Sequence record: PZ445551.1 | Source: a phage | Length of the DNA stretch: 64,000 nt | Strand: one strand, 5' to 3' | Shown: positions 1 to 64,000 of the stretch, one piece after another | Layout: each line of letters opens with the position of its first letter | Numbering within the stretch: position 1 is the first letter of the stretch | Position numbers and translations under genes: made by a program | Notes under the pieces: model-generated | Seen by the model: the letters and a program-made list of their open reading frames with translations, nothing else | What the model was told of the DNA's origin: nothing | Database searches by the model: none

Positions 1-30
1 GTGGATGCTATTGTTGCTAAACGCACATAA
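1..30 (+). CDS. 3' end of an upstream gene (partial; frame 1 runs from window edge to TAA at 28-30)
   Basis: Open frame entering from the window edge, followed directly by a terminator hairpin. Confidence 0.3.
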   Translation: MDAIVAKRT

Positions 31-33
31 TCA

Positions 34-58
34 AAGCCCCTTCGGGGGCTTATTGTTT
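34..58 (+). terminator. Rho-independent terminator (AGCCCC-ttcg-GGGGCT + T-rich tail)
   Basis: Perfect GC stem with UUCG tetraloop followed by TATTGTTT, sits just upstream of the RBS of the 70-2898 gene. Confidence 0.6.
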
Positions 59-69
59 AAGGAGATTAA

Positions 70-2898
70 ATGTATCCTATTCCTTTATTTATGTCAACAA
101 CATCAGCTTCAGTAGTAACAGCTACATCTATAACCACTTCCTCTATTGGTATTGCAATAGTTGGTAGTAAAAAACAACTGACATATACAGTTACACCCGA
201 AGATGGTGCGTTATTTGATATAGCTTTTTCATCTTCAGATAATACCAAAATGGTTATAGATAATAATGGTATGATGGAGTTTGTTGCTGAAGGTGGTTTT
301 GATGCAATAATGACAGCTAAAAATAATTTAGGTGCTGTCTTAACTGATCAATCTGGTGGTTATGCTTCAGAATTAAGTGTGTACACTGAAAGTCTATCGG
401 CTATGGATGTAGGCACTACTCAACAGTTGGTTGCTACAATCAGTCCAGAAGGTGCTAAAGACCTTCCAGACATGGTAATTACATACACCACAACAGATCC
501 AGAAGTAGCTACTGTAAGCCCTACAGGATTAATAACTGCTCTTAAAGATGGCAATTGCCGTATAGGTTGTACTGCAACGTATCAAGGAACAGTTGTGGCC
601 TCTGATAGTTCTTATTTAGGTGTTAATGCTATTCCTGTTATTTCTAATGTAACAGCCGTGGCAAACAGTTATGGAGACGTTCGTGTTGCTTGGGATGTAA
701 CTGATCCGCTAGACGGTGATACTTATACTGTAGAAGTATTAGATTTAAGTAATAACAGTGTCCAATGGACTACAACAACCACGAATACTTACGCCTACTT
801 TGATATCTCTGACTCTATTCCTCTTTATGGGTTTGCTCCAACATACCTTAAAATTAGCGTTAAGAGCACCAAAGCAGCAGCCGTTATCTTTAATAATTCA
901 ATAGCTACAGATGATTCATTCATTAAAGAAGTTATTGTCTTTGCTGGACAAGATAACGTAAATGCACACTTTACAGAACTATCTGGTGCAAATAAAGCAG
1001 CAATGAGTAGCACAACAGCCCGTAATGCATATGCTACGCAACGTGGTTTAGCAAATGCTGAAGTTCTTCCGTTAAATACAGCTTCTGGATCATCAGCAGC
1101 AGATAAATATGCAGATGATAAAGCTGGAACAGGTACACCAGACAACTACTGGTATGATCTGGATAACACAGCAGATGGGCCATGTTTAACTAACTTTATC
1201 ACTAAAGTCACACCTTATGCAAGTAAGGTTAAAGCAATTATTTGGGGACAAGGTGAAAATGATGCTGTATCAGCATCTTCAACTGTTGCAGGTAGGTACA
1301 GTAACACTACACGTTACCATGATGCCACGATAGCCATTTTTGATAAGATGCGTACAATAGTTCCTGCTTCTCAAGCAAAAATTGTTTGGCAGATCCTAGG
1401 ACGTTCTTATTTATATGGTGTAGAAGTTAATGGTGTGGATTGGCAGAAGTACAGAAATGTACAAAGAACCATCTCTACAGCACGTGATGATGTTATCATT
1501 GGTTCTTGGGTAGATGGTGCTGAACGTTACAGTGGCTATGTTTATGAAGAAGGTATTGATGGTCGTATCCATTATGTTTCTTCTGTATACCAAACAGCAG
1601 CTACAAAACTTGCTAAATCGGCAGCAGACGGTACAGACTTAACATCAACGTCACCTGTTTGGGTTGATATGGCTGTTCCAACTGGAGCAACAGCTACTTC
1701 CCAACCTAATCAAGATACAATTTTAGCATGGGATGCTCAAGGCTATAGTAAACACTACTTCCGTAATATTAACGTCTTAACCGCATCTGTATTAACTGAA
1801 CAAACGCTTAATACGAACAGTTATACGTTTACCTATGCAGATCAAGTAGAACAATATGGTTTTGCAGCAGGAACTACTATATTTGATGTTGCATATTATG
1901 ATGAAGCAAATGATGTGTTATCTCCTTTAGTACGTTTTAATGTTAACGTTACAGCAGGAACCGTAGAAGATAAACCTGTCGTGATGGACTATGATTTGAC
2001 GCAAGAAACTCTTCCAGCAGATGTGCGCGTAAACAGGAGCAACCATTATGCTAGGGCTTCTGGAGATATCCTTGTACCGACAGAGGTTTCTGCTCCTATA
2101 GCACCTTTAGAATATATTGGTACAACGCCACAAGGTAGACGTGTTGTAGCAGCCAGCCGTACATATATCTTTGTCAACAATAACTTGACAACAGCTTCCC
2201 CGTGGTTGAAGACGAACTTGACAGTTACAGCATCAACAATCAACTCTCCGGTTGGAACTACAGCTAACACTTACAAGTTAACACCTTCTACAACTTCAGG
2301 ACAACATATTTTATCAGCGGTGAATACAGCTTCTGATATTACAGCAGGTAAACAATGGGCTGCATCTGTATTCTTGAAGCCAGACGGGATCACTAAAGTG
2401 AAGCTCAAATTGACTTCAGGAGATGAGGTTAACGAAGGGACTTATGATCTTGAAGCTGGAACATTTACAGGCACAGATGCAAATATGATCGACATGGGGA
2501 ATGGTTGGTATCGTGTAATCTTACATAAAGTAACGATTGCTAAACAAGCCTCTATGACTTATGAGATTATAGCTTTGAATGCCAGTGGATCAGACACTTT
2601 TGCAGGAGACGGCACTGGAGGTCTTATTGCTTGGGTTCCACAACTTGAAATGGGTGATATGACAAACCCAGTTTGGGCGGGGACACCATTTGTTTGTACT
2701 TATGCACGAGACACAGATAGTGCTGCCACCTTCACTATTCCTAAGAACGGACACACTGGCGTGGATATTTACCACACAGATGGAACTGTGCAAAGAGAGA
2801 TTTTCACTGGCACAGCTACTACTTGGATGTTGTCATTCAACGCCGCAAGTGCGGATTGGGGATCGAAATTCATTTCTGGTTTGAAATATTACGACTAA
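70..2898 (+). CDS. Tail fibre / receptor-binding protein with Ig-like (BIG2-type) domain and a possible carbohydrate-esterase (sialate-O-acetylesterase/SGNH-like) domain
   Basis: 942-aa ORF with SD aaggag upstream; Thr/Ser-rich N-terminus; BIG2-like motif (TGLITALKDGNCRIGCTATYQG); W-QGEND esterase-like motif in the middle; terminator immediately downstream. Confidence 0.65.
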   Translation: MYPIPLFMSTTSASVVTATSITTSSIGIAIVGSKKQLTYTVTPEDGALFDIAFSSSDNTKMVIDNNGMMEFVAEGGFDAIMTAKNNLGAVLTDQSGGYASELSVYTESLSAMDVGTTQQLVATISPEGAKDLPDMVITYTTTDPEVATVSPTGLITALKDGNCRIGCTATYQGTVVASDSSYLGVNAIPVISNVTAVANSYGDVRVAWDVTDPLDGDTYTVEVLDLSNNSVQWTTTTTNTYAYFDISDSIPLYGFAPTYLKISVKSTKAAAVIFNNSIATDDSFIKEVIVFAGQDNVNAHFTELSGANKAAMSSTTARNAYATQRGLANAEVLPLNTASGSSAADKYADDKAGTGTPDNYWYDLDNTADGPCLTNFITKVTPYASKVKAIIWGQGENDAVSASSTVAGRYSNTTRYHDATIAIFDKMRTIVPASQAKIVWQILGRSYLYGVEVNGVDWQKYRNVQRTISTARDDVIIGSWVDGAERYSGYVYEEGIDGRIHYVSSVYQTAATKLAKSAADGTDLTSTSPVWVDMAVPTGATATSQPNQDTILAWDAQGYSKHYFRNINVLTASVLTEQTLNTNSYTFTYADQVEQYGFAAGTTIFDVAYYDEANDVLSPLVRFNVNVTAGTVEDKPVVMDYDLTQETLPADVRVNRSNHYARASGDILVPTEVSAPIAPLEYIGTTPQGRRVVAASRTYIFVNNNLTTASPWLKTNLTVTASTINSPVGTTANTYKLTPSTTSGQHILSAVNTASDITAGKQWAASVFLKPDGITKVKLKLTSGDEVNEGTYDLEAGTFTGTDANMIDMGNGWYRVILHKVTIAKQASMTYEIIALNASGSDTFAGDGTGGLIAWVPQLEMGDMTNPVWAGTPFVCTYARDTDSAATFTIPKNGHTGVDIYHTDGTVQREIFTGTATTWMLSFNAASADWGSKFISGLKYYD

Positions 2899-2900
2899 TA

Positions 2901-2930
2901 AAAAAGGAGCCTATTGGCTCCTTTTCTTTT
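2901..2930. terminator. Bidirectional intrinsic terminator (AGGAGCC-tatt-GGCTCCT flanked by A-run and T-run)
   Basis: Perfect 7-bp stem between convergent genes, with T tracts on both strands. Confidence 0.6.
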
Positions 2931-2933
2931 ATC

Positions 2934-3314
2934 TTAATCAGTGAAAATTACGCTTACATCTTCTTTAGAAAAGAGTTTATGATCTTCACCTTTTGTCTCA
3001 AGAGTTTCATACAGGTTAAGAAGTTCTGAAACATCTTTCTCTACCAGTTTCTTCAATGTTGCAATTTTCTGTTTGCGACTCTTAATACGTTCAGCTACAA
3101 CCTTACGTTGGTATCCAGCAGTACGATAACCTGAGAAAGTTACACCAGTGAGACTTGCAGTTACAGGATCGTAATGACGTTCAATCTGAAATTTATTAAA
3201 AGGTACAGCGTCATCACGAATAATCTTCCCGCCATTACTTACTTGACGAAGACCAGTAACTTGTTCTAGTCGTGCCATAGAAATCTTTGGAGACAGACCA
3301 GAGTCCAGGTTCAT
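2934..3314 (-). CDS. Hypothetical protein (longest ORF extends to 3365; start uncertain)
   Basis: ORF on the same strand as neighbours; internal ATG at 3314 avoids a 44-nt overlap with the upstream methyltransferase gene. Confidence 0.55.
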   Translation of the reverse strand: MNLDSGLSPKISMARLEQVTGLRQVSNGGKIIRDDAVPFNKFQIERHYDPVTASLTGVTFSGYRTAGYQRKVVAERIKSRKQKIATLKKLVEKDVSELLNLYETLETKGEDHKLFSKEDVSVIFTD

Positions 3315-3321
3315 ACCATTG

Positions 3322-4053
3322 TTAATCAGTGCTTTCAGGGTGATTTTGCTGTTCAGTGTACTCATTTAGTCGTTCCTCCGCTTGCTTAAAAATATTTACA
3401 TCGGCTTCACAGCCTAAGTATTCTCTACCTGTTAAAAGTGCCGCAACTTGTGTTGTTGCACTTCCAGAGAAGAAGTCTAAGACTACATCTCCTTCGTTGG
3501 TGTGTATATTAATAAGGTCACAAAACAAAGTCAAGTGTTTTTGTGTTGGATGAAAACGATCTGCTCCTTGATAGATAGGATACTCAAACACACCCTTATG
3601 GTAGGAAGCATTGAAGGTTGGCTTAGAACCTTTAACACAAACAATAGCCATTTCTTTAGCGTTACTAAGATAGTTAACACCACTGTTGATGGGTACAGGG
3701 TTTGTTTTAATCCATTCGATAGTACGGAACATACGAAAACCAAGCGGTTCAAGGATTTCACGTAGCTCCTGGATCTTCCAGATATCATACCAAACTATGC
3801 AAGTACCACCTTTTCTAAGCACCCTATAGGCTTCTTTGAATACTTCTTTAAAGTAAGGAATATCTACAACATCCCAATCACCAAAGTTGTAAGATACACG
3901 GAATCTATCCGTATCTTTTCCAGTAGGCTCTCCAGACTGAAAATTTGTGTCACGAGAAATAGCATATGGTGGGTCAGTAAGAATCAAATCTACACTATTG
4001 CTTTCGAGGGTTTGCAGGTAGTTTAATGCAGTGTTGTTTACAAATTCGCTCAT
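3322..4053 (-). CDS. DNA methyltransferase (beta-class N6-adenine / N4-cytosine, DPPY motif)
   Basis: Motif IV DLILTDPPY precedes motif I FFSGSATT; SD GGAG upstream of ATG. Confidence 0.8.
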   Translation of the reverse strand: MSEFVNNTALNYLQTLESNSVDLILTDPPYAISRDTNFQSGEPTGKDTDRFRVSYNFGDWDVVDIPYFKEVFKEAYRVLRKGGTCIVWYDIWKIQELREILEPLGFRMFRTIEWIKTNPVPINSGVNYLSNAKEMAIVCVKGSKPTFNASYHKGVFEYPIYQGADRFHPTQKHLTLFCDLINIHTNEGDVVLDFFSGSATTQVAALLTGREYLGCEADVNIFKQAEERLNEYTEQQNHPESTD

Positions 4054-4063
4054 TATATCTCCT

Positions 4064-4091
4064 TCAAAGAAAAGGAGCCGTTAGGCTCCTT
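4064..4091 (-). terminator. Intrinsic terminator (AAGGAGCC-taac-GGCTCCTT + U-tract on minus strand)
   Basis: GC stem-loop followed by TTTTCTTT on the minus strand, between 4114-5061 and the methyltransferase start. Confidence 0.5.
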
Positions 4092-4113
4092 ATATTCACA
4101 CAATACTTAACTA

Positions 4114-5061
4114 TTAGAAACAGTGCAGGAAGTTTCGACCATACTGCAAACCAATAGGAGCAAATGGGATATCATCATCGAAATCTTGAACAACAGGTTC
4201 TGGTTCTTTCGGTGCTGGCTCTTTCTTCTCTACTTTTTTAGTTTCTTTCTTAACTTCTTGTACTGGGGTAGACATTCCACGGATAGCAGCAGCTACTTTA
4301 TCAGACAAAGCAAGAACTTCACGAGCAGCTTCAATAATCTCTTCTGCCGTTACAGTTTTACCTGTATGATCACGACAAGCGTTAAGAATTGCGTGTCCAA
4401 CTGAAGCACCAAGATCATAGTCAGTCACATCAACGCCACGATCTTTAGCAATTTCTGCTTTCAGAGTAACAGTTGCAGATTGTACCACACCAGCCAAGTC
4501 GAAAGCATCACCTTTCACACCAGCACGTAGAAGCTCCAGAGCGCCGTTTACAGCGTGTCCTGTTTCAATCCCTACGGTATCACGTTTTTTGTAGTTAGGC
4601 TTGCTACCTTCGTTATTAGATGGCTTATTTCCACCTTTTGAAGAAGATTGTGCTTGCTGAACACCTTCTGTTGAAAGAATAGTGATTTTACCTTTAGAGG
4701 AATTGTAGTATGTTTTGCCATTCCATTCAGAAGGTTTAACATCCATAGTTAGTTCTACACCTTTTTCGATAGTAACCCACTTGTCACCATCTTTAACTTG
4801 CAGGTTTTCATGTTCTGGATGCAGCTTAACTTCACCTAGGCTAACCCAAACACCTTTATCATCAGCACTAGCACCTTTCTCTTTAATAAGCAGAGATGCT
4901 TTGTGAGTTGATTCAATTTTCTTATCTGGCTGACCTGCAACCTTAATATAAGAGACTTTCATTTCATCAAACTTATCCAGTTTGACATATTCAACGATAC
5001 CTTCAGCCCAGAATGCTTCTTTTTTAGTACGACGGTCGATTTCAGAATTAATTACTGGCAT
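4114..5061 (-). CDS. Putative DNA-binding protein carrying an E. coli SSB C-terminal-tip motif (DFDDDIPF) 15 residues from its end
   Basis: 315-aa ORF; Gly/Ser/Asn-rich linker; Lys/Glu-rich tail; exact DFDDDIPF octapeptide followed by APIGLQYGRNFLHCF (frame re-checked by hand). Confidence 0.65.
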   Translation of the reverse strand: MPVINSEIDRRTKKEAFWAEGIVEYVKLDKFDEMKVSYIKVAGQPDKKIESTHKASLLIKEKGASADDKGVWVSLGEVKLHPEHENLQVKDGDKWVTIEKGVELTMDVKPSEWNGKTYYNSSKGKITILSTEGVQQAQSSSKGGNKPSNNEGSKPNYKKRDTVGIETGHAVNGALELLRAGVKGDAFDLAGVVQSATVTLKAEIAKDRGVDVTDYDLGASVGHAILNACRDHTGKTVTAEEIIEAAREVLALSDKVAAAIRGMSTPVQEVKKETKKVEKKEPAPKEPEPVVQDFDDDIPFAPIGLQYGRNFLHCF

Positions 5062-5077
5062 AAATTCTCCTCTATAA

Positions 5078-5476
5078 TTACATTACTTTAACACAAAACT
5101 CTCGTAAAAGAGTAGCGTCAGTTTCTTCCAACAGGTATTTACCAAGACCAATACCAAATCCTATTTCACCACTTTCGAAATGGAGGATTTGTATCTTTTC
5201 TCCACCAAGGTTAATTACTTTTGCTTTTCCAGGATTATCCAAAACATCTCGTATTGTATCCTGTAGTAGCATTAGTTCACGTTTTGTGATAGTGGTTTCA
5301 GATATCTCTTTGTTTTCTACTCTCACTGTTAAACGGTTGTATCCACCAAAGAGACATAGTATTTGAATAAAAAAGGTATTATCTTGAGGTTCAACATCTT
5401 TTTTAGTTAGCTCAAGACGATTAGTTTCTCTACTATAGAACGTCTCGACTAAGATTTTAGAACGATTATCTGTCAT
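5078..5476 (-). CDS. Hypothetical protein
   Basis: 132-aa ORF in the replication-gene operon, tightly spaced with neighbours. Confidence 0.55.
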   Translation of the reverse strand: MTDNRSKILVETFYSRETNRLELTKKDVEPQDNTFFIQILCLFGGYNRLTVRVENKEISETTITKRELMLLQDTIRDVLDNPGKAKVINLGGEKIQILHFESGEIGFGIGLGKYLLEETDATLLREFCVKVM

Positions 5477-5519
5477 TCAAGTCCTCATAATAACACATAA
5501 TTATAATGTTTGTCAACAC

Positions 5520-6113
5520 TTAAATTTTAAATTCTTCACTGTTAAATGAATCCAGTGTACGTACTTCTGGTTCTTTGGGAATGAAAACGTCTTTTACAAA
5601 GCGGAACATAGGGAAACGTTCTGCCATTTTACGGACGTGTGCTTCTTTACCTGTGTATCGGTGATTAATAGTACAAATATTAGTTTTCAGTGCAAATTCA
5701 AAGTCTGGATGATATACATAATTTTGACCATCCCAGTAACACAAGCAAATAGCTACATCAAAGTTCCATACGATTTCACTGCGTACACCCTCTTCCATGA
5801 TCATAAAGTTAAACTTAAGATCTTTATAGTATGCTTCAAATACCCATTTCAAATGTGGTAGTTCGGCATAAGTGTGTTCTGTTTGCTTAGTAAGTTGTTT
5901 AACATTACGTGCACCAACACCCAACATCAAAAATTTCTCTACTAATACGAGTGTATTGTGGTTAGGCATACGCAAGTAAATGTCAATATCTTGCGCAGGT
6001 TTCTCTAATCGCCAATCACGTACAGCGCCGCCAGCTACAATTGCAAACGGATCTACCAGTTGGCACATACGTAATACTTCTAAAGCTCGTACTTTTTGAT
6101 CTTCAATATTCAT
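5520..6113 (-). CDS. Minimal nucleotidyltransferase (Pol-beta superfamily, GGAVRD head motif as in CCA-adding enzymes / poly(A) polymerases)
   Basis: N-terminal AIVAGGAVRDWRL...DIDIY matches the class II tRNA-nucleotidyltransferase head signature; 197 aa. Confidence 0.6.
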   Translation of the reverse strand: MNIEDQKVRALEVLRMCQLVDPFAIVAGGAVRDWRLEKPAQDIDIYLRMPNHNTLVLVEKFLMLGVGARNVKQLTKQTEHTYAELPHLKWVFEAYYKDLKFNFMIMEEGVRSEIVWNFDVAICLCYWDGQNYVYHPDFEFALKTNICTINHRYTGKEAHVRKMAERFPMFRFVKDVFIPKEPEVRTLDSFNSEEFKI

Positions 6114-6250
6114 ATTTTCTCCTATCTCTTATGGTCTTTGCGTTATTCTAGATGTTCAAACATCTAATTATGAAATGGTTTAAAAGTGCGGAACAACCTT
6201 GGCAATTACAGATTGTTCCACATAAAAACTCCTTTAAAATCAAAGATTTG

Positions 6251-8830
6251 TCAATGACAACTAGCCCATGAGTTACCAACATCGTAACCAGCAGTTAGAG
6301 GTACATTAAGATTGTAATACTCACCAGCTTTATTAACAGCGATAGATGCTAATTCTCCAGCACGACTGTAGGCTGTAAACCAACCACCTTTTGGAGACTC
6401 ATGTACGTTAGCCCAAATCTTGCCAGTACGTTTCTCTTCCTCTTCTTTCCAGGCATTAACTTTATCCAAACATTCTTTATCAATTTTCTTTTGTTCTTCT
6501 GGATCATCAACTTGAGTCCAACCTAAAGATTCTTTAGAGAACCATTTAAAATGCACCAGATCACGAGTTACTTCAAGCTGTGCTTCATCGTGATATGCAA
6601 TCATTTGTTGAACGAATGACTTATTTTTCCAGTCATCAACAAAAAAGTCAACAGCTAATCCTTCTTCTTCGATAAGATCGTCGTAGATAACCATTGCTCT
6701 TTTTGCACAAATAACACCACCGCTCTGGAACAGGGAGTTAAGTATTGCGTGTGCAGATCGTGTAGGTACTTTCCTACCATCAATACCAAGAATGTATTTC
6801 TTACCTGTTTTAACCCAAAAGTCATGCAGACGTTCTTTAAGAAGAGCAAGAGGCTTTGCAGCTTCCCAGAAAGCATCGTATACAAGCTGTCCTGTATACA
6901 TATCACTACCAATGGTTTTTGCTACTTTTGCAGCTTGAGCACCATAAGTAATACCATACTTAACAGATTTAGCAGGGCTTCGTTCAAACTTACGACCAAT
7001 AGTATCAGAAATACGTCGAGCCATCATTGTATGAACATCATTAGGTTTTTCCAACAATAGAGCATTACAATATTCGTGTGGTTCCTGCTCGTACCGCCAA
7101 CAGTAGTGTGATTCTATTTTTGCCTCAAGAGAATCAAAGTCATAACCAATTTGGAAGTATTTTGGAACTTCTACACCAAATAAGTTACGCATTTCATATC
7201 CGTACAGAGATGTTACACGTGGGATATTTGCTACTAACCTATGTTTCATACGAGATGTAGCTGCATCACACGTTGCAGCAGGAGTTGGTATACGACCATC
7301 AGCCCTTACTGCTGCCAGATAACCCTTATCGTAATCCTCTTCATCTTCTTCCCAATCAGCACCACCCCCTAGAATAGAGTTCCTACGGTGTTTATACGTA
7401 AGATACTGCACAATCTGCGTAGCATAAGGAAACTTTTCACCTAGTGCTTCCAAGTTAGGACAAATATCCTTCTCTTGCCCTTTTGTAAAGGAAGGGTTAG
7501 TAAGCACTTTAACACCACGACCTTTAGCTTTAGCAATACGATCTCTTAGTTTCCATTCCAAAGTTTCTGGTGTGCACTCCAGATGATCACATCTATCCTG
7601 GCAGAAGTTAGATGCTAATGTTTGATCAACATAGTCACGAATAGCTTTCTCCATTTGTGCTTCATCTTTCTTAATCTTAGTGCCAGATTTAAGAGTGATA
7701 TCTTTATCTTTATATTCAGATGGACTCCAACCTAAACCAACTAACCAATTTTTAATATGTGTAGTGTCATCTAAAGTAGCAGGTACTGTAGGATCACAAA
7801 TAGGTTCTTCTGCTGGAATAGGTAGTTTAAACTCTTTACCTAATGCAAATAACCACCAACCATCTTCTTTTTGTACAAGTTCACCAGAATGTTTCTCTGC
7901 AAACTTTATCATGTTACTTGAAGGTTCACCATTCTTTTTAAACTGTAGTTTAGGTGGAATGAATGATTTCAAATAACCTTTAGTAGCAGGTTTAGGAGGT
8001 AGTACAGGTTCTGCCTCTAAACGACATGCTTCCATTCGAGCATCCAGATCACGAATATTATCTTCTGCTTGTTTCATATTGAAAGCAAAGCCACGGTGCT
8101 CTTGACGTGTAATAATATCAGCTACACGTTGTTCTAAGTTAAATGGTTCAGACCACTTATTATAATCACCCCACTCTTCCATCAAATAACGGAACACTGC
8201 GGTGTTAGCTTTGTTATCGTAAATACAGTAATACAGCATATCTGCTGCAAATGTTCTAAATCTTTCAGTTTCAGGGATGTTTTTTCTGAAATCAATTTTA
8301 ACATCCCCTCCAGCTTTCTTAGATAACTCTGCCAGACTATGACCACCGAAGCGATCAGGGTTTAGTGTCTTACTTAAGATCATAGTATCACAAATTTCAA
8401 TGTTACTATTACCCCAAGTATTGTACTTAATACTGTAGTTGAGTTTAAAAAATAATTTAATTGCCAGTAAGTCGAAGTTAATGATGTTGTGTCCAACTAC
8501 TTTGGTAATTTTATAGTTTGAATTACCTTTAAATTTACCTGTTCCATTTACAAAATCAGGAAAATCTTTAAGAGGGAAATGGGTATATTCTAAATGCTCA
8601 TATTCCTCCAGTCGGTATTCATACTTTCCGTCAGTCTCAATATACGGACGACCATCGAAAAGATATTTATCACCATCATGGAAAGCAATAATCTCTCCAG
8701 TATCATGACTTTCGCACACAATACAGTGCATTGCAAAACTATCTTTTAAACGATATGGACTTGCCAAGTAATCTACACTTTCGTCATTAAGCAAGTTGTT
8801 ACTTTCAATGTCGAAAGTAAAAGCTCCCAT
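6251..8830 (-). CDS. DNA polymerase, family A (T7 gp5-like) with 3'-5' exonuclease domain
   Basis: Exo I motif FDIES at N-terminus; Pol motif B (RSPAKSVKYGITYG) and motif C (YHDE); 859 aa. Confidence 0.9.
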   Translation of the reverse strand: MGAFTFDIESNNLLNDESVDYLASPYRLKDSFAMHCIVCESHDTGEIIAFHDGDKYLFDGRPYIETDGKYEYRLEEYEHLEYTHFPLKDFPDFVNGTGKFKGNSNYKITKVVGHNIINFDLLAIKLFFKLNYSIKYNTWGNSNIEICDTMILSKTLNPDRFGGHSLAELSKKAGGDVKIDFRKNIPETERFRTFAADMLYYCIYDNKANTAVFRYLMEEWGDYNKWSEPFNLEQRVADIITRQEHRGFAFNMKQAEDNIRDLDARMEACRLEAEPVLPPKPATKGYLKSFIPPKLQFKKNGEPSSNMIKFAEKHSGELVQKEDGWWLFALGKEFKLPIPAEEPICDPTVPATLDDTTHIKNWLVGLGWSPSEYKDKDITLKSGTKIKKDEAQMEKAIRDYVDQTLASNFCQDRCDHLECTPETLEWKLRDRIAKAKGRGVKVLTNPSFTKGQEKDICPNLEALGEKFPYATQIVQYLTYKHRRNSILGGGADWEEDEEDYDKGYLAAVRADGRIPTPAATCDAATSRMKHRLVANIPRVTSLYGYEMRNLFGVEVPKYFQIGYDFDSLEAKIESHYCWRYEQEPHEYCNALLLEKPNDVHTMMARRISDTIGRKFERSPAKSVKYGITYGAQAAKVAKTIGSDMYTGQLVYDAFWEAAKPLALLKERLHDFWVKTGKKYILGIDGRKVPTRSAHAILNSLFQSGGVICAKRAMVIYDDLIEEEGLAVDFFVDDWKNKSFVQQMIAYHDEAQLEVTRDLVHFKWFSKESLGWTQVDDPEEQKKIDKECLDKVNAWKEEEEKRTGKIWANVHESPKGGWFTAYSRAGELASIAVNKAGEYYNLNVPLTAGYDVGNSWASCH

Positions 8831-8900
8831 TCTCCCTCCTTAAAATATTTCTAAAGTCTTAATTTGTTAATACTGTACCATAAATTAATTGTTTTGTAAA

Positions 8901-8914
8901 GGGGCTTTCGCCCC
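8901..8914. other. GC stem-loop (GGGGC-tttc-GCCCC) between a small gene and the polymerase gene
   Basis: Perfect 5-bp GC stem; weak U-tract in the minus (coding) direction, so function (attenuator, RNA stability or processing) is unclear. Confidence 0.35.
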
Positions 8915-8920
8915 TTCTTG

Positions 8921-9316
8921 TTATTTATTGTCAGCACTTAATTGTACTTTAATAAGGCAATTAGGGACACCATTGGTATTTCTCAAGCCTACACGTTCAA
9001 TTTTAACTGTCCCTGTTAAGCCACTAAAAGTGGAAACAATGTTATTAATGTTTTCATCCTTACTAGTGATATCAAGAACAACTTTATCACTAACATTTTT
9101 CAACATACGATCTACAAGCTCTCCCACAAAACCACTGGTAGTTTGAATGAGAAGGTATAGACAACCATCCTCAAACCACAAATGTTCACCATAAGCATAA
9201 CCGTATGGTTCTAATTCTGATCCGTCTTGAAATTTAAACTTAGCAATAGTTTTCGTATAATCATACGCTAAAGCAGAAGGGCATACCCCATAGAGGATAT
9301 TTTCATTGTCTTTCAT
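8921..9316 (-). CDS. Hypothetical protein (start set at internal ATG with strong SD)
   Basis: SD AAGGAG 8 nt upstream of ATG at 9316; the longest ORF would overlap the primase gene by 119 nt. Confidence 0.55.
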   Translation of the reverse strand: MKDNENILYGVCPSALAYDYTKTIAKFKFQDGSELEPYGYAYGEHLWFEDGCLYLLIQTTSGFVGELVDRMLKNVSDKVVLDITSKDENINNIVSTFSGLTGTVKIERVGLRNTNGVPNCLIKVQLSADNK

Positions 9317-9326
9317 ATTTTTCTCC

Positions 9327-11099
9327 TTAATAAGAACCAGCAGAAATATTTTCTGGGTTACTTGTGTATTGATCGTAATCGTGAAGTGTAGCTGTTTTAA
9401 TCTCATAGAAGAAACTACCTGCTGCACCAGTCTCTGAGAACTCACGGTTCTTTAGAATGTAGCAATATGTGCGGTTACGTTCCATAGGATCTTCAGCTTG
9501 TTTATCACGCTCCAGCGCAATTGTGATACCAGCACCTTTAGCAAGGAAGCTACTACCCATTGCATCATCTTCTACAATATGTTCATTACTATTGTTAGAA
9601 GACTTTTTAACGTGTGAAATTACAACAATGGTTATTGCATACTCTTTCATAATGCGTTTCAGCCACGTCGCAAGTTCCTCTTGTTGTGACACGTCCATAC
9701 CAGAAAGCAAATCAGAATAAGGGTCGATAACAAGAATGGTTACTCCGAAATAAATAATCATTTCCAGAACCTTCTCTTTAATCACATCTACGTTAGCTCC
9801 ACGATCATCACAAACATAGAAACGTGGTGTTCCATCTTCCCGTTCGTAAAAATCACGAATCTTTTCTTCATTATCTTTTAAAATCTTTTCCTTCTCTTCT
9901 TTCGTTTTACGGTGAAGAGGGATATGCAAGAATGAAGACAGTAAGTTACGAGAATACTTCTTATACGTTGCCTCCAAAGATAAAATACCAAGAGTATGTT
10001 CTGGGTGTGCAAGAATAATGTGTTTCGTAATCTCGTTAACCAACAGTGTCTTACCGATACTTGTTTTTGCAAGTATAACAGTAATTTCTTCTTCTACCAA
10101 GCCTCCACCTAACATATTAGAAGCAACACGCATGAATGGAGGAAGGGTAATCATTTTAGCTTCCAGGCATTCCAAGGCTGCTTCATACAGTACGTTAGAA
10201 GCGTAAACACCAGCAGGTGTGTATAGTTTAGCTTTGAAAAAGCGATCAATAAAATGATCAATTTTTCCTTCTACTAGTGCCTGGTTAGGATCTTTAACAT
10301 CAGTTAGTTCCATCACGTAAACTTTATTACGTGGTAAGATTTTAACACATTTCTCAACTGCTGCACGTCCAGCTTCATCATTATCCATACATAGAACAAT
10401 CTTTTTAAATTGATCTAAGAATTTATAACGATGTTGAAGCTGCTTATGCAGAGATGTTTCGCCACAAGTACCAGATACTACAGCAGGAACAGGATATTTA
10501 CCACCCTTGTTATAATCTTTTAGCATCTGTGTTGCAGCCAGCATATCGTGTTCACCACCAACGATTAGAATAGTACCGCTGTGGTTACGATATTTAAACT
10601 CCCCAAAAAGATCACAATCCTTTCCTGTTTCACCGATAGGATGTGAGAAATCTTTTGGATCGATACGTTGTTTATACCCAGCAATATTGTAATCTTTAGT
10701 TGTAGGGTATAGTGTTGAAATTACTTCGCCAGTAGCTTCATCGTACATATAGCGTACACCGAAAGGCTTAGAGATATCTTCACGAATACCGCGATAACCT
10801 TTTGGATTAGTTCCAGTGCTGGCTTTTAGTTTATCATGTACTTCTGGATTAAACTCACTACCCAAGATATCCTCCTCTTCAATTTCTTCGCCGTGTGCAT
10901 TTAACCATTTTTGATCAGGGATAGTAAAGCCACAAGAAAAACAATGTGCGCCTCGATGGTCTTCATCGGCATCTAAGCCATATACCATCAAATTGTTTTG
11001 TGATCGATCACGCCCTCCTTTCATACAACGAGGACACCCAGTATGTCCTTCTTGACTTAGATCAATGTTATACCCATATTTATTTACAACATAAGACAC
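9327..11099 (-). CDS. Bifunctional DNA primase-helicase (T7 gp4-like: zinc ribbon, TOPRIM, DnaB-type helicase)
   Basis: N-terminal Cys4 zinc motif (CPRC...CFSCGF), TOPRIM DxD (CMDNDEAG), Walker A AKTSIGKT; 590 aa. Confidence 0.9.
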   Translation of the reverse strand: MSYVVNKYGYNIDLSQEGHTGCPRCMKGGRDRSQNNLMVYGLDADEDHRGAHCFSCGFTIPDQKWLNAHGEEIEEEDILGSEFNPEVHDKLKASTGTNPKGYRGIREDISKPFGVRYMYDEATGEVISTLYPTTKDYNIAGYKQRIDPKDFSHPIGETGKDCDLFGEFKYRNHSGTILIVGGEHDMLAATQMLKDYNKGGKYPVPAVVSGTCGETSLHKQLQHRYKFLDQFKKIVLCMDNDEAGRAAVEKCVKILPRNKVYVMELTDVKDPNQALVEGKIDHFIDRFFKAKLYTPAGVYASNVLYEAALECLEAKMITLPPFMRVASNMLGGGLVEEEITVILAKTSIGKTLLVNEITKHIILAHPEHTLGILSLEATYKKYSRNLLSSFLHIPLHRKTKEEKEKILKDNEEKIRDFYEREDGTPRFYVCDDRGANVDVIKEKVLEMIIYFGVTILVIDPYSDLLSGMDVSQQEELATWLKRIMKEYAITIVVISHVKKSSNNSNEHIVEDDAMGSSFLAKGAGITIALERDKQAEDPMERNRTYCYILKNREFSETGAAGSFFYEIKTATLHDYDQYTSNPENISAGSY

Positions 11100-11111
11100 A
11101 TGATTCTCCTA

Positions 11112-11381
11112 CTAAAATGATTCGTTTGTCTCCATAATATATTGCATTTCCAAATCTTCCATATGTTTCTTAAATTGGTAAACAATTTCCGATGGGGAAA
11201 TATCTATATCAAAAAGTTCTTTTGTACCAGAATAAAACCTAATACCATCAACAATAAGACCACCATAATAATCCCAATCACTTTCTCGTGAGAAAGGGTT
11301 AGGTTCTTCATAATAGTAATCTACTTCAACAATAATAGGTTCTTTATTATCTTGTTTATACTCAAAATCAAAAGTGTTCAT
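11112..11381 (-). CDS. Hypothetical protein (acidic, 89 aa)
   Basis: ORF in operon context, start adjacent to the upstream stop. Confidence 0.5.
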   Translation of the reverse strand: MNTFDFEYKQDNKEPIIVEVDYYYEEPNPFSRESDWDYYGGLIVDGIRFYSGTKELFDIDISPSEIVYQFKKHMEDLEMQYIMETNESF

Positions 11382-12325
11382 TATAAATCCTCGATAAGCA
11401 GTCTGCGGGTTTCATTTAAATCATCAATATTGTAGTTATCTCTTACATACTTAGCAAGAGCCAATCCTTTCTCAATACAAACATCAGGAGATTCGATTAA
11501 GTATTCTACAATATCTTTCCACTCTTTAACTGAATCAGCAAAGAAGATTAGATCTTTAAATTCTTCAGTATAATAGTTCTCTCGTGGCGAACAAACGAGT
11601 GGCAAACCTTTAGCACCAGCTTCAAGAATTTTTAAATTACTTTTGGCATTATTAAAATGATTATTTACTAATGGAGCTATGGAGATTTGATGACCATCAT
11701 ACGCTTCCATATAACACTCATAAGGACGAATACCTTCATAAACACAATCTGGTTGAATATCTTCTTTAATTTGCAACCATTGAGCACTACTTAACTCTTC
11801 GTGATCTCTACGAAATCCACATAAAGTTAAATCTTTACCAAAATCAGGAAGAATTGCTAAATCATGTTTATGTGTTTCACTTCCCGCCCAAACCAGTGGA
11901 CTTTTAGAATAACGGTCTTTCGTAAGAACAAACTGTCCTTCATCAAAAGGTAGTCCGTTAGGCACAATATGTACATTATCATTGTATTGGCTTAATTCAA
12001 CCTTTAATGCCGGAGTTGTTGTAGTTACAAGATCGCTTCTTTCAAGGAACCATTTTAGGTCATCTCGGATTTGATTTTCAAATAGTCCTTCAAGCATGTG
12101 CCCTTCAGGAATAATTAAAGAATCATCCAGATCCATTACCAATTTAAACCCAAGTTGTTTAAGAGCCAGGAAACCTGGCTTTCCACGTGTTGGTACTCCA
12201 TTGAACACAAAAATATTATGCTTAGGATTAATGGTCAGTTTGCGTTTATATGGCAAAATGATTCTATGAAAATCACATACACTATACTTTTCATTTCCGC
12301 GTGTGTCAAGAATAATATTAGGCAT
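11381..12325 (-). CDS. Glycosyltransferase (GT-B-like), paralog of 12337-13311
   Basis: Shares LTKDRYS...WAG and SNLKILEAGAKGLP motifs with the adjacent paralog; 314 aa. Confidence 0.65.
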   Translation of the reverse strand: MPNIILDTRGNEKYSVCDFHRIILPYKRKLTINPKHNIFVFNGVPTRGKPGFLALKQLGFKLVMDLDDSLIIPEGHMLEGLFENQIRDDLKWFLERSDLVTTTTPALKVELSQYNDNVHIVPNGLPFDEGQFVLTKDRYSKSPLVWAGSETHKHDLAILPDFGKDLTLCGFRRDHEELSSAQWLQIKEDIQPDCVYEGIRPYECYMEAYDGHQISIAPLVNNHFNNAKSNLKILEAGAKGLPLVCSPRENYYTEEFKDLIFFADSVKEWKDIVEYLIESPDVCIEKGLALAKYVRDNYNIDDLNETRRLLIEDL

Positions 12326-12336
12326 ATAACTCCTTG

Positions 12337-13311
12337 TTAAAGACTTTCAATAACTTGACGACGCAGTTCATTGGCATCTGCAAGATTATAATTAAGACGA
12401 ACGTGTTCTGCAAGCATCATACCACGATCTTCTGTGTATCTAGGGTTCCTCATTAGCTTGACAACTTCATAATGCCAAGATGCTTTAGAGTCTGCATAGA
12501 TAACAGCCTTTGCATCTACCGGATTGAAGTACGGCAGCACAGGAGAACAGATAATAGGAAGACCCTTTGCACCTGCTTCCAAAATCTTCAAATTGCTTTT
12601 ACAGTTGTTGAAGTCATTATCTACCAGAGGAGCAATTGCAATACTGTGACCGTCATACACAGACATATACTCACCTAAATTTTTAATAGCTGGTTTATAC
12701 TGTGCATTTGGAATTTTACGTTTTACTTTAACCCACTCCGCAGTAGTTAGATACTGACTATTATTTCCAACAGGTGCAGAAGGATACACTTCATACCCTG
12801 CAATTGTCAATAGCGTATCATCAAATGTATTAGCTACAAGAGATAAATCAGGTTCATGGCTTGCTCCTCCCGCCCAAATAATAGGCGTGTCAGAATAACG
12901 GTCTTTTGTCAAAGTAAATTGACCTTCGTCGTAAGGTAGTGCGTTTCTAACAACGACAACATTACGATTTAAATGACGAATTTTGTAAGCTAGGTATTCT
13001 GTTGTTACAGTAACCACATCTGCTAACTTAATCATCTCTACAATAGTCTTTGAGTGATTAGTAAATACGCCAGCCATATAATGTTCAGGATTAAGCGAAT
13101 AAAAATCATCTAAATCAACAATAATCTTAACACCTTGTGCCTTCAGGCGTTTAACTTCGTCTGATCCACGAGAATACACTCTATTAAAAACTAAAACGTC
13201 TTTCTTAGGTTTAAACGTATTTCCAGCAAATGGCATTACAATACGATGGTAATCACAACCACTGCCTAACTTATTATCACACTTAAGTACAGGAGTATTA
13301 GGATTTACCAT
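12337..13311 (-). CDS. Glycosyltransferase (GT-B-like), paralog of 11381-12325
   Basis: Start set at ATG 13311 (SD GGAGG upstream; N-terminus then aligns with the paralog); longest ORF runs to 13350. Confidence 0.65.
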   Translation of the reverse strand: MVNPNTPVLKCDNKLGSGCDYHRIVMPFAGNTFKPKKDVLVFNRVYSRGSDEVKRLKAQGVKIIVDLDDFYSLNPEHYMAGVFTNHSKTIVEMIKLADVVTVTTEYLAYKIRHLNRNVVVVRNALPYDEGQFTLTKDRYSDTPIIWAGGASHEPDLSLVANTFDDTLLTIAGYEVYPSAPVGNNSQYLTTAEWVKVKRKIPNAQYKPAIKNLGEYMSVYDGHSIAIAPLVDNDFNNCKSNLKILEAGAKGLPIICSPVLPYFNPVDAKAVIYADSKASWHYEVVKLMRNPRYTEDRGMMLAEHVRLNYNLADANELRRQVIESL

Positions 13312-13984
13312 ATTTTTGAGCCTCCTCATAAGAGATAAAAGTTTTACCATTGCGAAGATCCTCCAGTGATTGTTTATATTGTTCCCAGTTTACACCAATC
13401 CCCTGTTCTTTCTCTTCTTTTGACAGATTCGCAAAAGGTAAAGGATTGTCTCCAAACACATCGTCAGGATGGATAAACGCCATAATTCGAATAGGACATG
13501 GTACGCCGTGAATACCTCGGTTCAAACCTGCCAGTGGAACGCGCTGAATCCACTCTGCATCTTCATATCCATAACCGTGGGTGTATGAGCGGAAATAGCC
13601 AGCTTTCTCAATAACTGCACGGGAATACATACCAAACTGGCACATGCCTAGCTCCCAAATAACCACTTCTCCTTCAATACCTTTTACTTTATCTTTAAAG
13701 TATTCAGGCATACCAAAGAAATCCCAACCATTTTCCTTCGCCTGTTTTACAAAATATGTTTCCCAACCTGGAACAACAGGATAGCAATCATCATCAAAAA
13801 TAAACCAGTAGTCATACCCTTCATCATAAAACTTTTTCATCAGTTCATTACGGGCATATGCAACACCTTTTCGTTCACGATCATACTGTACAACAAAAGT
13901 AGCATTAGGATCAGTCACAAGATAATCTTTAAGAGGACGCTTACCTACAGTAATAACACCAACACCAATTTTTGTATTTTCCAA
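13298..13984 (-). CDS. Glycosyltransferase, GT-A fold (family 2-like, DxD motif)
   Basis: GVGVITVGKR N-terminus and FIFDDDCYP DxD-type motif; 228 aa. Confidence 0.6.
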   Translation of the reverse strand: MENTKIGVGVITVGKRPLKDYLVTDPNATFVVQYDRERKGVAYARNELMKKFYDEGYDYWFIFDDDCYPVVPGWETYFVKQAKENGWDFFGMPEYFKDKVKGIEGEVVIWELGMCQFGMYSRAVIEKAGYFRSYTHGYGYEDAEWIQRVPLAGLNRGIHGVPCPIRIMAFIHPDDVFGDNPLPFANLSKEEKEQGIGVNWEQYKQSLEDLRNGKTFISYEEAQKYGKS

Positions 13985-13993
13985 AATAACTCC

Positions 13994-14557
13994 TTAAATA
14001 ATTTTATTCATGTCTTGACAATGTAAAAGGTGTGAAACAGCTTTTCTAGGATCATCATTACCTAAACGGTATGTGTGAAATAAATATAACCCACGTAGTA
14101 AACCTAGCCTTTTATTGTTAGCGTGCAATGCTTTAGAGAAAATTATATCAAACTGTATTGATCTTTCCTCAAAAGGCATTTCATTCCACAGACTCTTACG
14201 AAAGAGAAGAAAGAATCCTGCTAAGATAGCATCTGTAGGTACTTCCTCTATTGAGTTTCCCCATTCTAGATGTGCTCTTTTTGCAATCTCAATGTGGTGT
14301 AATATATTCGGATCTTCACTTCTTTCATTATTAAATAATTGATATGTTGATCCCAATCTGTTACAAGATGCACCAAGAACATCAAAATCAGGATTTGAAC
14401 GGACAATTGATTCCAGCCAAGCAGGTTGTTCTGGAAGAAGAAACATTGTATCAATGTCTCTTAGGCAAATCCAACTATCTTCTGGTAAGACACTTATTGT
14501 GTCATTGATACCTTTTCCAATATCTCCAGAAAGATAGGGAGTTATGTGAAATATCAT
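13994..14557 (-). CDS. Hypothetical protein, possible nucleotide-sugar transferase
   Basis: 187-aa ORF co-operonic with the glycosyltransferases; LRDIDTMF DxD-like motif. Confidence 0.5.
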   Translation of the reverse strand: MIFHITPYLSGDIGKGINDTISVLPEDSWICLRDIDTMFLLPEQPAWLESIVRSNPDFDVLGASCNRLGSTYQLFNNERSEDPNILHHIEIAKRAHLEWGNSIEEVPTDAILAGFFLLFRKSLWNEMPFEERSIQFDIIFSKALHANNKRLGLLRGLYLFHTYRLGNDDPRKAVSHLLHCQDMNKII

Positions 14558-14614
14558 ACTCCCTCCGTATTATTACTTTAGCATTTTTAGACTAAAAAGT
14601 CCAAATGGTTTTAC

Positions 14615-14809
14615 CTATTGATTACGTTTTGCGAGTTCCATTTGGATAGCTAAACTGTGATCTCGTGCTTCCATATACTCTTTATATGTTTCATTAAGAT
14701 GATCACGACAAACATCACGCAGTTTAATCAGTTTATCTGTAGGGATACCACTAAGATCATCCCAAGATTTTACAACTTCACCAGTATCATTGATCCCAAT
14801 GGTTTTCAT
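14615..14809 (-). CDS. Hypothetical small protein
   Basis: 64-aa ORF. Confidence 0.45.
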   Translation of the reverse strand: MKTIGINDTGEVVKSWDDLSGIPTDKLIKLRDVCRDHLNETYKEYMEARDHSLAIQMELAKRNQ

Positions 14810-15017
14810 CTACAACCTCCTTAATTGCTACAGCACAGTTTTTGCAGATACACTGCCCTTTACCTTTAGAAATCTGGATGTAAGGTTCATTTTCATTTTC
14901 GCCCTTACGTGAGTCATATATTACAGAATTGAAGCACACAACGCAAATATTTTTTAAGATTGTATACTTATCAACTTTCTTTTTTGTTTTAAAGTTAACT
15001 TCAATAACATCAGCCAT
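14787..15017 (-). CDS. Small zinc-ribbon protein (CxxC...CxxC)
   Basis: Two CxxC pairs (CVVCF...CICKNC); start set at ATG 15017 forming an ATGA overlap with the upstream stop. Confidence 0.5.
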   Translation of the reverse strand: MADVIEVNFKTKKKVDKYTILKNICVVCFNSVIYDSRKGENENEPYIQISKGKGQCICKNCAVAIKEVVDENHWDQ

Positions 15018-15295
15018 CAGTGTAACACTCCCAGTATGTTGCTTTGTGACATAACCATAGAACATTCAACATTATCGTGACTACGTGAAAAACGTTCCCA
15101 AACATCTTCATCGACTCGTAAAGCTATACAAGGATAGACGTTATCATTGATCATTTCAATTGAATAAACATCCACATTGTCTTCGTCTTCGATGAACATC
15201 ATTGCAAACTGTTCTAAATGTTTCCTAATGTAATGTACATCCTCTTCTGTAAGACCAATAACAAGATAACTTGCAACGATAACGCCATCTTTCAT
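15017..15295 (-). CDS. Hypothetical protein
   Basis: 92-aa ORF. Confidence 0.5.
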   Translation of the reverse strand: MKDGVIVASYLVIGLTEEDVHYIRKHLEQFAMMFIEDEDNVDVYSIEMINDNVYPCIALRVDEDVWERFSRSHDNVECSMVMSQSNILGVLH

Positions 15296-15305
15296 CTATA
15301 TCTCC

Positions 15306-15815
15306 TTAGCGATAGAATTGATGTTCTTTGTAGCGGTACACTAGAACCATATCTTTTTCCCAGTGTGCTCTTATTGTAGATTTTTTAAAGTATAATGCTC
15401 CTTTTGTAATATCTAATGCAATTCGTAATTCTGGAAAATGCGTATCGAGATAAAGTAGACGTTCTGCTATAGCCTTAGCTTCCTTCCACTTATCACGTTC
15501 CATAACGTTGAATGTCTTTGTGTAAGAGAATTGTCCTTTTTGAAACAAAACTTCTTTTATAGTATCAGGGAAATATGAATCTCTAGCCCTATTCAATACT
15601 ACATTACCAACAGCAGACATACCGCGCTTTCCTTGATTACGACTTTCTGCATAGATTGCACAAGCTAATAGATTTTCTTTACTATCACGCTTTGTACACT
15701 TGTGAACTACTTTAGCAGTTTTTACGTTTGCAGCTTCGGCTTGCGCCACAACAGGTGTAAATGTAAAAGCAGTTAAGGATAGTAACGCAATTGCGACAAA
15801 GGTTTTTATTGACAA
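15306..15815 (-). CDS. Secreted cell-wall hydrolase (SleB/CwlJ Hydrolase_2-like), candidate endolysin
   Basis: N-terminal signal peptide (AFTFTPVVAQA); Hydrolase_2 signature CAIYAESRNQ...AVGNVVLNR. Confidence 0.7.
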   Translation of the reverse strand: MSIKTFVAIALLSLTAFTFTPVVAQAEAANVKTAKVVHKCTKRDSKENLLACAIYAESRNQGKRGMSAVGNVVLNRARDSYFPDTIKEVLFQKGQFSYTKTFNVMERDKWKEAKAIAERLLYLDTHFPELRIALDITKGALYFKKSTIRAHWEKDMVLVYRYKEHQFYR

Positions 15816-15878
15816 ACTTGCCTCCTATTTTGTTAAACGAACTTTTATTGTAACACAGAAGAGGCTGTTTTGCAAGTG

Positions 15879-15897
15879 GAGGGGGATTATCCCCCTC
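15879..15897. other. Perfect palindromic stem-loop (GAGGGGGA-tta-TCCCCCTC)
   Basis: 8-bp G/C stem in an intergenic position; no clear U-tract. Confidence 0.35.
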
Positions 15898-15907
15898 TTA
15901 CACTCTG

Positions 15908-16510
15908 TTAGATATTGTAAACCTTCGTATGAGTTACTACACCATCTTCTACAAAATCAATACGTTCTTGATCCGTAACTAGTGCAGACAACACTTTAAA
16001 TTTAATTTTTACACGTTCAAAAGCTGGTTGACCATCTTTAAGATAATTATGTTCGGTTGTCACTGTCTTGTTTACAAAATCAACTTTCGCTTTACCGTTT
16101 TCGCGTAGGTGGAATGTTTTTCCTGCTTTGTACACAATTTCAACATTACCTTCGAGAATAATTCCTTCAAAAAGTTCACCCTCTTCTTCATTTTCTTCAC
16201 TTTTGAACAGACGACGAAACTCTTCCATATCAAGATAAACAACATCTTCAGAATAACTATCAGTAAGGTATGTCTTACCATCCATTAACCCGAAATATTG
16301 CCAGATCGCAGAATAAACATCACTAGTTGATCCAAGGGTTTCTCTGAGTTTAGTTCCACGGATTACTTCATAAACTTCAAAATTGAAACCAGACTGCAAA
16401 GCATCAAACAGTACATCACTAACTTCTACAGCATAATCTTGATTGTTGTCAACATCCACAAGAAAATTGCCGCTACGAATAAGTTTTTGACCTTCTAAAG
16501 TAATACCCAT
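15908..16510 (-). CDS. Hypothetical protein (possibly a divergent TerD-like paralog)
   Basis: 200-aa ORF immediately downstream of the TerD gene; weak N-terminal resemblance only. Confidence 0.55.
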   Translation of the reverse strand: MGITLEGQKLIRSGNFLVDVDNNQDYAVEVSDVLFDALQSGFNFEVYEVIRGTKLRETLGSTSDVYSAIWQYFGLMDGKTYLTDSYSEDVVYLDMEEFRRLFKSEENEEEGELFEGIILEGNVEIVYKAGKTFHLRENGKAKVDFVNKTVTTEHNYLKDGQPAFERVKIKFKVLSALVTDQERIDFVEDGVVTHTKVYNI

Positions 16511-16535
16511 TGTTTTCTCCTCTTTTATTTAAAAT

Positions 16536-16556
16536 ATGCGCCCCGAAGGGCGCTAT
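16536..16556 (-). terminator. Intrinsic terminator (GCGCCC-UUCG-GGGCGC + AU-rich tail)
   Basis: Perfect stem and tetraloop between the TerD stop and the RBS of the next gene. Confidence 0.5.
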
Positions 16557-16562
16557 GATTTA

Positions 16563-17159
16563 TTACTCGAACCAATCGTCGCCAGCGCCAAACGCTTTAA
16601 CTACATCGTAAATGTCAAGCCCAGCTTTACCCACACCATACGCTTTCAGTTTCCATTCGCTATCTTCTCGCACCAGGGAGGCAACGTGGCAAATGGTGTT
16701 ACCTGCAAGTTCTGGAGCCAAGAAGTCAAAGTCCAGCAGTTCAACATTACGTTCATCATCGAAGATTTTAAGGAAACCTTCGGTAGCGTGACCAAGGCGT
16801 TTCTTACCCGTTTCGTCATCAATAGTAATTACGAATGCAATTTCCTGTGCTTCAGCAGAGATATTATCCAGTGTAACATCAATCTGCTCCATCTGTCCTA
16901 CACCATCACGAACATCTTCACCTGCAAAAGTAGAACGTTCAGGATCAAATTTCTGCGCGTAGCACACCAGGTGACGAGGAGACAACAGTTCCGGCAGACC
17001 AGATGCATTGTGTCGGCAAATCAGAGCACTAACATCCAGATCCAGTTTTTCGTTAGATTTCCAAGAGAATTCCAGACGAATGCGTTTCAGTGCTGGTGCA
17101 ATCTTTTTCAGAGAAACTTTTTCGCTAGAACCTTTTTTCAGGGAAATTTTCTGAGTCAT
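16563..17159 (-). CDS. TerD-domain protein (tellurite-resistance / stress-response TerD family)
   Basis: N-terminal ISLKKG...VSLKK, LDLDVSA, GEDVRDG and C-terminal GxGKAG pattern typical of TerD; 198 aa. Confidence 0.8.
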   Translation of the reverse strand: MTQKISLKKGSSEKVSLKKIAPALKRIRLEFSWKSNEKLDLDVSALICRHNASGLPELLSPRHLVCYAQKFDPERSTFAGEDVRDGVGQMEQIDVTLDNISAEAQEIAFVITIDDETGKKRLGHATEGFLKIFDDERNVELLDFDFLAPELAGNTICHVASLVREDSEWKLKAYGVGKAGLDIYDVVKAFGAGDDWFE

Positions 17160-17231
17160 AATTTATTATCTCCTTTGTTGTTAATTTACGTTGTCTATTT
17201 TACTAATCTTTTCTACAAAGTCAAGCGTTTT

Positions 17232-18026
17232 TTACGCTTTTGCTCCAAATTTTTTAACCCACTCACCAAACTCTTCGGATAGCAGTTTATCGTAAAGTTC
17301 TTCGTCAGACAAGGACAAATCTGCAATACCGATAAAATCAACATTATCGTATTCTTTTGCCAAGTCTTTCAGGAATTTAAAGTTTGCATTACCTACACCA
17401 ACCATAAACCAGTAAACAGGTGTATTGCGGTGTTTGTTCAGTAAGCTACGTACTGCTGAAGTATCCATGTTCTCCCCGTCAGTTTGGAAGAAAATCATTG
17501 CAGGAGTACGATCAACTTGTGCATCAGTATCTACAACCTGTTCTACAACAGTACGTGTTACTTCTACAAGTTCTTTTTTACCAGTTAGTTTAGCAAGGAA
17601 ACCTTTAGCCGGAACTTCTTCATACTCAACGACTTCGCGTGTAATATTTTTCATAGGTACACTACCGAAGTATGTATCATAGATCTCTTGCATTACTGGA
17701 GCATAAGCAGTACCACCGTTGATGCAAACATTAGACATGCAAGAGCCGACATAATCATCATACACATCAGCCGTTGCAGGAGGCAGTTCAAAAGAAGAAC
17801 TATTGAAAGCCCACATGTCAATCTGTGCATTATCATCAAACTTCATACCAAACGGCAGCAGTTTACCTACAAAATCGCTAACAGTGCCATCACGATACAG
17901 CTCACACATACTACCCGAAATATCTAAGGCGCTACCTACACGAAGAACAACATCGTTAATCTTTTTCTTACGCAGGGATACAGTAAGAGTTTCTTGACGT
18001 TTTTTAAGACTGATTTTATTGGACAT
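17232..18026 (-). CDS. von Willebrand factor A (vWA) domain protein, TerY-like
   Basis: MIDAS motif DISGSM; sits next to TerD as in Ter operons. Confidence 0.7.
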   Translation of the reverse strand: MSNKISLKKRQETLTVSLRKKKINDVVLRVGSALDISGSMCELYRDGTVSDFVGKLLPFGMKFDDNAQIDMWAFNSSSFELPPATADVYDDYVGSCMSNVCINGGTAYAPVMQEIYDTYFGSVPMKNITREVVEYEEVPAKGFLAKLTGKKELVEVTRTVVEQVVDTDAQVDRTPAMIFFQTDGENMDTSAVRSLLNKHRNTPVYWFMVGVGNANFKFLKDLAKEYDNVDFIGIADLSLSDEELYDKLLSEEFGEWVKKFGAKA

Positions 18027-18027
18027 A

Positions 18028-18297
18028 TTATTTCTCCTTTCTGACTGTAATGTTAGTAACTTCTAAATCCACTTCTACCACTTCTGTATCATATAAAATA
18101 CAGTTAAGTTGACCTCTTTGTGAACCGTTAAGACACATTGCTTGGTTTGTATTAACCTTAATAAACACTAAGTTTCTGAACGTATCTAAACCAGCATCTT
18201 GATAGGCAACATAATATACGAATGTATCACCTGTGTCAAGTTCTCCAAAACATTTAGGTTCATCTGATTTGTCGTCTTTGATATTAAATTTAAGCAC
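18028..18297 (-). CDS. Hypothetical protein
   Basis: 89-aa ORF. Confidence 0.5.
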   Translation of the reverse strand: MLKFNIKDDKSDEPKCFGELDTGDTFVYYVAYQDAGLDTFRNLVFIKVNTNQAMCLNGSQRGQLNCILYDTEVVEVDLEVTNITVRKEK

Positions 18298-18853
18298 TGT
18301 TTTCTCCTTTACCTGCTCTCAAGCCTAAATAGAAAGCCTCTCTAGTGATTTTTTGCAACTCGTTTAAAGAGATAGTTACAACTAAATCATCTTCAATTTC
18401 TAGCTTTGAGTCTTCTTCTGTCTCAATGCAAGTATTATGCACTTTGTGGTAAGGATTGTCAACACGTTTAAATTTATTATTTTCAGTGCTGAAGAAGCAA
18501 TCTGGATCTTCTTCTCCATCACCCCAACCCTGGTTAGGGTCTTCTTCAGATCTTTCTGTTGGGATCTCACCTGTAAAGTGTTCTTCTAATACCAGAGCAA
18601 TCCCATCTCCAAGATCGGAAGAGAACATCAAATTACAAACTTCTTCCCAAGGCATAGACCACTTGAATCTTTTACGATTGCCATGTTTATCTTCTTCGTT
18701 AGAGAAAACACTACCATAGCTATCATAATTCCCATACATCTCTTCGACAACCTTACCACCTTTCAAAAGAAATAGGTAGCAAGGAGAGCCATCGAAAGAG
18801 GTAGAAAGAGCAGCATTACCAGACTCTTTGCACAAGAAACTAAAACACCCCAT
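18290..18853 (-). CDS. Hypothetical protein (acidic C-terminal half)
   Basis: 187-aa ORF. Confidence 0.55.
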   Translation of the reverse strand: MGCFSFLCKESGNAALSTSFDGSPCYLFLLKGGKVVEEMYGNYDSYGSVFSNEEDKHGNRKRFKWSMPWEEVCNLMFSSDLGDGIALVLEEHFTGEIPTERSEEDPNQGWGDGEEDPDCFFSTENNKFKRVDNPYHKVHNTCIETEEDSKLEIEDDLVVTISLNELQKITREAFYLGLRAGKGENSA

Positions 18854-19053
18854 TATACACCAGCCTTAAGATCAATTAAAGCCAAAGTTGTTTCAGAGTG
18901 TGTTTGCTCGTCTACAGGTGCAGTCATATGATAATACAAAAAATCTTCGGCATCATACCAATCTGATTCTTGACCTTGTTTCCAACCATCAATGAAAGCA
19001 TCTTCCATAATGGTTTGCAATTCTTCACGAGTTAAGTGAATATCTTTACTCAT
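18853..19053 (-). CDS. Hypothetical small acidic protein
   Basis: 66-aa ORF with ATGA-type overlap to its neighbour. Confidence 0.5.
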   Translation of the reverse strand: MSKDIHLTREELQTIMEDAFIDGWKQGQESDWYDAEDFLYYHMTAPVDEQTHSETTLALIDLKAGV

Positions 19054-19259
19054 TACACATTCTCCTCTTTTACCAATTCCATCGTTGAACTATCAAAACC
19101 ATCTTTAGAAGAATAGGTATAGACAGAACGTAGTTCTCGCAGGACAGTGAATACATTAGGATCATCTAACCAAGCATCCTGGAGGAGAACATAACGATCT
19201 TCATTGTCATACTGAACAGCAATCATAGAACCAGACAGTTTGTAAATTTTAATATTCAT
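19053..19259 (-). CDS. Hypothetical small protein
   Basis: Start set at ATG 19259 with SD AAGGAG upstream; longest ORF runs to 19286. Confidence 0.5.
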   Translation of the reverse strand: MNIKIYKLSGSMIAVQYDNEDRYVLLQDAWLDDPNVFTVLRELRSVYTYSSKDGFDSSTMELVKEENV

Positions 19260-19272
19260 AATATATTTCTCC

Positions 19273-20376
19273 TTAAAGTAGACCACGTTTAACAGTTTGA
19301 ATCATACCATCTTCAAGAGATTGCACTTCTTGAATGTAATCAATACGCGCAGCACGGGCTTCAGTGTTTATTCGGTTAGTTTCTTCCAACATTTTAACTA
19401 AGTTTTCTTGATCGCGACGTAATGTTTCAATATCCAATACTTGACGATTAGCAAGTTGTGTAGCTTCAATTTGGTTTTGTGCAGCCAGATCACTACCCAT
19501 TGCAATAGCAGCATTAAATTCATTCAGCACATTGTTCTGTGTATCGGCTGCTTTCTTCTGGCGTAGACTTTCAATATACATAGAAAAGTTTGCAGAGTAA
19601 GCAGGGATAACATTATTCACAATATTACGGGCTGATCGCATCAAACTTGTAGATACTTTCTGCATACTTTGTACACGTGGCCCCATCTGAACACACAGTA
19701 AACGCAAGGCTTTCAGGTCTGCAATACGAATTTCAAGCAGATCCATAGTATCACGAGTACGTTGACGCTCTTCTACTTCATTTTCAGGTAGTGTATTAAG
19801 GCGAACTTCTTCTTTTTCATAAGTAGCTGTTAGAAGCTCTATATCCCTGTTTAAGCTAAGAGCATATTTTGCAATAGCCTCTTCTAAACGTTGCAGATAT
19901 CGTAAAGAATCTTCTTCTTTTTTCAAGTCTGTTTGTAGTGTCTTTACCAAACCTTCAATACGATTATTGATGGTGTCAAATTCACCAAACAAATCTTCTT
20001 TCATACCTAATACTTTCTTAACTAGTTTACCTAAGCCTTTAGATTGTTTAATAGAGTTAGGATCAAGTTGCTTTGCTTGCTTAATAAGTGCAGTTAAACG
20101 TTCACTCATTTCATCCCCCTGAGATGAACGCTGGTGTTTAAGCACTTCAGCATTAAGGTTACGAAGAGTAAGTCCTGCATCAGCACCAACTTGTTCAATC
20201 TCTTCACGAGACATTGGAGGCAGCATTTGTACAGGTCGTGCAACAGCAGGGGCATATACAGGGCTTGCATCCATAGCACTTGGAGCAAACAAAGACTTAC
20301 TTTTTTCTGTTGTTGCCGTGAATACACTCATTTCAGACGGTTTGCTTTTTACGGCACTGATAAAAGGACTGGACAT
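19273..20376 (-). CDS. TelA/KlaA-like toxic-anion-resistance family protein
   Basis: 367-aa, mostly alpha-helical, repeated heptad-like segments consistent with TelA; clusters with TerD, vWA and TerC. Confidence 0.6.
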   Translation of the reverse strand: MSSPFISAVKSKPSEMSVFTATTEKSKSLFAPSAMDASPVYAPAVARPVQMLPPMSREEIEQVGADAGLTLRNLNAEVLKHQRSSQGDEMSERLTALIKQAKQLDPNSIKQSKGLGKLVKKVLGMKEDLFGEFDTINNRIEGLVKTLQTDLKKEEDSLRYLQRLEEAIAKYALSLNRDIELLTATYEKEEVRLNTLPENEVEERQRTRDTMDLLEIRIADLKALRLLCVQMGPRVQSMQKVSTSLMRSARNIVNNVIPAYSANFSMYIESLRQKKAADTQNNVLNEFNAAIAMGSDLAAQNQIEATQLANRQVLDIETLRRDQENLVKMLEETNRINTEARAARIDYIQEVQSLEDGMIQTVKRGLL

Positions 20377-20444
20377 TCAATTTCCTCCATATTCTTTAGT
20401 AGATGGTGATACCTCTGTACCACCATCATAACACAAATTAAGTA

Positions 20445-21296
20445 TTAAACAAACATATCTAAATAATTTGTAGTAATAAATGCTCCATCTGCTTCCAGAT
20501 TAACATAACCAGTAGCATTAGTGGTTAAGAAATCCAGATCGAAGGACTCTTTAACACCCCGTACCTCAACACGAGAGATATCGAATACAGGTAGTGTAAC
20601 AGCCTCTTCGTGCAATACCGTACCTTTGTAGGTTGCCTTAATGATAAACTTGATATTACCCGTTCCAGCATCATACAAAACACTTTCAAACCCTTTGAGA
20701 GTATACTTATCACCAGAAGTGAAGTGCAAAGTTGCTTTGTTTACAGTACGTTTTTTACGAGGAGTTCCTTTCACACGTTTATGATCACTACGTTTTTTGT
20801 ATTTAGGAATGAATACAAACGATACATTGTGAAGAAAGGTATCAACATCAAGGATTTTAATATCCTCTGTTGCAGCAAATTTTGAAGTTGTTGCATCAAA
20901 ATGCTTTTCCCGGCGATCATACATAAAGATATCAAACCGATCTTCTAAATCAAACAAATTATGTATTTTAATTTCAGAATGCTTGCGCATTGCAGCAACC
21001 TTGAACTCTTCAAAACGTGGGTGTTCTACAAGTTCTTCAAGTTTTACACCAAAGACAGTATATTGCTTCGGAGTTTTTTCTGGTGTTGGCATTACAGAAG
21101 CATAATCACCGATTGCGCTTTTAAAGCAAAATTGTTCTTGACCTGTATTTTTACCAACGAATTTACAGTATTCGTCATCGTGCATACTTTCCTGGGTAGT
21201 ATCAACAAACTCAAAACCATCTTTATTCTTCTCAAGAATTTCTTGATTAAAGATCCAACCTTCCAGGCGATATACTTTACCAACTTCTAGTTTCAT
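20445..21296 (-). CDS. Hypothetical protein
   Basis: 283-aa ORF. Confidence 0.6.
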   Translation of the reverse strand: MKLEVGKVYRLEGWIFNQEILEKNKDGFEFVDTTQESMHDDEYCKFVGKNTGQEQFCFKSAIGDYASVMPTPEKTPKQYTVFGVKLEELVEHPRFEEFKVAAMRKHSEIKIHNLFDLEDRFDIFMYDRREKHFDATTSKFAATEDIKILDVDTFLHNVSFVFIPKYKKRSDHKRVKGTPRKKRTVNKATLHFTSGDKYTLKGFESVLYDAGTGNIKFIIKATYKGTVLHEEAVTLPVFDISRVEVRGVKESFDLDFLTTNATGYVNLEADGAFITTNYLDMFV

Positions 21297-21331
21297 CTGT
21301 TTCTCCTTCTTATTTAATCTGTATTAAATTA

Positions 21332-21922
21332 TTAACGACGACGTGAGCTACTAAAACTACGTTTCGACGAAGAATAACTTTTCGAAGACTTACTATAAGA
21401 GCTAATAGGGCTTGAGTAAGACTTACGAGCAGAGTAATTACTATTCACTTTTGTTGTTGATGGGCGTGAATACGTTTGTACACTTTGCTGCTTAATTGTG
21501 TTTTGTTTAGTGGTTGTATATGTATTTCCTTGTTTATCATAAAAACTATGCTTTTGTGTTGTATATGCTTTACTATTAGTTGTAGGAGCAGCGTTGTTAT
21601 TGATAATTGTTGTATTGCTACCGCCATCTCTATAACCACCACCGCCACTATTACCACTCAACATATGACCAAGGAGCATACCTGTAGCAAATTCACCTAC
21701 ACCAGAAGAACCACTACCGCCTCCTTGCACAACAACTGTTGAAGGTTGTGCAGGTGCTGCTTGAACAACTTGAGGTGCAGGTTGATTTACATATTGTTCA
21801 TCTACCATCTGATTTGGTGTTTGTTGGTAACGTTGATTTTGTACATTTTCAGAATCATCACAACCTACCAGCAATACACTACCTAAAACAACTGCAACAA
21901 TAAAAGATTTAATGTTTTTCAT
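21332..21922 (-). CDS. Lipoprotein with Gly-rich middle and Ser/Tyr/Lys-rich C-terminus
   Basis: Signal peptide with lipobox LLVGC after start MKNIKSF; low-complexity tail SYSKSSKSYSSSKRS. Confidence 0.55.
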   Translation of the reverse strand: MKNIKSFIVAVVLGSVLLVGCDDSENVQNQRYQQTPNQMVDEQYVNQPAPQVVQAAPAQPSTVVVQGGGSGSSGVGEFATGMLLGHMLSGNSGGGGYRDGGSNTTIINNNAAPTTNSKAYTTQKHSFYDKQGNTYTTTKQNTIKQQSVQTYSRPSTTKVNSNYSARKSYSSPISSYSKSSKSYSSSKRSFSSSRRR

Positions 21923-22115
21923 TTGTAACCCTCTCATTTAAAGTCTCAACACAATTTTTAAAATCCCTAGAGAAACAATACATCTGTTCTCCGTTCCTGT
22001 TGATAGTAATTGTATGGTTATCAATATATGTTGTCAAGATAAAAATCAAACAAAACAACCCTAGAGCAAAACAAATATTTTCAAACAGAATCCAAAGAAC
22101 ACGTAAAACCACCAT
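21909..22115 (-). CDS. Small membrane protein
   Basis: 68-aa hydrophobic ORF; SD GAGGTGA upstream. Confidence 0.45.
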   Translation of the reverse strand: MVVLRVLWILFENICFALGLFCLIFILTTYIDNHTITINRNGEQMYCFSRDFKNCVETLNERVTNEKH

Positions 22116-22127
22116 CAGATCACCTCA

Positions 22128-22150
22128 ATAAAGCCCCCGAAGGGGCTTAA
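22128..22150 (-). terminator. Intrinsic terminator (GCCCC-UUCG-GGGGC + UUUAUU)
   Basis: Stem-loop plus U-rich tract on the minus strand after the TerC gene. Confidence 0.5.
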
Positions 22151-22166
22151 TGAATTAAGCAACAGC

Positions 22167-23132
22167 CTAGTCTTCTTTTTCAGGGAAGATTAAACTTGCA
22201 ATAACACCCAGCCCAAGAGTACCTAACACAATATACATACTGATCGTCGGATCAATGTGTGCTGGCAGGAAACTCACTTTTGCGTGCAGAGTTTCTGCAA
22301 ACGGGTGATACATCAGTTTTACACCCACAAATACCAGGACTACGATAACTGCTTTCTCCAGATGAACCAAATACTTCAGTGCAACACTAAGAACAAAGAA
22401 CAGAGCACGTAAACCTAAGATTGCACAGAGCATCGAAGAGAACACCAGCAGAGGTTCTTGTGTCACTGCAATTACTGCTGGAACAGAGTCTACTGCAAAG
22501 ATTACGTCAACCATTTCCATTACAAACACACAAACCAGAGCCGGAGTTGCTACACGAACACCATTTTTGATTGTGAAGAACTTCTCACCATCCATCTGAT
22601 CAGATACAGGGAACAGCTTACGAACAATGCGAGTAGCCCAGTGTTTAGAGTAATCAACTTCTGCATCATTATCTCCAGCGAATACCATTTTAGCCGCACA
22701 GAAAAGGATGACAGCACCGAAGAAGATATTAACATACCAGCCCAAACTCAACAAGTAAGTACCTACTGCTACAAACACACCTCGGAAGACAATCGCACCT
22801 GCAATACCCCAAAGTAGAATCTTGTGTTGCAAGTGTGTGCTTTTAATACCAAAACTTGCGAATACTGCCACAAATACTACTAAGTTATCTACAGAAAGAG
22901 ATTTCTCCAACACATACCCACTCAAGAACAAGCTCGCAAAATCAGCACCGTGTTGGAAGTATACAAAACCATAGTAGGCTAATGATACCCCAATCCAGAA
23001 AATTGACCAACCAACTGCCGATTTAAATGAAATCTCTTTGTTTTCTCTGTGTCCAAAGAAATCAATACAAATCGACAACACTAAAATACCCACTAAAACA
23101 ACCACATCAATAATTGGGAAACCCAGTTGCAT
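22167..23132 (-). CDS. TerC-family integral membrane protein
   Basis: Multi-pass membrane protein with TerC signatures (EKSLSVDNLVVF, DSVPAVIAVTQ, ILGLRALFF). Confidence 0.85.
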   Translation of the reverse strand: MQLGFPIIDVVVLVGILVLSICIDFFGHRENKEISFKSAVGWSIFWIGVSLAYYGFVYFQHGADFASLFLSGYVLEKSLSVDNLVVFVAVFASFGIKSTHLQHKILLWGIAGAIVFRGVFVAVGTYLLSLGWYVNIFFGAVILFCAAKMVFAGDNDAEVDYSKHWATRIVRKLFPVSDQMDGEKFFTIKNGVRVATPALVCVFVMEMVDVIFAVDSVPAVIAVTQEPLLVFSSMLCAILGLRALFFVLSVALKYLVHLEKAVIVVLVFVGVKLMYHPFAETLHAKVSFLPAHIDPTISMYIVLGTLGLGVIASLIFPEKED

Positions 23133-23150
23133 TCTTTTCTCCTCTTTAAT

Positions 23151-23169
23151 GCGGAGGACAATCCTCCGC
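23151..23169. other. Palindromic stem-loop (GCGGAGGA-caa-TCCTCCGC) upstream of the TerC RBS
   Basis: Perfect 8-bp stem in the intergenic region. Confidence 0.4.
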
Positions 23170-23209
23170 TCTATGTCTTATACTATAAACTGTTTTTAAA
23201 GAAAGTCAA

Positions 23210-23458
23210 CTAGTTCAGTTCTGTAATTTTAAGTTTATCTTCTTTGTTAATGATAGGGAAAGCTACAGCATCACCTACGTCATCAATAAAGCAAATAGCA
23301 ATACCACCTTCCACTTTGCTAATCTGACCATTAAAGGCGTGATACGGGGCAGGAACTTGATCTCCATCTTCAAGGAGAATAGCCTCGTAAACCTTGCCGA
23401 TAGTACAATCACGAGTGTTTCTAAATTTTTCAAGCACTTCAACATTTACTTTACGCAT
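23210..23458 (-). CDS. Hypothetical protein
   Basis: 82-aa ORF. Confidence 0.5.
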   Translation of the reverse strand: MRKVNVEVLEKFRNTRDCTIGKVYEAILLEDGDQVPAPYHAFNGQISKVEGGIAICFIDDVGDAVAFPIINKEDKLKITELN

Positions 23459-23472
23459 ATAAAAATCCTCTC

Positions 23473-23679
23473 TTATTTGTTAGATTGAAAGATACCACGA
23501 AGTACCGCAAGAATGAACGTCACACAGACTACACTCCAAAACGTTACAGGAACATGATGCCAGTCTAAGCCGATAATGTCAATCATATAGTTGTATGCTA
23601 AAAGCAGTAGCCAACTAGGGATTAACACAATCAAGAACACAACAATAAAACAACCTAATACTGCTAAAACACCTGCCAT
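23473..23679 (-). CDS. Small membrane protein
   Basis: 68-aa ORF with two hydrophobic helices. Confidence 0.5.
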   Translation of the reverse strand: MAGVLAVLGCFIVVFLIVLIPSWLLLLAYNYMIDIIGLDWHHVPVTFWSVVCVTFILAVLRGIFQSNK

Positions 23680-23688
23680 ACTTTCTCC

Positions 23689-24405
23689 TTATTTCAGTTT
23701 GTAAACAATTACATTTAAACCTTTGTTTACTAGAGTTTCTTCGATCATAAGTTTTACAATATTCCAAGAACCTCCAGCCAAACCACAACCAAGCATTGGT
23801 AAACCTACAATTTTACCGCCTGAAGATACAACATCGTCTCCCATACTATCTAACGCATTATAGATAGCTTCATAATTCAGGTCACGCTTACCTTCCTCAC
23901 GACGACTATAACCATATTGTCCATATAAATTATAAATTGTCAAATTGTTTTCTGTATACTTGGTAAACGTACCTAATTTTTTATAATCACCACGTTTAGT
24001 GGCACAGTCTGCTTTAAACGCCCCAGGCCACTTACTTTTAATTTTTGGTGCAATACCACTACCCATAGTGCAAAAACAGTTACAGCAGTGTGCTATAGCG
24101 TCTATATCGCCTCTCTCGGCTGCTGCTAAAAGATCACCGTATACCTCAATGATACCTGCTGGATAACTTGTTACAATTTCATCTTCCCAGTACATTTTCT
24201 CTACACCACCGATCAGTGCAAAGTTTTGTGTAATGCGATCATCAATATAGTTAAGACCTGAAACATACACAGCATATTCATCCTGTGCTGTAATACCTTG
24301 TACACGAATTCTTAAGACACCATCTTTATCTGTTGCTACACGCCCAAAATCTTTTTCTGTAATATTGGTGATAGGATCTCCGAAAGTCATTACTTTATTA
24401 GACAT
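23689..24405 (-). CDS. Macro-domain protein of the TARG1/DarG type (ADP-ribose hydrolase) with an N-terminal extension
   Basis: C-terminal half matches TARG1/DarG macro signatures (AHCCNCFCTMGSGIA ... LGCGLAGGSW ... VIVYK); start at ATG 24405 with SD AGGGG. Confidence 0.65.
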   Translation of the reverse strand: MSNKVMTFGDPITNITEKDFGRVATDKDGVLRIRVQGITAQDEYAVYVSGLNYIDDRITQNFALIGGVEKMYWEDEIVTSYPAGIIEVYGDLLAAAERGDIDAIAHCCNCFCTMGSGIAPKIKSKWPGAFKADCATKRGDYKKLGTFTKYTENNLTIYNLYGQYGYSRREEGKRDLNYEAIYNALDSMGDDVVSSGGKIVGLPMLGCGLAGGSWNIVKLMIEETLVNKGLNVIVYKLK

Positions 24406-25255
24406 AATAATCCCCTTTAACATTAGATTTGTCGATAATGTTGCTTTCAAAAAATTGACGTAAGAAATCAAAATTCTCTTTGTATTTTTCAATATTATTG
24501 TAACCTTCTGCAAGGCAACCAAAGAACAGTTGTTCTACATAATACAAAGGAAGTTGTGAAAGTGCAATTTTAAAGTCAACTTCGCTTTGACTCATTAGAT
24601 ACTTAATAGGACGAACCAAACATTTAGCATCAGTTTCTTGCTTAATCATTTTAATAAAAGCTGCCAGATTATTAATATAGTTGAAGTTAAGTGCAGCTTC
24701 GGTATTGGCTTCTGTACCTTCATACTTTGCAAAGTACAGGAAAAACGTATCGTTTTCAACACCTTCTTTGTCTAAAATTTCAATAAGTTTTTCTTCGTGT
24801 GTTCCTGTAATATTAACATCATCAATGAAAATCAGAGTTTTATTACCCCAGAAATCACGATTGATAGAGAAAGTGTCACCATCGATCAAAGCCTTACGAT
24901 CTTCTTTGCTAAGAAATCCATAATCATTGATATAGCTCACTTTACGATGAACGATATCCCACTCCACTGCTTTACCTCCTTTGATAGAGATTAGGTAGTT
25001 GATGTGATCTACAAAATGTTCAGATAACACTGTAGCTGCATTTTTCACATAGTTATATGGAGATGGAATAACAACAAAACTTTCATTTACCAGTCGTTCT
25101 TCATACTTAGAAAAGAAACTTTCAGCCAGAATGCGCCCCATTCTTTTTGCTGCCTGGTTACTACCAAACTTTAACTTGGAATAATCTGCAATGTTAAATT
25201 TTGCTTCCTTCAGGTTAGTAAAAGTATTAGCAAAATGTTGAATTTGATTACGCAT
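24398..25255 (-). CDS. Phosphoribosyltransferase (PRTase type I) domain protein
   Basis: PRPP-binding motif TLIFIDDVNITGTHEEK; 285 aa. Confidence 0.7.
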   Translation of the reverse strand: MRNQIQHFANTFTNLKEAKFNIADYSKLKFGSNQAAKRMGRILAESFFSKYEERLVNESFVVIPSPYNYVKNAATVLSEHFVDHINYLISIKGGKAVEWDIVHRKVSYINDYGFLSKEDRKALIDGDTFSINRDFWGNKTLIFIDDVNITGTHEEKLIEILDKEGVENDTFFLYFAKYEGTEANTEAALNFNYINNLAAFIKMIKQETDAKCLVRPIKYLMSQSEVDFKIALSQLPLYYVEQLFFGCLAEGYNNIEKYKENFDFLRQFFESNIIDKSNVKGDYYV

Positions 25256-25904
25256 TAATAAGTTCCTCTTTTTTAAGTTTAGCCAACAAGTCTTCTGGAT
25301 TAATAATATGACAGAACTTCATCCCTATGTCAACAGCTTTTCCATCATAAATCAAACTATCTCCAACGTGTAAAATCTCCTCTGGTGCGAGATCAAACGT
25401 CACCATTTCATCAAAAGAGAGTTTAAAAAACCTAGGATCTGGTTTACACAAGCAAAACTCGTCAGAAAAATGCATAAAGTCGAATGGTAATTTTGTTAAA
25501 CCAGAATATACAGCTAAGAAACTACCTGGTACAAAATTAGTATTACTCTTAATACTCAAAGAGTAGGTTGAACTTAGCTCTTCCAACTTCTTGCAAAGTT
25601 CAGGATTCAATGTTGGAGGATGTTTTATAAACATTGCTAAACAGTCTCTTTTTAACCCATCCACTTTATCAAGATCAATGTTCAAATGAGCAGAAAGTGT
25701 TACCCAAGCATCCTTAGACGTTCCACAAATGCCTTTTTCTGCTTTTAAATCCAAGAGAGTTTTTACCTCTTTATATACGGTAGCTGCTTCTGCCTCAGAA
25801 CAAGAGGCATACTCGGCAATAACCTTGTTGCGCTCTTCTGCATACAAAGGGTTAGCAGTAATAAGAGTATTCCATACATCAAAAGAAATATGCTTAACAG
25901 TCAT
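25248..25904 (-). CDS. HAD-superfamily hydrolase (haloacid-dehalogenase-like phosphatase)
   Basis: Motif I ISFDVWNTL and motif IV HVGDSLIYDG; start at ATG 25904 with SD GGAGG. Confidence 0.65.
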   Translation of the reverse strand: MTVKHISFDVWNTLITANPLYAEERNKVIAEYASCSEAEAATVYKEVKTLLDLKAEKGICGTSKDAWVTLSAHLNIDLDKVDGLKRDCLAMFIKHPPTLNPELCKKLEELSSTYSLSIKSNTNFVPGSFLAVYSGLTKLPFDFMHFSDEFCLCKPDPRFFKLSFDEMVTFDLAPEEILHVGDSLIYDGKAVDIGMKFCHIINPEDLLAKLKKEELINA

Positions 25905-26073
25905 TTTTAATCCTCCGTCCAAAAGAATATCATCTGCTTAATTTTATTGATTTCTTGATGTAGTAACTTTCCAGCATGTGATTGATCTTTAATATTGACA
26001 GCAAGAATTTCAAGTTCCGTTAGTTTTTCTTGGATAGTTTTATATTCATCATCTGTAAGCATTTTCTTCCCCT

Positions 26074-26277
26074 TTAGAATGGTAATCTTTGTATGTCACT
26101 TATCCCCACACCAAGAAGTCTAGCAATATCCTTATCTAAAAGCAACTCTTTTTGTTCTAAAATGTTAATCAGATCTCCTAATACTTCTTTAATGTCACGA
26201 TCATTTTTAGCAACGTGACCACCTGCTGTATCAACTTTATCTTTAAAAACAAAGTAATGATCCATAATACCCTCCAT
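26074..26277 (-). CDS. Hypothetical small protein
   Basis: 67-aa ORF; SD GGAGG upstream. Confidence 0.5.
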   Translation of the reverse strand: MEGIMDHYFVFKDKVDTAGGHVAKNDRDIKEVLGDLINILEQKELLLDKDIARLLGVGISDIQRLPF

Positions 26278-26282
26278 ATAAA

Positions 26283-26306
26283 TAAAGGAGGCTTTCGCCT
26301 CCTTTT
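26283..26306 (-). terminator. Intrinsic terminator (AAGGAGGC-gaaa-GCCTCCTT + U-rich)
   Basis: Perfect 8-bp stem with GNRA-type loop after the ATPase gene. Confidence 0.5.
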
Positions 26307-26311
26307 ATCAC

Positions 26312-27472
26312 TTAGTAAGAACGACCACCAAACACATACTCTGTGTAGTTTTTACGTTCTTTGTTTTTAATAACAACTTCAATGTTGTTGCCTTTATCAT
26401 CGGTGAACACAAAGTGATAACCGTCACCACCCATTGTACGGATGTGTTTTTCATCATACGTCAGCAAGATACGGTCTACACCCCAGTAGTAGTCACCTTC
26501 TTCATCTTTGTCTTCTACTGTAACGACTCCTTCCATTTCAGGAAGATGCTCTTCTCCTGACTTATGATCTACAGCTACAACATAACGATTACCGCTAAAC
26601 AAACCTTGTGCTGTCATACCGTCAATATCGGTATCTGACGAAACATCTCCTGTACGATCTACACCGTTAACTTTCAGGAGTTTAACTTCTTTTGCAGCAT
26701 AGCGGTGTTCAGTGATACTGATACCCATTAATGCAAGTGCATCAGAGAATTTGTCATTAGGGTAACGGTTAAGTTCTTCTACTAATGACTGAACAATATC
26801 AAAGTTCAAGTCCACGGACAGATTATAAAGCGTTTCAAAATCTGGTAAAAAGGCTTTGTTCTCCAGATTTTTAGCCAGATAATCATCCATAGTAGCTTTA
26901 GGTAGTTTCTTATAGCTAAAACTGTAGAAAATACGGCTAGGACGATTACGCAAAAATTCTGATACATAACCATCATTTTTAGTCAATACAAACAGCTTGT
27001 CGTAGCCACCAACACCATCCAGCAGGGTAAGCAAACCATCTTGTGCATCTTTTTCAGCATACAGTTTATCAAATTCATCGATCATAATCATCACAGGTTG
27101 TGTGATTTTAGACATAAAATTGATAAAGCCTTCACCATTAAAAGCACTACCGATAGAAATAGTAGGAATACCCATTTCACGAAGAGCAGAAGACAGCATT
27201 TTAGCTTGCAAAGTTTTACCGCTACCTTTCGTACCCTCAAGGAGAACACCTGTGTTTTTACCTTTGCGGCTAAGGAACGTCTTGATAATACGTTCTGATT
27301 TATCATCAGTATCACCGTATGTTACTGAAGGGACTTCCATATCGTTTTTAGGATACAGGAAGAACTCACCACTTTGAGTAACACCTACACCAAAAGTTCC
27401 TGCTGGAATTTCTTCGATATCTGTACCAGACTTCTGACGCAGGAAGATTTGATTGCCGAATACTGTAAACAT
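26312..27472 (-). CDS. P-loop NTPase (AAA-like ATPase), paralog of 41452-42579
   Basis: Walker A GTKGSGKT, Walker B IMIDEFDK; long collinear similarity to the plus-strand paralog. Confidence 0.8.
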   Translation of the reverse strand: MFTVFGNQIFLRQKSGTDIEEIPAGTFGVGVTQSGEFFLYPKNDMEVPSVTYGDTDDKSERIIKTFLSRKGKNTGVLLEGTKGSGKTLQAKMLSSALREMGIPTISIGSAFNGEGFINFMSKITQPVMIMIDEFDKLYAEKDAQDGLLTLLDGVGGYDKLFVLTKNDGYVSEFLRNRPSRIFYSFSYKKLPKATMDDYLAKNLENKAFLPDFETLYNLSVDLNFDIVQSLVEELNRYPNDKFSDALALMGISITEHRYAAKEVKLLKVNGVDRTGDVSSDTDIDGMTAQGLFSGNRYVVAVDHKSGEEHLPEMEGVVTVEDKDEEGDYYWGVDRILLTYDEKHIRTMGGDGYHFVFTDDKGNNIEVVIKNKERKNYTEYVFGGRSY

Positions 27473-27492
27473 AGTTTTCTCCTCTATTTAAT

Positions 27493-27963
27493 TTAGTCAG
27501 ATTCCCAAATGTTGTCTTTCTTAACCCACATTCGTTGATTATCTGAACCTCTATAACGTTTCGTTGTTGGTTGATTCATATCATACTTACCATCTATCAC
27601 TATGTCAACCAGTTTTTTAATTTTTTCTGGAATTTCTTCAAAAAGATATCCTGTATATAAGACAATATCTTTTTTGTTTCCAAAACAATCTCTTACCTTT
27701 TCAAGAACATACTCTACAGTGTCAATGTTCTCTTTGTCAAGAGGTTCACCACCTAAAACTGTTAATCCTTTAATGAAAGGTCGAGATAAATCTTTCAAGA
27801 TAAGATCTAATGTTTCAGTAGTGAACTCTTGTCCGTAGTTATACGACCAGGCTTTCTGGTTAAAGCAGCCACGGCAACCGTGGCTACAACCGCTCACCCA
27901 CAAAGAGCATCTTACACCGTCACCGTTGAGCATGTCAACAGGTTCATATCCGGCGTAATTCAA
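27493..27963 (-). CDS. nrdG: Anaerobic ribonucleoside-triphosphate reductase activating protein (radical SAM)
   Basis: Cys cluster CSLWVSGCSHGCRGCFN; lies immediately downstream of nrdD with a 4-nt overlap. Confidence 0.85.
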   Translation of the reverse strand: MNYAGYEPVDMLNGDGVRCSLWVSGCSHGCRGCFNQKAWSYNYGQEFTTETLDLILKDLSRPFIKGLTVLGGEPLDKENIDTVEYVLEKVRDCFGNKKDIVLYTGYLFEEIPEKIKKLVDIVIDGKYDMNQPTTKRYRGSDNQRMWVKKDNIWESD

Positions 27964-29759
27964 AAATGTTTCTCCCTTTCTAATACTTCTTGCATTTTAC
28001 CTTTATTATAAGGGCGAGAGTTAGGGGCAGAAAGGTATCCTGACACTCTTCTGATCACAGATATGGATTCTTCTTCATGATTGCCACAACTTGGACACTC
28101 GAAGCCTTTAGCCGTTGCTTTAAATTCACCATGAAAACCACATTTGAAACACTGATCTACAGGTTGGTTCACACCAAAATAAGGAATTTTGTTGTAGGCA
28201 TAATCTACAAGAGTTTCCAGTGCTTGCAAGTTATTTTTAAGGTTTGGTGTTTCTACATAACCTATGTTCCCACCATTACTGATTTGTGCAAAACCTTCCT
28301 CATAATCCCACTTTTGGAACGGGGTAGTGTGCATCCATACAGGTTGATGGAAAGAGTTTGTCAAGTAGTCACGATCAATAGAACCAGGATAGCGATCATT
28401 TAATGCTTTGGCAAATTTATAGCACAAGGATTCTGCTGGTGTTCCATACAAACTAAAAGCTAAACCAGAACGTTCTTTAAATGTGCCACAGATATCCTTC
28501 ATATATTGAAGGATGTTTTTACCCATTGCTTTTGGATTGGTGTTACCTGGGTATAAAATCTCCATAGCTTCTGCTAAACCTACATAACCGATACTAATAG
28601 AGGCATAACCACCTTCGAATAGTTTACCAATCTCTTCATTAGCTTCTAGTCGAGCTAAAGCCCCTTCCATAAACAATGTAGGGTTTTGAGATGCTTTGGT
28701 ATGTCTAATACGGTTAACACGTAGCATATGTGCCTTATACGCCATCTCCATATGTTGTTCCAACAGTTCAGTAAATAAGATGCCCTTTTCACGGGACTCT
28801 GCTGCAATGATAGGTAAGTTTAAAGAAACTACGCCTAAGTTGAAACGACCATCATATTTTTCACCTTGCTCTGTTGCATAGTATGACAAGAAGCTACGGC
28901 AACCCATGCTTGTGACGCGACCATCTGAAGATCCTGTAACTTCTTTGTTTAAAGGTACAGAGATAAAATCAGGATAAATGCGTTCAGCACAACACTCCAT
29001 CGCCAGTTGCTTCAGATCATAATTTGGATCGCCAGCTTTCATGTTAACACCATCTTCCAAGAAGAAGATAACTTTAGGAAACACAGGAGTTACCCTATCT
29101 TTTCCTAATCCTTGTTTGTGCACCATTAGGTAGTTTTTAGTGATCATTCTACCAAAAGCAGAGGTATCCAAACCTAAACTAATTGTTATAAAAGGTGACT
29201 GACCATTTACACTCATTAGAGTGTTCACCTGGTAGATTAAAGTTTGCATTGCATCATAGACCTGTTTATCTACCATACGCATAGCAATATCATAATCGCC
29301 AACATCGGCATATATTTTATTAAAACTTGCTTTAACGTATTGACTAAGCCCAGTATCAACATGTGCACAAGTTTGTCCACCATATTGGCTAGAAGCTACT
29401 GCTTGAATAATTTGAGTTAGGACAGTAGTCGCCACACCGATAGATTTTGGTTTTTCAATATGTGCATTACCAATACGGAAACCGTTCTCAAGCATATCTT
29501 GGTAATTTACTAGGCAACAATTAGTTAAAGGTGAGAGTAAATAATCTAAATCGTGGATGTGACCATACCCACTTTTATGCCATTCTGCTAAATCTTCAGG
29601 TAAAATATGGGTCATTGCCATGTGCTTGCTTAGGATACCTGCTAGTAAATCTCGGTGAGTATTAACAATCATTGCAGGTTTGTTTGCATTTTCACGAGTA
29701 AATTCTTCGGATGTTTGTTCGAGGAATCCGATTACATCCTCATATAGTTTTTGGGTCAT
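27960..29759 (-). CDS. nrdD: Anaerobic ribonucleoside-triphosphate reductase (class III RNR)
   Basis: C-terminal glycyl-radical motif RVSGYL and Zn motif CFKCG...CPSCG; 599 aa. Confidence 0.9.
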   Translation of the reverse strand: MTQKLYEDVIGFLEQTSEEFTRENANKPAMIVNTHRDLLAGILSKHMAMTHILPEDLAEWHKSGYGHIHDLDYLLSPLTNCCLVNYQDMLENGFRIGNAHIEKPKSIGVATTVLTQIIQAVASSQYGGQTCAHVDTGLSQYVKASFNKIYADVGDYDIAMRMVDKQVYDAMQTLIYQVNTLMSVNGQSPFITISLGLDTSAFGRMITKNYLMVHKQGLGKDRVTPVFPKVIFFLEDGVNMKAGDPNYDLKQLAMECCAERIYPDFISVPLNKEVTGSSDGRVTSMGCRSFLSYYATEQGEKYDGRFNLGVVSLNLPIIAAESREKGILFTELLEQHMEMAYKAHMLRVNRIRHTKASQNPTLFMEGALARLEANEEIGKLFEGGYASISIGYVGLAEAMEILYPGNTNPKAMGKNILQYMKDICGTFKERSGLAFSLYGTPAESLCYKFAKALNDRYPGSIDRDYLTNSFHQPVWMHTTPFQKWDYEEGFAQISNGGNIGYVETPNLKNNLQALETLVDYAYNKIPYFGVNQPVDQCFKCGFHGEFKATAKGFECPSCGNHEEESISVIRRVSGYLSAPNSRPYNKGKMQEVLEREKHF

Positions 29760-29775
29760 TAATCCTCCGTGGAAA

Positions 29776-29803
29776 ATAAAAGCCAGCTTAATGCTGGCTT
29801 TAG
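29776..29803 (-). terminator. Intrinsic terminator (AAAGCCAGC-loop-GCTGGCTTT + UUUUAUUUU)
   Basis: Stem-loop and U-tract on the minus strand, immediately before the nrdD RBS. Confidence 0.55.
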
Positions 29804-29848
29804 GGTGGATCTTTATTTTAAATCTTTTTCGTAAGATTGTCCTTGATC

Positions 29849-30799
29849 TTAGTCAAGGTTTTTGGTAATACGTGTACAACCGTCAGAAGTCAAACCGTCA
29901 ACTTGAGTTTCCCAAGTGCCATGAATATTTCGGAACAATGTTGTTACACCTTTTGGTTCATTAATAATGATTGCCATAACAAGTTTAGGATCGATAACAG
30001 ACATAATCTTTTCCTCAATACCCTCTGTAATAACATTATTGCGCACAATATTAATTGCATCTTCTTGTACAGTAAGAACACTTACGTTCTTAAGAGTATA
30101 TACCTGCTGTGTAGTGTAAATGATACGAACATAACTTACAGAACGAGTAGGCACAGGTTTACGCGGTCGGCGAAAACGTGGTTTTGGTGAAGATTCAGTC
30201 TTACTTTCATTTTTTGAATAATACTCCTCAAACAGTTTAGTAAATGTTTTTACATCAACTACAAACCGATCTTTCCTATATGGAGAATTCTTATGTGCAC
30301 CATTAATACCACTGTTTTCATCGAAGAAAGTAATGTTTTCTTCAGTTGAATACATTAGATAATGATCTGCATTTTTCCAATGTGGTTGTGGACAACGAGG
30401 ATTACAAACGGAAAGCAGATAACTAATATCTTCTTCCGTGGCATCAGTATCCAGGAAACACGTATTATGCACAGTCAGTTGTACTTTTTCAGCCATATCT
30501 TTTTCTTTATCCTCTTTAGCAAGATATTCAGTACGAATAATCTCCAGAAAACCTTCAGGTGTTACTTCCATAAATTTATATTCAGGATGAAGCTCCATAT
30601 ATTCAAATCCACAACCATCTAATTGCTGTAGGAAGTTAGGGTAGAAGAACAAATCATTAACACTGTGAATCAGATCATTGATTTCTGCTTCAGTTGTGTA
30701 ACCAAAACTCTTGTGAATTGCTTCGTTAAGAATATGCAGGATACCCATCTCTTCTGCTGCTTTTTTAACTTCCAGTTTATTAGCGTAAAATGCAATCAT
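29849..30799 (-). CDS. Hypothetical protein
   Basis: 316-aa ORF. Confidence 0.6.
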   Translation of the reverse strand: MIAFYANKLEVKKAAEEMGILHILNEAIHKSFGYTTEAEINDLIHSVNDLFFYPNFLQQLDGCGFEYMELHPEYKFMEVTPEGFLEIIRTEYLAKEDKEKDMAEKVQLTVHNTCFLDTDATEEDISYLLSVCNPRCPQPHWKNADHYLMYSTEENITFFDENSGINGAHKNSPYRKDRFVVDVKTFTKLFEEYYSKNESKTESSPKPRFRRPRKPVPTRSVSYVRIIYTTQQVYTLKNVSVLTVQEDAINIVRNNVITEGIEEKIMSVIDPKLVMAIIINEPKGVTTLFRNIHGTWETQVDGLTSDGCTRITKNLD

Positions 30800-30816
30800 T
30801 ATGTTCTCCTTCTAAA

Positions 30817-31251
30817 TTAGTTTAAAATTTCTTTTGCAATGGTAGAAGCAAGTTTTCCATCATATTGATTCGGATACTCTGCTTTAAGGTGTTTCATCAT
30901 ATCTGGCATTTTCTTGCCTGTCAAGGCAAATTCTTCAGCAATAGCTCGAAGATCATCTTCAGATAGCATTTCTGGCAAATATTTTTCCAGAGTGGTGATA
31001 TCACGCATAGCTCGCTCACACTTGCTAATGGAGGCATTAACTTTCTTAAGCGAGTCTAGTTCCTCTTTAGCGTGTGCAATACCAATCTTAACAATGTTAA
31101 TCATAATATCGTCTTCTGATTTATTCAGATTTGCCTTTTGAGTACGAGCAAGGTCAAACTCACCAATAATATTAGTTAACAAAGCAAAAGCACCCTTATC
31201 GGTTGTACGTGCTAAGATACGATCTGCTTTCATTTGTGTCACAATAGACAT
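30817..31251 (-). CDS. Hypothetical protein
   Basis: 144-aa helical ORF. Confidence 0.55.
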   Translation of the reverse strand: MSIVTQMKADRILARTTDKGAFALLTNIIGEFDLARTQKANLNKSEDDIMINIVKIGIAHAKEELDSLKKVNASISKCERAMRDITTLEKYLPEMLSEDDLRAIAEEFALTGKKMPDMMKHLKAEYPNQYDGKLASTIAKEILN

Positions 31252-31263
31252 TCTATTCTCCTC

Positions 31264-31836
31264 TTATTTGCTAATGCTTTGAATCTTATTTACAACACGG
31301 TTTATTGCCAGTGAAGCCCTAGGCTCCGCAATACCTGTTGCATAGATATAAGGATGACCTTTTGGAGACTCCCTCATACCGAATGAACCTAATTCTAAAC
31401 CATATTCATCCTCTACGTCAACCCCAATATTAGTGGGTACTAAATATGTTTTAACTCCATAATAAGTAGAGAAGAAACAGCGCATAGAGTTAGCATACTC
31501 TTCAATTGTAGCATCAGGGTAGAACTCAATCAACTCCAATTTCAAGAAAATATTAAAATGGGTATCATCTAAATTTTCTTCTGTGCGGTAACATGGTGTT
31601 AGTGCCATATACGGATTACCTACTGCAAATTCAAAACCATCCTTCTCCATTTGCAGGAAAGATTGTTCTGCACTAGCTACATAGTATTTACCGTTAGGAT
31701 GCCCTAATGGGCGATCCTCTTTATTTTCTGGTAGTGTGTACGCCAGTATATCAGCATCCACGAGATATGGAACTTCCAACATTTGTGCAAACCGACCATA
31801 GTAATCAATAGCTTGAGCTATTACTGCAACATTCAT
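31264..31836 (-). CDS. Hypothetical protein
   Basis: 190-aa ORF. Confidence 0.55.
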   Translation of the reverse strand: MNVAVIAQAIDYYGRFAQMLEVPYLVDADILAYTLPENKEDRPLGHPNGKYYVASAEQSFLQMEKDGFEFAVGNPYMALTPCYRTEENLDDTHFNIFLKLELIEFYPDATIEEYANSMRCFFSTYYGVKTYLVPTNIGVDVEDEYGLELGSFGMRESPKGHPYIYATGIAEPRASLAINRVVNKIQSISK

Positions 31837-32084
31837 GATCGACCTCCATTGCGGAATGCACGTTTAGTAATGTTTGACATAGTGATCAAATCTTGAAGCG
31901 TCATACCAGGAAAATGCTGTTCAAGAACACCTTCAACAGCGCCTACAATATCTGATAACTCAATAAGTTGCATCAGCTTGCAATCTTGATCAATAGCATC
32001 TTGAAGTTCATAAAGCTCTTCTTGAATCTTAGCAACAGAACCATATTCCTCTTTGCTAATCTCCTTCAAATGATACCCTGCCAC
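31833..32084 (-). CDS. Possible MazG/HisE-like nucleotide pyrophosphohydrolase (small all-alpha)
   Basis: 83 aa with EExxE-like acidic helix (IQEELYELQDAI); weak assignment. Confidence 0.4.
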   Translation of the reverse strand: MAGYHLKEISKEEYGSVAKIQEELYELQDAIDQDCKLMQLIELSDIVGAVEGVLEQHFPGMTLQDLITMSNITKRAFRNGGRS

Positions 32085-32094
32085 TTTAACCCCC

Positions 32095-33831
32095 TTAGTT
32101 TACCAGTTTATTTATATCTGGTAAAAGATTTATTTCACCTAAGAAATCACCTTCACCTTCCTCTAGCCAACTCTCATATGCTTGTGCATGATTATAGTTA
32201 CCATCAAAAGAATCTGCAACAAATTTTTCTACAGTTTTTCGAGATGTGCCAGCACCAAATACACCAAGTTTAATACCATTGATCGGTAAAGTGGTACTTG
32301 TGGGTACTTTCTCTGTTGCAACACGGTTGATATCTATAATCTCCTGTACGGTTGTGTTCCATTGTAAGCATTTAACACAACGGGTATGCGCTACATACAG
32401 TAGGTTTCGCTCTGCCTCTTCCAGTCCTACCCATTCACCAGTCTTTTTATCATAGTTGGAAGGAAAATCATTAGCAACAATAACCTGATCCCACTCCAAA
32501 CCTTTAGACTTGTGTGCTGTAGTCAGTGTGACTTTTGCTGTAGGAGAATTTCTATGCGTTCTAAGTGTATGTGCTATAGTGTTTGCCTTACCAGAAACTA
32601 CGATGTTTAACAAGCGTTTAGCATCTGGATCAGCCTCTGCACACTCAACAAATTCATCCCAGTCTGCGTAAGGTAATACAGTTTCATGTTTTACTTTCTC
32701 AATATCTCCTCTACGAAGAGCATTAACACTATCTACCATAGAGATAAAATCCCTGGTATCTACGTTAATAATAATTTCTTCCCCATCTGCAATACGATCC
32801 ATTGCCTCCATAAGCAAGGTTAAATTCTTGCGAAAGATGATAGTGTAAGGTTTTGTATAGTCTACAACATCTGATTTGTAGCTACCTACTACAGTATCAA
32901 AGCCTTTACCAACCAAAGGGTGACGCAAAGGTTCTTTATCGCTTAAAATCATATTGGCAATGTTTGCCACTTTGGGGCCAAAACGGAAGCAAGCAGTTAA
33001 TGGAAGCTCTGCCCCATATGTAGATGTTTCCTTCATCATATTTTGGCTTCCACGGAACTGGTAGATGCTCTGATATTCGTCACCCACCACTACTACTTGT
33101 TTTGCAGATTTAGCATTTCGCAGAATAGACAAGAATGCAGGGTTAACATCCTGGAATTCATCACCAAAAATAATATCATAACCAAGATCAGCACCAGACA
33201 ATTCAAACAATTTTACATAGGTGTCATGCGTCATCAAAGTATCTGTGTTAGGATCGATGCGCTCTCGCCACAATTGTTTTGCATACTTAACTACTTCTGT
33301 AATTAGTTTGTGTTCGTTAATACCTTTTCTTTTAATATCTGCAAGATGTACACCAGGAAAATGTTTACGGCTGATAAAAGGATCATCCGAAAATTCAAAC
33401 TTACCTACGGTTTGTTTGATCATTAAACCAATCATAGCACGAGTTAACAGTGTTTTCCCTCGTTTATCAATAAGATTATTAATCTTAAATTTCTTTGCTA
33501 TTTCGCTACCTGTACCTGCAACGTTAACATACTGTCCTTCTGGTCGTGACAGTTTTGCACGTAAACGATGATCCAGGAATTGATAGCAAATAGAATGCAA
33601 TGTACGGCATTCTACATTTAGTGGCATCTTACGCCGTGCTTCTTCTGCCATGCTTTTATTGAAAGCTAAGTAAAGAATGCGATCTTCTGTACTGTTAGCC
33701 AGCAAATAAAGTGTTGACGTTTTGCCTGATCCAGATTTAGCTTGGATAGTTAAAAAGCGATGGTCTGGAAAAGCCTCCTTAATAGCTGTTTGCTCTTCTG
33801 TTGGAGTGAAGCTCAACTCTTTCTTAGCCAT
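32095..33831 (-). CDS. Superfamily-1 DNA helicase (UvrD/PcrA-like)
   Basis: Walker A AKSGSGKTST, motif TLHSICYQ, Walker B GDEFQD; start at ATG 33831 with SD AAGAGAGG. Confidence 0.75.
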   Translation of the reverse strand: MAKKELSFTPTEEQTAIKEAFPDHRFLTIQAKSGSGKTSTLYLLANSTEDRILYLAFNKSMAEEARRKMPLNVECRTLHSICYQFLDHRLRAKLSRPEGQYVNVAGTGSEIAKKFKINNLIDKRGKTLLTRAMIGLMIKQTVGKFEFSDDPFISRKHFPGVHLADIKRKGINEHKLITEVVKYAKQLWRERIDPNTDTLMTHDTYVKLFELSGADLGYDIIFGDEFQDVNPAFLSILRNAKSAKQVVVVGDEYQSIYQFRGSQNMMKETSTYGAELPLTACFRFGPKVANIANMILSDKEPLRHPLVGKGFDTVVGSYKSDVVDYTKPYTIIFRKNLTLLMEAMDRIADGEEIIINVDTRDFISMVDSVNALRRGDIEKVKHETVLPYADWDEFVECAEADPDAKRLLNIVVSGKANTIAHTLRTHRNSPTAKVTLTTAHKSKGLEWDQVIVANDFPSNYDKKTGEWVGLEEAERNLLYVAHTRCVKCLQWNTTVQEIIDINRVATEKVPTSTTLPINGIKLGVFGAGTSRKTVEKFVADSFDGNYNHAQAYESWLEEGEGDFLGEINLLPDINKLVN

Positions 33832-33832
33832 T

Positions 33833-34309
33833 TCAACCTCTCTTAATTTGTTTAACAAGCATAGGAACAAAATCTCGTTTTAAAATTTGTTCAATAATAT
33901 GATCAGGTAGCTGTTGGAAATTATAATTAAAAGCTACTGTCTCACCTTTAGGTGTTTCTACCCGCACATATAACATGTTACGAAGTTTATCCACTTGTGC
34001 TGTGTATTCTAAACCATGTAATTGATGTAATGCAAACATCAAATCATCAGTTTCAGTTTGGAATCTATCCCTTCCCTGCATCAAGGACAAGGAAAAAGGT
34101 AGATTTTCCCTAAGAGCCACCTTCTTAGGCACTAGTGAAGGGAAATACTCCCCAATAACTTCCTGTGTAAGCTGAATACACTCTTTTTCAAGCTGGTTTT
34201 GTTCCTTGAGTTCACAAACACTCTTTTGTAAAGTGTTAACCTCTTTTTGCAAAGCTGCTAGTTGAGCACTTAACTTTCTTTTTTGATTACGACCAAAACG
34301 TTTAGACAT
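33833..34309 (-). CDS. Hypothetical protein (coiled-coil N-terminus)
   Basis: 158-aa ORF. Confidence 0.55.
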   Translation of the reverse strand: MSKRFGRNQKRKLSAQLAALQKEVNTLQKSVCELKEQNQLEKECIQLTQEVIGEYFPSLVPKKVALRENLPFSLSLMQGRDRFQTETDDLMFALHQLHGLEYTAQVDKLRNMLYVRVETPKGETVAFNYNFQQLPDHIIEQILKRDFVPMLVKQIKRG

Positions 34310-34317
34310 ATTTCCCC

Positions 34318-34833
34318 CTAGTAAAACCCTTTAACAATCTGTATTAACTCGGCACAACGGTTGACCAACTTTTCCTCATACAATACACGTTGTGGCATAT
34401 GTTGTATAATATACTCCATTTGCTCATGCCATGTCCACTTTTCTTTTTTGTCTGGGATAACATCACTAGCACGAGAATTATCTTTTAATGTTTGTATAAT
34501 CCAATTGCTTGGAAAGTGCTCTCCACCTTTCTTAAATGGTTTATAGTGGCCTAGAGTGAATTGAGAATCCCCTGTTAGAGCACCCAATTTATTTAGATGG
34601 ATAATCAAACTACGAAACACATAGTATTCATAGATGTTATCCACCGTATAGCAAGCATAATATTTCAAGATGCCCTTATCTCGCGGATACTTACCAACAT
34701 CCAGATTGCACCAGTTGACATTTTCTGGATCATAGTGGTGTTCCTTAAGCCATATTTCTCTTTCATCAAAGTCTGGATATATTACCGCTCTGCTTACAGA
34801 GTCAACAAGTGGAGATTGAGCATCAAAAAACAT
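34318..34833 (-). CDS. Hypothetical protein
   Basis: 171-aa ORF. Confidence 0.55.
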   Translation of the reverse strand: MFFDAQSPLVDSVSRAVIYPDFDEREIWLKEHHYDPENVNWCNLDVGKYPRDKGILKYYACYTVDNIYEYYVFRSLIIHLNKLGALTGDSQFTLGHYKPFKKGGEHFPSNWIIQTLKDNSRASDVIPDKKEKWTWHEQMEYIIQHMPQRVLYEEKLVNRCAELIQIVKGFY

Positions 34834-34854
34834 TATATTTTCCTTATTGGTTTG

Positions 34855-35220
34855 TTAAACGTTTTCTAAATCTTTTAAGGCATTACCCAACGTTAGAACA
34901 ATAACATCGTTTGCTGCCTCTTCCCCATTGATATTGGTGAAATTTGGTGTGACAAAAGTAACCATATAAAACTCGTCCACCTGGAAGATAGCAATAACAC
35001 CATCCATCTTAACATCTTGACGAAAGGAAAAACCAATCATCTTCTCTTGCAAAGGCATATCCCCTTCCTTCATTACCGCTAGGGAGTTTTCAGGAATGTT
35101 ATATTTATCTGCTCCGATGTAGATGTACGTAATGTTATCTTTATCGTGATGATACAGGGTTGCTTTTTCCATATCTAAACCTGACAGATCAAATACGTTA
35201 ATTTCTTGTGTAGTCTTCAT
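34855..35220 (-). CDS. Hypothetical protein
   Basis: Start at ATG 35220 with SD GGAGG; longest ORF runs to 35295. Confidence 0.5.
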   Translation of the reverse strand: MKTTQEINVFDLSGLDMEKATLYHHDKDNITYIYIGADKYNIPENSLAVMKEGDMPLQEKMIGFSFRQDVKMDGVIAIFQVDEFYMVTFVTPNFTNINGEEAANDVIVLTLGNALKDLENV

Positions 35221-35584
35221 AAATATCCTCCCAAATCCAATAATCATCTGTGTAAGTAGGATGCCTTTTATCCCACTCTGTTCTAGCCCAAGCAACCGCT
35301 GCTACCAACACATCACCATGACAAGGTTGAGGTGAGCAGAAGCAAACTAAGTCTTTCCCTTCTAATTCTAACAAATCCTCAAGAGTGATTTTACCACAAC
35401 GAATTTGTTCCCACAACCACTCTTTATATCTTTGTATAGTTGATCCTCGTGGTTCATCATCCTTTAACTTAAAAGGATTTGCAAACTTTGAGGCTTTTAA
35501 CCCCATATGAGGCATAGCTCTGCCAATGTACACTGCACCTTCAGGTATTACTTTACCTAAGTGGTAAAAATTTAATACTTTCAT
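35198..35584 (-). CDS. Hypothetical protein with CxC...CHGD motif
   Basis: Start at ATG 35584 abutting the upstream stop; Cys/His cluster DLVCFCSPQPCHGD. Confidence 0.5.
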   Translation of the reverse strand: MKVLNFYHLGKVIPEGAVYIGRAMPHMGLKASKFANPFKLKDDEPRGSTIQRYKEWLWEQIRCGKITLEDLLELEGKDLVCFCSPQPCHGDVLVAAVAWARTEWDKRHPTYTDDYWIWEDIYEDYTRN

Positions 35585-35585
35585 A

Positions 35586-35936
35586 TTAACCCAAACACAT
35601 TTGTGCAATCAAGCCCTGTATAAATTTATTAGCTTCTTTACTGTCGTAGTCAGTCTCTTCTGGATATCCATCTTCATCGTACACAACTGTACCTTCAATA
35701 TACCCTGCCTCAATTAAGGCGCGGATCATATCAAATTGCCAGCATGAGTTACCAAATGGACGTTTACCATTAAAACACTCTTCTTCTCTCCATAACGTAG
35801 AGAGTAGTTGTCGGAAATATTCCCGTACAGTGACAGTACCAAGATCTGAATCCTCAAACATAACATCCAGGGCATCAGGATTGCTTTTCTCTACATAAGG
35901 GATATATTTAACACCATTAATAGTTACATCAAGCAT
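35586..35936 (-). CDS. Hypothetical protein
   Basis: 116-aa ORF. Confidence 0.55.
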   Translation of the reverse strand: MLDVTINGVKYIPYVEKSNPDALDVMFEDSDLGTVTVREYFRQLLSTLWREEECFNGKRPFGNSCWQFDMIRALIEAGYIEGTVVYDEDGYPEETDYDSKEANKFIQGLIAQMCLG

Positions 35937-36299
35937 TTATTTCTCCTTATCATCATATTCTAAGAACATATCTGCACGATATGCTTTACGCTCTTCAAAC
36001 TTAGCAGGATCTACAACAATAAGCAATACAAGGTTAACATCTAAATACTTCTTAACAAATAGAAATAAATCTTTTCCACAGTTAAAACCTACACCAGTAT
36101 AGGCATCCCCATATTGATCTACTGATTTAATCTTCTTACTAACCGTACACTCTATGCTATTCTTTTCTTCTTGGTATAAGGCTTTCCCACCCCAATATGT
36201 AAAGAATTTAGTACCGTCAGCACCAAGTTTAAAACCCTCTGTTGCATGTCCCGCAAATGAAAGTAAACATAACCAAGTGATCATCAGGTACTTTAGCAT
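35937..36299 (-). CDS. Secreted / periplasmic hypothetical protein
   Basis: Start at ATG 36299; signal peptide MLKYLMITWLCLLSFAGHA. Confidence 0.5.
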   Translation of the reverse strand: MLKYLMITWLCLLSFAGHATEGFKLGADGTKFFTYWGGKALYQEEKNSIECTVSKKIKSVDQYGDAYTGVGFNCGKDLFLFVKKYLDVNLVLLIVVDPAKFEERKAYRADMFLEYDDKEK

Positions 36300-36300
36300 T

Positions 36301-36783
36301 TTAACCACCCAATTGCAAATGTTTAGAAAGAACAATATCCCACTGATCACCACAACCGTTATCTATGCGGAACATAATGTACGTATCATCTTCTTCTACG
36401 ACATATAATACCTCATAGGAATTACAACAGCCTTCCCAATTTTTAACAGCCTCTGGTGTATCATGTGTAAAAATTTCATTACCATCATATGACCAAAACA
36501 AAGGGGTAAGGTTTTCGAAGGTCAGTGAAGTAGGGTTTACTTCATCTTTAACTGCTTCCTCATATTCTTTATGCGTTTGTACTGCTTTAGTTAGTGTACT
36601 CATGTCTATCTCCTTTTCTCCTTCTTGACTATGGAGGATAGCAAACTCTCTAAACTCCACTTCACGCCATGTTTTCAGGTAGTGCTTTATAATTTTATCA
36701 ACATCTGCCTGTTCAACATTACTTTTCAAGCAATAGTAATCATGGTCTTCGCCCATTCTACCCCATATGCTATACATTGTCAT
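36301..36783 (-). CDS. Hypothetical protein
   Basis: 160-aa ORF. Confidence 0.55.
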   Translation of the reverse strand: MTMYSIWGRMGEDHDYYCLKSNVEQADVDKIIKHYLKTWREVEFREFAILHSQEGEKEIDMSTLTKAVQTHKEYEEAVKDEVNPTSLTFENLTPLFWSYDGNEIFTHDTPEAVKNWEGCCNSYEVLYVVEEDDTYIMFRIDNGCGDQWDIVLSKHLQLGG

Positions 36784-37051
36784 CTGATTGATCCTTTACA
36801 TTGTTCTTGGCATACACAGGAATAACATCATTGTGATCTTTATTACTTTCATCTGTTAAAGCCCAAAACAACTTACCTGCTGGATGTTTAAAGATGTAAG
36901 CAATAGGTTCCTCTTCCTGGGCTTCTTTGCTACGGATACCATCCCGCCAGGCAAGCCAAGTGTAGATCATCACTTCTTGACGTTCTTCTTCGTTAGGCCA
37001 CATATGTGGTGGAAAGTTTTTATCAAACCATTGCTTAAATTCTTCAGTCAT
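36770..37051 (-). CDS. Hypothetical protein
   Basis: 93-aa ORF; SD GGAG upstream. Confidence 0.55.
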   Translation of the reverse strand: MTEEFKQWFDKNFPPHMWPNEEERQEVMIYTWLAWRDGIRSKEAQEEEPIAYIFKHPAGKLFWALTDESNKDHNDVIPVYAKNNVKDQSDDNV

Positions 37052-37061
37052 AGTCTACTCC

Positions 37062-37226
37062 TTAGCGTACAAAGTTAACTTCTGCTTCTTTCAGCTTTGA
37101 CACTTCTACATAACCACCATGATCATCTTTAATCCATTCTTTTCCTTTACGGATGATAACAGGATATGTAGAGTGAGTAAGTTTAGGTACAGATCTTTTT
37201 GTTTTAGTGATAGAAATGTTTTGCAT
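37062..37226 (-). CDS. Small hypothetical protein (54 aa, below the ORF-track threshold)
   Basis: ATG at 37226 preceded by SD AAGGAG; stop at 37062; hand-translated. Confidence 0.4.
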   Translation of the reverse strand: MQNISITKTKRSVPKLTHSTYPVIIRKGKEWIKDDHGGYVEVSKLKEAEVNFVR

Positions 37227-37286
37227 AGTAGTCTCCTTAGTAAATTTTACATAGAGTCTAGATTATTTAGTAGATAGAGTCAATAA

Positions 37287-37553
37287 CTAATTACTGTTAG
37301 ATCTGTATTCTGTCTTCCATTCACAATGGTAAACTTCAACAGGTTCTAACTTCCAATGTTCAGGAACTAATTCAGGGCAATATCTACAAAAGAGAAATAG
37401 ATAGATAACTAAGACAGGTATTAAATAGTAAAATGGTATACGATCATAACCATACTTACGAGATAACATGTAGACATATAGATAGGGTATAACAATTAAT
37501 CCTATAACTATAAGTAAGAAGAGAAGTATAAACCTTAGTGTAGTAACATCCAT
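37287..37553 (-). CDS. Small membrane protein
   Basis: 88 aa with two hydrophobic helices. Confidence 0.5.
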   Translation of the reverse strand: MDVTTLRFILLFLLIVIGLIVIPYLYVYMLSRKYGYDRIPFYYLIPVLVIYLFLFCRYCPELVPEHWKLEPVEVYHCEWKTEYRSNSN

Positions 37554-37717
37554 AGTATTCTCCTATACAGTAATATACTCTGTTCCTGCCCCTCCATGAG
37601 TGACAGGAACAATATCTATAGAGAATACTAACTCGCTTCGCTCGTCACCTTTCAGGTTTAGGGTAGCATGTTTTTCTGAAAAAGTCAATACTCTCCACAA
37701 AACTTTACAAAATACTT

Positions 37718-37990
37718 TTACATAGGTACAACAGAGTCTGTTTTGAAGTCGTACATATGATTTACACCTGTGATTTTTGACATAGAGATTGCACGTTTAG
37801 CACCTGCAATTACCTGGTCTGTCTTCTTAATCTCTTTACGGAACTTACGTACAGTTAAAGAGAAGAAACGATGATCCATCCATTGACGATTCACACGATC
37901 ACGCTTGAAGTGACGGAAATCTTCAATCTGTTTATTGCGCAATCGGCGCAGTACATGCAATAGTTGATAGTAAGGGTGTTTATTTTTCAT
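37718..37990 (-). CDS. Hypothetical basic protein
   Basis: 90-aa Arg/Lys-rich ORF. Confidence 0.5.
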   Translation of the reverse strand: MKNKHPYYQLLHVLRRLRNKQIEDFRHFKRDRVNRQWMDHRFFSLTVRKFRKEIKKTDQVIAGAKRAISMSKITGVNHMYDFKTDSVVPM

Positions 37991-37993
37991 AAT

Positions 37994-38422
37994 TTATTCT
38001 CCAAATCGAAAATCGTCAATATCATCAAACCATACACAATGGCGAGTCCTTTCTTTTTCTGTTGCAGACATTGTTTCAACAGCTTTAGGACTAAGTACAA
38101 CAGGAATGTAACGAACAGGTCGTTCATAATAGTAGCCATACTTTTCTGTATTAGCTGCCTCAAAGACTTTACGGCGTTCTTCAAGATCTTCTATGGTGAA
38201 TCCTACCATATAACCATCATGTTTGCTACCCCATCCTTCCTCACTTTCAACAATCGGGATATAAAAGCCGTTACGCGTCCCTGACGCTGGTTCTTCTTGA
38301 GCCTGAAGGCAAGCCTCCCATCCTGCTTTAAAGACGTTATAGAGCGATTTACGCACGTTATGAGTGCCGCTTTCGCTTGCTGGATAGAGTTCATTAAACT
38401 TGTCTTGGATTTGTTGTGTCAT
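37994..38422 (-). CDS. Hypothetical protein
   Basis: 142-aa ORF. Confidence 0.55.
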   Translation of the reverse strand: MTQQIQDKFNELYPASESGTHNVRKSLYNVFKAGWEACLQAQEEPASGTRNGFYIPIVESEEGWGSKHDGYMVGFTIEDLEERRKVFEAANTEKYGYYYERPVRYIPVVLSPKAVETMSATEKERTRHCVWFDDIDDFRFGE

Positions 38423-38565
38423 ACTCGCCCCTTAGTGATTATTTGACCAGCTAAACAAATAGCTTGTAGTACAATAAAGAAGTAGCCTAATTTTACACTA
38501 CCCAATACCCAGAATGCAATGTTTGCAAACAAACAAAAAGCAATATTAAGTCTAAAGAATAACAT

Positions 38566-38766
38566 TTAATCCCCTTCATATTTAGGTAAAGGCATATATG
38601 CCACAATGGGAGGGTAATCAAAGTGAAAATGATGGTTCACCACAATAATCTTACCAGACATACTTTTATGCACTTCACAATACCCTTTTCCACCATCTTC
38701 CATTACCACCACATACTCACCTAGTGGGATATCGTATGGGTCTTCTACTTTCACCCATTCTGTCAT
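38566..38766 (-). CDS. Hypothetical small protein
   Basis: Start at ATG 38766 (MTEWVKV) with SD GAGGAG and an ATGA overlap to the upstream small ORF. Confidence 0.5.
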   Translation of the reverse strand: MTEWVKVEDPYDIPLGEYVVVMEDGGKGYCEVHKSMSGKIIVVNHHFHFDYPPIVAYMPLPKYEGD

Positions 38767-38918
38767 TTTGTAAACTCCTCGTAGTAAGGTAAAGCCTTGA
38801 TTAGTTGTTCTGAAGTGCCATTTTGCACCCACGTAACACCATTGTCAACAGAAACATACCCTTTTTTGTCAATAAATTTACGCAGACAGCCAGTGAACTT
38901 ATTTTTGTAGATAGCCAT
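38763..38918 (-). CDS. Small hypothetical protein (51 aa, below the ORF-track threshold)
   Basis: ATG at 38918 preceded by SD AAGGAG; hand-translated; stop overlaps the next start. Confidence 0.45.
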   Translation of the reverse strand: MAIYKNKFTGCLRKFIDKKGYVSVDNGVTWVQNGTSEQLIKALPYYEEFTK

Positions 38919-38930
38919 GTTTACTCCTTG

Positions 38931-39284
38931 TTACATCCACAGATTATGAAAATACTTAGCAAACAAAATACGACCTTCTAAACGATCTTGCCGCTGTTTT
39001 TCATTAACTTCTTCTGGTGGAGTTGAGTCCTTAAAAGAAGACTCCATTTTTTCAAGAATTTCTAACCAGTGTTCTGCTGCTCGTTCTTCCATATAAGGTA
39101 GATAGTCACCTTTAGCGTGTGGGTACATCCGACGAAGTAACCCACTAGGAATTTTAACATTGTTTGTGGCTATCACTTTTGCACGATACGCAGAAAGTGC
39201 ATTGTAGATCAGTTTACTTAGTGTCACATCCAGATCAAGAAGATCACTCTCTTCAAATTGAATTTCATCGTGTACAATTTTCAT
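38931..39284 (-). CDS. Hypothetical protein
   Basis: 117-aa ORF; 4-nt overlap with the upstream gene. Confidence 0.55.
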   Translation of the reverse strand: MKIVHDEIQFEESDLLDLDVTLSKLIYNALSAYRAKVIATNNVKIPSGLLRRMYPHAKGDYLPYMEERAAEHWLEILEKMESSFKDSTPPEEVNEKQRQDRLEGRILFAKYFHNLWM

Positions 39285-39568
39285 CGTGCCTTCTCCCGAT
39301 CTGCATCTAATTTCAACAAGAAAGCTGTATACTCTTCCGAACCTTGGTGTAAAAACATGTGATAAGAGCTTACCAGTTTCTTCGTTGTTGTATAACGTTC
39401 CATTTCCCCAACAACACCTCCACCTAGTGTGTAGAGCACAATACCTTCAACTCCAACATAGGTTACTACTTCAACCAAGTCTGTGTTATCCCAATAGTAG
39501 TTAGGTGACACAATAAGATCGCCCACTGCCAGTTTAATGTTTGCTACTTCGTCTTGTGAATAATACAT
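39281..39568 (-). CDS. Hypothetical protein
   Basis: 95-aa ORF. Confidence 0.55.
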   Translation of the reverse strand: MYYSQDEVANIKLAVGDLIVSPNYYWDNTDLVEVVTYVGVEGIVLYTLGGGVVGEMERYTTTKKLVSSYHMFLHQGSEEYTAFLLKLDADREKAR

Positions 39569-39580
39569 TTGGTTCTCCTC

Positions 39581-39871
39581 TCACATTAAGACACGTTTTG
39601 TGTTGATGGGTGCATTATCAAACATGTTTATCACTTTGTCAAGTTTGTGTATTAACTCGTTCGTAATGTTCCACTCTTTGTATGATCTCCATTGTTTCTT
39701 ATTCTCACCTACCTGGTGTAAAACTTTGATTGGTGCATTCAAACGTACATTGCGTTCTTTGTCCTCTTCAAAAGAGGCTAACCATTTTTCGTTATGTCCA
39801 TGAACAGCAATAATAATGCCAAAACCATCAAAAGTTTCTGTAATATTCTTAGTTGCTAGTGTGATGTTCAT
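39581..39871 (-). CDS. Hypothetical protein (first gene of the minus-strand block)
   Basis: 96-aa ORF adjacent to the divergent intergenic region. Confidence 0.55.
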   Translation of the reverse strand: MNITLATKNITETFDGFGIIIAVHGHNEKWLASFEEDKERNVRLNAPIKVLHQVGENKKQWRSYKEWNITNELIHKLDKVINMFDNAPINTKRVLM

Positions 39872-39990
39872 ATCTAACCTCTTTTGTTACGATACACACA
39901 GAGTACCAGAAATTAATTTCAGATCAAGTATTGACATACTGTTTTATTGTGCTAATCTTAATGCATACACAAATGAGAGGAGATAAACGA
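39872..39990. promoter_or_regulatory. Divergent intergenic control region (strand switch; TTGACA -35-like box for the plus-strand block)
   Basis: Genes to the left are all minus-strand, genes to the right all plus-strand; TTGACA about 50 nt upstream of the 39991 start. Confidence 0.4.
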
Positions 39991-40542
39991 ATGCAAAACA
40001 CCGATCTGACTTGGATAGAAGCCAAAGAAGCAATGTTAAAAGGCAAACGCGTTAAACATAAATACTTTTGCGAAGGAGAATGGTTTGAAATGCGTAACCG
40101 ATCCCTTGTAGATGAAAAAGGGAATGACATGCAACAATGGTTCAAAAATGAAATTTGGCAGGGAACAGGTTGGTCTGTAGTTGAAGAGCAGCCTAGCTCA
40201 AGCGCACTGTTTAGCCCTATTATGTATCGCGTTATCGGTGCTTTAGTTGTTGATCACAGGATTGCAGTGGAAAAAGAATGCTGGGAAGAGGTATCTTTTT
40301 TCAACCTGGCTTCTTATGCAAAAAGCCATATGCACTTGTTTGAAGAAGGGGATGAATTTGTTCTTCGTATGCGCTATGGCAAAGAATTCAGATTATCACT
40401 TGATAATGATGTAGACACTGTTGTAAAATGGTTAGCAGAGCATTACGCTTACGATGCAATTTGTGGTCGCAGCTTCGGCAACGAACGCTGGGACATGATT
40501 TGTGAAAAATATGATTTTGAGCCGGAGTACGGAGTTTTATAA
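39991..40542 (+). CDS. Hypothetical protein
   Basis: Start at ATG 39991 with SD GAGAGGAG; longest ORF from 39931 lacks an RBS. Confidence 0.6.
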   Translation: MQNTDLTWIEAKEAMLKGKRVKHKYFCEGEWFEMRNRSLVDEKGNDMQQWFKNEIWQGTGWSVVEEQPSSSALFSPIMYRVIGALVVDHRIAVEKECWEEVSFFNLASYAKSHMHLFEEGDEFVLRMRYGKEFRLSLDNDVDTVVKWLAEHYAYDAICGRSFGNERWDMICEKYDFEPEYGVL

Positions 40543-40793
40543 TGTTAAGTATCAAACCTAAAATGATAACAGAAGACGAAGCAGACTTTATTTTCAAATG
40601 TGGACGTGTATGGAGAGAATTCACAAAAGGAAATGAAGTGGTGGTTGTTGTTGAACACAAGATATCTATTCAGGATCTGTTTGGACAATATGTTGATGTT
40701 ATTAAATTAGGTATTGACAAGGGTTTAGTTGAGGTGTTAACATTAGATCAAGTTGAAGCAGAGCACCTCAATAAAGTAGTGGTTGAATTTTAA
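40542..40793 (+). CDS. Hypothetical protein
   Basis: 83-aa ORF, translationally coupled to its neighbour. Confidence 0.55.
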   Translation: MLSIKPKMITEDEADFIFKCGRVWREFTKGNEVVVVVEHKISIQDLFGQYVDVIKLGIDKGLVEVLTLDQVEAEHLNKVVVEF

Positions 40794-40813
40794 AATACAG
40801 ACGGGAGAAAGGT

Positions 40814-40987
40814 ATGAGTTTCTTTGTTACAGTATTTATGGCTATCTGGATTGTAGTCTCACTCGTTCTTTTCCTGGTGGGTTGTCTGGAAGAGATTAAG
40901 AAAGCGGTTATTTGCGGTTTCTTTGGCTTTATTATCTCTCCTGCCTGGATGTGGTTCTTCATTATTATTGGTTTCCTTAAAAGGTAA
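40814..40987 (+). CDS. Small membrane protein (57 aa, below the ORF-track threshold)
   Basis: ATG 40814 after GGGAGAAAGG; two hydrophobic segments; hand-translated. Confidence 0.45.
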   Translation: MSFFVTVFMAIWIVVSLVLFLVGCLEEIKKAVICGFFGFIISPAWMWFFIIIGFLKR

Positions 40988-41001
40988 GTGAGGAATAAAG
41001 A

Positions 41002-41439
41002 ATGAGTAAAACAAACGCAATCGCAGATAAAGCAACTGATGTACTTCTGAACATGGTTAACGTCACTATTCAAACAATGAGTGATGTTGTAGAGTTTGGA
41101 AAACAACAAATTCCAGAAGTAATTCATCAATTATTAGTGTGGAAAGCAGTATCCGCAGGTTTATGGCAACTTTTTAGTATTTGCTTTATGTTTATTACTT
41201 TTATTGCTGTGCGGAACCTCGTAAAAGCAATTAAAGATAAAGAATGCCTGTGGTCACGAGATCGCTATGGTGAAGTATCTGCTTTACCTATTGTTGGCCT
41301 TGTTGTCTGTGCTTTCTTTTTCTTTTTAGGATTTGTTATTTTCTTTTCGAATTTTGATTGGCTAAAAATCATTATTGCACCAAAAGTGTATCTGATTGAA
41401 TTTGCTGCTGATTTAATTCGTTCATCTCAACAAAAATAA
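41002..41439 (+). CDS. Membrane protein
   Basis: 145 aa with several hydrophobic helices. Confidence 0.6.
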   Translation: MSKTNAIADKATDVLLNMVNVTIQTMSDVVEFGKQQIPEVIHQLLVWKAVSAGLWQLFSICFMFITFIAVRNLVKAIKDKECLWSRDRYGEVSALPIVGLVVCAFFFFLGFVIFFSNFDWLKIIIAPKVYLIEFAADLIRSSQQK

Positions 41440-41451
41440 AAGGGGTTTAAA

Positions 41452-42579
41452 ATGAAATACACGATTTATGGTGATATTGTAAGTGTAAATAAAGATATGG
41501 GCGTGGAATCTAACTATCTTCCACCAGGATTCTATACTGTTAGTCGTGATCCCCTTGGCAATTATTTTTTAAGCCGTGGTAATCTGACAGGTGTACCGGA
41601 TGTTTTGTATGGTGAAACAGAAAAACGAGCAAATCACGTTATCCGTACATTCCATCGCCGGAGTGCACAAGGTAAAAACACAGGCTTGCTTCTGACAGGA
41701 ACTAAGGGCAGTGGTAAAACTATGTTAGCCAAACTCATTAGTCGTGACCTTGTAGAAGAAGGTATTCCAACTATTATGGTTACTCAAGCCTATAGTGATG
41801 CTAATTTCATTGAACTTATTAGCAAGATCACCGACAAAGCAGTGATTATTTTTGACGAGTTTGATAAAGTATATGAGAAGAAACAAGATCAAGAAGCACT
41901 TCTCACTTTGTTAGATGGTACTGGCAGTGGTAATAAACTGTTTATTCTGACTAAAAACAGTGGTTTTATCTCTGAATTCTTTTTAAATCGTCCTAGTCGT
42001 GTGTTTTATAATTTTAATTATGATAAAATCTCACTAGAAACTATGATTGACTATTTAGATAAAAACCTGGATAACAAAGCACACTTTGATAATTTCCAAA
42101 GACTTTGGGATGTAAGTTTAGAGTTGTCCTTTGATGTGATCCAAGGTATAGTAGAAGAACTTAATTTCTACCCTGATTTATCCTTTAAAGAATGTATCTC
42201 TATGATGGGCGTTTCTTTAGGTGGTGGTAATAAATGGGATATCAGCAGTGTTGTTATTAATGGGAAACTTCAGAAAGTTAGCTGGGTATCTAGTTGGCAT
42301 AACTTTACACCTGCAATCTTTTTAGGTGGCTCGTGCACACTAGACGTGTACTTGTCATCTCCAAGTGATGCAGACTCTAAAGAAGCCCTTGCTAATAGCT
42401 CTTACGTGGTTTTTGATGATGAAGGAGATGCTCGAATTCCATTGAATGCGACAAAAATGAAAGCAGATCTTATTACAGGCGGTAAAATCGTTGTGTTTAG
42501 TGATGATCCAGAAGATTCTTTCCGTATTGTTCTGGAACCAACTATCACCAATGGTGCAACTTTGGCAAGTGTGTTTTAA
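41452..42579 (+). CDS. P-loop NTPase (AAA-like ATPase), paralog of 26312-27472
   Basis: Walker A GTKGSGKT, Walker B IIFDEFDK; collinear with the minus-strand paralog over about 250 residues. Confidence 0.8.
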   Translation: MKYTIYGDIVSVNKDMGVESNYLPPGFYTVSRDPLGNYFLSRGNLTGVPDVLYGETEKRANHVIRTFHRRSAQGKNTGLLLTGTKGSGKTMLAKLISRDLVEEGIPTIMVTQAYSDANFIELISKITDKAVIIFDEFDKVYEKKQDQEALLTLLDGTGSGNKLFILTKNSGFISEFFLNRPSRVFYNFNYDKISLETMIDYLDKNLDNKAHFDNFQRLWDVSLELSFDVIQGIVEELNFYPDLSFKECISMMGVSLGGGNKWDISSVVINGKLQKVSWVSSWHNFTPAIFLGGSCTLDVYLSSPSDADSKEALANSSYVVFDDEGDARIPLNATKMKADLITGGKIVVFSDDPEDSFRIVLEPTITNGATLASVF

Positions 42580-42593
42580 GTAAGCCAGCAAAT

Positions 42594-42620
42594 AAAAACC
42601 CGCTCCGGCGGGTTTTCTTG
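42594..42620 (+). terminator. Rho-independent terminator (AACCCGC-tccg-GCGGGTT + TTCTTG)
   Basis: Stem-loop and T-tract immediately after the ATPase stop. Confidence 0.65.
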
Positions 42621-42653
42621 TATTGATACCAGATTTAATAAGAGGAGTAATAG

Positions 42654-43826
42654 ATGACAGCACCAAAATCATGGGAACAATATAAAGAAGAATTAACACC
42701 CCTTGCTAAAAATCACAATATTCAAATCCTGGGTTATGTTGGTGAATGGAAAGGGAACAAGACTAAACTTAAGCTATCTTGCCCTAAACATGGAGAGTGG
42801 AACACCACGAACATTAATGATTTTAAGAAGGGACGTGGTTGTCCTATCTGTTCTGGTAAGAAGCCGTTAACATGGGAAACAGAATTGCCGATCTTGGAAG
42901 AGATAGCACAGAAGAGGGGGTATCAGGTGTTAGGGTACGTGGGAGAATGGAAAGGGAATAAAACAAAACTTGATTTGTTGTGTCATTGTGGTAATAAATG
43001 GGATACTACAAGTATTAACAATTTTAAACGTGGTAGCGGTTGTCCACAATGTAAGAGGGAGAGACAAACAATGTCCGACGATCAACATATTGCAGATTTC
43101 TTTTCTACAGGGGAATTTAAGGAAGGCACTATCTTCACCAATACAGGGAAACGTAACAAGCGTGATGCAGTATGGATGGTTGAGTGTCCTGTTTGCTCCC
43201 ATGATGAATATGTTCAAGCAGGTGTTTGTGATGGTAAATTTTACTCTGCAGGACATAACCTTAAACAAGGGTATATTCCGTGTCGTTGTGGGAACTATCA
43301 GTATACAGAAGACCAGATCACCTATAGGGTAAAAAAGGAAGTAGAAGGGAAAGGGTATGTCTGGGTAGATTGGATTACCAAACCCTCTTCTATAGGTAAG
43401 TTTAAATATCTTTGTCTTGTGCATGGTGAGCAGATAGGGAGTGCTCGTAATTTATTAAGCCTCGGTCAAGGTTGTCCACAGTGTGCTGGTCATAATCAAC
43501 AGCAATTATATATTAATATTGTTAAAGATAATGATATTATAGTTGCCCTTAAGTTTGGTATATCTAAAGATAGCGATAGACGATTAAACGGTCAAAATAG
43601 CCGTAATCTGTTTTTTATGGAGCGTATTTGTTTATATGATTTTAGCACAGTGAAACAATGTAGGGCTGCTGAAAGAGCTATAAAGAAAAAATTAAAAACT
43701 GGTATTTTAACGGCAAGAGAGTTGAAAGATGGTTATACAGAAACAGTAAGTGTTTCTGATTTGGAAAATCTTCAAAAAATTATTACACAATATGGTGGCA
43801 AATTAGTATACAGTAAGGAGATGTAA
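42654..43826 (+). CDS. Protein with three zinc-ribbon-type repeats (GCPxC) and a C-terminal T5orf172/GIY-YIG-like domain
   Basis: Tandem repeats LGYVGEWKGNKTKL...GCPICSG / ...GCPQCK / ...GCPQCAG; C-terminus IVALKFGISKDSDRRL resembles T5orf172. Confidence 0.55.
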   Translation: MTAPKSWEQYKEELTPLAKNHNIQILGYVGEWKGNKTKLKLSCPKHGEWNTTNINDFKKGRGCPICSGKKPLTWETELPILEEIAQKRGYQVLGYVGEWKGNKTKLDLLCHCGNKWDTTSINNFKRGSGCPQCKRERQTMSDDQHIADFFSTGEFKEGTIFTNTGKRNKRDAVWMVECPVCSHDEYVQAGVCDGKFYSAGHNLKQGYIPCRCGNYQYTEDQITYRVKKEVEGKGYVWVDWITKPSSIGKFKYLCLVHGEQIGSARNLLSLGQGCPQCAGHNQQQLYINIVKDNDIIVALKFGISKDSDRRLNGQNSRNLFFMERICLYDFSTVKQCRAAERAIKKKLKTGILTARELKDGYTETVSVSDLENLQKIITQYGGKLVYSKEM

Positions 43827-44378
43827 ATGCGGATTACTGATAAGTATGTGTTCTTCTTCTCGGCAAAAGATGAATTTAGCAACTGGTATCTATCATCTTT
43901 TATTGAACCTTTAGCTCCCAAGTATAATAATTCTATTACAAGTTCTGTTGAATTTACTTGTGTGGAACAATATATGATGTGGAGAAAAGCATGTTTGTTT
44001 TATGATTACAACATTGCATCTTCTATTTTAACCGGAGATCTAAGATATACAGGAGAAAAAGAACAAGCATATTATAAGCGACTAGGCAGATTAGTTAAAG
44101 ATTATGATGAAGATACCTGGACTTCTTTACGGGAGAAGATTGTCAAACGTGGTTTGTATCTTAAATACACACAAAATGAAGATCTCAAAAATAAACTTAT
44201 AGCCTACGCAGATAAGGAGTTCGTAGAGGCAAGCCCTTATGATTCTATTTATGGTATCAAAATGGGGATGTGGGATCGGGACGTGGAAAATAAGGATTGT
44301 TGGAAAGGACAAAATCTTTTAGGAAAATGGCATACAGACCTTGCTGTTTATCTAAAAGCACAATCTGATATTTCCTGA
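43827..44378 (+). CDS. NADAR-domain protein (YbiA-like; candidate DNA ADP-ribosyl-guanine hydrolase)
   Basis: Motifs FFFSAKDEFSNW, CVEQYMMWRKA, W-KGQNLLGKW agree with the NADAR/YbiA pattern; 183 aa. Confidence 0.55.
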   Translation: MRITDKYVFFFSAKDEFSNWYLSSFIEPLAPKYNNSITSSVEFTCVEQYMMWRKACLFYDYNIASSILTGDLRYTGEKEQAYYKRLGRLVKDYDEDTWTSLREKIVKRGLYLKYTQNEDLKNKLIAYADKEFVEASPYDSIYGIKMGMWDRDVENKDCWKGQNLLGKWHTDLAVYLKAQSDIS

Positions 44379-44596
44379 TATTTTGAAAATTTTTATTTTT
44401 ATAAAAAGGGGTGTGGGTTTCATGTACGGAAATTCACCCTCTGCACAGTATATCCAGAGTAAGTAGTATTCTATACCCTGTTAATAAAGTATTTAATTTG
44501 TTTGTTGGACTATGGTATCTGATCTTTAAAAGGCATACTATCTCTTAACTACTACTTATAACAGAACAGTAAAATCATTTTTATAAAAAGTACAAA

Positions 44597-44800
44597 ATTA
44601 TTTAAAGTTTTTACAGATTTTTGGGTACAAATTTTGAAAATGAAAAGTTCAAGTTTGGTCAAAATTATTTAAAGTTTTTGTACGTATTTCTATTCAGATT
44701 TTGAAAATGAAAACTTCAATTTTTTAAAAATTCCCCAGTTTATTTAAAGTTTTTTTGCCTTTTTCCGTAGAAAAATCAAAAATGAAAAGTTCAATTTCGT
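44597..44800. repeat. Three tandem direct repeats (about 65-75 bp units: TATTTAAAGTTTTT ... GAAAATGAAAAGTTCAA)
   Basis: Repeated unit read directly in an AT-rich non-coding stretch. Confidence 0.6.
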
Positions 44801-44817
44801 GTTTTTATAGGTGTGTT

Positions 44818-44928
44818 AATGAGAATCATTTTCGTTTGTAAATGAGAATCATTATCATTTAACTATGTAAGTGATAATCATTCTCAGTAAGAGAATGAGA
44901 ATCCTTAGCAAATGAGAATTTTCTCATT
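44818..44928. promoter_or_regulatory. Cluster of five AATGAGAATCATT / GATAATCATTCTC iteron-like sites (Fur-box-like), including the perfect 18-bp palindrome AATGAGAATTTTCTCATT
   Basis: Repeated half-sites resembling the GATAAT hexamer of the Fur box; non-coding. Confidence 0.45.
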
Positions 44929-45044
44929 TAGAGAATAACGCGCAGGGGTGGTGTTTGTCTCGCGCTCCCGTGTCCCCTCGCCATACAATAAGAATAGCAT
45001 AACCAACAACAAAAGCAAGCGATTATTTTTATCTTTACATTTCT

Positions 45045-45458
45045 TTACAAATTTATTTTAGACGAGCTACCGGCGATCAACCTTCCAACCAGTGCCCCCT
45101 GGTATGTTAGCCCCGCCTTTACGCCGTGGGGGTGGCGCTTCCTCTTCTGTATGTAAAACAGTATAAGCCCGATCCCTGGGCTTGTCAAGATTATTTTTTG
45201 TTTTCTTGCCAGGATAGGACACCTAACCAAAAATACATGTCGCCCCGCGCCCCCTGGTGGGATCTTGCTTTCCCCGCCGCCACTGCAAGCCCATAGATAA
45301 CCATTTGCGAACGTATCAAAATGATCTATTTCTTCCACCTTATGATCGCCCAGGTTGAGAACGGTTTCAACCTTTAAGCCCGTTGCGCTTGCTACCTGGT
45401 GCACCGTGCCGCCTTGCCAGCCTAATGAGTGCATGAGGTGTGAAGTAGTATTTGTCAT
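45045..45458 (-). CDS. Hypothetical ORF inside a GC-rich island (coding status uncertain)
   Basis: 137-aa ORF on the opposite strand from flanking genes; region is visibly GC-richer than its surroundings; no clear SD. Confidence 0.25.
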   Translation of the reverse strand: MTNTTSHLMHSLGWQGGTVHQVASATGLKVETVLNLGDHKVEEIDHFDTFANGYLWACSGGGESKIPPGGAGRHVFLVRCPILARKQKIILTSPGIGLILFYIQKRKRHPHGVKAGLTYQGALVGRLIAGSSSKINL

Positions 45459-45829
45459 GGTATCGCCCTTTCTTTGATGTGTGCCCTGGTTGGCGCGGTA
45501 GAAAGATAATAGCCCTTTCCTTTATAGATAGCAAGCAAAAAAGAAATGAAAAAAAGATTAAAAAAGGGGTTGACGTTCCTCACCTGGTAGCGTATTATTC
45601 ATCTTGTCGAGGGGGGCGAGGCACAACGACAATAAACAAAAGGAGGGCGCAATGTAGGACGGGCAAAGGTGAGGATCTCCACAATCCACCGTCACAATAA
45701 CATTACTTATAAAAGGTTGATAACGATGATCAAGAAAGAAAACAGCTTGACGGTTGGAACGATTAACGCTATCATTTTCGCCGTTCCATTTTGGGTTGTA
45801 GTAGCGGTTATTATCTTTTAAAAATATTC

Positions 45830-45887
45830 TTGACAACGTTTTTTAATCTGATAAGATGTATCACATAGGGCGGCAATAGTGCCGCTC
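45830..45887 (+). promoter_or_regulatory. sigma70-like promoter (TTGACA -35) + 5' GC stem-loop cassette
   Basis: TTGACA at 45830; stem-loop GGGCGGC-aatagt-GCCGCTC; ATG at 45910. Confidence 0.55.
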
Positions 45888-45909
45888 ATAACAGAAGAGA
45901 GAAATAATC

Positions 45910-46182
45910 ATGGCATCATATAGCGCATCAATGATCGTAACGGGCATCACTGGTAAACCTATGCGCGGTGGCGGATCTTTCGCTAACATCAATATTGATG
46001 GGCGTTTATCCCTGGACGCAGCGATCACAGTGGCACGGGAAACGTTTAAAAAAGAATGTAATTTCAATAAACAAGATTATCTCGGTTTCGCTATTGAAAA
46101 AACCGCGCGCTTTGTTGATTATAAAAGCCCGAAAATGGTTGATACTACACTAAAAGCGCAAGATGTAGCATTTTTGCTTTAA
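45910..46182 (+). CDS. Hypothetical early protein
   Basis: 90-aa ORF behind a promoter/stem-loop cassette. Confidence 0.6.
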   Translation: MASYSASMIVTGITGKPMRGGGSFANINIDGRLSLDAAITVARETFKKECNFNKQDYLGFAIEKTARFVDYKSPKMVDTTLKAQDVAFLL

Positions 46183-46185
46183 GGC

Positions 46186-46246
46186 TTGACACTGAAAAAT
46201 AATTTGGTAATATATACTACATAGGGCGGGGAAATGGTTTCCCGCC
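46186..46246 (+). promoter_or_regulatory. sigma70-like promoter + 5' GC stem-loop cassette
   Basis: TTGACA at 46186; stem-loop GGGCGGGG-aaatggttt-CCCGCC; ATG at 46269. Confidence 0.55.
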
Positions 46247-46268
46247 AAATCAAAGAAAGGGTAACACA

Positions 46269-46631
46269 ATGAGCAAGCAAATCAATACTATCATGTTAAA
46301 CCTGGTATCTTTCCGCGATGACGTGAAAAATCTTTCGCGTGATGCAGTGGATGCACGGATCGAAAGCTATCGCTCACAGATCGCAACATTACCGCTAAAA
46401 CGTGATCAACATGCCGCTAATATGATGCTTAATGCTATGCTTAAAAAGATGATTCAATGTGATCTTACCCTGGCTTATGAATATGCTGGCGATCTCTTTG
46501 TAACATACAATAAGCCCGTTCCAGGTATGAGCACAACCGAAGAATTGCATGCCTTAAATCTGCGACAAGATGCATGGGATAATATGCGCCGCGTTATGGT
46601 ATGGGTAGAAAGCGGCAAAATTTACGCATAA
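46269..46631 (+). CDS. Hypothetical early protein
   Basis: 120-aa ORF behind a cassette. Confidence 0.6.
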   Translation: MSKQINTIMLNLVSFRDDVKNLSRDAVDARIESYRSQIATLPLKRDQHAANMMLNAMLKKMIQCDLTLAYEYAGDLFVTYNKPVPGMSTTEELHALNLRQDAWDNMRRVMVWVESGKIYA

Positions 46632-46670
46632 AGGCTTTACATTACACGAAAACCTGATAAGCTATCTTAA

Positions 46671-46690
46671 AGCGGGAATAGTTCCCGCTT
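46671..46690 (+). promoter_or_regulatory. 5' GC stem-loop (GCGGGAA-tag-TTCCCGC); upstream promoter weak or unclear
   Basis: Same class of stem-loop as the other cassettes, about 18 nt before ATG 46708. Confidence 0.4.
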
Positions 46691-46707
46691 TCATAGGATA
46701 AAACTTT

Positions 46708-46854
46708 ATGAAACAATATGTAATGAGTATTCACACCAAAAACGGCGCTACTGTTACGACTCCGGCACGGTTTGCACTTGTAAACCGTTGCAAGAGACTA
46801 AAACGAGAGTTAAAAAATAACCGTGCAACGGGCTTTAAACGCTGGGGAGGATAA
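46708..46854 (+). CDS. Small basic protein (48 aa, below the ORF-track threshold)
   Basis: ATG 46708 directly after the stem-loop; Lys/Arg-rich; hand-translated. Confidence 0.45.
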   Translation: MKQYVMSIHTKNGATVTTPARFALVNRCKRLKRELKNNRATGFKRWGG

Positions 46855-46856
46855 TC

Positions 46857-47117
46857 TTGTTTTTTCTAAAAGTTTTTGATAATGTGATCGCTTTTGAACA
46901 TGCTACAACGTTCGACCTAGCGAGATACGCTATCAGGTTTAAAGATAATGTTTATCCCCGTGCTGGAGGCGGTTACACTATTTTTAATCATCGTAACGCT
47001 CAATTAACGGATATAACTAATCCAGATCCTGGAGTGTATCGCATAGGCTGGCTACCGTCAAAAGACGCGGCAAGCATGTTTAAGGTGTGTAAACTACTAA
47101 CAGAAGAGGCAAATTAG
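46857..47117 (+). CDS. Hypothetical early protein (TTG start)
   Basis: 86-aa ORF; SD GGGGAGG 5 nt upstream of TTG. Confidence 0.5.
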   Translation: MFFLKVFDNVIAFEHATTFDLARYAIRFKDNVYPRAGGGYTIFNHRNAQLTDITNPDPGVYRIGWLPSKDAASMFKVCKLLTEEAN

Positions 47118-47118
47118 C

Positions 47119-47664
47119 ATGGGGCGTGAGTATGTGATCCAGTCCTGGGTAAAGCATGACGCTAATGATCCGCGCATAATACCAGATGACATGATCGATC
47201 ACATGGTAGGGTATAGCGGGGAGCAGATAGGAAATCGAGCGGCAAAGAGCAACGGCAACACAAAGGCGCGATCCGTTCGCCCTGGTTGGCTGGCAAATGG
47301 TAACGCTGACATTGCAAGCGCCGCAGATCCAAGCGATGACGCTAAAAATAATCCCTTATACAGCATTGATCCGGCTTTTAAGGTGTTAGAAGAGTATCCC
47401 GCTAAATTAGCCGCACTAGATAAGGCATACGAAGAAAAGCGCATGGCATGGACGGTATACAACACCGCTAAAATGGTGCTAGATGCAAAATTGATTAAAG
47501 CCCAGGAGAAGATCAATAAACTTGTTGCAGTAGCGCAAGAGGAAGACCAGGAGGAAGAGGAAGAAATCATGCCTACCCTGGAAGAGGAAGAGATCCAGCC
47601 ATACATGCCGACGGAAGAGGAAAAAAGACAAGCCCTAAAAAATTATGAAAATTGCATTGTGTAA
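47119..47664 (+). CDS. Hypothetical early protein with strongly acidic C-terminus
   Basis: 181-aa ORF; C-terminal QEEDQEEEEEIMPTLEEEE. Confidence 0.6.
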   Translation: MGREYVIQSWVKHDANDPRIIPDDMIDHMVGYSGEQIGNRAAKSNGNTKARSVRPGWLANGNADIASAADPSDDAKNNPLYSIDPAFKVLEEYPAKLAALDKAYEEKRMAWTVYNTAKMVLDAKLIKAQEKINKLVAVAQEEDQEEEEEIMPTLEEEEIQPYMPTEEEKRQALKNYENCIV

Positions 47665-47667
47665 GGC

Positions 47668-47723
47668 TTGACATATGCAAACAAGCCCCGTAATATGTAC
47701 CACATAAAGCGGGGCAACGCCCC
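47668..47723 (+). promoter_or_regulatory. sigma70-like promoter (TTGACA...TAATAT) + GC stem-loop GGGGC-aac-GCCCC
   Basis: Boxes and stem-loop read directly. Confidence 0.5.
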
Positions 47724-47745
47724 ATAAGGTGAAATAAAAAATCAC

Positions 47746-47773
47746 TTGACACCTGAAATCAGTAAGCTATAAT
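47746..47773 (+). promoter_or_regulatory. Consensus sigma70 promoter (TTGACA-N16-TATAAT)
   Basis: Exact -35 and -10 hexamers with a 16-nt spacer, 37 nt upstream of ATG 47811. Confidence 0.65.
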
Positions 47774-47810
47774 GCTTATATAGATTGAAACATTACTAAG
47801 GAATAAAAGC

Positions 47811-47990
47811 ATGGCTATTATTGCAAAAACTGAGATCGTAGGTTTAGATTCTATCATCCTGGCATATGAGGAAGCTATAGAAATGTATGTAGTGACCTAT
47901 GGTGATTATGTGCGTGAATACGAATACATTGATCTTGCTTTCGAATGTTACATTCGCCAGGTCAATAAAGCCTATGATGATTATCGTTAA
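47811..47990 (+). CDS. Small hypothetical protein (59 aa, below the ORF-track threshold)
   Basis: ATG 47811 after SD AAGGAATAA; hand-translated to TAA at 47988-47990. Confidence 0.5.
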   Translation: MAIIAKTEIVGLDSIILAYEEAIEMYVVTYGDYVREYEYIDLAFECYIRQVNKAYDDYR

Positions 47991-48085
47991 AAGTTTTAGT
48001 CTTGTGCTATTGACAACGAACGATAGTACAAGCATAATAACTTTTATCGGGAATACTCCTAACTAATCAAAAGAGATTAAAGACT

Positions 48086-48451
48086 ATGGCTAAAAATATC
48101 AATGTTTCTGCTTATGCTACCCTGGCTAACACTGCTAAAATTGAACTATCCAGCATTGAAGCGGTACATATTAGCGCCCGTCGCTGGTTTCAAAAGTCTT
48201 ATGGTAATACTTATTTCTCTTTGATGGTTGACGTTGAGATCGGCGGTAAACTGATTGAAGTCGTTAACGTTCCGTTTCACTATGGCTACGGGGATCATTT
48301 TGATACCGTTGCCCTAGAAGAGTTTAGCAAGGTTGTCAACCTGGAAGGTAAAGAGTTTTCAAATTATGCCTACCTTTCCCGTTTTTGCCGTGATAATGGG
48401 ATCGCTGTATACAGTCATGCAAGCGATGTTAAACGTAAAAAAGATTTATAA
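48086..48451 (+). CDS. Hypothetical early protein
   Basis: 121-aa ORF. Confidence 0.6.
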   Translation: MAKNINVSAYATLANTAKIELSSIEAVHISARRWFQKSYGNTYFSLMVDVEIGGKLIEVVNVPFHYGYGDHFDTVALEEFSKVVNLEGKEFSNYAYLSRFCRDNGIAVYSHASDVKRKKDL

Positions 48452-48457
48452 AAAGCA

Positions 48458-48516
48458 TTGACAGCACGAATAAAAAGCATATAATACTTATATCGAGAGC
48501 GGGAATAGTTCCCGCC
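48458..48516 (+). promoter_or_regulatory. Consensus sigma70 promoter (TTGACA-N16-TATAAT) + 5' stem-loop GCGGGAA-tag-TTCCCGC
   Basis: Boxes and stem-loop read directly; ATG at 48541. Confidence 0.6.
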
Positions 48517-48540
48517 TCACTGAAAAAAGAGATTAACATC

Positions 48541-48780
48541 ATGGCTAAATCTAAAATGTTCTTAGGTCACAAAAACAAAACTCATTGGAATGTAAGCCTT
48601 TGGATCAACAACGATGAAGGTTTTTATAATCTTGCGCGTGAATTTATCGCAGCTAACACCAATAAGAATGACGCAGCGCGTGATATGATGTTATTTCTTG
48701 AAAGTATGGATCAAGATAAAACGCCAGACGGTTACAAGTTCAGTAAAACTGCGATCCGCGCCGCGATGGTTGGAATGTAA
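48541..48780 (+). CDS. Hypothetical early protein
   Basis: 79-aa ORF. Confidence 0.55.
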   Translation: MAKSKMFLGHKNKTHWNVSLWINNDEGFYNLAREFIAANTNKNDAARDMMLFLESMDQDKTPDGYKFSKTAIRAAMVGM

Positions 48781-48885
48781 AGGAGACATAAAAATGAAAC
48801 ATCGTTCGACCTATCTCACAAAACGTTTTAGCTTAGATCATAAATTGGGCTATTACGGAAGAAATAGAAAATAATTTGACACTGT

Positions 48886-48935
48886 TTAAAATTCTGGTAT
48901 AGTTTATCACATAGGGCGGGAAATGGTTTCCCGCC
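48886..48935 (+). promoter_or_regulatory. sigma70-like promoter + 5' GC stem-loop cassette
   Basis: TTGACA at 48886; -10 TATAGT; stem-loop GGGCGGG-aaatggttt-CCCGCC; ATG at 48958. Confidence 0.55.
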
Positions 48936-48957
48936 AAATGAAAGAAAGGTTATCATT

Positions 48958-49185
48958 ATGGCTATCGTTATTGTTCGCGTATCCGGCACGGTTGGAATCT
49001 CCCAGGTAGTAGCAGTTATCACCGAGAAGAAAGGGGATGATCTTCACTCTTCCTTGAATAGCTGGGCGGTCGCTAACTTCGGGCAATGGTCGAGCGTTGA
49101 GTACATCGAATCCTACCAGGTGCCAACGATTAGCCTAACCGATCTAAATGTTGATCGCTTGTTGTGCCTGGATCAATTAAACTAA
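48958..49185 (+). CDS. Hypothetical early protein
   Basis: 75-aa ORF. Confidence 0.55.
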   Translation: MAIVIVRVSGTVGISQVVAVITEKKGDDLHSSLNSWAVANFGQWSSVEYIESYQVPTISLTDLNVDRLLCLDQLN

Positions 49186-49193
49186 AAATAATA

Positions 49194-49252
49194 TTGACAA
49201 GATAACTAAAATCAGTAAAATGTAATGCATAGGGCGGCAATAGTGCCGCTCC
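49194..49252 (+). promoter_or_regulatory. sigma70-like promoter + 5' GC stem-loop cassette
   Basis: TTGACA at 49194; -10 TAAAAT; stem-loop GGGCGGC-aatagt-GCCGCTC. Confidence 0.55.
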
Positions 49253-49272
49253 TAGTGAGAGAGATTATCAAG

Positions 49273-49488
49273 ATGGCTAATATCCGCACACTGTTAAAAA
49301 ATGCAAGTCAAGTTTTATTTTCAGATGACGAGTATTTCAACAAAGACATTACAGGCGTGAAAAATTTAAAAGACGTGAAGGATGTTATCGGTATTCGTGG
49401 ATCTTTACGTAAAGGTGACATATACGGTAACAAGGTGCAATATAAACTGTCAAAAGATTATGATTTTACTTTGACATTTATTTCATAA
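49273..49488 (+). CDS. Hypothetical early protein
   Basis: Start at ATG 49273 (MANIRTL) downstream of the stem-loop; 71 aa. Confidence 0.55.
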   Translation: MANIRTLLKNASQVLFSDDEYFNKDITGVKNLKDVKDVIGIRGSLRKGDIYGNKVQYKLSKDYDFTLTFIS

Positions 49489-49494
49489 AACCGC

Positions 49495-49555
49495 TTGCAA
49501 TACTACAAAAATAAAGTAAACTGTATTCATCAAGGCGGTGGAATAGCCCACCGCC
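49495..49555 (+). promoter_or_regulatory. Promoter-like boxes (TTGCAA...TAAACT) + stem-loop GGCGGTGG-aatagc-CCACCGCC
   Basis: Perfect 8-bp stem; promoter boxes are weaker than in the other cassettes. Confidence 0.45.
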
Positions 49556-49579
49556 TAACAAAGAGAAGAGGAAAACATC

Positions 49580-49750
49580 ATGATCACTTTTGCTACCCGT
49601 GAAGCCGCTCGCAACGTTGCACGTAAAGTTAACGCCGCCAACCTGGGCGCTACGCTTAAAGCCCCGGTAAAAGATGAATCAGGGAAATGGATCTTCCCTG
49701 GTCTGCGTCACGCTGATAAGCTGGGAACATTAACGTTAAAAAATAAATAA
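49580..49750 (+). CDS. Small hypothetical protein (56 aa, below the ORF-track threshold)
   Basis: ATG 49580 after SD GAGAAGAGGAAAA; hand-translated. Confidence 0.45.
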   Translation: MITFATREAARNVARKVNAANLGATLKAPVKDESGKWIFPGLRHADKLGTLTLKNK

Positions 49751-49757
49751 TATCCGC

Positions 49758-49816
49758 TTGACAGTAGCATGATTTATAAGTAAAGTAACAACAACGGCGG
49801 GAAATGGTTTCCCGCC
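49758..49816 (+). promoter_or_regulatory. sigma70-like promoter + 5' GC stem-loop cassette
   Basis: TTGACA at 49758; stem-loop GGCGGG-aaatggttt-CCCGCC; ATG at 49837. Confidence 0.55.
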
Positions 49817-49836
49817 ATCAATAAAGAGATAAGATT

Positions 49837-50196
49837 ATGAAATCAGTAAAAGCAATTAAAACTTACATTTTGTCGGCTATTTCTTTTGATGGTACTACAA
49901 CCGAAAAAGAAAAAATCACCGAACTGATGCGCCGTTTTAACTCTGAATACTGGTATCCCGATAATCAAAAACGTTACAATTATAACGTGATTAAGGCGAT
50001 AGCCTCATGGTTACAAGGTTTACCGTCAGAAATCAATATTGCTTTTGATTATAACGAGATCGATCACTTGTTAATTGAATGGAAGTACATAAAAGAAACA
50101 AGCAAAGAAACAACCGTTACCCGTGAGCGGGAAAATTATTGGTTATATATTGCAAGCATGATCGTAATCCTGGCAAAACAGCATAACGTGGCGTAA
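49837..50196 (+). CDS. Hypothetical early protein
   Basis: 119-aa ORF. Confidence 0.6.
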   Translation: MKSVKAIKTYILSAISFDGTTTEKEKITELMRRFNSEYWYPDNQKRYNYNVIKAIASWLQGLPSEINIAFDYNEIDHLLIEWKYIKETSKETTVTRERENYWLYIASMIVILAKQHNVA

Positions 50197-50211
50197 TTAA
50201 GAGGAAGAAAC

Positions 50212-50349
50212 ATGAACGCATCACAGCAGATCGAAAAATTCAACCGCAGCAAGGCGCGTAAAGATTGGAACGAAGAGATCACCAAAAAAGGCGACAAGCG
50301 GAACAAAACAAAGAGAGATCGCAGCACAAAAAGATACTGGAACGAATAA
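50212..50349 (+). CDS. Small basic protein (45 aa, below the ORF-track threshold)
   Basis: ATG 50212 after SD AAGAGGAAG; Lys/Arg-rich; followed by a terminator. Confidence 0.45.
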   Translation: MNASQQIEKFNRSKARKDWNEEITKKGDKRNKTKRDRSTKRYWNE

Positions 50350-50351
50350 CA

Positions 50352-50378
50352 AAAAGGGCGCAATAAGCGCCCTTTTAG
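50352..50378 (+). terminator. Rho-independent terminator (GGGCGC-aataa-GCGCCC + TTTT)
   Basis: Perfect stem followed by a T run. Confidence 0.6.
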
Positions 50379-50466
50379 CTTATATAGAGGCTTGTTACCC
50401 ATAGGCAATGGTAACGCCAGGATAAGCCTATAAACCACGTTAGACAGCTTTACAGGAGCTTTAAAA

Positions 50467-50649
50467 ATGAAATTAGACGAAATAAGCAAGGCACTAGCCC
50501 AGGGGCAAAGGTTATGCGCCCGATATCGTGATCAATATGGCTTCATAACTAGCGGCGTGATCCTGGGGATTGAAGGCAATAAGATTTTTATTGACACGTT
50601 GAAAAACGTTGTATATAGTGACAATATAATCTCAATAAAACATATATGA
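50467..50649 (+). CDS. Hypothetical small protein
   Basis: 60-aa ORF; SD AGGAG upstream. Confidence 0.5.
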   Translation: MKLDEISKALAQGQRLCARYRDQYGFITSGVILGIEGNKIFIDTLKNVVYSDNIISIKHI

Positions 50650-50657
50650 GGCAAGAA

Positions 50658-51059
50658 ATGAAAAAATTATTGATCGCTGGTTTAATCTCTTTTGGCATGG
50701 TTGGAACATCTAGCGCGGCGATATCCTCCACAGTAGCAGAATTAAGCGCCGTTGATGCAATGGAAAACGTCATGCTTATTAATAACGCGATCCCCGATGA
50801 AATCATGGAGGATTCACACATGATCGCTTATGGTGCTGTTACACAACTAACGGCAAAAATAGATAAATCTATTGTTAACGGCTTAAATGAAGATGTGCCA
50901 TGTGAAATTATTACCAGTGTGCTGACTACTCAAAATTTTACGCCGTGGTTAAAAAGTATTCAAAAAGTACACAGTACAGCCGCAGATCGTAGCAATGAAA
51001 AACTAGTGTCAGCACTTGCAACGTATACCCTAGCAAAATGCACCGAGATAAAAGATTGA
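50658..51059 (+). CDS. Secreted / periplasmic hypothetical protein
   Basis: Signal peptide MKKLLIAGLISFGMVGTSSA; start at ATG 50658. Confidence 0.55.
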   Translation: MKKLLIAGLISFGMVGTSSAAISSTVAELSAVDAMENVMLINNAIPDEIMEDSHMIAYGAVTQLTAKIDKSIVNGLNEDVPCEIITSVLTTQNFTPWLKSIQKVHSTAADRSNEKLVSALATYTLAKCTEIKD

Positions 51060-51084
51060 CAACATAGAAAGCACGTTATAAGAT
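51056..51084 (+). promoter_or_regulatory. sigma70-like promoter (TTGACA-N17-TAAGAT), no stem-loop
   Basis: Hexamers read directly upstream of ATG 51107. Confidence 0.45.
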
Positions 51085-51106
51085 ACACACAACAAAGGAG
51101 AACTAC

Positions 51107-51409
51107 ATGAACGGCATAGCTAAAACGTTTTTTCTTTTTTCTGGTGTAAATGATCCATCAATAAAAGTCGATAGTGTAAAAGAAAACAATACTATCACCG
51201 CTAAATTGTTTCAAGATGAAACAAATAACGTGCTAATCATTAATCTTAAAGAAGTAACTAAAGGTTATTATACTATTGCTTACCATGCGATTTATCATGC
51301 TGGTACTAGTGAGGAAGTGCAAACAAGCAACAACGAAAGCGCGGCGCTACCTGGTGATCTGGTGCTGGGCGTTATCAGTTTAATTGTCAATGATTTTTTT
51401 AAGGAGTAA
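51107..51409 (+). CDS. Hypothetical protein
   Basis: 100-aa ORF; SD AAAGGAG. Confidence 0.55.
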   Translation: MNGIAKTFFLFSGVNDPSIKVDSVKENNTITAKLFQDETNNVLIINLKEVTKGYYTIAYHAIYHAGTSEEVQTSNNESAALPGDLVLGVISLIVNDFFKE

Positions 51410-51738
51410 AACCATGCCCTATTTACATTTATTTTTCGGTATCTTATTGACAGGATCTTTTTTCTTCTGTATGCTTGTTTCTATTGTAAACCACGTTTTA
51501 AGACATTAAGGAAACAGCATGAAAATTATTCCCGTACAATATAGCGTAATAAATCCAGCATACGAGGAAGGAAGGAAAACAAGCATGGCTTTATGTTGTA
51601 TTGCTACTATAGCCATGTTGTTATATATTGTGTTTTAATAGGTTTTATAGTTGTACGCTTTAAGGGCTTGACAATTTTTTGTTATGCTTTAAACTATATC
51701 TTGAAAACGGCAAAGGCCGCAAACAAAAGGGTAAAATT

Positions 51739-52062
51739 ATGAAATCTGTGATCGGTGTTTATTTGGATAACTCTGATTTTTTCTATCATCGCGCTCGTTT
51801 CCTTGATGCGATTGAAATGATAGAATCAGGCTTTAAAGAGTATCGCCTTGCACATGATGACCTGGAAGCATTACAGGGCAATAGTGTTTTTACATTGCAA
51901 GCTAAAGCACTATGCAAAAGCCGGATCGACATTGCGAGCAAAAAGATAGAACGCGGCATGTCCTGGTTGCGCACCGCAGAAATCAACATGGGGCAATGGT
52001 ACGGCGAAAACTTAGAAAATAAACATACTTTTGTCAATGTAGAAAATATTGAAGATTATTGA
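51739..52062 (+). CDS. Hypothetical protein
   Basis: Start at ATG 51739 (MKSVIGV); TTGACA at 51668 upstream; 107 aa. Confidence 0.55.
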   Translation: MKSVIGVYLDNSDFFYHRARFLDAIEMIESGFKEYRLAHDDLEALQGNSVFTLQAKALCKSRIDIASKKIERGMSWLRTAEINMGQWYGENLENKHTFVNVENIEDY

Positions 52063-52125
52063 TTGACAGCACACCTAACGGGTAGTATATTGTATCTCAT
52101 AGAGCGGGGAAATGGTTTCCCCGCC
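52063..52125 (+). promoter_or_regulatory. sigma70-like promoter + 5' GC stem-loop cassette
   Basis: TTGACA at 52063; -10 TATATT; stem-loop GAGCGGGG-aaatggttt-CCCCGCC. Confidence 0.55.
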
Positions 52126-52144
52126 TTAAAAGAAGAGATAAGCT

Positions 52145-52429
52145 ATGAAGATCACAAAAGCACTTTCCAACTATGCAGCACGTCGCGGATTATGTTTAAC
52201 CGTTGAAAATTTAGGGAAAGAAGATTTTTTGTGCTTTTGGGAGCTTGAGAATGATAATGAGTGGATCTTCTCTTATTCTATCTGCGAAGATCAAAACGGT
52301 TGTTTATTAACCTGGCGCGGTAATATCTATTTACCGGAAGAAATCAAAGAAGAATTACCAGGCACGATCATGACTGAGAAACAGCTTAAGGAAGTGATCA
52401 ATTTTGTAGGGCAAAACATTAAAAAATAA
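52145..52429 (+). CDS. Hypothetical early protein
   Basis: 94-aa ORF. Confidence 0.55.
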   Translation: MKITKALSNYAARRGLCLTVENLGKEDFLCFWELENDNEWIFSYSICEDQNGCLLTWRGNIYLPEEIKEELPGTIMTEKQLKEVINFVGQNIKK

Positions 52430-52430
52430 T

Positions 52431-52489
52431 TTGACACTAGGCAAACAACGTAGTAAAGTTTATCACATAGGGCGGCAATAGTGCCGCTC
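52431..52489 (+). promoter_or_regulatory. sigma70-like promoter + 5' GC stem-loop cassette
   Basis: TTGACA at 52431; -10 TAAAGT; stem-loop GGGCGGC-aatagt-GCCGCTC. Confidence 0.55.
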
Positions 52490-52510
52490 ATAACAGAAGA
52501 GAAACAAATC

Positions 52511-52681
52511 ATGATCCCGACTATGTTTTATGTATCGCGCAAAGGTCACAATATTTTTTGGTCTGAAGATTTAAATGAAGCTATGACGTTTGCCCGTGAT
52601 CGTGTCGCTATCGGTGGCGTTAACATCACTGTAACCGATGAAAACGGCATTGAATACTATAACGGCGACGATGAAGAGTAA
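52511..52681 (+). CDS. Small hypothetical protein
   Basis: Start at ATG 52511 downstream of the stem-loop; 56 aa. Confidence 0.5.
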   Translation: MIPTMFYVSRKGHNIFWSEDLNEAMTFARDRVAIGGVNITVTDENGIEYYNGDDEE

Positions 52682-52688
52682 TCAACAA

Positions 52689-52706
52689 GGCGGGATTAAT
52701 CCCGCC
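52689..52706 (+). promoter_or_regulatory. GC stem-loop GGCGGGAT-ta-ATCCCGCC preceding a small ORF
   Basis: Perfect palindrome; no clear promoter hexamers upstream. Confidence 0.35.
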
Positions 52707-52725
52707 TGTATTAAAGGGTAATATA

Positions 52726-52863
52726 ATGAAAACTTTCAACGCAACAGCCTCGACAATTGGTTATATTATTACAGTGCAAGCCGTTGACCTGGTAGCGGCA
52801 GCAAACAAGATTAAAAAGATGATCCCAACAGGCAGCGAATTTTCCGTTTGGGAAGTAAAATAA
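52726..52863 (+). CDS. Small hypothetical protein (45 aa, below the ORF-track threshold)
   Basis: ATG 52726 after AAAGGGTAATATA; hand-translated. Confidence 0.4.
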   Translation: MKTFNATASTIGYIITVQAVDLVAAANKIKKMIPTGSEFSVWEVK

Positions 52864-52866
52864 ATC

Positions 52867-52924
52867 TTGACAATAGTTTATTACTTGATAGAATGTATTT
52901 CGTAGGGCGGCAATAGTGCCGCTC
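52867..52924 (+). promoter_or_regulatory. sigma70-like promoter + 5' GC stem-loop cassette
   Basis: TTGACA at 52867; -10 TAGAAT; stem-loop GGGCGGC-aatagt-GCCGCTC. Confidence 0.55.
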
Positions 52925-52945
52925 ACAACTAAAAGAGAAATCATC

Positions 52946-53140
52946 ATGGCGCTTAAAAAATTAACAAGCAATACTCGTTGGGATGAAATCGACGGGGAAG
53001 TATACATTTTCGCCCGTAAACCAGGTGATCAAAAATGGTCAAAGGCTTTTACTTGCCACCCTGCAACAATAGATCTAATAAAAAGTAAAGGTTTACGTGA
53101 AGCAGTAGCGAGAAGTTTACTGATCCCTTATAAAAAATAG
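52946..53140 (+). CDS. Small hypothetical protein
   Basis: Start at ATG 52946 (MALKKL); 64 aa. Confidence 0.5.
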   Translation: MALKKLTSNTRWDEIDGEVYIFARKPGDQKWSKAFTCHPATIDLIKSKGLREAVARSLLIPYKK

Positions 53141-53141
53141 T

Positions 53142-53203
53142 TTGACAATATGCTGTTATCTGGTAAAGTGTACGACATAGGGCGGGGCAATAAGGCAACG
53201 CCC
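53142..53203 (+). promoter_or_regulatory. sigma70-like promoter + 5' GC stem-loop cassette
   Basis: TTGACA at 53142; -10 TAAAGT; stem-loop GGGCGGGGC ... GCAACGCCC. Confidence 0.5.
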
Positions 53204-53221
53204 ATTAATGAGGGTAGAATC

Positions 53222-53326
53222 ATGTTAGAGAAAATTTTCACGGTTGTAGTAGTTGGCCTGGCGTTATCGGTTGGATTGGTTGCAACTATGGCTAACATGA
53301 TCCTATCTTCCCACGGTATTGGATAA
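53222..53326 (+). CDS. Small hydrophobic peptide (34 aa)
   Basis: ATG 53222 after GAGGGTAGAATC; one transmembrane-like segment; hand-translated. Confidence 0.35.
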   Translation: MLEKIFTVVVVGLALSVGLVATMANMILSSHGIG

Positions 53327-53336
53327 GGTGAATCAA

Positions 53337-53552
53337 ATGATCACGAATAAGACAGGTAAAACAGAATTTTTACGCGGCTTGCAAATAGGTAAACCTGAGA
53401 TCTGGCATTGCACTAAATCCGCGCATAATGAAATGAAAGATTTTACCGCTACTTTACAACGTGTTAAAATATCTATCACGCAGAAAAAAGCCTTGTTAGT
53501 AGTAGAAAACGAGATACCGCAAACCATTATTATTGTCGAGCGTACAGCATGA
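53337..53552 (+). CDS. Hypothetical small protein
   Basis: Start at ATG 53337 with SD AAGGTGA; 71 aa. Confidence 0.5.
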   Translation: MITNKTGKTEFLRGLQIGKPEIWHCTKSAHNEMKDFTATLQRVKISITQKKALLVVENEIPQTIIIVERTA

Positions 53553-53935
53553 AAACTGAAATCATTATTGAAATCATCAACGGTTATAAAGAAGCCTTTA
53601 TTTTTGCTGAATCAGCCAGGGATCATGAAGGCTATTTTATTGATAACTTAGACGATTATGATTTTTCAGATCAAGCCCATCAGCGGATCATTCATGACGT
53701 AGCGGCTTATTGTGATGCCAATGATGCTGCTATCTCTGAGGCAATGAGCGACGGCGCTACAGCAAACCAGATCGGGAATGATTTACATTTTACCCGTAAC
53801 GGTCACGGCGTAGGCTTTTGGGATCGCCCTGAAATATACACTACTAACACCGCCAACCGCCTAACAAATGCAGCTAAATTAATGCCATCGGTGCATGCTT
53901 ACATTGGTGAAGATAATTTGATTTATATTGAATAA
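53549..53935 (+). CDS. Hypothetical acidic protein
   Basis: 128-aa ORF, Asp/Glu-rich; 4-nt overlap with the upstream gene. Confidence 0.6.
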   Translation: MKTEIIIEIINGYKEAFIFAESARDHEGYFIDNLDDYDFSDQAHQRIIHDVAAYCDANDAAISEAMSDGATANQIGNDLHFTRNGHGVGFWDRPEIYTTNTANRLTNAAKLMPSVHAYIGEDNLIYIE

Positions 53936-53941
53936 AAAGTA

Positions 53942-54000
53942 TTGACACCGATCCCCCATATGGTATTATTTACCACGTAGGCGGGAAATGGTTTCCCGCC
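53942..54000 (+). promoter_or_regulatory. sigma70-like promoter + 5' GC stem-loop cassette
   Basis: TTGACA at 53942; -10 TATTAT; stem-loop GGCGGG-aaatggttt-CCCGCC. Confidence 0.55.
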
Positions 54001-54023
54001 AGGTAATCAAAAAGGTAAATACT

Positions 54024-54413
54024 ATGCGCAACCTGGTTTCTGTTTCTAACGTTGAAAAATTTCAATCCTTGCAGGGTATCGTTAACAACGTAGCGCCTTT
54101 TTTAGTCAATGGCTTGATTGCAAAGATGAAAAATAAACATCATGCGGCATGGTCTGCTTACTGCTTTGATAATGATGAAAAAGCGGCTGAAATGATGTTA
54201 GATATGCTGTTAAATAGTGTAGAAACATCTTTACCGGAAAACATCGCAGAAGAGATCACCTATCGTTATAATATGGCGATCACTTACCAGGAGGTTGCGC
54301 AATTTAATATGATGGATGATGACGAACAACAGGATCAGGAAATGTTTTGGGAGTATGCAGATCGTCAATCGGCTTTTGATGAAAAGTTAGCGATGTATTA
54401 TAACGAATATTAA
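54024..54413 (+). CDS. Hypothetical acidic protein (candidate DNA mimic)
   Basis: Start at ATG 54024; 129 aa; C-terminal MMDDDEQQDQEMFWEY. Confidence 0.55.
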   Translation: MRNLVSVSNVEKFQSLQGIVNNVAPFLVNGLIAKMKNKHHAAWSAYCFDNDEKAAEMMLDMLLNSVETSLPENIAEEITYRYNMAITYQEVAQFNMMDDDEQQDQEMFWEYADRQSAFDEKLAMYYNEY

Positions 54414-54423
54414 TACACGGTAA

Positions 54424-54455
54424 AAGAAAGGGGCGCACTAAGCGCCCTTTTTTGT
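54424..54455 (+). terminator. Rho-independent terminator (GGGCGC-actaa-GCGCCC + TTTTTT)
   Basis: Perfect stem with a T6 run. Confidence 0.7.
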
Positions 54456-54799
54456 ATTCTTTTTTCACGATGGAAGTAACACGTAAAGAATAAACGTAAA
54501 AGGTGGTGTAAAACAGCCTAAAACCGATTATAACCGCTTAAACAAGGTAGTAATGACTAATCACCTTGCCAGGATGAAAAAGCTGTTATAAAGCTATTTA
54601 GAGCGTTTAAAGCACATAGGAAATAATTTGCTTTTTATCTTGCCTTTTATCCTGCTTTTGATTATTATTATGGAACGGGCGGCACCTGGGGACAGGGGAA
54701 GGTAATCACCGGAAGATCCCGCTATATATTGATAGCTAATATCTATTAAACAACAAAACATCAAAGGAATAAACTATCAAATCTTTACAATTCTACCTA

Positions 54800-54859
54800 T
54801 TGACACAGGATCACCCTTATAATAAGATGTATCCAGTAGGGCGGGAAATGGTTTCCCGC
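54800..54859 (+). promoter_or_regulatory. sigma70-like promoter + 5' GC stem-loop cassette
   Basis: TTGACA at 54800; -10 TAAGAT; stem-loop GGGCGGG-aaatggttt-CCCGC. Confidence 0.55.
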
Positions 54860-54878
54860 TTGATATAGGAATCATACC

Positions 54879-55112
54879 ATGATCGAACAAATTAAAAGCA
54901 CTACACCAAATGTTAACGGCAATGTTTCACACTTTATCGGGGATAATGAAAGGGGTACACCATACGCCGCCGTAACCGTGCAACCTAATGGCGATTATTG
55001 GTTTACCGTGTACGGATCATATTCTTTCGGACGCCCGGCACATGATAAGATCTTGCAAGCGGTTAAGCCTACTGGGAAGAATATCACAGCAGAAAAATTT
55101 TATAAAAAATAG
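54879..55112 (+). CDS. Hypothetical early protein
   Basis: 77-aa ORF. Confidence 0.55.
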   Translation: MIEQIKSTTPNVNGNVSHFIGDNERGTPYAAVTVQPNGDYWFTVYGSYSFGRPAHDKILQAVKPTGKNITAEKFYKK

Positions 55113-55113
55113 C

Positions 55114-55142
55114 TTGCTTTATAGTCTCTGTTAATTTATAGT
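55114..55142 (+). promoter_or_regulatory. sigma70-like promoter (TTGCTT-N17-TATAGT)
   Basis: Hexamers read directly upstream of ATG 55188. Confidence 0.45.
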
Positions 55143-55187
55143 TATCGTGTAGGGCAAACAATTTTAAACGGTAAACGAGGAATCACC

Positions 55188-55571
55188 ATGAGCAATATCA
55201 GCAACCTGGCGGCTACTGTAAACGGTAAAGATTTTAACGGCGCTGTAGATCGTGATCCTATGTGGTGCTTATCAGTGTTTAAAGGCGATCTGGTTGAAGT
55301 TAGAACAACCGAAGGGTATAGCGATGATTATAAATGCGAGATCCATTTACACAACTGGTACACGGGTAAAACTTATGCGCTGAATCATGCGTTTATCGGC
55401 AAGGTTGAATATAGAGAAATGATCGACGAAGAAACGGGGCAAGATTTTAGCGAGCATGTTTATATTCGTTCCGAGACATTAGCCGAACGTTTGATCGAGA
55501 AAATGAAAGCAAAAAATAAAATTAATTTATCTCATTGGATTGATATAACAAACGATCCAGCTTATCAGTAA
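55188..55571 (+). CDS. Hypothetical early protein
   Basis: 127-aa ORF; SD GAGGAATCACC. Confidence 0.6.
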   Translation: MSNISNLAATVNGKDFNGAVDRDPMWCLSVFKGDLVEVRTTEGYSDDYKCEIHLHNWYTGKTYALNHAFIGKVEYREMIDEETGQDFSEHVYIRSETLAERLIEKMKAKNKINLSHWIDITNDPAYQ

Positions 55572-55583
55572 ATAACATTTCAT

Positions 55584-55613
55584 ACCAGGGCGCACAAAGC
55601 GCCCTTTCTTTTT
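55584..55613 (+). terminator. Rho-independent terminator (AGGGCGC-acaaa-GCGCCCT + TTCTTTTT)
   Basis: Perfect stem with T-tract right after the 55188-55571 stop. Confidence 0.7.
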
Positions 55614-55817
55614 ACCTAAATAAAGATGATAGCTTTTACCTATCAAAAACGTTCACCGAAAAAAGTGAATAGATCGCGGTATCGAGCTAATCAAGGAGCA
55701 GATGAACAACCATACCATGAAGATCATAAGGCGCTTACAACGTGTTTTAGACCGCTTATTTTTAATTTCTCAATGTAACTATCTGGCAAAAACAGCCTTT
55801 TTCTTGTCTTTCCTCTT

Positions 55818-55893
55818 AAATGATAATCATTCTTATTTATAGCTGATTATTTATGCAATAAACTGAATAATGCAATAATGATAATCATTCTTA
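55818..55893. promoter_or_regulatory. Two Fur-box-like sites (AATGATAATCATTCTTA)
   Basis: Two copies, each matching most of the E. coli Fur consensus GATAATGATAATCATTATC. Confidence 0.45.
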
Positions 55894-56250
55894 ACTTATG
55901 ACCATCTAACCTATAAAATAATAAGTTATCTAACTAAATTAAAACTAATTATCTCACCTTTATTTATAACTTACTGTTACTATCTCATTGATAACCTTAT
56001 ATTAAACAACAATAACCAATATAAATCATTACTAAGCTAAATATAATCTATCTAACCTTTAAAACTATAACTATAATCTATCGAATTGTTGCACAAAGTA
56101 ACTATTAAATTGTTAGTAACATTACTAAATAATTAATATCCTATCTATTTATGATCTAATCTTTATCTTCCTATCTATTACCTAAATAATCATTTCATAC
56201 AGTAATCATTTCATACAATAATTATAACAAGAAATATAATTCGCAAGCGT

Positions 56251-56430
56251 ATCATTAGCAGCCTATGCCGGACACATAGGCGGCTAATAATAACGCAACT
56301 ACACACCCCACATAATAACCATCACCGATAGTTATTATTTGTGCTTATGTAGCTTGCAACAATTGCAAGCGCAACAATATACATGGTATATTGTATCCCT
56401 TACATTGTTGCGGTGCGTTATTATTAGCTA
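56251..56430. repeat. Large imperfect inverted repeat with nested palindromes (CCTATG/CATAGG; CTTGCAA-caa-TTGCAAG; GCTAATAATAACGCAAC / GTTGCG..GTTATTATTAGC)
   Basis: Inverted-repeat arms read directly in an AT-rich non-coding region; could form a cruciform or hairpin. Confidence 0.5.
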
Positions 56431-56756
56431 ATGTTTAGAACATTGGCTATAATATAAGCTAAGTAATAAGCTATGCAATAATAAACATGGTGAATAATGA
56501 CATTGATGATCATAATGCGCCACCTTCCAGGGGGCGCTATGTGAACACAAAGAAATCTTTCTTGTCAAGAAAAAATATTGCCATTATTGCGCAAAATTAT
56601 TTATATCTGAATAGATGATTTTTCATACTATTGCCCCATATAACATACCTCATTTGTTGAGCATAGTTATAGCCTATTTGTTGAGCCTACTTTCTTAAAA
56701 GCGCAATAAATCAGAATTATCTTGATTTTTAGTCTGTTTTATAGTATAGAAAGTAT

Positions 56757-56778
56757 GCAAATGATAATCATTATCAGC
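56757..56778. promoter_or_regulatory. Fur-box-like site containing AATGATAATCATTATC (16/16 match to consensus positions 4-19)
   Basis: Direct match to the canonical Fur box core. Confidence 0.5.
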
Positions 56779-56940
56779 TATCTTCCACGGGTAGCACTAT
56801 TTCACGCCAGATCATTTCATTTGGCAAGGTGTATATAGATGTTTAGACTTGCCAAGCCATTGATTTACTTAGAATTTATCTGTTTTGTTGTGAGTAGAGC
56901 CTTTCTTGCTCAGAAAATAATCAAAAGTCTTATAAGTCAT

Positions 56941-56976
56941 TGAATGATAATGCAAATGATAATTATTCTCATTGAT
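56941..56976. promoter_or_regulatory. Fur-box-like repeats (TGAATGATAATGCAAATGATAATTATTCTCATTGAT)
   Basis: Tandem GATAAT-type hexamers. Confidence 0.4.
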
Positions 56977-57332
56977 ATTTGAGGGGGACGGTCGGCAGAA
57001 ATCGGGGGGCGCTGAAAATCGCGTTAAGCACCTCTCGCAAGCGAGCAGTATTTTGCGGCAAGTTATTGATATTATTGGCTTTACGCTTATGAAAAGGGGG
57101 TGTGTCGAAATAAATCGGGTATACCGGAAAATTTTTGTGGCATAGATATTTATTTGTCTATATTATGTACAAAAGGGTGTGTTAAAAATATTAGGTATAT
57201 ATAGAATAATTGATAGGGAAATCCTATACTAATTCCTCCATTAATGATGTTTCTATGTTACTGTTCTTGTAACAGATGAAAAGACGCTGTATGATGTGTG
57301 GCATGAAACGTAAATTTATAAAGGAGTCTGAT

Positions 57333-57692
57333 ATGTGTGTTCCTCTTAGCAGTCCACTGCTGTTAGAATTTTACAAAGCATGGATGGAAGATCATTCCTC
57401 AATGCATCGTGAGAATGTTGGTTTGTGTAATTGCCTTATGGATTACCTGGCAACCACTATGTCAAAGAAAAAACCTACGGAAGAAGATATAGAATATTTC
57501 AAGATGGTTCGTAGCAAAACGCTGGAAGAGATGAAACTGCAATTCACGTGTGCTGGGCTATCCTCCTTTCTACCCTTTAATTATGATCTTCTGTGTTATG
57601 AAGATGAAGGTAAGACACATTCTTGCCATACCAACCCAAAGAGATTGCAGTGGGTGAAAGATCGTATTGCCGATTCATGCAAGGGTGTGTAG
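57333..57692 (+). CDS. Cys/His-rich small protein, paralog family member 1
   Basis: Start at ATG 57333 with SD AAGGAG; motifs LLEFYKAW, GLCNCL, QFTCAGL, PFN, RLQWVKDRI shared with three paralogs. Confidence 0.6.
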   Translation: MCVPLSSPLLLEFYKAWMEDHSSMHRENVGLCNCLMDYLATTMSKKKPTEEDIEYFKMVRSKTLEEMKLQFTCAGLSSFLPFNYDLLCYEDEGKTHSCHTNPKRLQWVKDRIADSCKGV

Positions 57693-57693
57693 A

Positions 57694-57849
57694 ATGTTGG
57701 AATTGATTGGGATAGTTTGGTTAATGATAAAAGCAGGTTTCGTCGGTTTCGGACTTCTTATAATTTTGTGTATGTTCCTTAGTGCAATACAGGCATTCTT
57801 TTATCTGCTAGGTAGAATACTTAAGTTGGGAGGTGATAATGAAAAGTAA
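57694..57849 (+). CDS. Small membrane protein (51 aa)
   Basis: Hydrophobic helix IGIVWLMIKAGFVGFGLLIILCMFL; longest ORF from 57667. Confidence 0.45.
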   Translation: MLELIGIVWLMIKAGFVGFGLLIILCMFLSAIQAFFYLLGRILKLGGDNEK

Positions 57850-58207
57850 TATTCCGTTGAGTAGTGCAGCTTTAATACGATTCTATAAAGCATGGATTGC
57901 CAACCATCCTGCAATGAATCGCACAACGAGTGGCTTATGTGGTTGTCTGGTAGATTATGTAGATGATTTTGTTGGTGAGATAACTAGAGAAGAAGATAAA
58001 AGATGGCGTGATCGTTTGTTGGATAGTTTGAAATACGAAATGAGGAAACAATTTACATGTGCAGGACTGGACTACAATCTTCCGTTCAATGCAGATTGCA
58101 TGGATTACCTTTCAGAGTGTATAGACTTGGCGTGTCATACCAACACGTTACGTCTTCAATGGGTGAAAGACAGAATCGAAGATGCAAATAATGCTTGCAT
58201 TGAATAG
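57839..58207 (+). CDS. Cys/His-rich small protein, paralog family member 2
   Basis: SD GGGAGGTGATA; motifs LIRFYKAW, GLCGCL, QFTCAGL, PFN, RLQWVKDRI. Confidence 0.6.
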   Translation: MKSNIPLSSAALIRFYKAWIANHPAMNRTTSGLCGCLVDYVDDFVGEITREEDKRWRDRLLDSLKYEMRKQFTCAGLDYNLPFNADCMDYLSECIDLACHTNTLRLQWVKDRIEDANNACIE

Positions 58208-58277
58208 AAATGTCTGTACACTGTGTTCCATAAGATATACAATATCGCGCATAACAAACTACTAATGAGAGGTGTAA

Positions 58278-58736
58278 ATGAAAACTGTATCTTTGTATCT
58301 TGCTAACACGGAGCGTGTACATAATCTTGTAAAAGAATGCGGTGTGAGTGTTCAATTTAATACAGGAAAGCCTTCCGTGGTGACAGGCAGTGAGATATGT
58401 GTTATTGATTTCCTCAATGAATATTTTCGTGGAAAACCTATTGCTCGTCACTTCATTCAAGAAATGCGAGATGTACTACAGGCTTATGAATTCTACCCTG
58501 AAGTTTGTGAACGCTATGAAACGATTCTTAGCTCTGTAGAAGATCCAGATACTAGTGAAACAGGTGCTTCCCACTTGCTGTGGATGTTGAATGAAATTCA
58601 GGATGGGTGTAATGGTATGTCTGAAACCAAACGCCATCGTTGGCTAGGCTATATTCAGGGTGTTATGGTTATGAAAAACCTTATTACAGTGAATGATGAA
58701 CGTAACGCTACACGCCCAGTCTTTAATGGAGCATAA
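58278..58736 (+). CDS. Hypothetical protein
   Basis: 152-aa ORF; SD GAGAGGTG. Confidence 0.6.
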   Translation: MKTVSLYLANTERVHNLVKECGVSVQFNTGKPSVVTGSEICVIDFLNEYFRGKPIARHFIQEMRDVLQAYEFYPEVCERYETILSSVEDPDTSETGASHLLWMLNEIQDGCNGMSETKRHRWLGYIQGVMVMKNLITVNDERNATRPVFNGA

Positions 58737-58737
58737 C

Positions 58738-58953
58738 ATGAAAAGCATTAGGGTGTGTATCGAAAATAATTGTGGTTATCTGGGGTTGACACACGTCGCT
58801 TTCCCTCTTATATTGGATGCCGATATAGCTTACAGCGGAGTTGCTTATGTGTCATTCAAAACAATGAGCCAAGTACCTGGCTGGAATTGGGAAGTGGTTG
58901 ATGTTGTTGAAGGAGAAGACTATGTTTTCCTTCCACACGAATATACAGTTTAA
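58738..58953 (+). CDS. Hypothetical small protein
   Basis: Start at ATG 58738 with SD GGAGCATAAC; 71 aa. Confidence 0.5.
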   Translation: MKSIRVCIENNCGYLGLTHVAFPLILDADIAYSGVAYVSFKTMSQVPGWNWEVVDVVEGEDYVFLPHEYTV

Positions 58954-58967
58954 AAGAGGAAAAGAAG

Positions 58968-59144
58968 ATGGATAAACAAACTACTATGTACTTAGTAACA
59001 AAGAATACCCCAGGCTGGAGCCAATGCAGCACTGTTCCTTATAAGATCTGTGCAACATTAGAACTAGCACAACGTGCAGAAGCAGAAGTGAATGCCATGC
59101 AATACAGCTATGGTGAAATCATTCCTTTTACTCTTGAACAATAA
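58968..59144 (+). CDS. Small hypothetical protein (58 aa, below the ORF-track threshold)
   Basis: ATG 58968 after AAGAGGAAAAGAAG; hand-translated. Confidence 0.45.
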   Translation: MDKQTTMYLVTKNTPGWSQCSTVPYKICATLELAQRAEAEVNAMQYSYGEIIPFTLEQ

Positions 59145-59155
59145 GGATTTGTGTA

Positions 59156-59608
59156 ATGTTTGAAATTGGTAAAGTGTATCGTTTTAAGAACCCATCTTAT
59201 ATCCGTAAGTTTGCTAACGTGTCTGAGTGCAATAGCAGGATTGCTTCTTTCTTAGGTGATTCTTATTTTCGTGTATTAGATGTGGATGATTGGTATGGTG
59301 TCACTGCTTTGCAATCCTTGGCAGGAGAACAAGAAATTATCGCTCAAAATGAAGGAGACTTTCTTCAGTGTTACACGTTGCTTGCAAAAAGTGAGTTTGA
59401 GTATTTTGTAGAAGTCTTAGAGGAAGCACCAAAAAGTAAACACGAAGAGAAATACCTGCTTGTAGTGGATGGAGTTCCGATCATGGAAACCATCTCCCGT
59501 GAGGAAGTTGAAAAAGAGGCGAAACGTTACAAACTGGATCGTACACAGAGTGTAGTTGAAATCTATTCTCTTGTTGGTGTTGCAGATATTAGTGTGAACA
59601 TCGTATAA
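59156..59608 (+). CDS. Hypothetical protein
   Basis: 150-aa ORF. Confidence 0.6.
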   Translation: MFEIGKVYRFKNPSYIRKFANVSECNSRIASFLGDSYFRVLDVDDWYGVTALQSLAGEQEIIAQNEGDFLQCYTLLAKSEFEYFVEVLEEAPKSKHEEKYLLVVDGVPIMETISREEVEKEAKRYKLDRTQSVVEIYSLVGVADISVNIV

Positions 59609-59611
59609 TAT

Positions 59612-59824
59612 ATGTGTAATGACAGATACATTCTCCGTGTATCTGATAAGTCTCCTATGTTTGACTGGCGGGGCTGGTGGCTACTAGCTCCGATGCAAGG
59701 TCTGACAGACGTGGAAAAGGAGGCTTATGTGTATACAAAAGAAGAGATAGAAGATAGCCTTTATTTGACAGATAACATTAAGAATGGTATCTTTGAGTGT
59801 AAATTGAAAGGAGAGGAAGAATGA
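59612..59824 (+). CDS. Hypothetical small protein
   Basis: 70-aa ORF. Confidence 0.5.
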   Translation: MCNDRYILRVSDKSPMFDWRGWWLLAPMQGLTDVEKEAYVYTKEEIEDSLYLTDNIKNGIFECKLKGEEE

Positions 59825-60120
59825 CTATTACAGAAAAACTGCGCTGTATTGCAAAGCAAAGTGGAGAAGGTTTATGGTTTCCTATTGAGGAAATTATTCA
59901 GGACTGTTATGATCAGGCTAAGACTGGCAAATACTCCAAAGCATTTAAACCGTCTGTTTTCGGTTTGGATGACTATCCAAAAAATGAACAAGCAAAGAAA
60001 CGACAAGTTGATTTGATTGATCTTGCTATGGAAGCACTACGAGAGCATGGGCTTAGTAAGGTGTATGCTTTAAACACCAAAGAGGGCTTTGTAGATTCAG
60101 TGATCGTAGACTGGTATTAA
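59821..60120 (+). CDS. Hypothetical protein
   Basis: 99-aa ORF; 4-nt overlap with the upstream gene. Confidence 0.55.
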   Translation: MTITEKLRCIAKQSGEGLWFPIEEIIQDCYDQAKTGKYSKAFKPSVFGLDDYPKNEQAKKRQVDLIDLAMEALREHGLSKVYALNTKEGFVDSVIVDWY

Positions 60121-60129
60121 GGAGAAGCC

Positions 60130-60498
60130 ATGCAAGAAAATAATAAAGTGTGTAACATGAAAAGCAGCCCCTATTTGCTACAATTTTATGAGTGGTGGTT
60201 AGAACAAGAAGATACAAACTTTAGCAAAAAGCATTATGGTCTTTGCACGTGTCTTGTAGACTTCTTATACAATATTGCTTGGATAAAAGATGTTGAGAAT
60301 GTAGCAAACCTCCAGTCCTCTGTACGAGAGGAAATGAAGGAACAGTTTAAGAAAGCAGGTTTGAACCATTTACACCCATTTAATACAGATTTCTCACATT
60401 ACTTTACGGAAACAGAGTTAGGCATTGCACACCTTAACAAAGAACGTGTACAATGGGTGATTGATCGTATTCGTGATATGGAGGAATATAATGGTTAA
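60130..60498 (+). CDS. Cys/His-rich small protein, paralog family member 3
   Basis: Motifs LLQFYEWW, GLCTCL, QFKKAGL, PFN, RVQWVIDRI. Confidence 0.6.
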   Translation: MQENNKVCNMKSSPYLLQFYEWWLEQEDTNFSKKHYGLCTCLVDFLYNIAWIKDVENVANLQSSVREEMKEQFKKAGLNHLHPFNTDFSHYFTETELGIAHLNKERVQWVIDRIRDMEEYNG

Positions 60499-60700
60499 GT
60501 TTAAAACTTTCTGTGCAATCTCTGTTTGTCTTATTCTTGCATACGTGTTATTCTCTAGTATCATTCGTTTAGGTGAGTATATGGCAAGAGAAGCTCGTGA
60601 AAGTGAAGCTAAAAAAGAACAGTGCATCGTGTTAAAGCACCAAAGGGATGCTGAAAAATTTCTTGAACAGGATTGTGGGCGCTATGTGAATTATAATTAG
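60491..60700 (+). CDS. Small membrane-anchored protein
   Basis: Start at ATG 60491 with SD GGAGGAATATA; N-terminal transmembrane helix. Confidence 0.5.
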   Translation: MVKFKTFCAISVCLILAYVLFSSIIRLGEYMAREARESEAKKEQCIVLKHQRDAEKFLEQDCGRYVNYN

Positions 60701-60709
60701 GAGGGAAGT

Positions 60710-60958
60710 ATGTTAGATATTTTTACCTTTGATCGTGTTGGTACACCGATTACCGAAGAAGAACGTACCAAAATTGAACAAGAATTGGATGCTTTACGTG
60801 CGTCTCTTACAGACACAGCCTCACTACAACGTGAAGCTGCACATCTCACAGAGATCACTGGTATTCAGTGGAGCACGGAGTGGGTTGTAATTACAATTGA
60901 AGCGGATATTTGGGGACATGAAGAGACGCTACGTACCGGAGTAGTAACGGTTTGGTGA
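60710..60958 (+). CDS. Hypothetical small protein
   Basis: 82-aa ORF; SD GGAGGGAAG. Confidence 0.55.
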   Translation: MLDIFTFDRVGTPITEEERTKIEQELDALRASLTDTASLQREAAHLTEITGIQWSTEWVVITIEADIWGHEETLRTGVVTVW

Positions 60959-61004
60959 TAGATGTTATTCTTTTGTGTTTCTTGATATATAAATAGGAGG
61001 GTTT

Positions 61005-61229
61005 ATGGTAAAACGTCTGGAATGGGATGCGTGTACTGCTCACGCTTGTCACTGTAATATTGTGGAAGATCCTAATGGAGAAATGGTGTATTATGAGGAT
61101 TACGAAGCATTGCATAATGCTGTGATCGCTTTACTGGATGATATTAGCTCACGCTATCCAGGACAACAGTTTACGTGTCCACATATCCAACTATTAGCCA
61201 AACTTACGGAGTATCCAAGTGTTTCATAA
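61005..61229 (+). CDS. Hypothetical small protein
   Basis: 74-aa ORF; SD AGGAGGG. Confidence 0.55.
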   Translation: MVKRLEWDACTAHACHCNIVEDPNGEMVYYEDYEALHNAVIALLDDISSRYPGQQFTCPHIQLLAKLTEYPSVS

Positions 61230-61230
61230 T

Positions 61231-61398
61231 ATGGGTGTCCCTGAACAACTCCTCTTTATTGTAGGATTAGTGGGCTTATTAGCGGCTGGAGCCAAAGCCG
61301 CTTCTCACACGCATCACATAATGTTAAGATTTCTGTTCCTACTCCCTTCTATCCTTGTATTATTAGTCATATTGATTGATAACATTTTTCACAATTAA
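61231..61398 (+). CDS. Small membrane peptide (55 aa), weak RBS
   Basis: Hydrophobic ORF filling the gap between neighbouring genes; hand-translated; no clear SD. Confidence 0.3.
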   Translation: MGVPEQLLFIVGLVGLLAAGAKAASHTHHIMLRFLFLLPSILVLLVILIDNIFHN

Positions 61399-61407
61399 GG
61401 AGAGGTT

Positions 61408-61992
61408 ATGAGTAAAATTATACCAAGCAGTTATGAATTATTGCAGTTTTATGTATATTACTTAGACTGGGTTAATAGATCGAATGTTAAAGACAATGCG
61501 ATGTTTAGTAAAAACATCTGTTTAACAGAAAGTATCTTCCGTTATTGGCACACAGGCAGAAAGTGTACACACAGTGAAGCTATGCGTATTGTAGGTGAAT
61601 ACCTGGAGCAATTGCAAAAAGCAGAACTTCCTGTCCTTCACCCATTCAACGAATCTAAAGAAGAATTAGAACAAGAGTGTAGAGAAGGTAAGTGCCATTT
61701 AAATGAAAAACGTATCGAATGGGTGAGGCAACGTTTAGCCGATGCAGGAAAGACTCCTAGTGACTCTGACTATACGTGGTATGATGTAGAGGGTTTAGTT
61801 CAAGGTTTTGAGGCTTGTGCTATAGATAATACCAACTTTGCCAAAGTTTTATGTGAGGCTTATGATCTGGCAGATAAAATCCGAAATCACGGATGGAAAC
61901 AAGAGCATAAAGAATCATATGAACGCCTTGACAAGATTTTCAAACAGATCTATTCTAACCACAAGAAGATGTTCCAAATGGAGGATGTGTAA
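61408..61992 (+). CDS. Cys/His-rich protein, paralog family member 4 (extended C-terminus)
   Basis: Motifs LLQFYVYYL, PFN, RIEWVRQRL; SD AAGGAGAGG. Confidence 0.6.
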   Translation: MSKIIPSSYELLQFYVYYLDWVNRSNVKDNAMFSKNICLTESIFRYWHTGRKCTHSEAMRIVGEYLEQLQKAELPVLHPFNESKEELEQECREGKCHLNEKRIEWVRQRLADAGKTPSDSDYTWYDVEGLVQGFEACAIDNTNFAKVLCEAYDLADKIRNHGWKQEHKESYERLDKIFKQIYSNHKKMFQMEDV

Positions 61993-62678
61993 TGAAAGAG
62001 ATTATGTTTGAAGGGCATTGTTACGAAGTTCCAGACAATGCAAATTTCATGGCTCGTGATATCACTGGAGATGTGTTCTGGTTTGAAGATGAACCTATGT
62101 TTTCTTCGAACAAACACTGGTTTTCACAACAATCTTCTTCGGAAAATATGACTTTTGGCTACGTAGAGTCTAAAGTACGTTGCAAAGCAGCTTCTTCTTT
62201 GGTAAAAATTTCCCAAGATGACCAAGAAAATACTCAAGATGTTGTTAGTGCGCTACTGAAGTACATTGCAGAACTTGAGAAGAAAATTAAAGAAGCAGAA
62301 ACTAAGGTGAAAGCACGATCAGCAATCATCGAAACTATGTCTGAACGTATTTTAGAACTAGAAGATTTGTGTGGAGAGGCTTATCAAGTGGTTGGTGCGC
62401 TGGCGTGTGAAGCACAAATGTTTGAAACTTCAGAACAAGTTTCGCATATGTTAGATAATTTGAGTGAATGTAAAATGATTCATGATGATGTATTGCCATT
62501 TTGTTGCAATGTTAACAAAACAGAGCAAACACAAGATTCAGAAACAGTTTATGTTCCGCTAATGTGTGTTCCAGATCATCTAAAAGGTGTATTCTCTTGT
62601 AAATGGTCGCTGTTGAGCGTTACTAATTGTGGTGAAAACTATTCTGCCAACATTGAATTGCTAAAACACGTTAAATAA
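61992..62678 (+). CDS. Hypothetical protein (Cys-rich)
   Basis: 228-aa ORF. Confidence 0.6.
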   Translation: MKEIMFEGHCYEVPDNANFMARDITGDVFWFEDEPMFSSNKHWFSQQSSSENMTFGYVESKVRCKAASSLVKISQDDQENTQDVVSALLKYIAELEKKIKEAETKVKARSAIIETMSERILELEDLCGEAYQVVGALACEAQMFETSEQVSHMLDNLSECKMIHDDVLPFCCNVNKTEQTQDSETVYVPLMCVPDHLKGVFSCKWSLLSVTNCGENYSANIELLKHVK

Positions 62679-62688
62679 GGAGAGTAAT

Positions 62689-63093
62689 ATGTGGTCTGTT
62701 AAAATCAAATATAATGCGCAGTATTATGGTGGAAAGCCTTACGAAGTTGTTATTTGTGATTGTATCTCTAAAGAAGTTGCACAGCTTTGTGGCGCTGGTG
62801 TTAGTGAAGCTATGAACAAAATGCATAACTCTACTGTGCGTTACTTGGATCAAGATATTCCAGAAGATGTAAATGACTATGCTTACGAAGTTATTTACAG
62901 TGAAGGTAAGAAGCTCTCTATTGAAGATGCACTTAAAGCACTACCTGCTATGTGCAGCCCAACACCAAAAGCAGTTAAAGAGATTTTACCAGAATCCAAC
63001 CCCGATGAATATGCTGCTATGGTTGCTTCGGACATGTGGAATCTCTGTCGAGAAACTATGATTAAAAATCTGGTGGAAATGGCGCATGAGTAA
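62689..63093 (+). CDS. Hypothetical protein
   Basis: 134-aa ORF; SD AAGGAGAG. Confidence 0.6.
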   Translation: MWSVKIKYNAQYYGGKPYEVVICDCISKEVAQLCGAGVSEAMNKMHNSTVRYLDQDIPEDVNDYAYEVIYSEGKKLSIEDALKALPAMCSPTPKAVKEILPESNPDEYAAMVASDMWNLCRETMIKNLVEMAHE

Positions 63094-63304
63094 AACGCAC
63101 TTTATACATCCGTTTGATCCAAAGAACAAGGCGGTTATACACCGCCGTTGGACTGAAACGCGCATTACAAAATGTCCTGTGCCAGCAGCACAGGAATATA
63201 ACAAAACATATAAAGCAGAATTTGTGGAGTACACCTTTGTAAATAACAAAGGGAAGGAGGTTTATGTTCCAGAATACTGCCTTTGGATAAAATGGGAGGA
63301 ATAA
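63086..63304 (+). CDS. Hypothetical small protein
   Basis: 72-aa ORF; overlapping start/stop with neighbours. Confidence 0.5.
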   Translation: MSKTHFIHPFDPKNKAVIHRRWTETRITKCPVPAAQEYNKTYKAEFVEYTFVNNKGKEVYVPEYCLWIKWEE

Positions 63305-63471
63305 TGCAAACATTTTTTATCGACAAGTTCAATAAAAGTATGAACACGTGGATGGCAACATTCACTATGCAATTTGCGTCATTTAAAGAAGCTCAAGAAT
63401 GGTGCGATCAACACAAGGATTTTGATTTTTACTATCAAGTTAATGCAAACCTTTCTCCAGAGGAGAAATAA
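63304..63471 (+). CDS. Hypothetical small protein
   Basis: Start at ATG 63304 with SD GGGAGGAATA; 55 aa. Confidence 0.5.
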   Translation: MQTFFIDKFNKSMNTWMATFTMQFASFKEAQEWCDQHKDFDFYYQVNANLSPEEK

Positions 63472-63472
63472 T

Positions 63473-63817
63473 ATGTTGGCTGATATTGAAATCCTTATGT
63501 ACCGACAAGGTATGATCAAAATGTGGCTAGATTCTTTTAGCAACATATACTGCACAGTACGATCAGCAGACGAGCGTAAAACGCTTATTTTATCTGCTAT
63601 TGTTGATAAACAACGTTTCTTCAAAGAAATTTTGCAAACAGGCTTCTCCGATGCAGGAGTAGAGATTGCAACGCTTAGTCTTGGAGTGCTGTCTTACTTG
63701 GAATCCGTTGTTTTATATGTCTTCTCTTTAGAAGAACACTTGCAATTTGAAGCATTAAAACTTATCTTAGATGCTGCAATTGACATAGAACAAAATCGAA
63801 TTGATTCTTTTGAATAA
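63473..63817 (+). CDS. Hypothetical protein
   Basis: Start at ATG 63473 with SD GGAGAAATAAT; 114 aa. Confidence 0.55.
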   Translation: MLADIEILMYRQGMIKMWLDSFSNIYCTVRSADERKTLILSAIVDKQRFFKEILQTGFSDAGVEIATLSLGVLSYLESVVLYVFSLEEHLQFEALKLILDAAIDIEQNRIDSFE

Positions 63818-63833
63818 AAATAAGGAGGAAACT

Positions 63834-64000
63834 ATGCAAGAGGTTAAACATTATCCACATGGTCGTAGTTTTGTAGCTGTATGGCATGTTCCTGCTCGTA
63901 ATGAACTATTTTGCGCATCTTTTCATTACAAAGATGGACAATATTTCACCTATGACGAGACGATGGATGATTTCATCCCAGAGTGCGATCATGGGTATAC
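63834..64000 (+). CDS. Hypothetical protein (5' partial, runs off the window)
   Basis: ATG 63834 after SD AAGGAGGAAACT; open to the window end. Confidence 0.5.
   Translation, partial: MQEVKHYPHGRSFVAVWHVPARNELFCASFHYKDGQYFTYDETMDDFIPECDHGY

What the first reader, a model, noticed from the sequence alone, without database searches (positions are those of the whole stretch)
70..2898. Tail fibre with embedded Ig-like and esterase-like domains
A W-QGEND motif typical of sialate-O-acetylesterase/SGNH hydrolases lies between a BIG2-like Ig domain and a long C-terminal beta-rich region, suggesting a receptor-modifying (O-antigen or capsule deacetylating) tail fibre.
Basis: partly seen in the sequence, partly recalled or inferred. 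Interest (0 to 1): 0.4.

Follow-up and report, generated by a model that had tools for sequence, protein, structure and literature searches.

The report
Phage tail adhesin with serine-less esterase domain
This is a real 942-residue tail-cluster protein of a phi92-like E. coli phage that does contain an esterase-type fold, but the serine that such enzymes need is replaced by aspartate, so it more likely sticks to host surface sugars than strips acetyl groups from them.

Summary
The ORF at 70..2898 (+) is real. It is 100% identical to the 'tail protein' of Escherichia phage VivaForever (Justusliebigvirus, phi92-like) and is the last gene of the tail-fibre cluster.

- Two Big_2 Ig domains are present.
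- The WGQGEND motif lies at aa 392-398.
- A beta-rich C-terminus follows.

The central domain (aa ~284-535) is a confident SGNH/SASA-type fold (AF2 pLDDT 94). Its closest solved relative is the sheath and receptor-binding protein gp65 of phage N4, followed by carbohydrate esterases.

The catalytic inference fails on one point. Most homologues carry GQSN, but this protein and all five Justusliebigvirus orthologues checked carry GQDN (Asp295, GAT at 952-954). Avunavirus relatives carry GGDN and have further eroded the block III Asn and sometimes the His.

The C-terminus (aa ~674-886) is a CBM-like beta-sandwich homologous to the capsule-binding RcGTA head-spike fibre. It is exchanged as a cassette between phages.

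Best reading: a modular, bead-like virion adhesin with a non-canonical, probably non-hydrolytic, SGNH glycan-binding module and a swappable lectin tip.

This is a new variant of a known kind, of modest interest. No activity or binding was tested.

The parts
34..51 (+). Terminator-like hairpin after the upstream tail-fibre gene (phi92 gp151-type)
   Evidence: sequence read.
59..64 (+). AAGGAG ribosome-binding site, 5 nt before the ATG at 70
   Evidence: Sequence read.
70..2898 (+). CDS of 942 aa. It is the last gene of the tail-fibre cluster and converges on the replication module.
   Evidence: It is 100% identical to VivaForever XNS40758.1 'tail protein'.
97..630 (+). Two tandem Big_2 Ig-like domains (aa ~10-187), preceded by a conserved M[YF]P[IF]P N-terminal peptide
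   Evidence: Pfam Big_2 E 8e-15 to 4e-16, two stretches. PHROG Ig-domain hits. N-terminal conservation seen in P0001, P0080 and P0081.
637..918 (+). Beta domain preceding the SGNH domain (aa ~190-283). It is FN3/Ig-like by inference only and is deleted in the phi92 reference sequence.
   Evidence: It aligns with N4 gp65 as part of the aa 192-610 tblastn match. No Pfam hit. Fold not modelled here.
919..1674 (+). SGNH/SASA-type alpha/beta domain (aa ~284-535) lacking the nucleophile serine
   Evidence: AF2 pLDDT 93.7. Foldseek hits N4 gp65 at TMq 0.76, then 1zmb, CE2, XAC1771, PatB and SIAE. Family profile results.
946..957 (+). Block I motif GQDN (aa 293-296). Asp295, codon GAT at 952-954, sits where relatives have the nucleophile Ser of GQSN.
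   Evidence: Motif table. Codon. Asp295 is the first residue of helix 1 after strand 1 in the model. Orthologues checked.
1243..1263 (+).
   Evidence: This is the region that aligns to Pfam SASA.
1558..1575 (+). Block V region DGRIHY (aa 497-502), with His501 at 1570-1572
   Evidence: The His is conserved in nearly all Ser-bearing homologues. Block V of homologues aligns to the end of the Pfam SASA profile.
1675..1953 (+). Beta domain after the SGNH domain (aa ~536-628). The short (628-aa) orthologues end here.
   Evidence: Homologous to the domain that follows the second SGNH-like domain of N4 gp65 (alignment to 1009). muut and phi92 end at ...RFTVNVT.
1954..2088 (+). Low-confidence linker (aa ~629-673) at the recombination boundary
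   Evidence: pLDDT 26-35. Nucleotide similarity to many relatives stops at nt 1884 of the gene.
2089..2727 (+). CBM-like beta-sandwich (aa ~674-886) with GNGWYR and FAGDGT...W.PQLE motifs. It is the variable, cassette-like tip.
   Evidence: RcGTA head-spike fibre Rcc01080 (6tb9) at E 1e-13. Model core pLDDT above 85. Foldseek hits Pa193/E217 tail-fibre chains and CBM70/61/4/27. Divergence is allelic, with dS 1.3 against ALITA.
2728..2895 (+). Small C-terminal beta region (aa 887-942), modelled with low confidence
   Evidence: Conserved only in the closest homologues P0079-P0081.
2902..2925 (+). Terminator-like hairpin between the convergent genes

Best explanation
The gene encodes a modular, bead-on-a-string virion adhesin of a phi92-like myovirus.

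Domain order:
- a short conserved N-terminal peptide
- two Big_2 Ig domains
- a beta domain
- an SGNH/SASA-fold domain
- a second beta domain
- an exchangeable CBM-like lectin tip

The SGNH domain descends from genuine carbohydrate O-acetylesterases. It has lost the nucleophile Ser (Asp295) but keeps the block III Asn and the block V His.

I infer that it no longer turns over acetyl esters by the Ser-His mechanism. Instead it would use the old active-site cleft as a binding pocket for a host surface glycan. The C-terminal CBM-like domain would add a second, strain-variable polysaccharide specificity. Together they would give reversible, multivalent attachment that helps position the phage.

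Shown here: the ORF, the domain folds, the homologies, the Ser-to-Asp replacement and its conservation, and the cassette-like modularity.

Inferred, not shown: loss of catalysis, glycan binding, the ligand, and the position on the virion.
For: Fold:
- AF2 pLDDT 93.7.
- Foldseek matches N4 gp65 (E 2e-15, TMq 0.76) and then many SGNH esterases.

Esterase ancestry:
- An exhaustive HMMER search found 76 relatives.
- Most carry GQSN, W.QGE.D and ..HY.
- 22 of 32 hit Pfam SASA, some above threshold at 49-51 bits.

Ser loss:
- GQDN is present in VivaForever, ALITA, phi92, PaulScherrer and muut. GGDN is present in Avunavirus.
- The codon is GAT, at least two changes away from any Ser codon.
- Asp295 lies at the N-terminus of helix 1 after strand 1, the SGNH nucleophile position.

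Erosion of other catalytic residues in Ser-less relatives:
- Avunavirus has GEND changed to GEQD, and His changed to Gln in one sequence.
- P0017, P0030, P0036 and P0049 lack both Ser and His.

The domain is still under constraint: dN/dS is 0.027 against ALITA.

Binding role of the context:
- The homologous module sits in N4 gp65, a receptor-binding protein (PMC13434306, PMC12892993).
- The C-terminal domain is homologous to the RcGTA head-spike fibre and is CBM-like by fold.

Modularity at one locus: 628-aa, 939-942-aa and 436-496-aa forms all occur there.
Against: - No activity or binding assay exists.
- In Justusliebigvirus every other motif residue (Gln294, Asn296, Asn396, Asp397, His501) is retained.
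- The Asp itself is conserved across about 50% sequence divergence. This could mean Asp has a catalytic role rather than a binding one.
- The block I equivalence rests on motif identity and position in the model. Pfam SASA alignments of relatives start after block I, and model coordinates could not be inspected for Asp-His geometry.
- The phi92 and ALITA copies are disrupted, so the protein is dispensable on laboratory hosts.
- The oligomeric state and virion location are unknown.
Confidence: 0.55

Rival explanations
1. One reading: an active receptor-modifying esterase. The SGNH domain would deacetylate O-antigen, capsule or the NGR glycan as the phage approaches the cell, as G7C gp63.1 does. 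Asp295 would act as a nucleophile or as a general base with His501.
For: - The SGNH fold and conserved blocks III and V are present.
- Purifying selection is strong.
- Asp is conserved at the nucleophile position between two genera.
- GenBank curators of ALITA and KMB37 call the orthologue 'tail carbohydrate esterase'.
- Ser-bearing relatives are probably real esterases.
Against: - The nucleophile Ser is absent in all orthologues.
- To my knowledge no SGNH hydrolase with an Asp nucleophile has been described.
- Avunavirus relatives with the same Asp have also lost the block III Asn and, in one case, the His. That is hard to reconcile with maintained catalysis.
- The query is below the Pfam SASA threshold.
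Confidence: 0.2
2. A structural scaffold only. [quoted passage not shown] It would have no ligand of its own. Any receptor contact would come from the C-terminal CBM-like tip, or from none in the 628-aa forms.
For: - In N4 the homologous domains form part of the sheath wall around the tube (PMC13434306).
- The second gp65 copy lacks blocks I and III and the His.
- The cassette is absent from some relatives at the same locus.
- The gene is broken in phi92.
Against: - Active-site-type residues (Gln294, Asn296, GEND, His501) are retained in Justusliebigvirus, with 1 amino-acid change in 251 residues against dS 0.065. A mere spacer would not need them.
- The 628-aa forms would then have no functional tip at all, yet they are widespread.
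Confidence: 0.15
3. It is the NGR-glycan receptor-binding protein of this phage, because it shares a module with N4 gp65 and phi92-like phages depend on NGR.
For: - Homology to gp65 is strong.
- phi92-like phages need wecB and nfrB (PMC8669472).
- The three BASEL phi92-like phages carry the long form, whereas Eryne, which is poor on NGR, matches only to aa 628 (PMC11984140).
Against: - The published NGR determinant (GMSHY domain) maps to the phi92 gp142-type fibre and to gp65 aa ~410 (bioRxiv 10.64898/2026.04.02.716166). It is present there and absent from this protein and from the window.
- NGR-using rV5-like Vequintavirus genomes have no detectable homologue of this domain.
Confidence: 0.1

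Closest known systems
Phage N4 gp65, non-contractile tail sheath and receptor-binding protein (PDB 9LC0, 9YF4/5/T)
   Same: - The beta-SGNH-like-beta module is homologous: family profile E 8e-76 over gp65 436-602 and 757-1009, Foldseek TMq 0.76, tblastn over aa 192-610.
- Both are virion proteins of phages whose relatives depend on the NGR/NfrA pathway.
   Different: - gp65 is 1382 aa, belongs to a podovirus and has two SGNH-like copies.
- It carries the GMSHY NGR domain directly upstream, at aa 410.
- Its block I is GESQ in copy 1 and absent in copy 2.
- It has no Big_2 N-terminus and no CBM-like tip.
SASA-type carbohydrate esterases (Pfam PF03629): 1ZMB, At4g34215 2APJ, NanS 3PT5, SIAE 8F9P
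   Same: - The SGNH fold matches.
- The block pattern is GQSN / W.QGE.D / His in the family this domain belongs to.
   Different: - The query scores below Pfam's threshold.
- The nucleophile Ser is Asp.
- Identity is 11-17%.
- The domain is embedded in a multi-domain virion protein.
Esterase tailspike gp63.1 of N4-like phage G7C (SGNH O-antigen deacetylase; Prokhorov et al. 2017, cited in PMC11990801)
   Same: An SGNH-fold domain carried by a phage receptor-binding appendage.
   Different: - It did not appear among the sequence hits or the top 50 structural hits.
- From the literature, gp63.1 has an intact catalytic centre and demonstrated activity. This protein lacks the Ser.
RcGTA head-spike fibre Rcc01080 (PDB 6TB9) and distal tail-fibre domains of PB1-like phages Pa193/E217 (9B45, 8ENV)
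   Same: The C-terminal aa ~674-886 is homologous by sequence (E 1e-13) and similar by fold (E 8e-9 and 5e-7). The conserved GNGWYR core is shared.
   Different: The N-terminal contexts differ. The ligand of this allele is unknown. The model is confident only for the core.

Membership tests
SGNH hydrolase superfamily | Three-layer alpha/beta/alpha flavodoxin-like fold | tested here: met
   AF2 pLDDT 93.7. Foldseek probability 1.0 to many SGNH esterases.
SGNH hydrolase superfamily | Block I nucleophile Ser at the N-terminus of helix 1 | tested here: not met
   GQDN, with Asp295 (GAT 952-954). Relatives have GQSN.
SGNH hydrolase superfamily | Block II Gly (oxyanion hole) | tested here: inconclusive
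   A conserved N.A.GSSAAD stretch (aa ~335-344) is present family-wide (consensus). Its equivalence to block II was not verified structurally.
SGNH hydrolase superfamily | Block III G-x-N-D Asn (oxyanion hole) | tested here: met
   G394-E-N396-D397 within WGQGEND. It aligns to the Pfam SASA block.
SGNH hydrolase superfamily | Block V catalytic His (with Asp, DxxH) | tested here: inconclusive
   His501 is conserved. The nearest Asp (D497) is at i-4 rather than i-3. The geometry could not be measured.
Pfam SASA (PF03629) | Score at or above the gathering threshold of 24.8 bits | tested here: not met
   The query scores 14.3-16.8 bits. Homologues reach 27-51 bits.
Big_2 Ig-like domain (PF02368) | Score at or above the gathering threshold of 22.8 bits | tested here: met
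   54.9-59.3 bits, two stretches.
N4 gp65-type beta-SGNH-beta module | Significant sequence and structure similarity across the module | tested here: met
   Profile E 8e-76. tblastn match to N4 and N4-like sheath proteins covers 89-97% of the query. TMq 0.76.
NGR-binding tail-fibre domain (phi92 gp142 / N4 gp65 aa ~410) | GMSHY-containing domain | tested here: not met
   Absent from the protein and the whole window. Present in phi92 gp142 and N4 gp65.
Phage tail fibre or tailspike in the strict sense | Trimeric fibrous or beta-helical shaft, and a demonstrated position on the baseplate | not testable with these tools
   Only globular Ig, SGNH and CBM domains were found. 'Tail' labels come from synteny and database names.
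Carbohydrate esterase (functional class) | Measured deacetylation of a substrate | not testable with these tools
   No assay was possible.

The most novel reading that the evidence does not exclude
Asp295 is not a dead residue. It would be part of a conserved Asp-His centre that gives the SGNH fold a new chemistry. Examples are an Asp nucleophile or general base acting on an acetylated or de-N-acetylated residue of the NGR glycan. The module would then cooperate with the separate gp142-type NGR-binding fibre. N4 gp65 carries both modules fused in one chain, a Rosetta-stone type link.
Probability: 0.12. Interest if true: 0.7.

Novelty: new variant of a known kind. Interest (0 to 1): 0.35.

Why it matters
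phi92-like phages are valued for their very broad host range and are candidates for therapy and host-range engineering.

Their last tail-cluster gene is variously annotated as 'tail carbohydrate esterase', 'lateral tail fiber with glycosidase domains' or 'non-contractile tail sheath'. Showing that the esterase fold is real but lacks its nucleophile cautions against treating it as a depolymerase-type enzyme.

It also identifies a compact module shared with the N4 receptor-binding sheath, and a swappable lectin tip. Both are natural targets for host-range mapping and engineering.

If the Asp variant turned out to be active, it would be a new catalytic variant of a very large enzyme superfamily.

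Tried and rejected
- **Word-indexed homologue search of the central domain.** It returned only 2 proteins. The exhaustive HMMER search was needed instead.
- **PDB search with a single Ser-bearing homologue.** It gave no alignment through block I. Pfam alignments of homologues also start after block I. The block I equivalence therefore rests on the motif and the model.
- **Pfam on the flanking beta domains and the extreme C-terminus.** Nothing was found.
- **Schwarzer et al. 2012 (phi92 structure and proteome).** It is not held, so virion presence of gp152/153 could not be checked.
- **Literature searches.** Searches for 'diluted triad' deacetylase and for SGNH pseudoenzymes in phages found nothing. 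The only paper linking gp65, N4 and SGNH concerned another protein.
- **Is this the 'poly-GlcNAc deacetylase' lateral fibre of Maffei et al. (PMC8594841, S5F) and the NGR receptor-binding protein?** Rejected. That determinant is the gp142-type GMSHY domain. rV5-like phages also lack a homologue of this domain.
- **Is the Asp a sequencing error?** Rejected. It is present in independent genomes, and the GAT codon is at least two changes from any Ser codon.
Full report
**What is there**

- The window carries an ATG-to-stop ORF of 942 aa exactly at 70..2898 on the + strand.
- It has an AAGGAG ribosome-binding site at 59-64.
- Terminator-like hairpins lie directly before it (34-51) and after it (2902-2925).
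- The DNA is 100% identical to the 'tail protein' gene of Escherichia phage VivaForever. It is 90-99% identical to genes in dozens of Justusliebigvirus (phi92-like) genomes.
- In all of these it is the last gene of the tail-fibre and tailspike cluster. It follows the colanidase tailspike and a gp151-type fibre gene, and it converges on the replication module.
- Annotations differ between records: 'tail protein', 'lateral tail fiber protein with intimin and glycosidase domains', 'tail carbohydrate esterase' and 'non-contractile tail sheath'.

**Check of the observation**

- Two Big_2 Ig-like domains occupy aa ~10-187 (54.9 bits against a cut-off of 22.8).
- WGQGEND is at aa 392-398, window 1243-1263.
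- The query's own match to Pfam SASA is sub-threshold, at 14-17 bits against 24.8.
- An exhaustive HMMER scan of 1.84 billion representative proteins found only 76 relatives of aa 285-650. Most lie in long multi-domain proteins.
- Of 32 aligned domains, 22 hit Pfam SASA (best E 2.3e-13). Some reach 49-51 bits and extend to the end of the profile.
- A profile of the family hits the N4 sheath protein gp65 at E 8e-76. It hits the SASA-type structures 1ZMB, 2APJ and NanS weakly.
- An AlphaFold2 model of aa 283-562 has mean pLDDT 93.7.
- Foldseek places that model next to N4 gp65 (E 2e-15, TMq 0.76). Next come SGNH carbohydrate esterases: 1ZMB, CE2 enzymes, XAC1771, PatB and SIAE.
- In the viral structure library the model matches phage esterase tailspikes.
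- The hydrolase fold is therefore real and the motif is not a chance match.

**The catalytic centre**

- Across the family, block I reads GQSN, block III reads W.QGE.D and block V ends in His-Tyr.
- This protein reads GQDN, WGQGEND and GRIHY.
- Asp295 (GAT, 952-954) is the first residue of helix 1 directly after strand 1 in the model. That is where SGNH hydrolases place the nucleophile.
- The same FAGQDN is found in VivaForever, ALITA, phi92, PaulScherrer (Bas60) and muut.
- The 49%-identical Avunavirus proteins (Av-05, 19-1-2) read FAGGDN. They have also changed GEND to GEQD and, in 19-1-2, His to Gln.
- Other family members lost the Ser independently (GQAN, GQMN, GHEN, GDAN, GQVN). Several of those lack the His as well.
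- The replacement is therefore old and not an error. It belongs to a recurrent pattern of Ser loss in this family.
- The domain remains constrained: against ALITA there is 1 amino-acid change in 251 residues, with dN/dS 0.027.
- Limitation 1: the block I equivalence rests on motif identity and position in the model, because Pfam alignments of relatives begin after block I.
- Limitation 2: I could not measure the Asp-His geometry.

**The rest of the protein**

- The SGNH domain is flanked by two beta domains, which are co-linear with the corresponding parts of N4 gp65.
- Many orthologues (muut, phi92) end at aa 628.
- In VivaForever, PaulScherrer and others a further 314 residues follow.
- This extension is a different allele in ALITA, with dS 1.3 and 111 of 309 residues changed.
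- Its core (aa ~674-886) is homologous to the RcGTA head-spike fibre Rcc01080 (E 1e-13). From my own knowledge of the RcGTA literature, that fibre binds the capsule.
- The core shares the GNGWYR and FAGDGT...W.PQLE motifs with those relatives.
- It is modelled confidently only in the core.
- By fold it resembles distal tail-fibre domains of phages Pa193 and E217, and carbohydrate-binding modules CBM70, 61, 4 and 27.
- Relatives of 436-496 aa have the same N-terminus and Big_2 domains joined directly to this tip, without the SGNH cassette. One of them lies at the same syntenic locus.
- Both the SGNH cassette and the tip therefore behave as independent modules on an Ig-domain stalk.

**Relation to N4 and the NGR glycan**

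- phi92-like phages and N4 depend on wecB and nfrB, that is on the NGR glycan (PMC8669472, PMC11990801).
- A 2026 preprint maps the shared NGR determinant to a short GMSHY-containing domain in N4 gp65 and in the phi92 gp142-type fibre (bioRxiv 10.64898/2026.04.02.716166).
- I confirmed GMSHY at gp65 aa 410 and in phi92 gp142. It is absent from this protein and from the window.
- The module studied here corresponds to gp65 436-602 and 757-1009, which begins about 25 residues after that motif.
- N4 gp65 thus combines in one chain what Justusliebigvirus encodes in two proteins of one cluster.
- This is a lead for functional cooperation. It is not evidence that this protein binds NGR.
- rV5-like phages that use NGR have no detectable homologue of this domain.

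**Interpretation**

- The best-supported reading is a modular virion adhesin. Its SGNH domain would be a non-canonical, probably non-hydrolytic, glycan-binding derivative of an acetylesterase, and its optional C-terminal lectin-like tip would vary between phages (confidence about 0.55).
- Three rivals remain: an active esterase using Asp-His (about 0.2), a purely structural spacer as in the N4 sheath wall (about 0.15), and the NGR receptor-binding protein itself (about 0.1).
- The gene is disrupted in the phi92 reference by two frameshifts and a 75-residue deletion. In ALITA it carries an in-frame stop at codon 720. It is therefore dispensable on laboratory hosts, as expected for an accessory adhesin.
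- Virion location, oligomeric state, ligand and activity were not testable here.

**Verdict**

The fold and architecture are right, but the Ser/His/Asp centre is not intact, so 'deacetylating' is not supported.
- This is a new variant of a known kind (SGNH domains on phage receptor-binding proteins), of modest interest (0.35).

Noticed in passing
L004 13375-15037 (phi92 FR775895 gp152 + gp153): The phi92 reference copy of this gene is broken. Residues ~199-272 are deleted and there are two frameshifts, which gives the split annotation gp152 ('lambda V-like fold') plus gp153. This is either a pseudogene in the laboratory stock or sequencing errors.
   Followed up: partly
L002 12001-14820 (ALITA PP359570): An in-frame stop at codon 720 inside the C-terminal CBM-like domain explains the split annotation 'tail carbohydrate esterase' plus 'tail protein'.
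   Followed up: partly
L003 3035 (N4 gp65 aa 410) and L004 662 (phi92 gp142): The published NGR-associated GMSHY motif lies about 25 residues upstream of the first SGNH-like domain in N4 gp65. In phi92-like phages it is in a different protein (gp142) from the SGNH module. This is a Rosetta-stone style fusion that suggests functional linkage.
   Followed up: partly
L009 8001-9491 (metagenomic relative, P0080); also P0079 and P0081: At the same syntenic position some relatives encode a 436-496 aa protein with the same N-terminus, Big_2 domains and CBM-like tip, but without the beta-SGNH-beta cassette.
   Followed up: partly
EmilieFrey, JohannJBalmer, PaulScherrer versus Eryne: The three K-12-isolated BASEL phi92-like phages, reported as NGR-dependent, carry the long (939-942 aa) form. 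Eryne, reported to use NGR poorly, matches only to aa 628. This is a correlation of four phages, untested.
   Followed up: no
records MG065639, MG065656, MG065645: Several 146-kb records labelled 'Campylobacter phage' (host C. jejuni) are 92-95% identical to this E. coli Justusliebigvirus gene. The host label is probably wrong, or the records are contaminants.
   Followed up: no
window 2934-4053 (-) and L001 13277-16453: A 143-aa ORF overlaps a Dam-like DNA methyltransferase gene by 44 nt directly downstream, on the opposite strand. Four glycosyltransferase genes sit further into the replication module and may be a DNA or nucleotide-sugar modification system.
   Followed up: no
window 34-51 and 2902-2925: The gene is bracketed by terminator-like hairpins, and no sigma-70-like promoter lies in the 18-nt gap before it. 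Expression would need read-through or an unrecognised phage promoter.
   Followed up: no

What the first reader, a model, noticed from the sequence alone, without database searches (positions are those of the whole stretch)
4114..5061. Protein with an exact E. coli SSB C-terminal tip (DFDDDIPF) buried 15 residues from its end
The octapeptide DFDDDIPF is identical to the E. coli SSB C-terminal tip, which recruits many genome-maintenance proteins and is thought to need a free terminal carboxylate. Here it is in-frame but followed by APIGLQYGRNFLHCF; the frame was checked base by base. This could be a decoy for host SSB-interacting proteins, a regulated or cleavable tip, or a stop-codon read-through of an SSB-like gene.
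Basis: partly seen in the sequence, partly recalled or inferred. Interest (0 to 1): 0.6.

Follow-up and report, generated by a model that had tools for sequence, protein, structure and literature searches.

The report
Phage SSB tip with portable add-on
The phage's single-strand-DNA-binding-like protein really does carry an exact E. coli SSB tip followed by 15 more residues; this add-on is not an error but a conserved, selected end-piece found on many unrelated phage replication proteins, joined exactly at a site that homing-endonuclease genes repeatedly invade, and I found no paper describing it.

Summary
The minus-strand ORF 4114..5061 (315 aa) ends in DFDDDIPF followed by APIGLQYGRNFLHCF.

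The window is Escherichia phage VivaForever, a phi92-like phage. The protein has a predicted OB fold, a four-helix bundle and a disordered tail. It belongs to PHROG 4477, the family of rV5 ORF214 and Bas52_0087, the reported trigger of the DRT10 defence system.

About 80% of the family ends at IPF. A scattered minority carries a 14-17 residue add-on with the pattern AP[IV]GLxY, then a few variable residues, then a hydrophobic end.

The same tip plus add-on occurs on canonical SSBs, three other SSB-type families, DnaB-type primase-helicases and small disordered proteins. It is mostly in phages and prophages, including about 7.5% of complete E. coli genomes.

Changes within it are mainly synonymous in the SSB frame, so the peptide is under selection.

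It is exchanged exactly at the Phe codon. In rV5-like phages, add-on plus an HNH homing-endonuclease gene form one insertion between the Phe codon and the stop. In an E. coli prophage, such a gene splits tip from add-on. The window has the add-on alone.

Its function is unproven. My best guess is a second docking element; a removable pro-peptide or a cap are rivals. Sequencing error and read-through are rejected.

The parts
4114..5061 (-). CDS of the 315-aa SSB-like protein (PHROG 4477; family of rV5 ORF214 and Bas52_0087)
   Evidence: ORF listed. No Pfam match. PHROG 4477 match at E 2.5e-101, with the profile ending at residue 300. Homologs. Some relatives are annotated as single-strand DNA-binding protein.
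4672..5061 (-). Residues 1-130: beta-rich, OB-like domain
4276..4581 (-). Residues 161-262: four-helix bundle. It contains the nearly invariant D161, G164, H169, A170 and N172.
   Evidence: By my reading of the two sequences, D161 lines up with D252 of rV5 ORF214 / Bas52_0087, an escape position in the DRT10 study.
4186..4275 (-). Residues 263-292: disordered linker rich in Lys, Glu and Pro
   Evidence: pLDDT 56-66 and no secondary structure.
4162..4185 (-). Residues 293-300: DFDDDIPF, identical to the E. coli SSB C-terminal tip
4117..4161 (-). Residues 301-315: add-on APIGLQYGRNFLHCF. It consists of a conserved part APIGLQY followed by a variable hydrophobic end.
   Evidence: motif and fixed length; selection in the SSB frame; DNA of relatives diverges exactly at the Phe codon.
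4114..4116 (-). Stop codon TAA (a second in-frame stop, TAG, follows directly)
4072..4091 (-). Terminator-like hairpin 22 nt after the stop. It is a generic terminator of these phages, not part of the cassette.
   Evidence: The same stem sequence occurs at other gene ends.
5487..5516 (-). Promoter-like site (TTGACA, 18-nt spacer, TATTAT, with TG before the second hexamer) upstream of the 132-aa ORF 5078..5476 and the SSB-like gene
   Evidence: This is a consensus match only.

Best explanation
SHOWN OR PREDICTED HERE
- The ORF is the phage's SSB-like replication protein: a predicted OB fold, a helical bundle and a disordered tail. It sits in the replication module between the DNA polymerase and a DNA methyltransferase.
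- Its tail has two parts. The first is a canonical SSB tip, DFDDDIPF. The second is a 15-residue add-on that belongs to a widespread class of gene-end modules, 14-17 residues long, with the pattern [AS]P[IV]GLx[YF], a few variable residues, then hydrophobic-[HYN]-small-hydrophobic at the C-terminus.
- The module is translated and under purifying selection in the SSB frame.
- It is always joined directly to the Phe of an acidic D-x-P-F tip.
- It sits on at least seven unrelated protein backbones.
- It is gained, lost and swapped exactly at the Phe codon.
- That junction is a recurrent insertion point for HNH homing-endonuclease genes (PHROG 1035 and 2340; the latter includes relatives of I-KsaII). 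This explains the patchy distribution among near-identical phages.
- In the window the add-on stands alone, with no endonuclease gene.

INFERRED
- The add-on works as a second short docking element. It turns the tip, now lacking its free carboxylate, into a bipartite tail with altered or extended partner specificity.
- The partner is most likely a conserved host genome-maintenance protein, or a replisome component shared by SSB and the primase-helicase.
- The partner has not been identified.
For: REAL AND CONSERVED
-.
- 21 of 100 family members carry related add-ons; the rest end at IPF.

SAME MODULE ON UNRELATED PROTEINS
- Canonical SSB of the lambdoid phage mEp235.
- The PHROG 44 'SSB' of Vibrio phage K443.
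- rV5 ORF214.
- The DnaB-type primase-helicase of a Klebsiella phage.
- PHROG 7364 and PHROG 3284 proteins.
- A 108-aa disordered protein and a 480-aa acidic protein.

TIP AND ADD-ON TRAVEL TOGETHER
- I scanned viral contigs for DNA encoding FAPIGLQY without requiring the tip. 43 of 44 hits were ORF ends preceded by acidic D-[ITV]-P, with the Phe 14-16 residues from the stop.

SELECTION
- Window versus ECO340P2: 5 synonymous, 0 non-synonymous changes.
- Window versus PVP-SE1: 9.5 synonymous, 2.5 non-synonymous.
- Across 34 unique DNA versions, pN/pS is 0.24-0.35 in the SSB frame and at least 1 in the other two frames.
- The variable half, which was not used to select the sequences, gives 0.46-0.50 although synonymous sites are saturated.
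- Among the 42 add-ons tabulated, all are 14-17 aa. Shorter tails were rare: a 7-aa one (P0184) and a 1-aa one (P0089).

TIP STILL CONSTRAINED
- The D-[IVT]-P-F residues stay invariant in add-on carriers. This argues that the tip is still used.

NOT DOCKED INTERNALLY
- The tail is disordered and not docked on the protein's own domains in the model.

CASSETTE BEHAVIOUR
- ECO340P2 and nepoznato, both genus Phapecoctavirus, are almost identical (two substitutions) over the 97 nt shown before the junction and unrelated after it.
- rV5-type allele A equals allele B plus one insertion (add-on plus endonuclease gene) between the Phe codon and the TAA.
- In an E. coli prophage, an unannotated HNH endonuclease ORF sits between IPF and the remaining add-on.
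- Endonuclease genes also lie right after tail-less SSB genes in nepoznato, Ro1, Bas51 and Vibrio K phages.

ANALOGY (from my own knowledge)
- T7 gp2.5 and gp4 both carry acidic C-terminal tails that dock on the polymerase. Here a Klebsiella phage lineage appears to carry the module on both its SSB-like protein and its primase-helicase, though I saw these in different records.
Against: - No partner is identified and no binding was tested.
- Structural work says partners read the terminal alpha-carboxyl of Phe (PMC3159472). An internal tip may therefore bind poorly.
- Near-isogenic rV5-like phages with and without the add-on both thrive, so the add-on is dispensable in that background.
- My first structural idea, an amphipathic helix, holds for the window's variant (p = 0.009) but not for the family (median p 0.26; many variants have Pro at position +8).
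- The conserved part of the motif was used to find many of the sequences, so its very low pN is partly built in by the search.
- In the rV5 and mEp554 class, the second half of the add-on overlaps the start of the endonuclease gene, so some constraint there may be dual coding.
- At least one true mobilisable Vibrio plasmid carries the module, so it is not strictly a phage feature.
Confidence: 0.4

Rival explanations
1. Removable pro-peptide. The add-on is cut off, or trimmed back, by a host or phage protease. This regenerates the free DDDIPF-COOH tip. It would let a gene-end insertion, such as a homing-endonuclease cassette, sit in an essential gene without destroying its function. This is a protein-level analogue of introns and inteins.
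For: - The tip residues stay strictly conserved although they are internal.
- The residues just after the Phe are the most conserved part.
- The length is fixed at 14-17 aa.
- The end is hydrophobic, as in C-terminal recognition signals (my own knowledge).
- The add-on arrives together with an endonuclease gene in rV5-like phages.
Against: - No protease or cleavage site is known.
- Cytoplasmic ATP-dependent proteases usually degrade processively rather than clip once (my own knowledge).
- Nothing here was tested.
Confidence: 0.2
2. Cap. The add-on exists to remove the free carboxylate. The phage protein then does not recruit or titrate host SSB partners, or is not sensed through them, while keeping the acidic tail for self-regulation.
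For: - Partners bind the alpha-carboxyl of the terminal Phe.
- Phage SSBs are frequent triggers of defence systems.
- The free-tip ortholog Bas52_0087 is needed to trigger DRT10, which is linked to SbcB/ExoI.
- Presence and absence are patchy among close relatives.
Against: - Any extra residues would cap the tip, yet the sequence and length are conserved from Vibrio to enteric phages.
- If the tip were silenced, the I-P-F residues would be free to drift, and they do not.
Confidence: 0.12
3. C-terminal degron. The hydrophobic end targets the SSB to ClpXP or Lon, setting its level or timing. When an endonuclease ORF reads into the add-on, the endonuclease would be targeted too.
For: - Ends such as ...YALYA, ...HAI, ...YVI and ...NCM resemble known C-terminal degrons. 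The comparison with the ssrA tag, the MuA tail and the SulA tail is from memory only.
- In the E. coli prophage, the endonuclease ORF ends in the add-on.
Against: - The most conserved residues lie next to the tip, not at the C-terminus.
- There is no obvious benefit in destabilising an abundant replication protein.
- Untested.
Confidence: 0.1
4. Selfish hitchhiker. The add-on matters only at the DNA level, as the 5' flank, start region or target-site disruptor of homing-endonuclease cassettes. The peptide itself has no function.
For: - In rV5-like phages the add-on and the endonuclease gene come and go together. The endonuclease ATG lies in the Tyr-Gly codons of the add-on.
- mEp554 has the same layout.
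- L032 keeps the add-on next to a decayed endonuclease start.
Against: - Most carriers, including the window, have no endonuclease gene nearby.
- Substitutions are synonymous-biased in the SSB frame and not in the other frames.
- Codon usage for the conserved residues varies freely.
- Truncated versions were rare.
Confidence: 0.1
5. Artefact: a sequencing or assembly error, or translational read-through of a normal SSB stop codon.
For: None found.
Against: - The same reading frame appears in many independent genomes and metagenomes.
- There is no stop codon at the junction.
- The motif is conserved across genera.
Confidence: 0.01

Closest known systems
E. coli SSB C-terminal tip (SSB-Ct, ...MDFDDDIPF-COOH), the hub that recruits ExoI, RecQ, PriA, chi, DnaG and other partners
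   Same: The octapeptide DFDDDIPF is identical. It sits at the end of a disordered linker on a protein with a predicted OB fold.
   Different: The tip is not terminal here; 15 conserved residues follow it. The alpha-carboxyl group that partners are described as reading (PMC3159472) is therefore absent at the Phe.
Bas52_0087 (QXV84166.1, phage RudolfGeigy) and rV5 ORF214: an SSB-like phage protein required to trigger the DRT10 reverse-transcriptase defence system (bioRxiv 10.64898/2026.04.29.721553)
   Same: Same protein family: PHROG 4477, with rV5-type homologs recovered. Both have an OB-like domain, a helical domain and a disordered tail with an SSB-like tip. rV5 ORF214 has D252 and Y351, the escape positions in that study.
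   Different: - Bas52_0087 is 408 aa, has two predicted OB domains, and ends at the free tip.
- The window protein is 315 aa, has one OB-like domain, and carries the add-on.
- Sister phages Bas49, Bas50, Bas54 and rV5 carry the add-on plus an endonuclease gene.
- In the passages I searched, the paper does not mention any add-on.
Acidic C-terminal tails of T7 gp2.5 (SSB) and gp4 (primase-helicase), which dock on the T7 DNA polymerase (my own knowledge; T7 SSB contacts summarised)
   Same: A short C-terminal peptide module is shared by the SSB and the primase-helicase. The Klebsiella phage P8734 primase-helicase ends ...DDDTPFAPIGLQYAKHAIYVI, and a related Klebsiella phage (KPP-1) carries the module in a different gene, probably its SSB-like gene.
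   Different: - There is no sequence relation.
- The window's own primase-helicase lacks the module.
- Lambdoid carriers such as mEp235 are not expected to encode a polymerase (my own knowledge; only a 5-kb stretch was examined here), so the partner cannot be a phage polymerase in every case.
Free-standing homing endonucleases beside phage SSB genes and at recombination boundaries: T4 SegG, which flanks and cleaves gene 32 (PMC2988022); I-KsaII-type HNH endonucleases; and 'Nuclease genes occupy boundaries of genetic exchange between bacteriophages' (PMC10448857)
   Same: HNH endonuclease genes lie directly at the 3' end of SSB genes, and sequence mosaicism starts exactly there.
   Different: Here the insertion point lies inside the coding end, between the last sense codon and the stop, or between tip and add-on. 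It therefore changes the C-terminus of an essential interaction motif. I found no description of that arrangement.
HK620 SSB, whose last six residues NDYPPF are needed to stimulate the phage recombinase Sak4 (PMC5928155)
   Same: It is a phage SSB whose C-terminal peptide serves a phage-specific partner.
   Different: In HK620 the tip itself is terminal and divergent. Here the tip is canonical and a separate peptide follows it.

Membership tests
SSB-Ct tip interaction motif | Acidic run followed by I-P-F (consensus D-D-D-I-P-F) | tested here: met
   DFDDDIPF at residues 293-300, identical to E. coli SSB fragments.
SSB-Ct tip interaction motif | Phe is the last residue, giving a free alpha-carboxyl group read by a basic residue of the partner | tested here: not met
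   15 residues follow the Phe. The requirement is described in PMC3159472.
SSB-Ct tip interaction motif | Tip sits at the end of an intrinsically disordered linker | tested here: met
   Residues 261-315 have pLDDT 52-66 and no secondary structure.
SSB-Ct tip interaction motif | Binds host SSB-interacting proteins | not testable with these tools
   This needs peptide binding assays or pull-downs.
Bacterial-type SSB (Pfam PF00436) | Sequence match to the SSB OB-fold profile | tested here: not met
   No Pfam family even at E up to 1. No PDB sequence match.
OB-fold single-strand DNA-binding proteins (fold level) | OB-fold domain resembling SSB or RPA | tested here: inconclusive
PHROG 4477 / rV5 ORF214 / Bas52_0087 family | Full-length sequence homology, including the conserved D-x-x-G-x-E-T-G-H block | tested here: met
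   PHROG 4477 at E 2.5e-101. rV5-type homologs such as P0070 recovered. D161, G164 and H169 are nearly invariant.
PHROG 4477 / rV5 ORF214 / Bas52_0087 family | Required for DRT10 activation | not testable with these tools
   Shown only for Bas52_0087. The paper reports protection against Stephanstirmvirinae in general.
Tip-plus-add-on C-terminal module (defined in this report) | Add-on starts directly after the Phe of an acidic D-x-P-F tip | tested here: met
   (43 of 43 real hits).
Tip-plus-add-on C-terminal module (defined in this report) | Length 14-17 residues, with [AS]P[IV]GLx[YF] and a hydrophobic-[HYN]-small-hydrophobic C-terminus | tested here: met
   APIGLQYGRNFLHCF is 15 aa.
Tip-plus-add-on C-terminal module (defined in this report) | Homing-endonuclease gene adjacent to or overlapping the add-on | tested here: not met
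   A terminator and a methyltransferase gene follow. There is no homolog of the PHROG 1035 or 2340 endonucleases in the 64-kb window. Adjacency holds only for a subset of carriers.
Beta-clamp-binding motif (QL[SD]LF type) | Gln, then hydrophobic residues at positions 2, 4 and 5 | tested here: not met
   LQYGRN has Arg and Asn at positions 4 and 5. The Gln is replaced by Pro, Met or Thr in relatives. The consensus is from my own knowledge.
Amphipathic-helix motif | Significant helical hydrophobic moment across the family | tested here: not met
   The window variant gives p = 0.009, but the family median is p = 0.26 and only 24% of variants fall below 0.05. Many have Pro at +8.

The most novel reading that the evidence does not exclude
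The add-on may be a self-contained 'compatibility module' that lets mobile gene-end cassettes live inside the last codons of an essential hub protein. Two versions fit the evidence. In one, it is a pro-peptide that is clipped to regenerate the free SSB tip, a protein-level counterpart of introns and inteins. In the other, it converts the tip into a high-affinity bipartite ligand that blocks a host SSB partner such as ExoI. Either version would define a new class of SSB-tail biology, present in hundreds of phages and in about 7.5% of complete E. coli genomes.
Probability: 0.2. Interest if true: 0.85.

Novelty: new variant of a known kind. Interest (0 to 1): 0.62.

Why it matters
The SSB tip is one of the best-studied protein-interaction hubs in bacteria and is a drug target. 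The accepted view is that it must be the free C-terminus.

Here a large natural set of proteins breaks that rule in one specific, conserved way. The set includes phage and prophage SSBs, SSB-like proteins and primase-helicases. A single sequence variant of it is present in 410 of 5,426 complete E. coli genomes.

If the internal tip still works, the rule needs revising. If it is unmasked or redirected, this is a new layer of phage control over host genome-maintenance proteins. It may also affect defence systems that monitor them, such as DRT10 with SbcB, or retron Eco8.

The finding also gives a clean natural example of homing endonucleases remodelling the coding end of an essential gene. Near-isogenic phages with and without the add-on (Bas54 and Bas52) already exist in a public collection, so the question can be tested directly.

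Tried and rejected
- Sequencing error or read-through: rejected by comparative data.
- Family-wide amphipathic helix: true for the window's variant only.
- Beta-clamp-binding motif: the sequence does not fit and the Gln is not conserved.
- Terminator hairpin as part of the cassette: the same AGGAGCC...GGCTCC stem ends other genes in these phages, so it is generic.
- Same tail on another window protein: none; the window's primase-helicase ends ...NISAGSY.
- Endonuclease homolog in the window: none.
- 'Strictly phage-specific': softened. A Salmonella plasmid hit is a phage-plasmid with holin and lysozyme genes. A Vibrio cholerae plasmid with MobC, StbB and ArdC also carries the module.
- Profile search of the tail in the 5.8-billion-protein set returned only short fragments. 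A 30-residue search against 1.84 billion representatives gave three hits. Two earlier attempts failed on parameter limits.
- Literature searches for the junction peptide, and for descriptions of extended or internal SSB tips in phages, found nothing.
- Per-phage DRT10 sensitivity of add-on-bearing versus free-tip BASEL phages is only in a figure, not in the text held.
- The contig of the small protein P0221 is only 670 bp, so it gives no context.
- No prediction of a complex with a candidate partner was possible with the tools available.
Full report
**1. The observation**

The minus-strand ORF 4114..5061 encodes 315 residues ending ...EPVVQDFDDDIPFAPIGLQYGRNFLHCF*.
- DFDDDIPF occupies residues 293-300 (window 4162-4185).
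- Fifteen residues follow (window 4117-4161).
- This is the only such tip in a long ORF of the window.
- E. coli SSB fragments in the database end ...SNEPPMDFDDDIPF, so the octapeptide is the host tip.
- An exact 8-mer is expected about 5e-6 times by chance in this window (my arithmetic).

**2. Where the window comes from and what the protein is**

The region is 100% identical to Escherichia phage VivaForever. It is 98-99% identical to phi92 and about 55 other phi92-like genomes.

The gene lies in the replication module. The order is primase-helicase, DNA polymerase, nucleotidyltransferase, a 132-aa ORF, this gene, then a DNA methyltransferase. A promoter-like site lies upstream of the 132-aa ORF, and a terminator-like hairpin lies 22 nt after the stop.

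Sequence searches:
- Pfam and PDB sequence searches find nothing.
- PHROGs places it in family 4477, of unknown function, at E 2.5e-101.

An AlphaFold2 model built from 76 homologs has mean pLDDT 84.8. It shows:
- a beta-rich domain (residues 1-130);
- a disordered stretch;
- a four-helix bundle (163-260);
- a disordered tail (261-315).

The tail is not docked on either domain.

The family includes rV5 ORF214. That protein has D252 and Y351. These are the two positions mutated in phage Bas52 escapers of the DRT10 defence system, in gene Bas52_0087, which that study describes as SSB-like with an SSB-type tip.

'SSB-like replication protein' is therefore well supported at the level of fold and context. 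ssDNA binding itself was not tested.

**3. The add-on is a conserved module, not an accident**

Within the family:
- Of 100 homologs, about four-fifths end exactly at ...D-D-I-P-F.
- 21 carry an extra 14-17 residues resembling the window's.
- The PHROG profile itself ends at residue 300.

The same tip plus add-on is found on unrelated proteins:

| Carrier | C-terminal sequence |
|---|---|
| Canonical Pfam-SSB protein of lambdoid phage mEp235 | ...DDDIPFAPVTLPFPRHAIHAI |
| PHROG 44 'SSB' of Vibrio phage K443 | ...DDDIPFAPVGLQFGKKFMHVI |
| DnaB-type primase-helicase of Klebsiella phage P8734 | ...DDDTPFAPIGLQYAKHAIYVI |
| PHROG 7364 and PHROG 3284 proteins | tip plus add-on |
| A 108-aa disordered protein with two tips | exactly the window's add-on |
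| A 480-aa acidic protein | tip plus add-on |

To test whether the add-on exists without the tip, I scanned IMG/VR for DNA encoding F-A-P-I-G-L-Q-Y, with no tip requirement.
- 43 of 44 hits were ORF ends.
- In each, the motif was preceded by acidic residues and D-[ITV]-P.
- In each, the Phe lay 14-16 residues from the stop.
- The one exception was a chance match.

Across 42 distinct add-ons the lengths were 14 (18 cases), 15 (15), 16 (7) and 17 (2). Shorter tails were rare: a 7-aa one (P0184) and a 1-aa one (P0089).

A second sequence class, [LIM]GHGYGVCRKAIYAIS, aligns without gaps to the first.

**4. The peptide is under selection**

- The window and ECO340P2 add-ons differ by 5 synonymous and 0 non-synonymous changes.
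- The window and PVP-SE1 differ by 9.5 synonymous and 2.5 non-synonymous changes.
- Over 34 unique DNA versions, pN/pS is 0.24-0.35 in the SSB frame but at least 1 in the other two frames.
- Synonymous sites are saturated (pS about 0.82).
- The variable second half, which played no part in finding the sequences, gives 0.46-0.50.
- The codons used for the conserved residues vary freely.
- The D-x-P-F residues of the tip remain invariant in carriers.

One caveat applies. The first seven residues were part of the search pattern for many sequences, so their near-zero pN is partly built in by the search.

**5. Distribution**

- With the 27-residue query, 195 of 757 matching phage records cover at least 80% of it, which requires the add-on.
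- Only 45 of 1,360 matching plasmid records do.
- One plasmid hit I checked is a phage-plasmid. Another is a genuine mobilisable Vibrio plasmid. The module is therefore mainly, not exclusively, a phage feature.
- One DNA variant alone (the mEp235 type) matches 410 of 5,426 complete E. coli genomes. It is nearly always annotated simply as ssb.
- I found no paper mentioning the junction peptide or an extended SSB tip in phages.

**6. The junction is a recombination and homing-endonuclease site**

*Mosaicism in Phapecoctavirus.* ECO340P2 (with add-on) and nepoznato (without) are almost identical (two substitutions) over the 97 nt shown before the junction. They are unrelated from the next base on. 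nepoznato has an HNH endonuclease gene there instead.

*Three alleles in rV5-like phages.* The SSB-like gene is 99-100% identical in all of them, yet it exists in three states:
- 423 aa with the add-on, plus a 207-aa endonuclease gene (PHROG 1035): rV5, Bas49, Bas50, Bas54.
- 408 aa ending at IPF with nothing inserted: Bas48, Bas52, Bas55, Bas56.
- 408 aa followed by a different endonuclease gene: Bas51.

Aligning the first two alleles shows a single insertion placed exactly between the Phe codon and the TAA.
- The insertion consists of the 45-nt add-on and the endonuclease ORF.
- The endonuclease's annotated ATG lies in the Tyr-Gly codons of the add-on.
- The endonuclease ORF ends on the original SSB stop codon.

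*Other cases.*
- mEp554 has the same overlap with a PHROG 2340 endonuclease.
- Contig L032 keeps the add-on beside what looks like a decayed endonuclease start.
- In an E. coli prophage, an unannotated HNH endonuclease ORF has landed between IPF and the rest of the add-on. The SSB there ends at IPF, and the endonuclease ends ...PVTLPFPRHAIHAI.
- Endonuclease genes of this family also sit just after tail-less SSB genes in Raoultella phage Ro1 and in Vibrio K phages.
- The family includes I-KsaII, an intron-encoded homing endonuclease of Staphylococcus phage K.

*Precedents.* T4 SegG flanks and cleaves gene 32. Nuclease genes have been described at exchange boundaries between phages.

*In the window.* No endonuclease gene or homolog is present, so the window has the add-on alone.

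This explains how one peptide came to sit on so many backbones and why close relatives differ. It does not explain why the peptide is conserved.

**7. How it most likely works**

Shown or predicted:
- It is a translated, selected peptide of fixed length.
- It is predicted to be disordered.
- It is always fused to an intact tip.
- It occurs on SSBs and, in one lineage, on the primase-helicase as well.

Inferred: it is a second docking element that turns the now-internal tip into a bipartite tail with altered or extended partner choice. Two points guide this inference.
- The motif is conserved across phages of Vibrio, Aeromonas, marine hosts and enterics. This points to a conserved host protein, or a replisome component, rather than a sporadic defence protein.
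- The parallel with the acidic tails of T7 gp2.5 and gp4 (my own knowledge) points towards the replisome.

I give this reading 0.4. The rivals are:

| Rival | Confidence |
|---|---|
| Removable pro-peptide that restores the free tip | 0.2 |
| Simple cap | 0.12 |
| C-terminal degron | 0.1 |
| DNA-level hitchhiker with no peptide function | 0.1 |

Points on the rivals:
- The cap is weakened by the conservation of both the add-on and the IPF residues.
- The hitchhiker model is weakened by frame-specific selection and by carriers that lack an endonuclease gene.
- The pro-peptide and degron models cannot be judged without protein data.
- Near-isogenic rV5-like phages of both types exist in nature, so the add-on is not essential in that background.

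**8. Ideas that failed**

- An amphipathic helix fits the window's variant (p = 0.009) but not the family (median p 0.26).
- The beta-clamp motif does not fit.
- The downstream hairpin is a generic terminator.

**9. Comparison with what is known, and verdict**

The tip matches the SSB-Ct motif in sequence and context but fails its defining feature, a terminal Phe. I therefore do not file it as a canonical SSB-Ct.

The protein is a member of the rV5 ORF214 / Bas52_0087 family. Its studied member has a free tip.

The add-on and its link to homing-endonuclease insertion appear undescribed in the literature I could search. I rate it a new variant of a known kind, with interest 0.62.

The question is directly testable by mass spectrometry of the C-terminus, by peptide binding assays, and with phage pairs that already exist.

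Noticed in passing
L064 about 1066-1552 (E. coli HCP17S3_I4 chromosome NZ_CM149871.1, prophage): There is an unannotated ORF of about 160 aa for an HNH homing endonuclease between ssb and the 3'-5' exonuclease gene. It starts 10 nt after the ssb stop. It is in the same frame as ssb and ends in the former SSB add-on...PVTLPFPRHAIHAI. Several other E. coli genomes show the same partial match with no annotated feature (H190-H195).
   Followed up: partly
L055/L056/L062 (BASEL phages Bas56, Bas54, Bas51) and L002 (rV5): The 3' end of the rV5-type SSB-like gene has three allelic states at 99% identity: no insertion, add-on plus a PHROG 1035 endonuclease, and a different endonuclease placed after the stop. 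Bas52 (free tip) and Bas54 (add-on) form a natural near-isogenic pair.
   Followed up: yes
P0221 (108 aa; L054 307-633, a 670-bp metagenome contig): This small, apparently disordered protein has two tips in tandem (DDDFPF, then DEDIPF) followed by exactly the window's add-on, APIGLQYGRNFLHCF. It has no OB domain, so it could be a free-standing tail or decoy. The contig is too short to give context.
   Followed up: partly
L004 518-2581 (Klebsiella phage P8734) and L015, L033, L052: A DnaB-type primase-helicase of 688-691 aa carries about 100 extra C-terminal residues ending in DDDTPF plus an add-on. The window's 590-aa primase-helicase (9327..11099, minus strand) lacks this.
   Followed up: partly
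window 5078-5476 (minus strand): A 132-aa ORF (PHROG 16560, unknown function) sits directly upstream of the SSB-like gene. It appears to share its promoter-like site (5487-5516) and its terminator. An ORF of similar size (about 130 aa) sits in the same position in Phapecoctavirus relatives; homology was not tested.
   Followed up: no
Phage records MG065635-MG065690: Records named 'Campylobacter phage' with host Campylobacter jejuni are 98-99% identical to E. coli phi92-like and rV5-like phages. Their host labels look doubtful.
   Followed up: no
E. coli DH5alpha chromosome NZ_CP026085.1 1445257-1445352 (H182): A common laboratory strain carries an ssb-annotated gene whose 3' end matches the mEp235-type tip plus add-on at 95.8% identity. 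It is presumably prophage-derived, but I did not check.
   Followed up: no
P0147-P0150, P0186, P0187, P0197: A second add-on class follows DDDIPF: [LIM]GHGYGVCRKAIYAIS and MGLGYGMERRIIHAM. It has the same length and the same C-terminal pattern but lacks the AP..GLQY part. Rare odd tails such as WGRIFKM and QNEFRHYKMLSYVAA also occur.
   Followed up: no
L066 2125-2664 (Vibrio cholerae plasmid NZ_CP090388.1): A plasmid SSB ends ...DDDIPFAKLGLQYRTLLQCI. It lies next to an ArdC-family gene and near the mobC and stbB genes. The module therefore also occurs in a plasmid region of this kind, not only in phages.
   Followed up: partly
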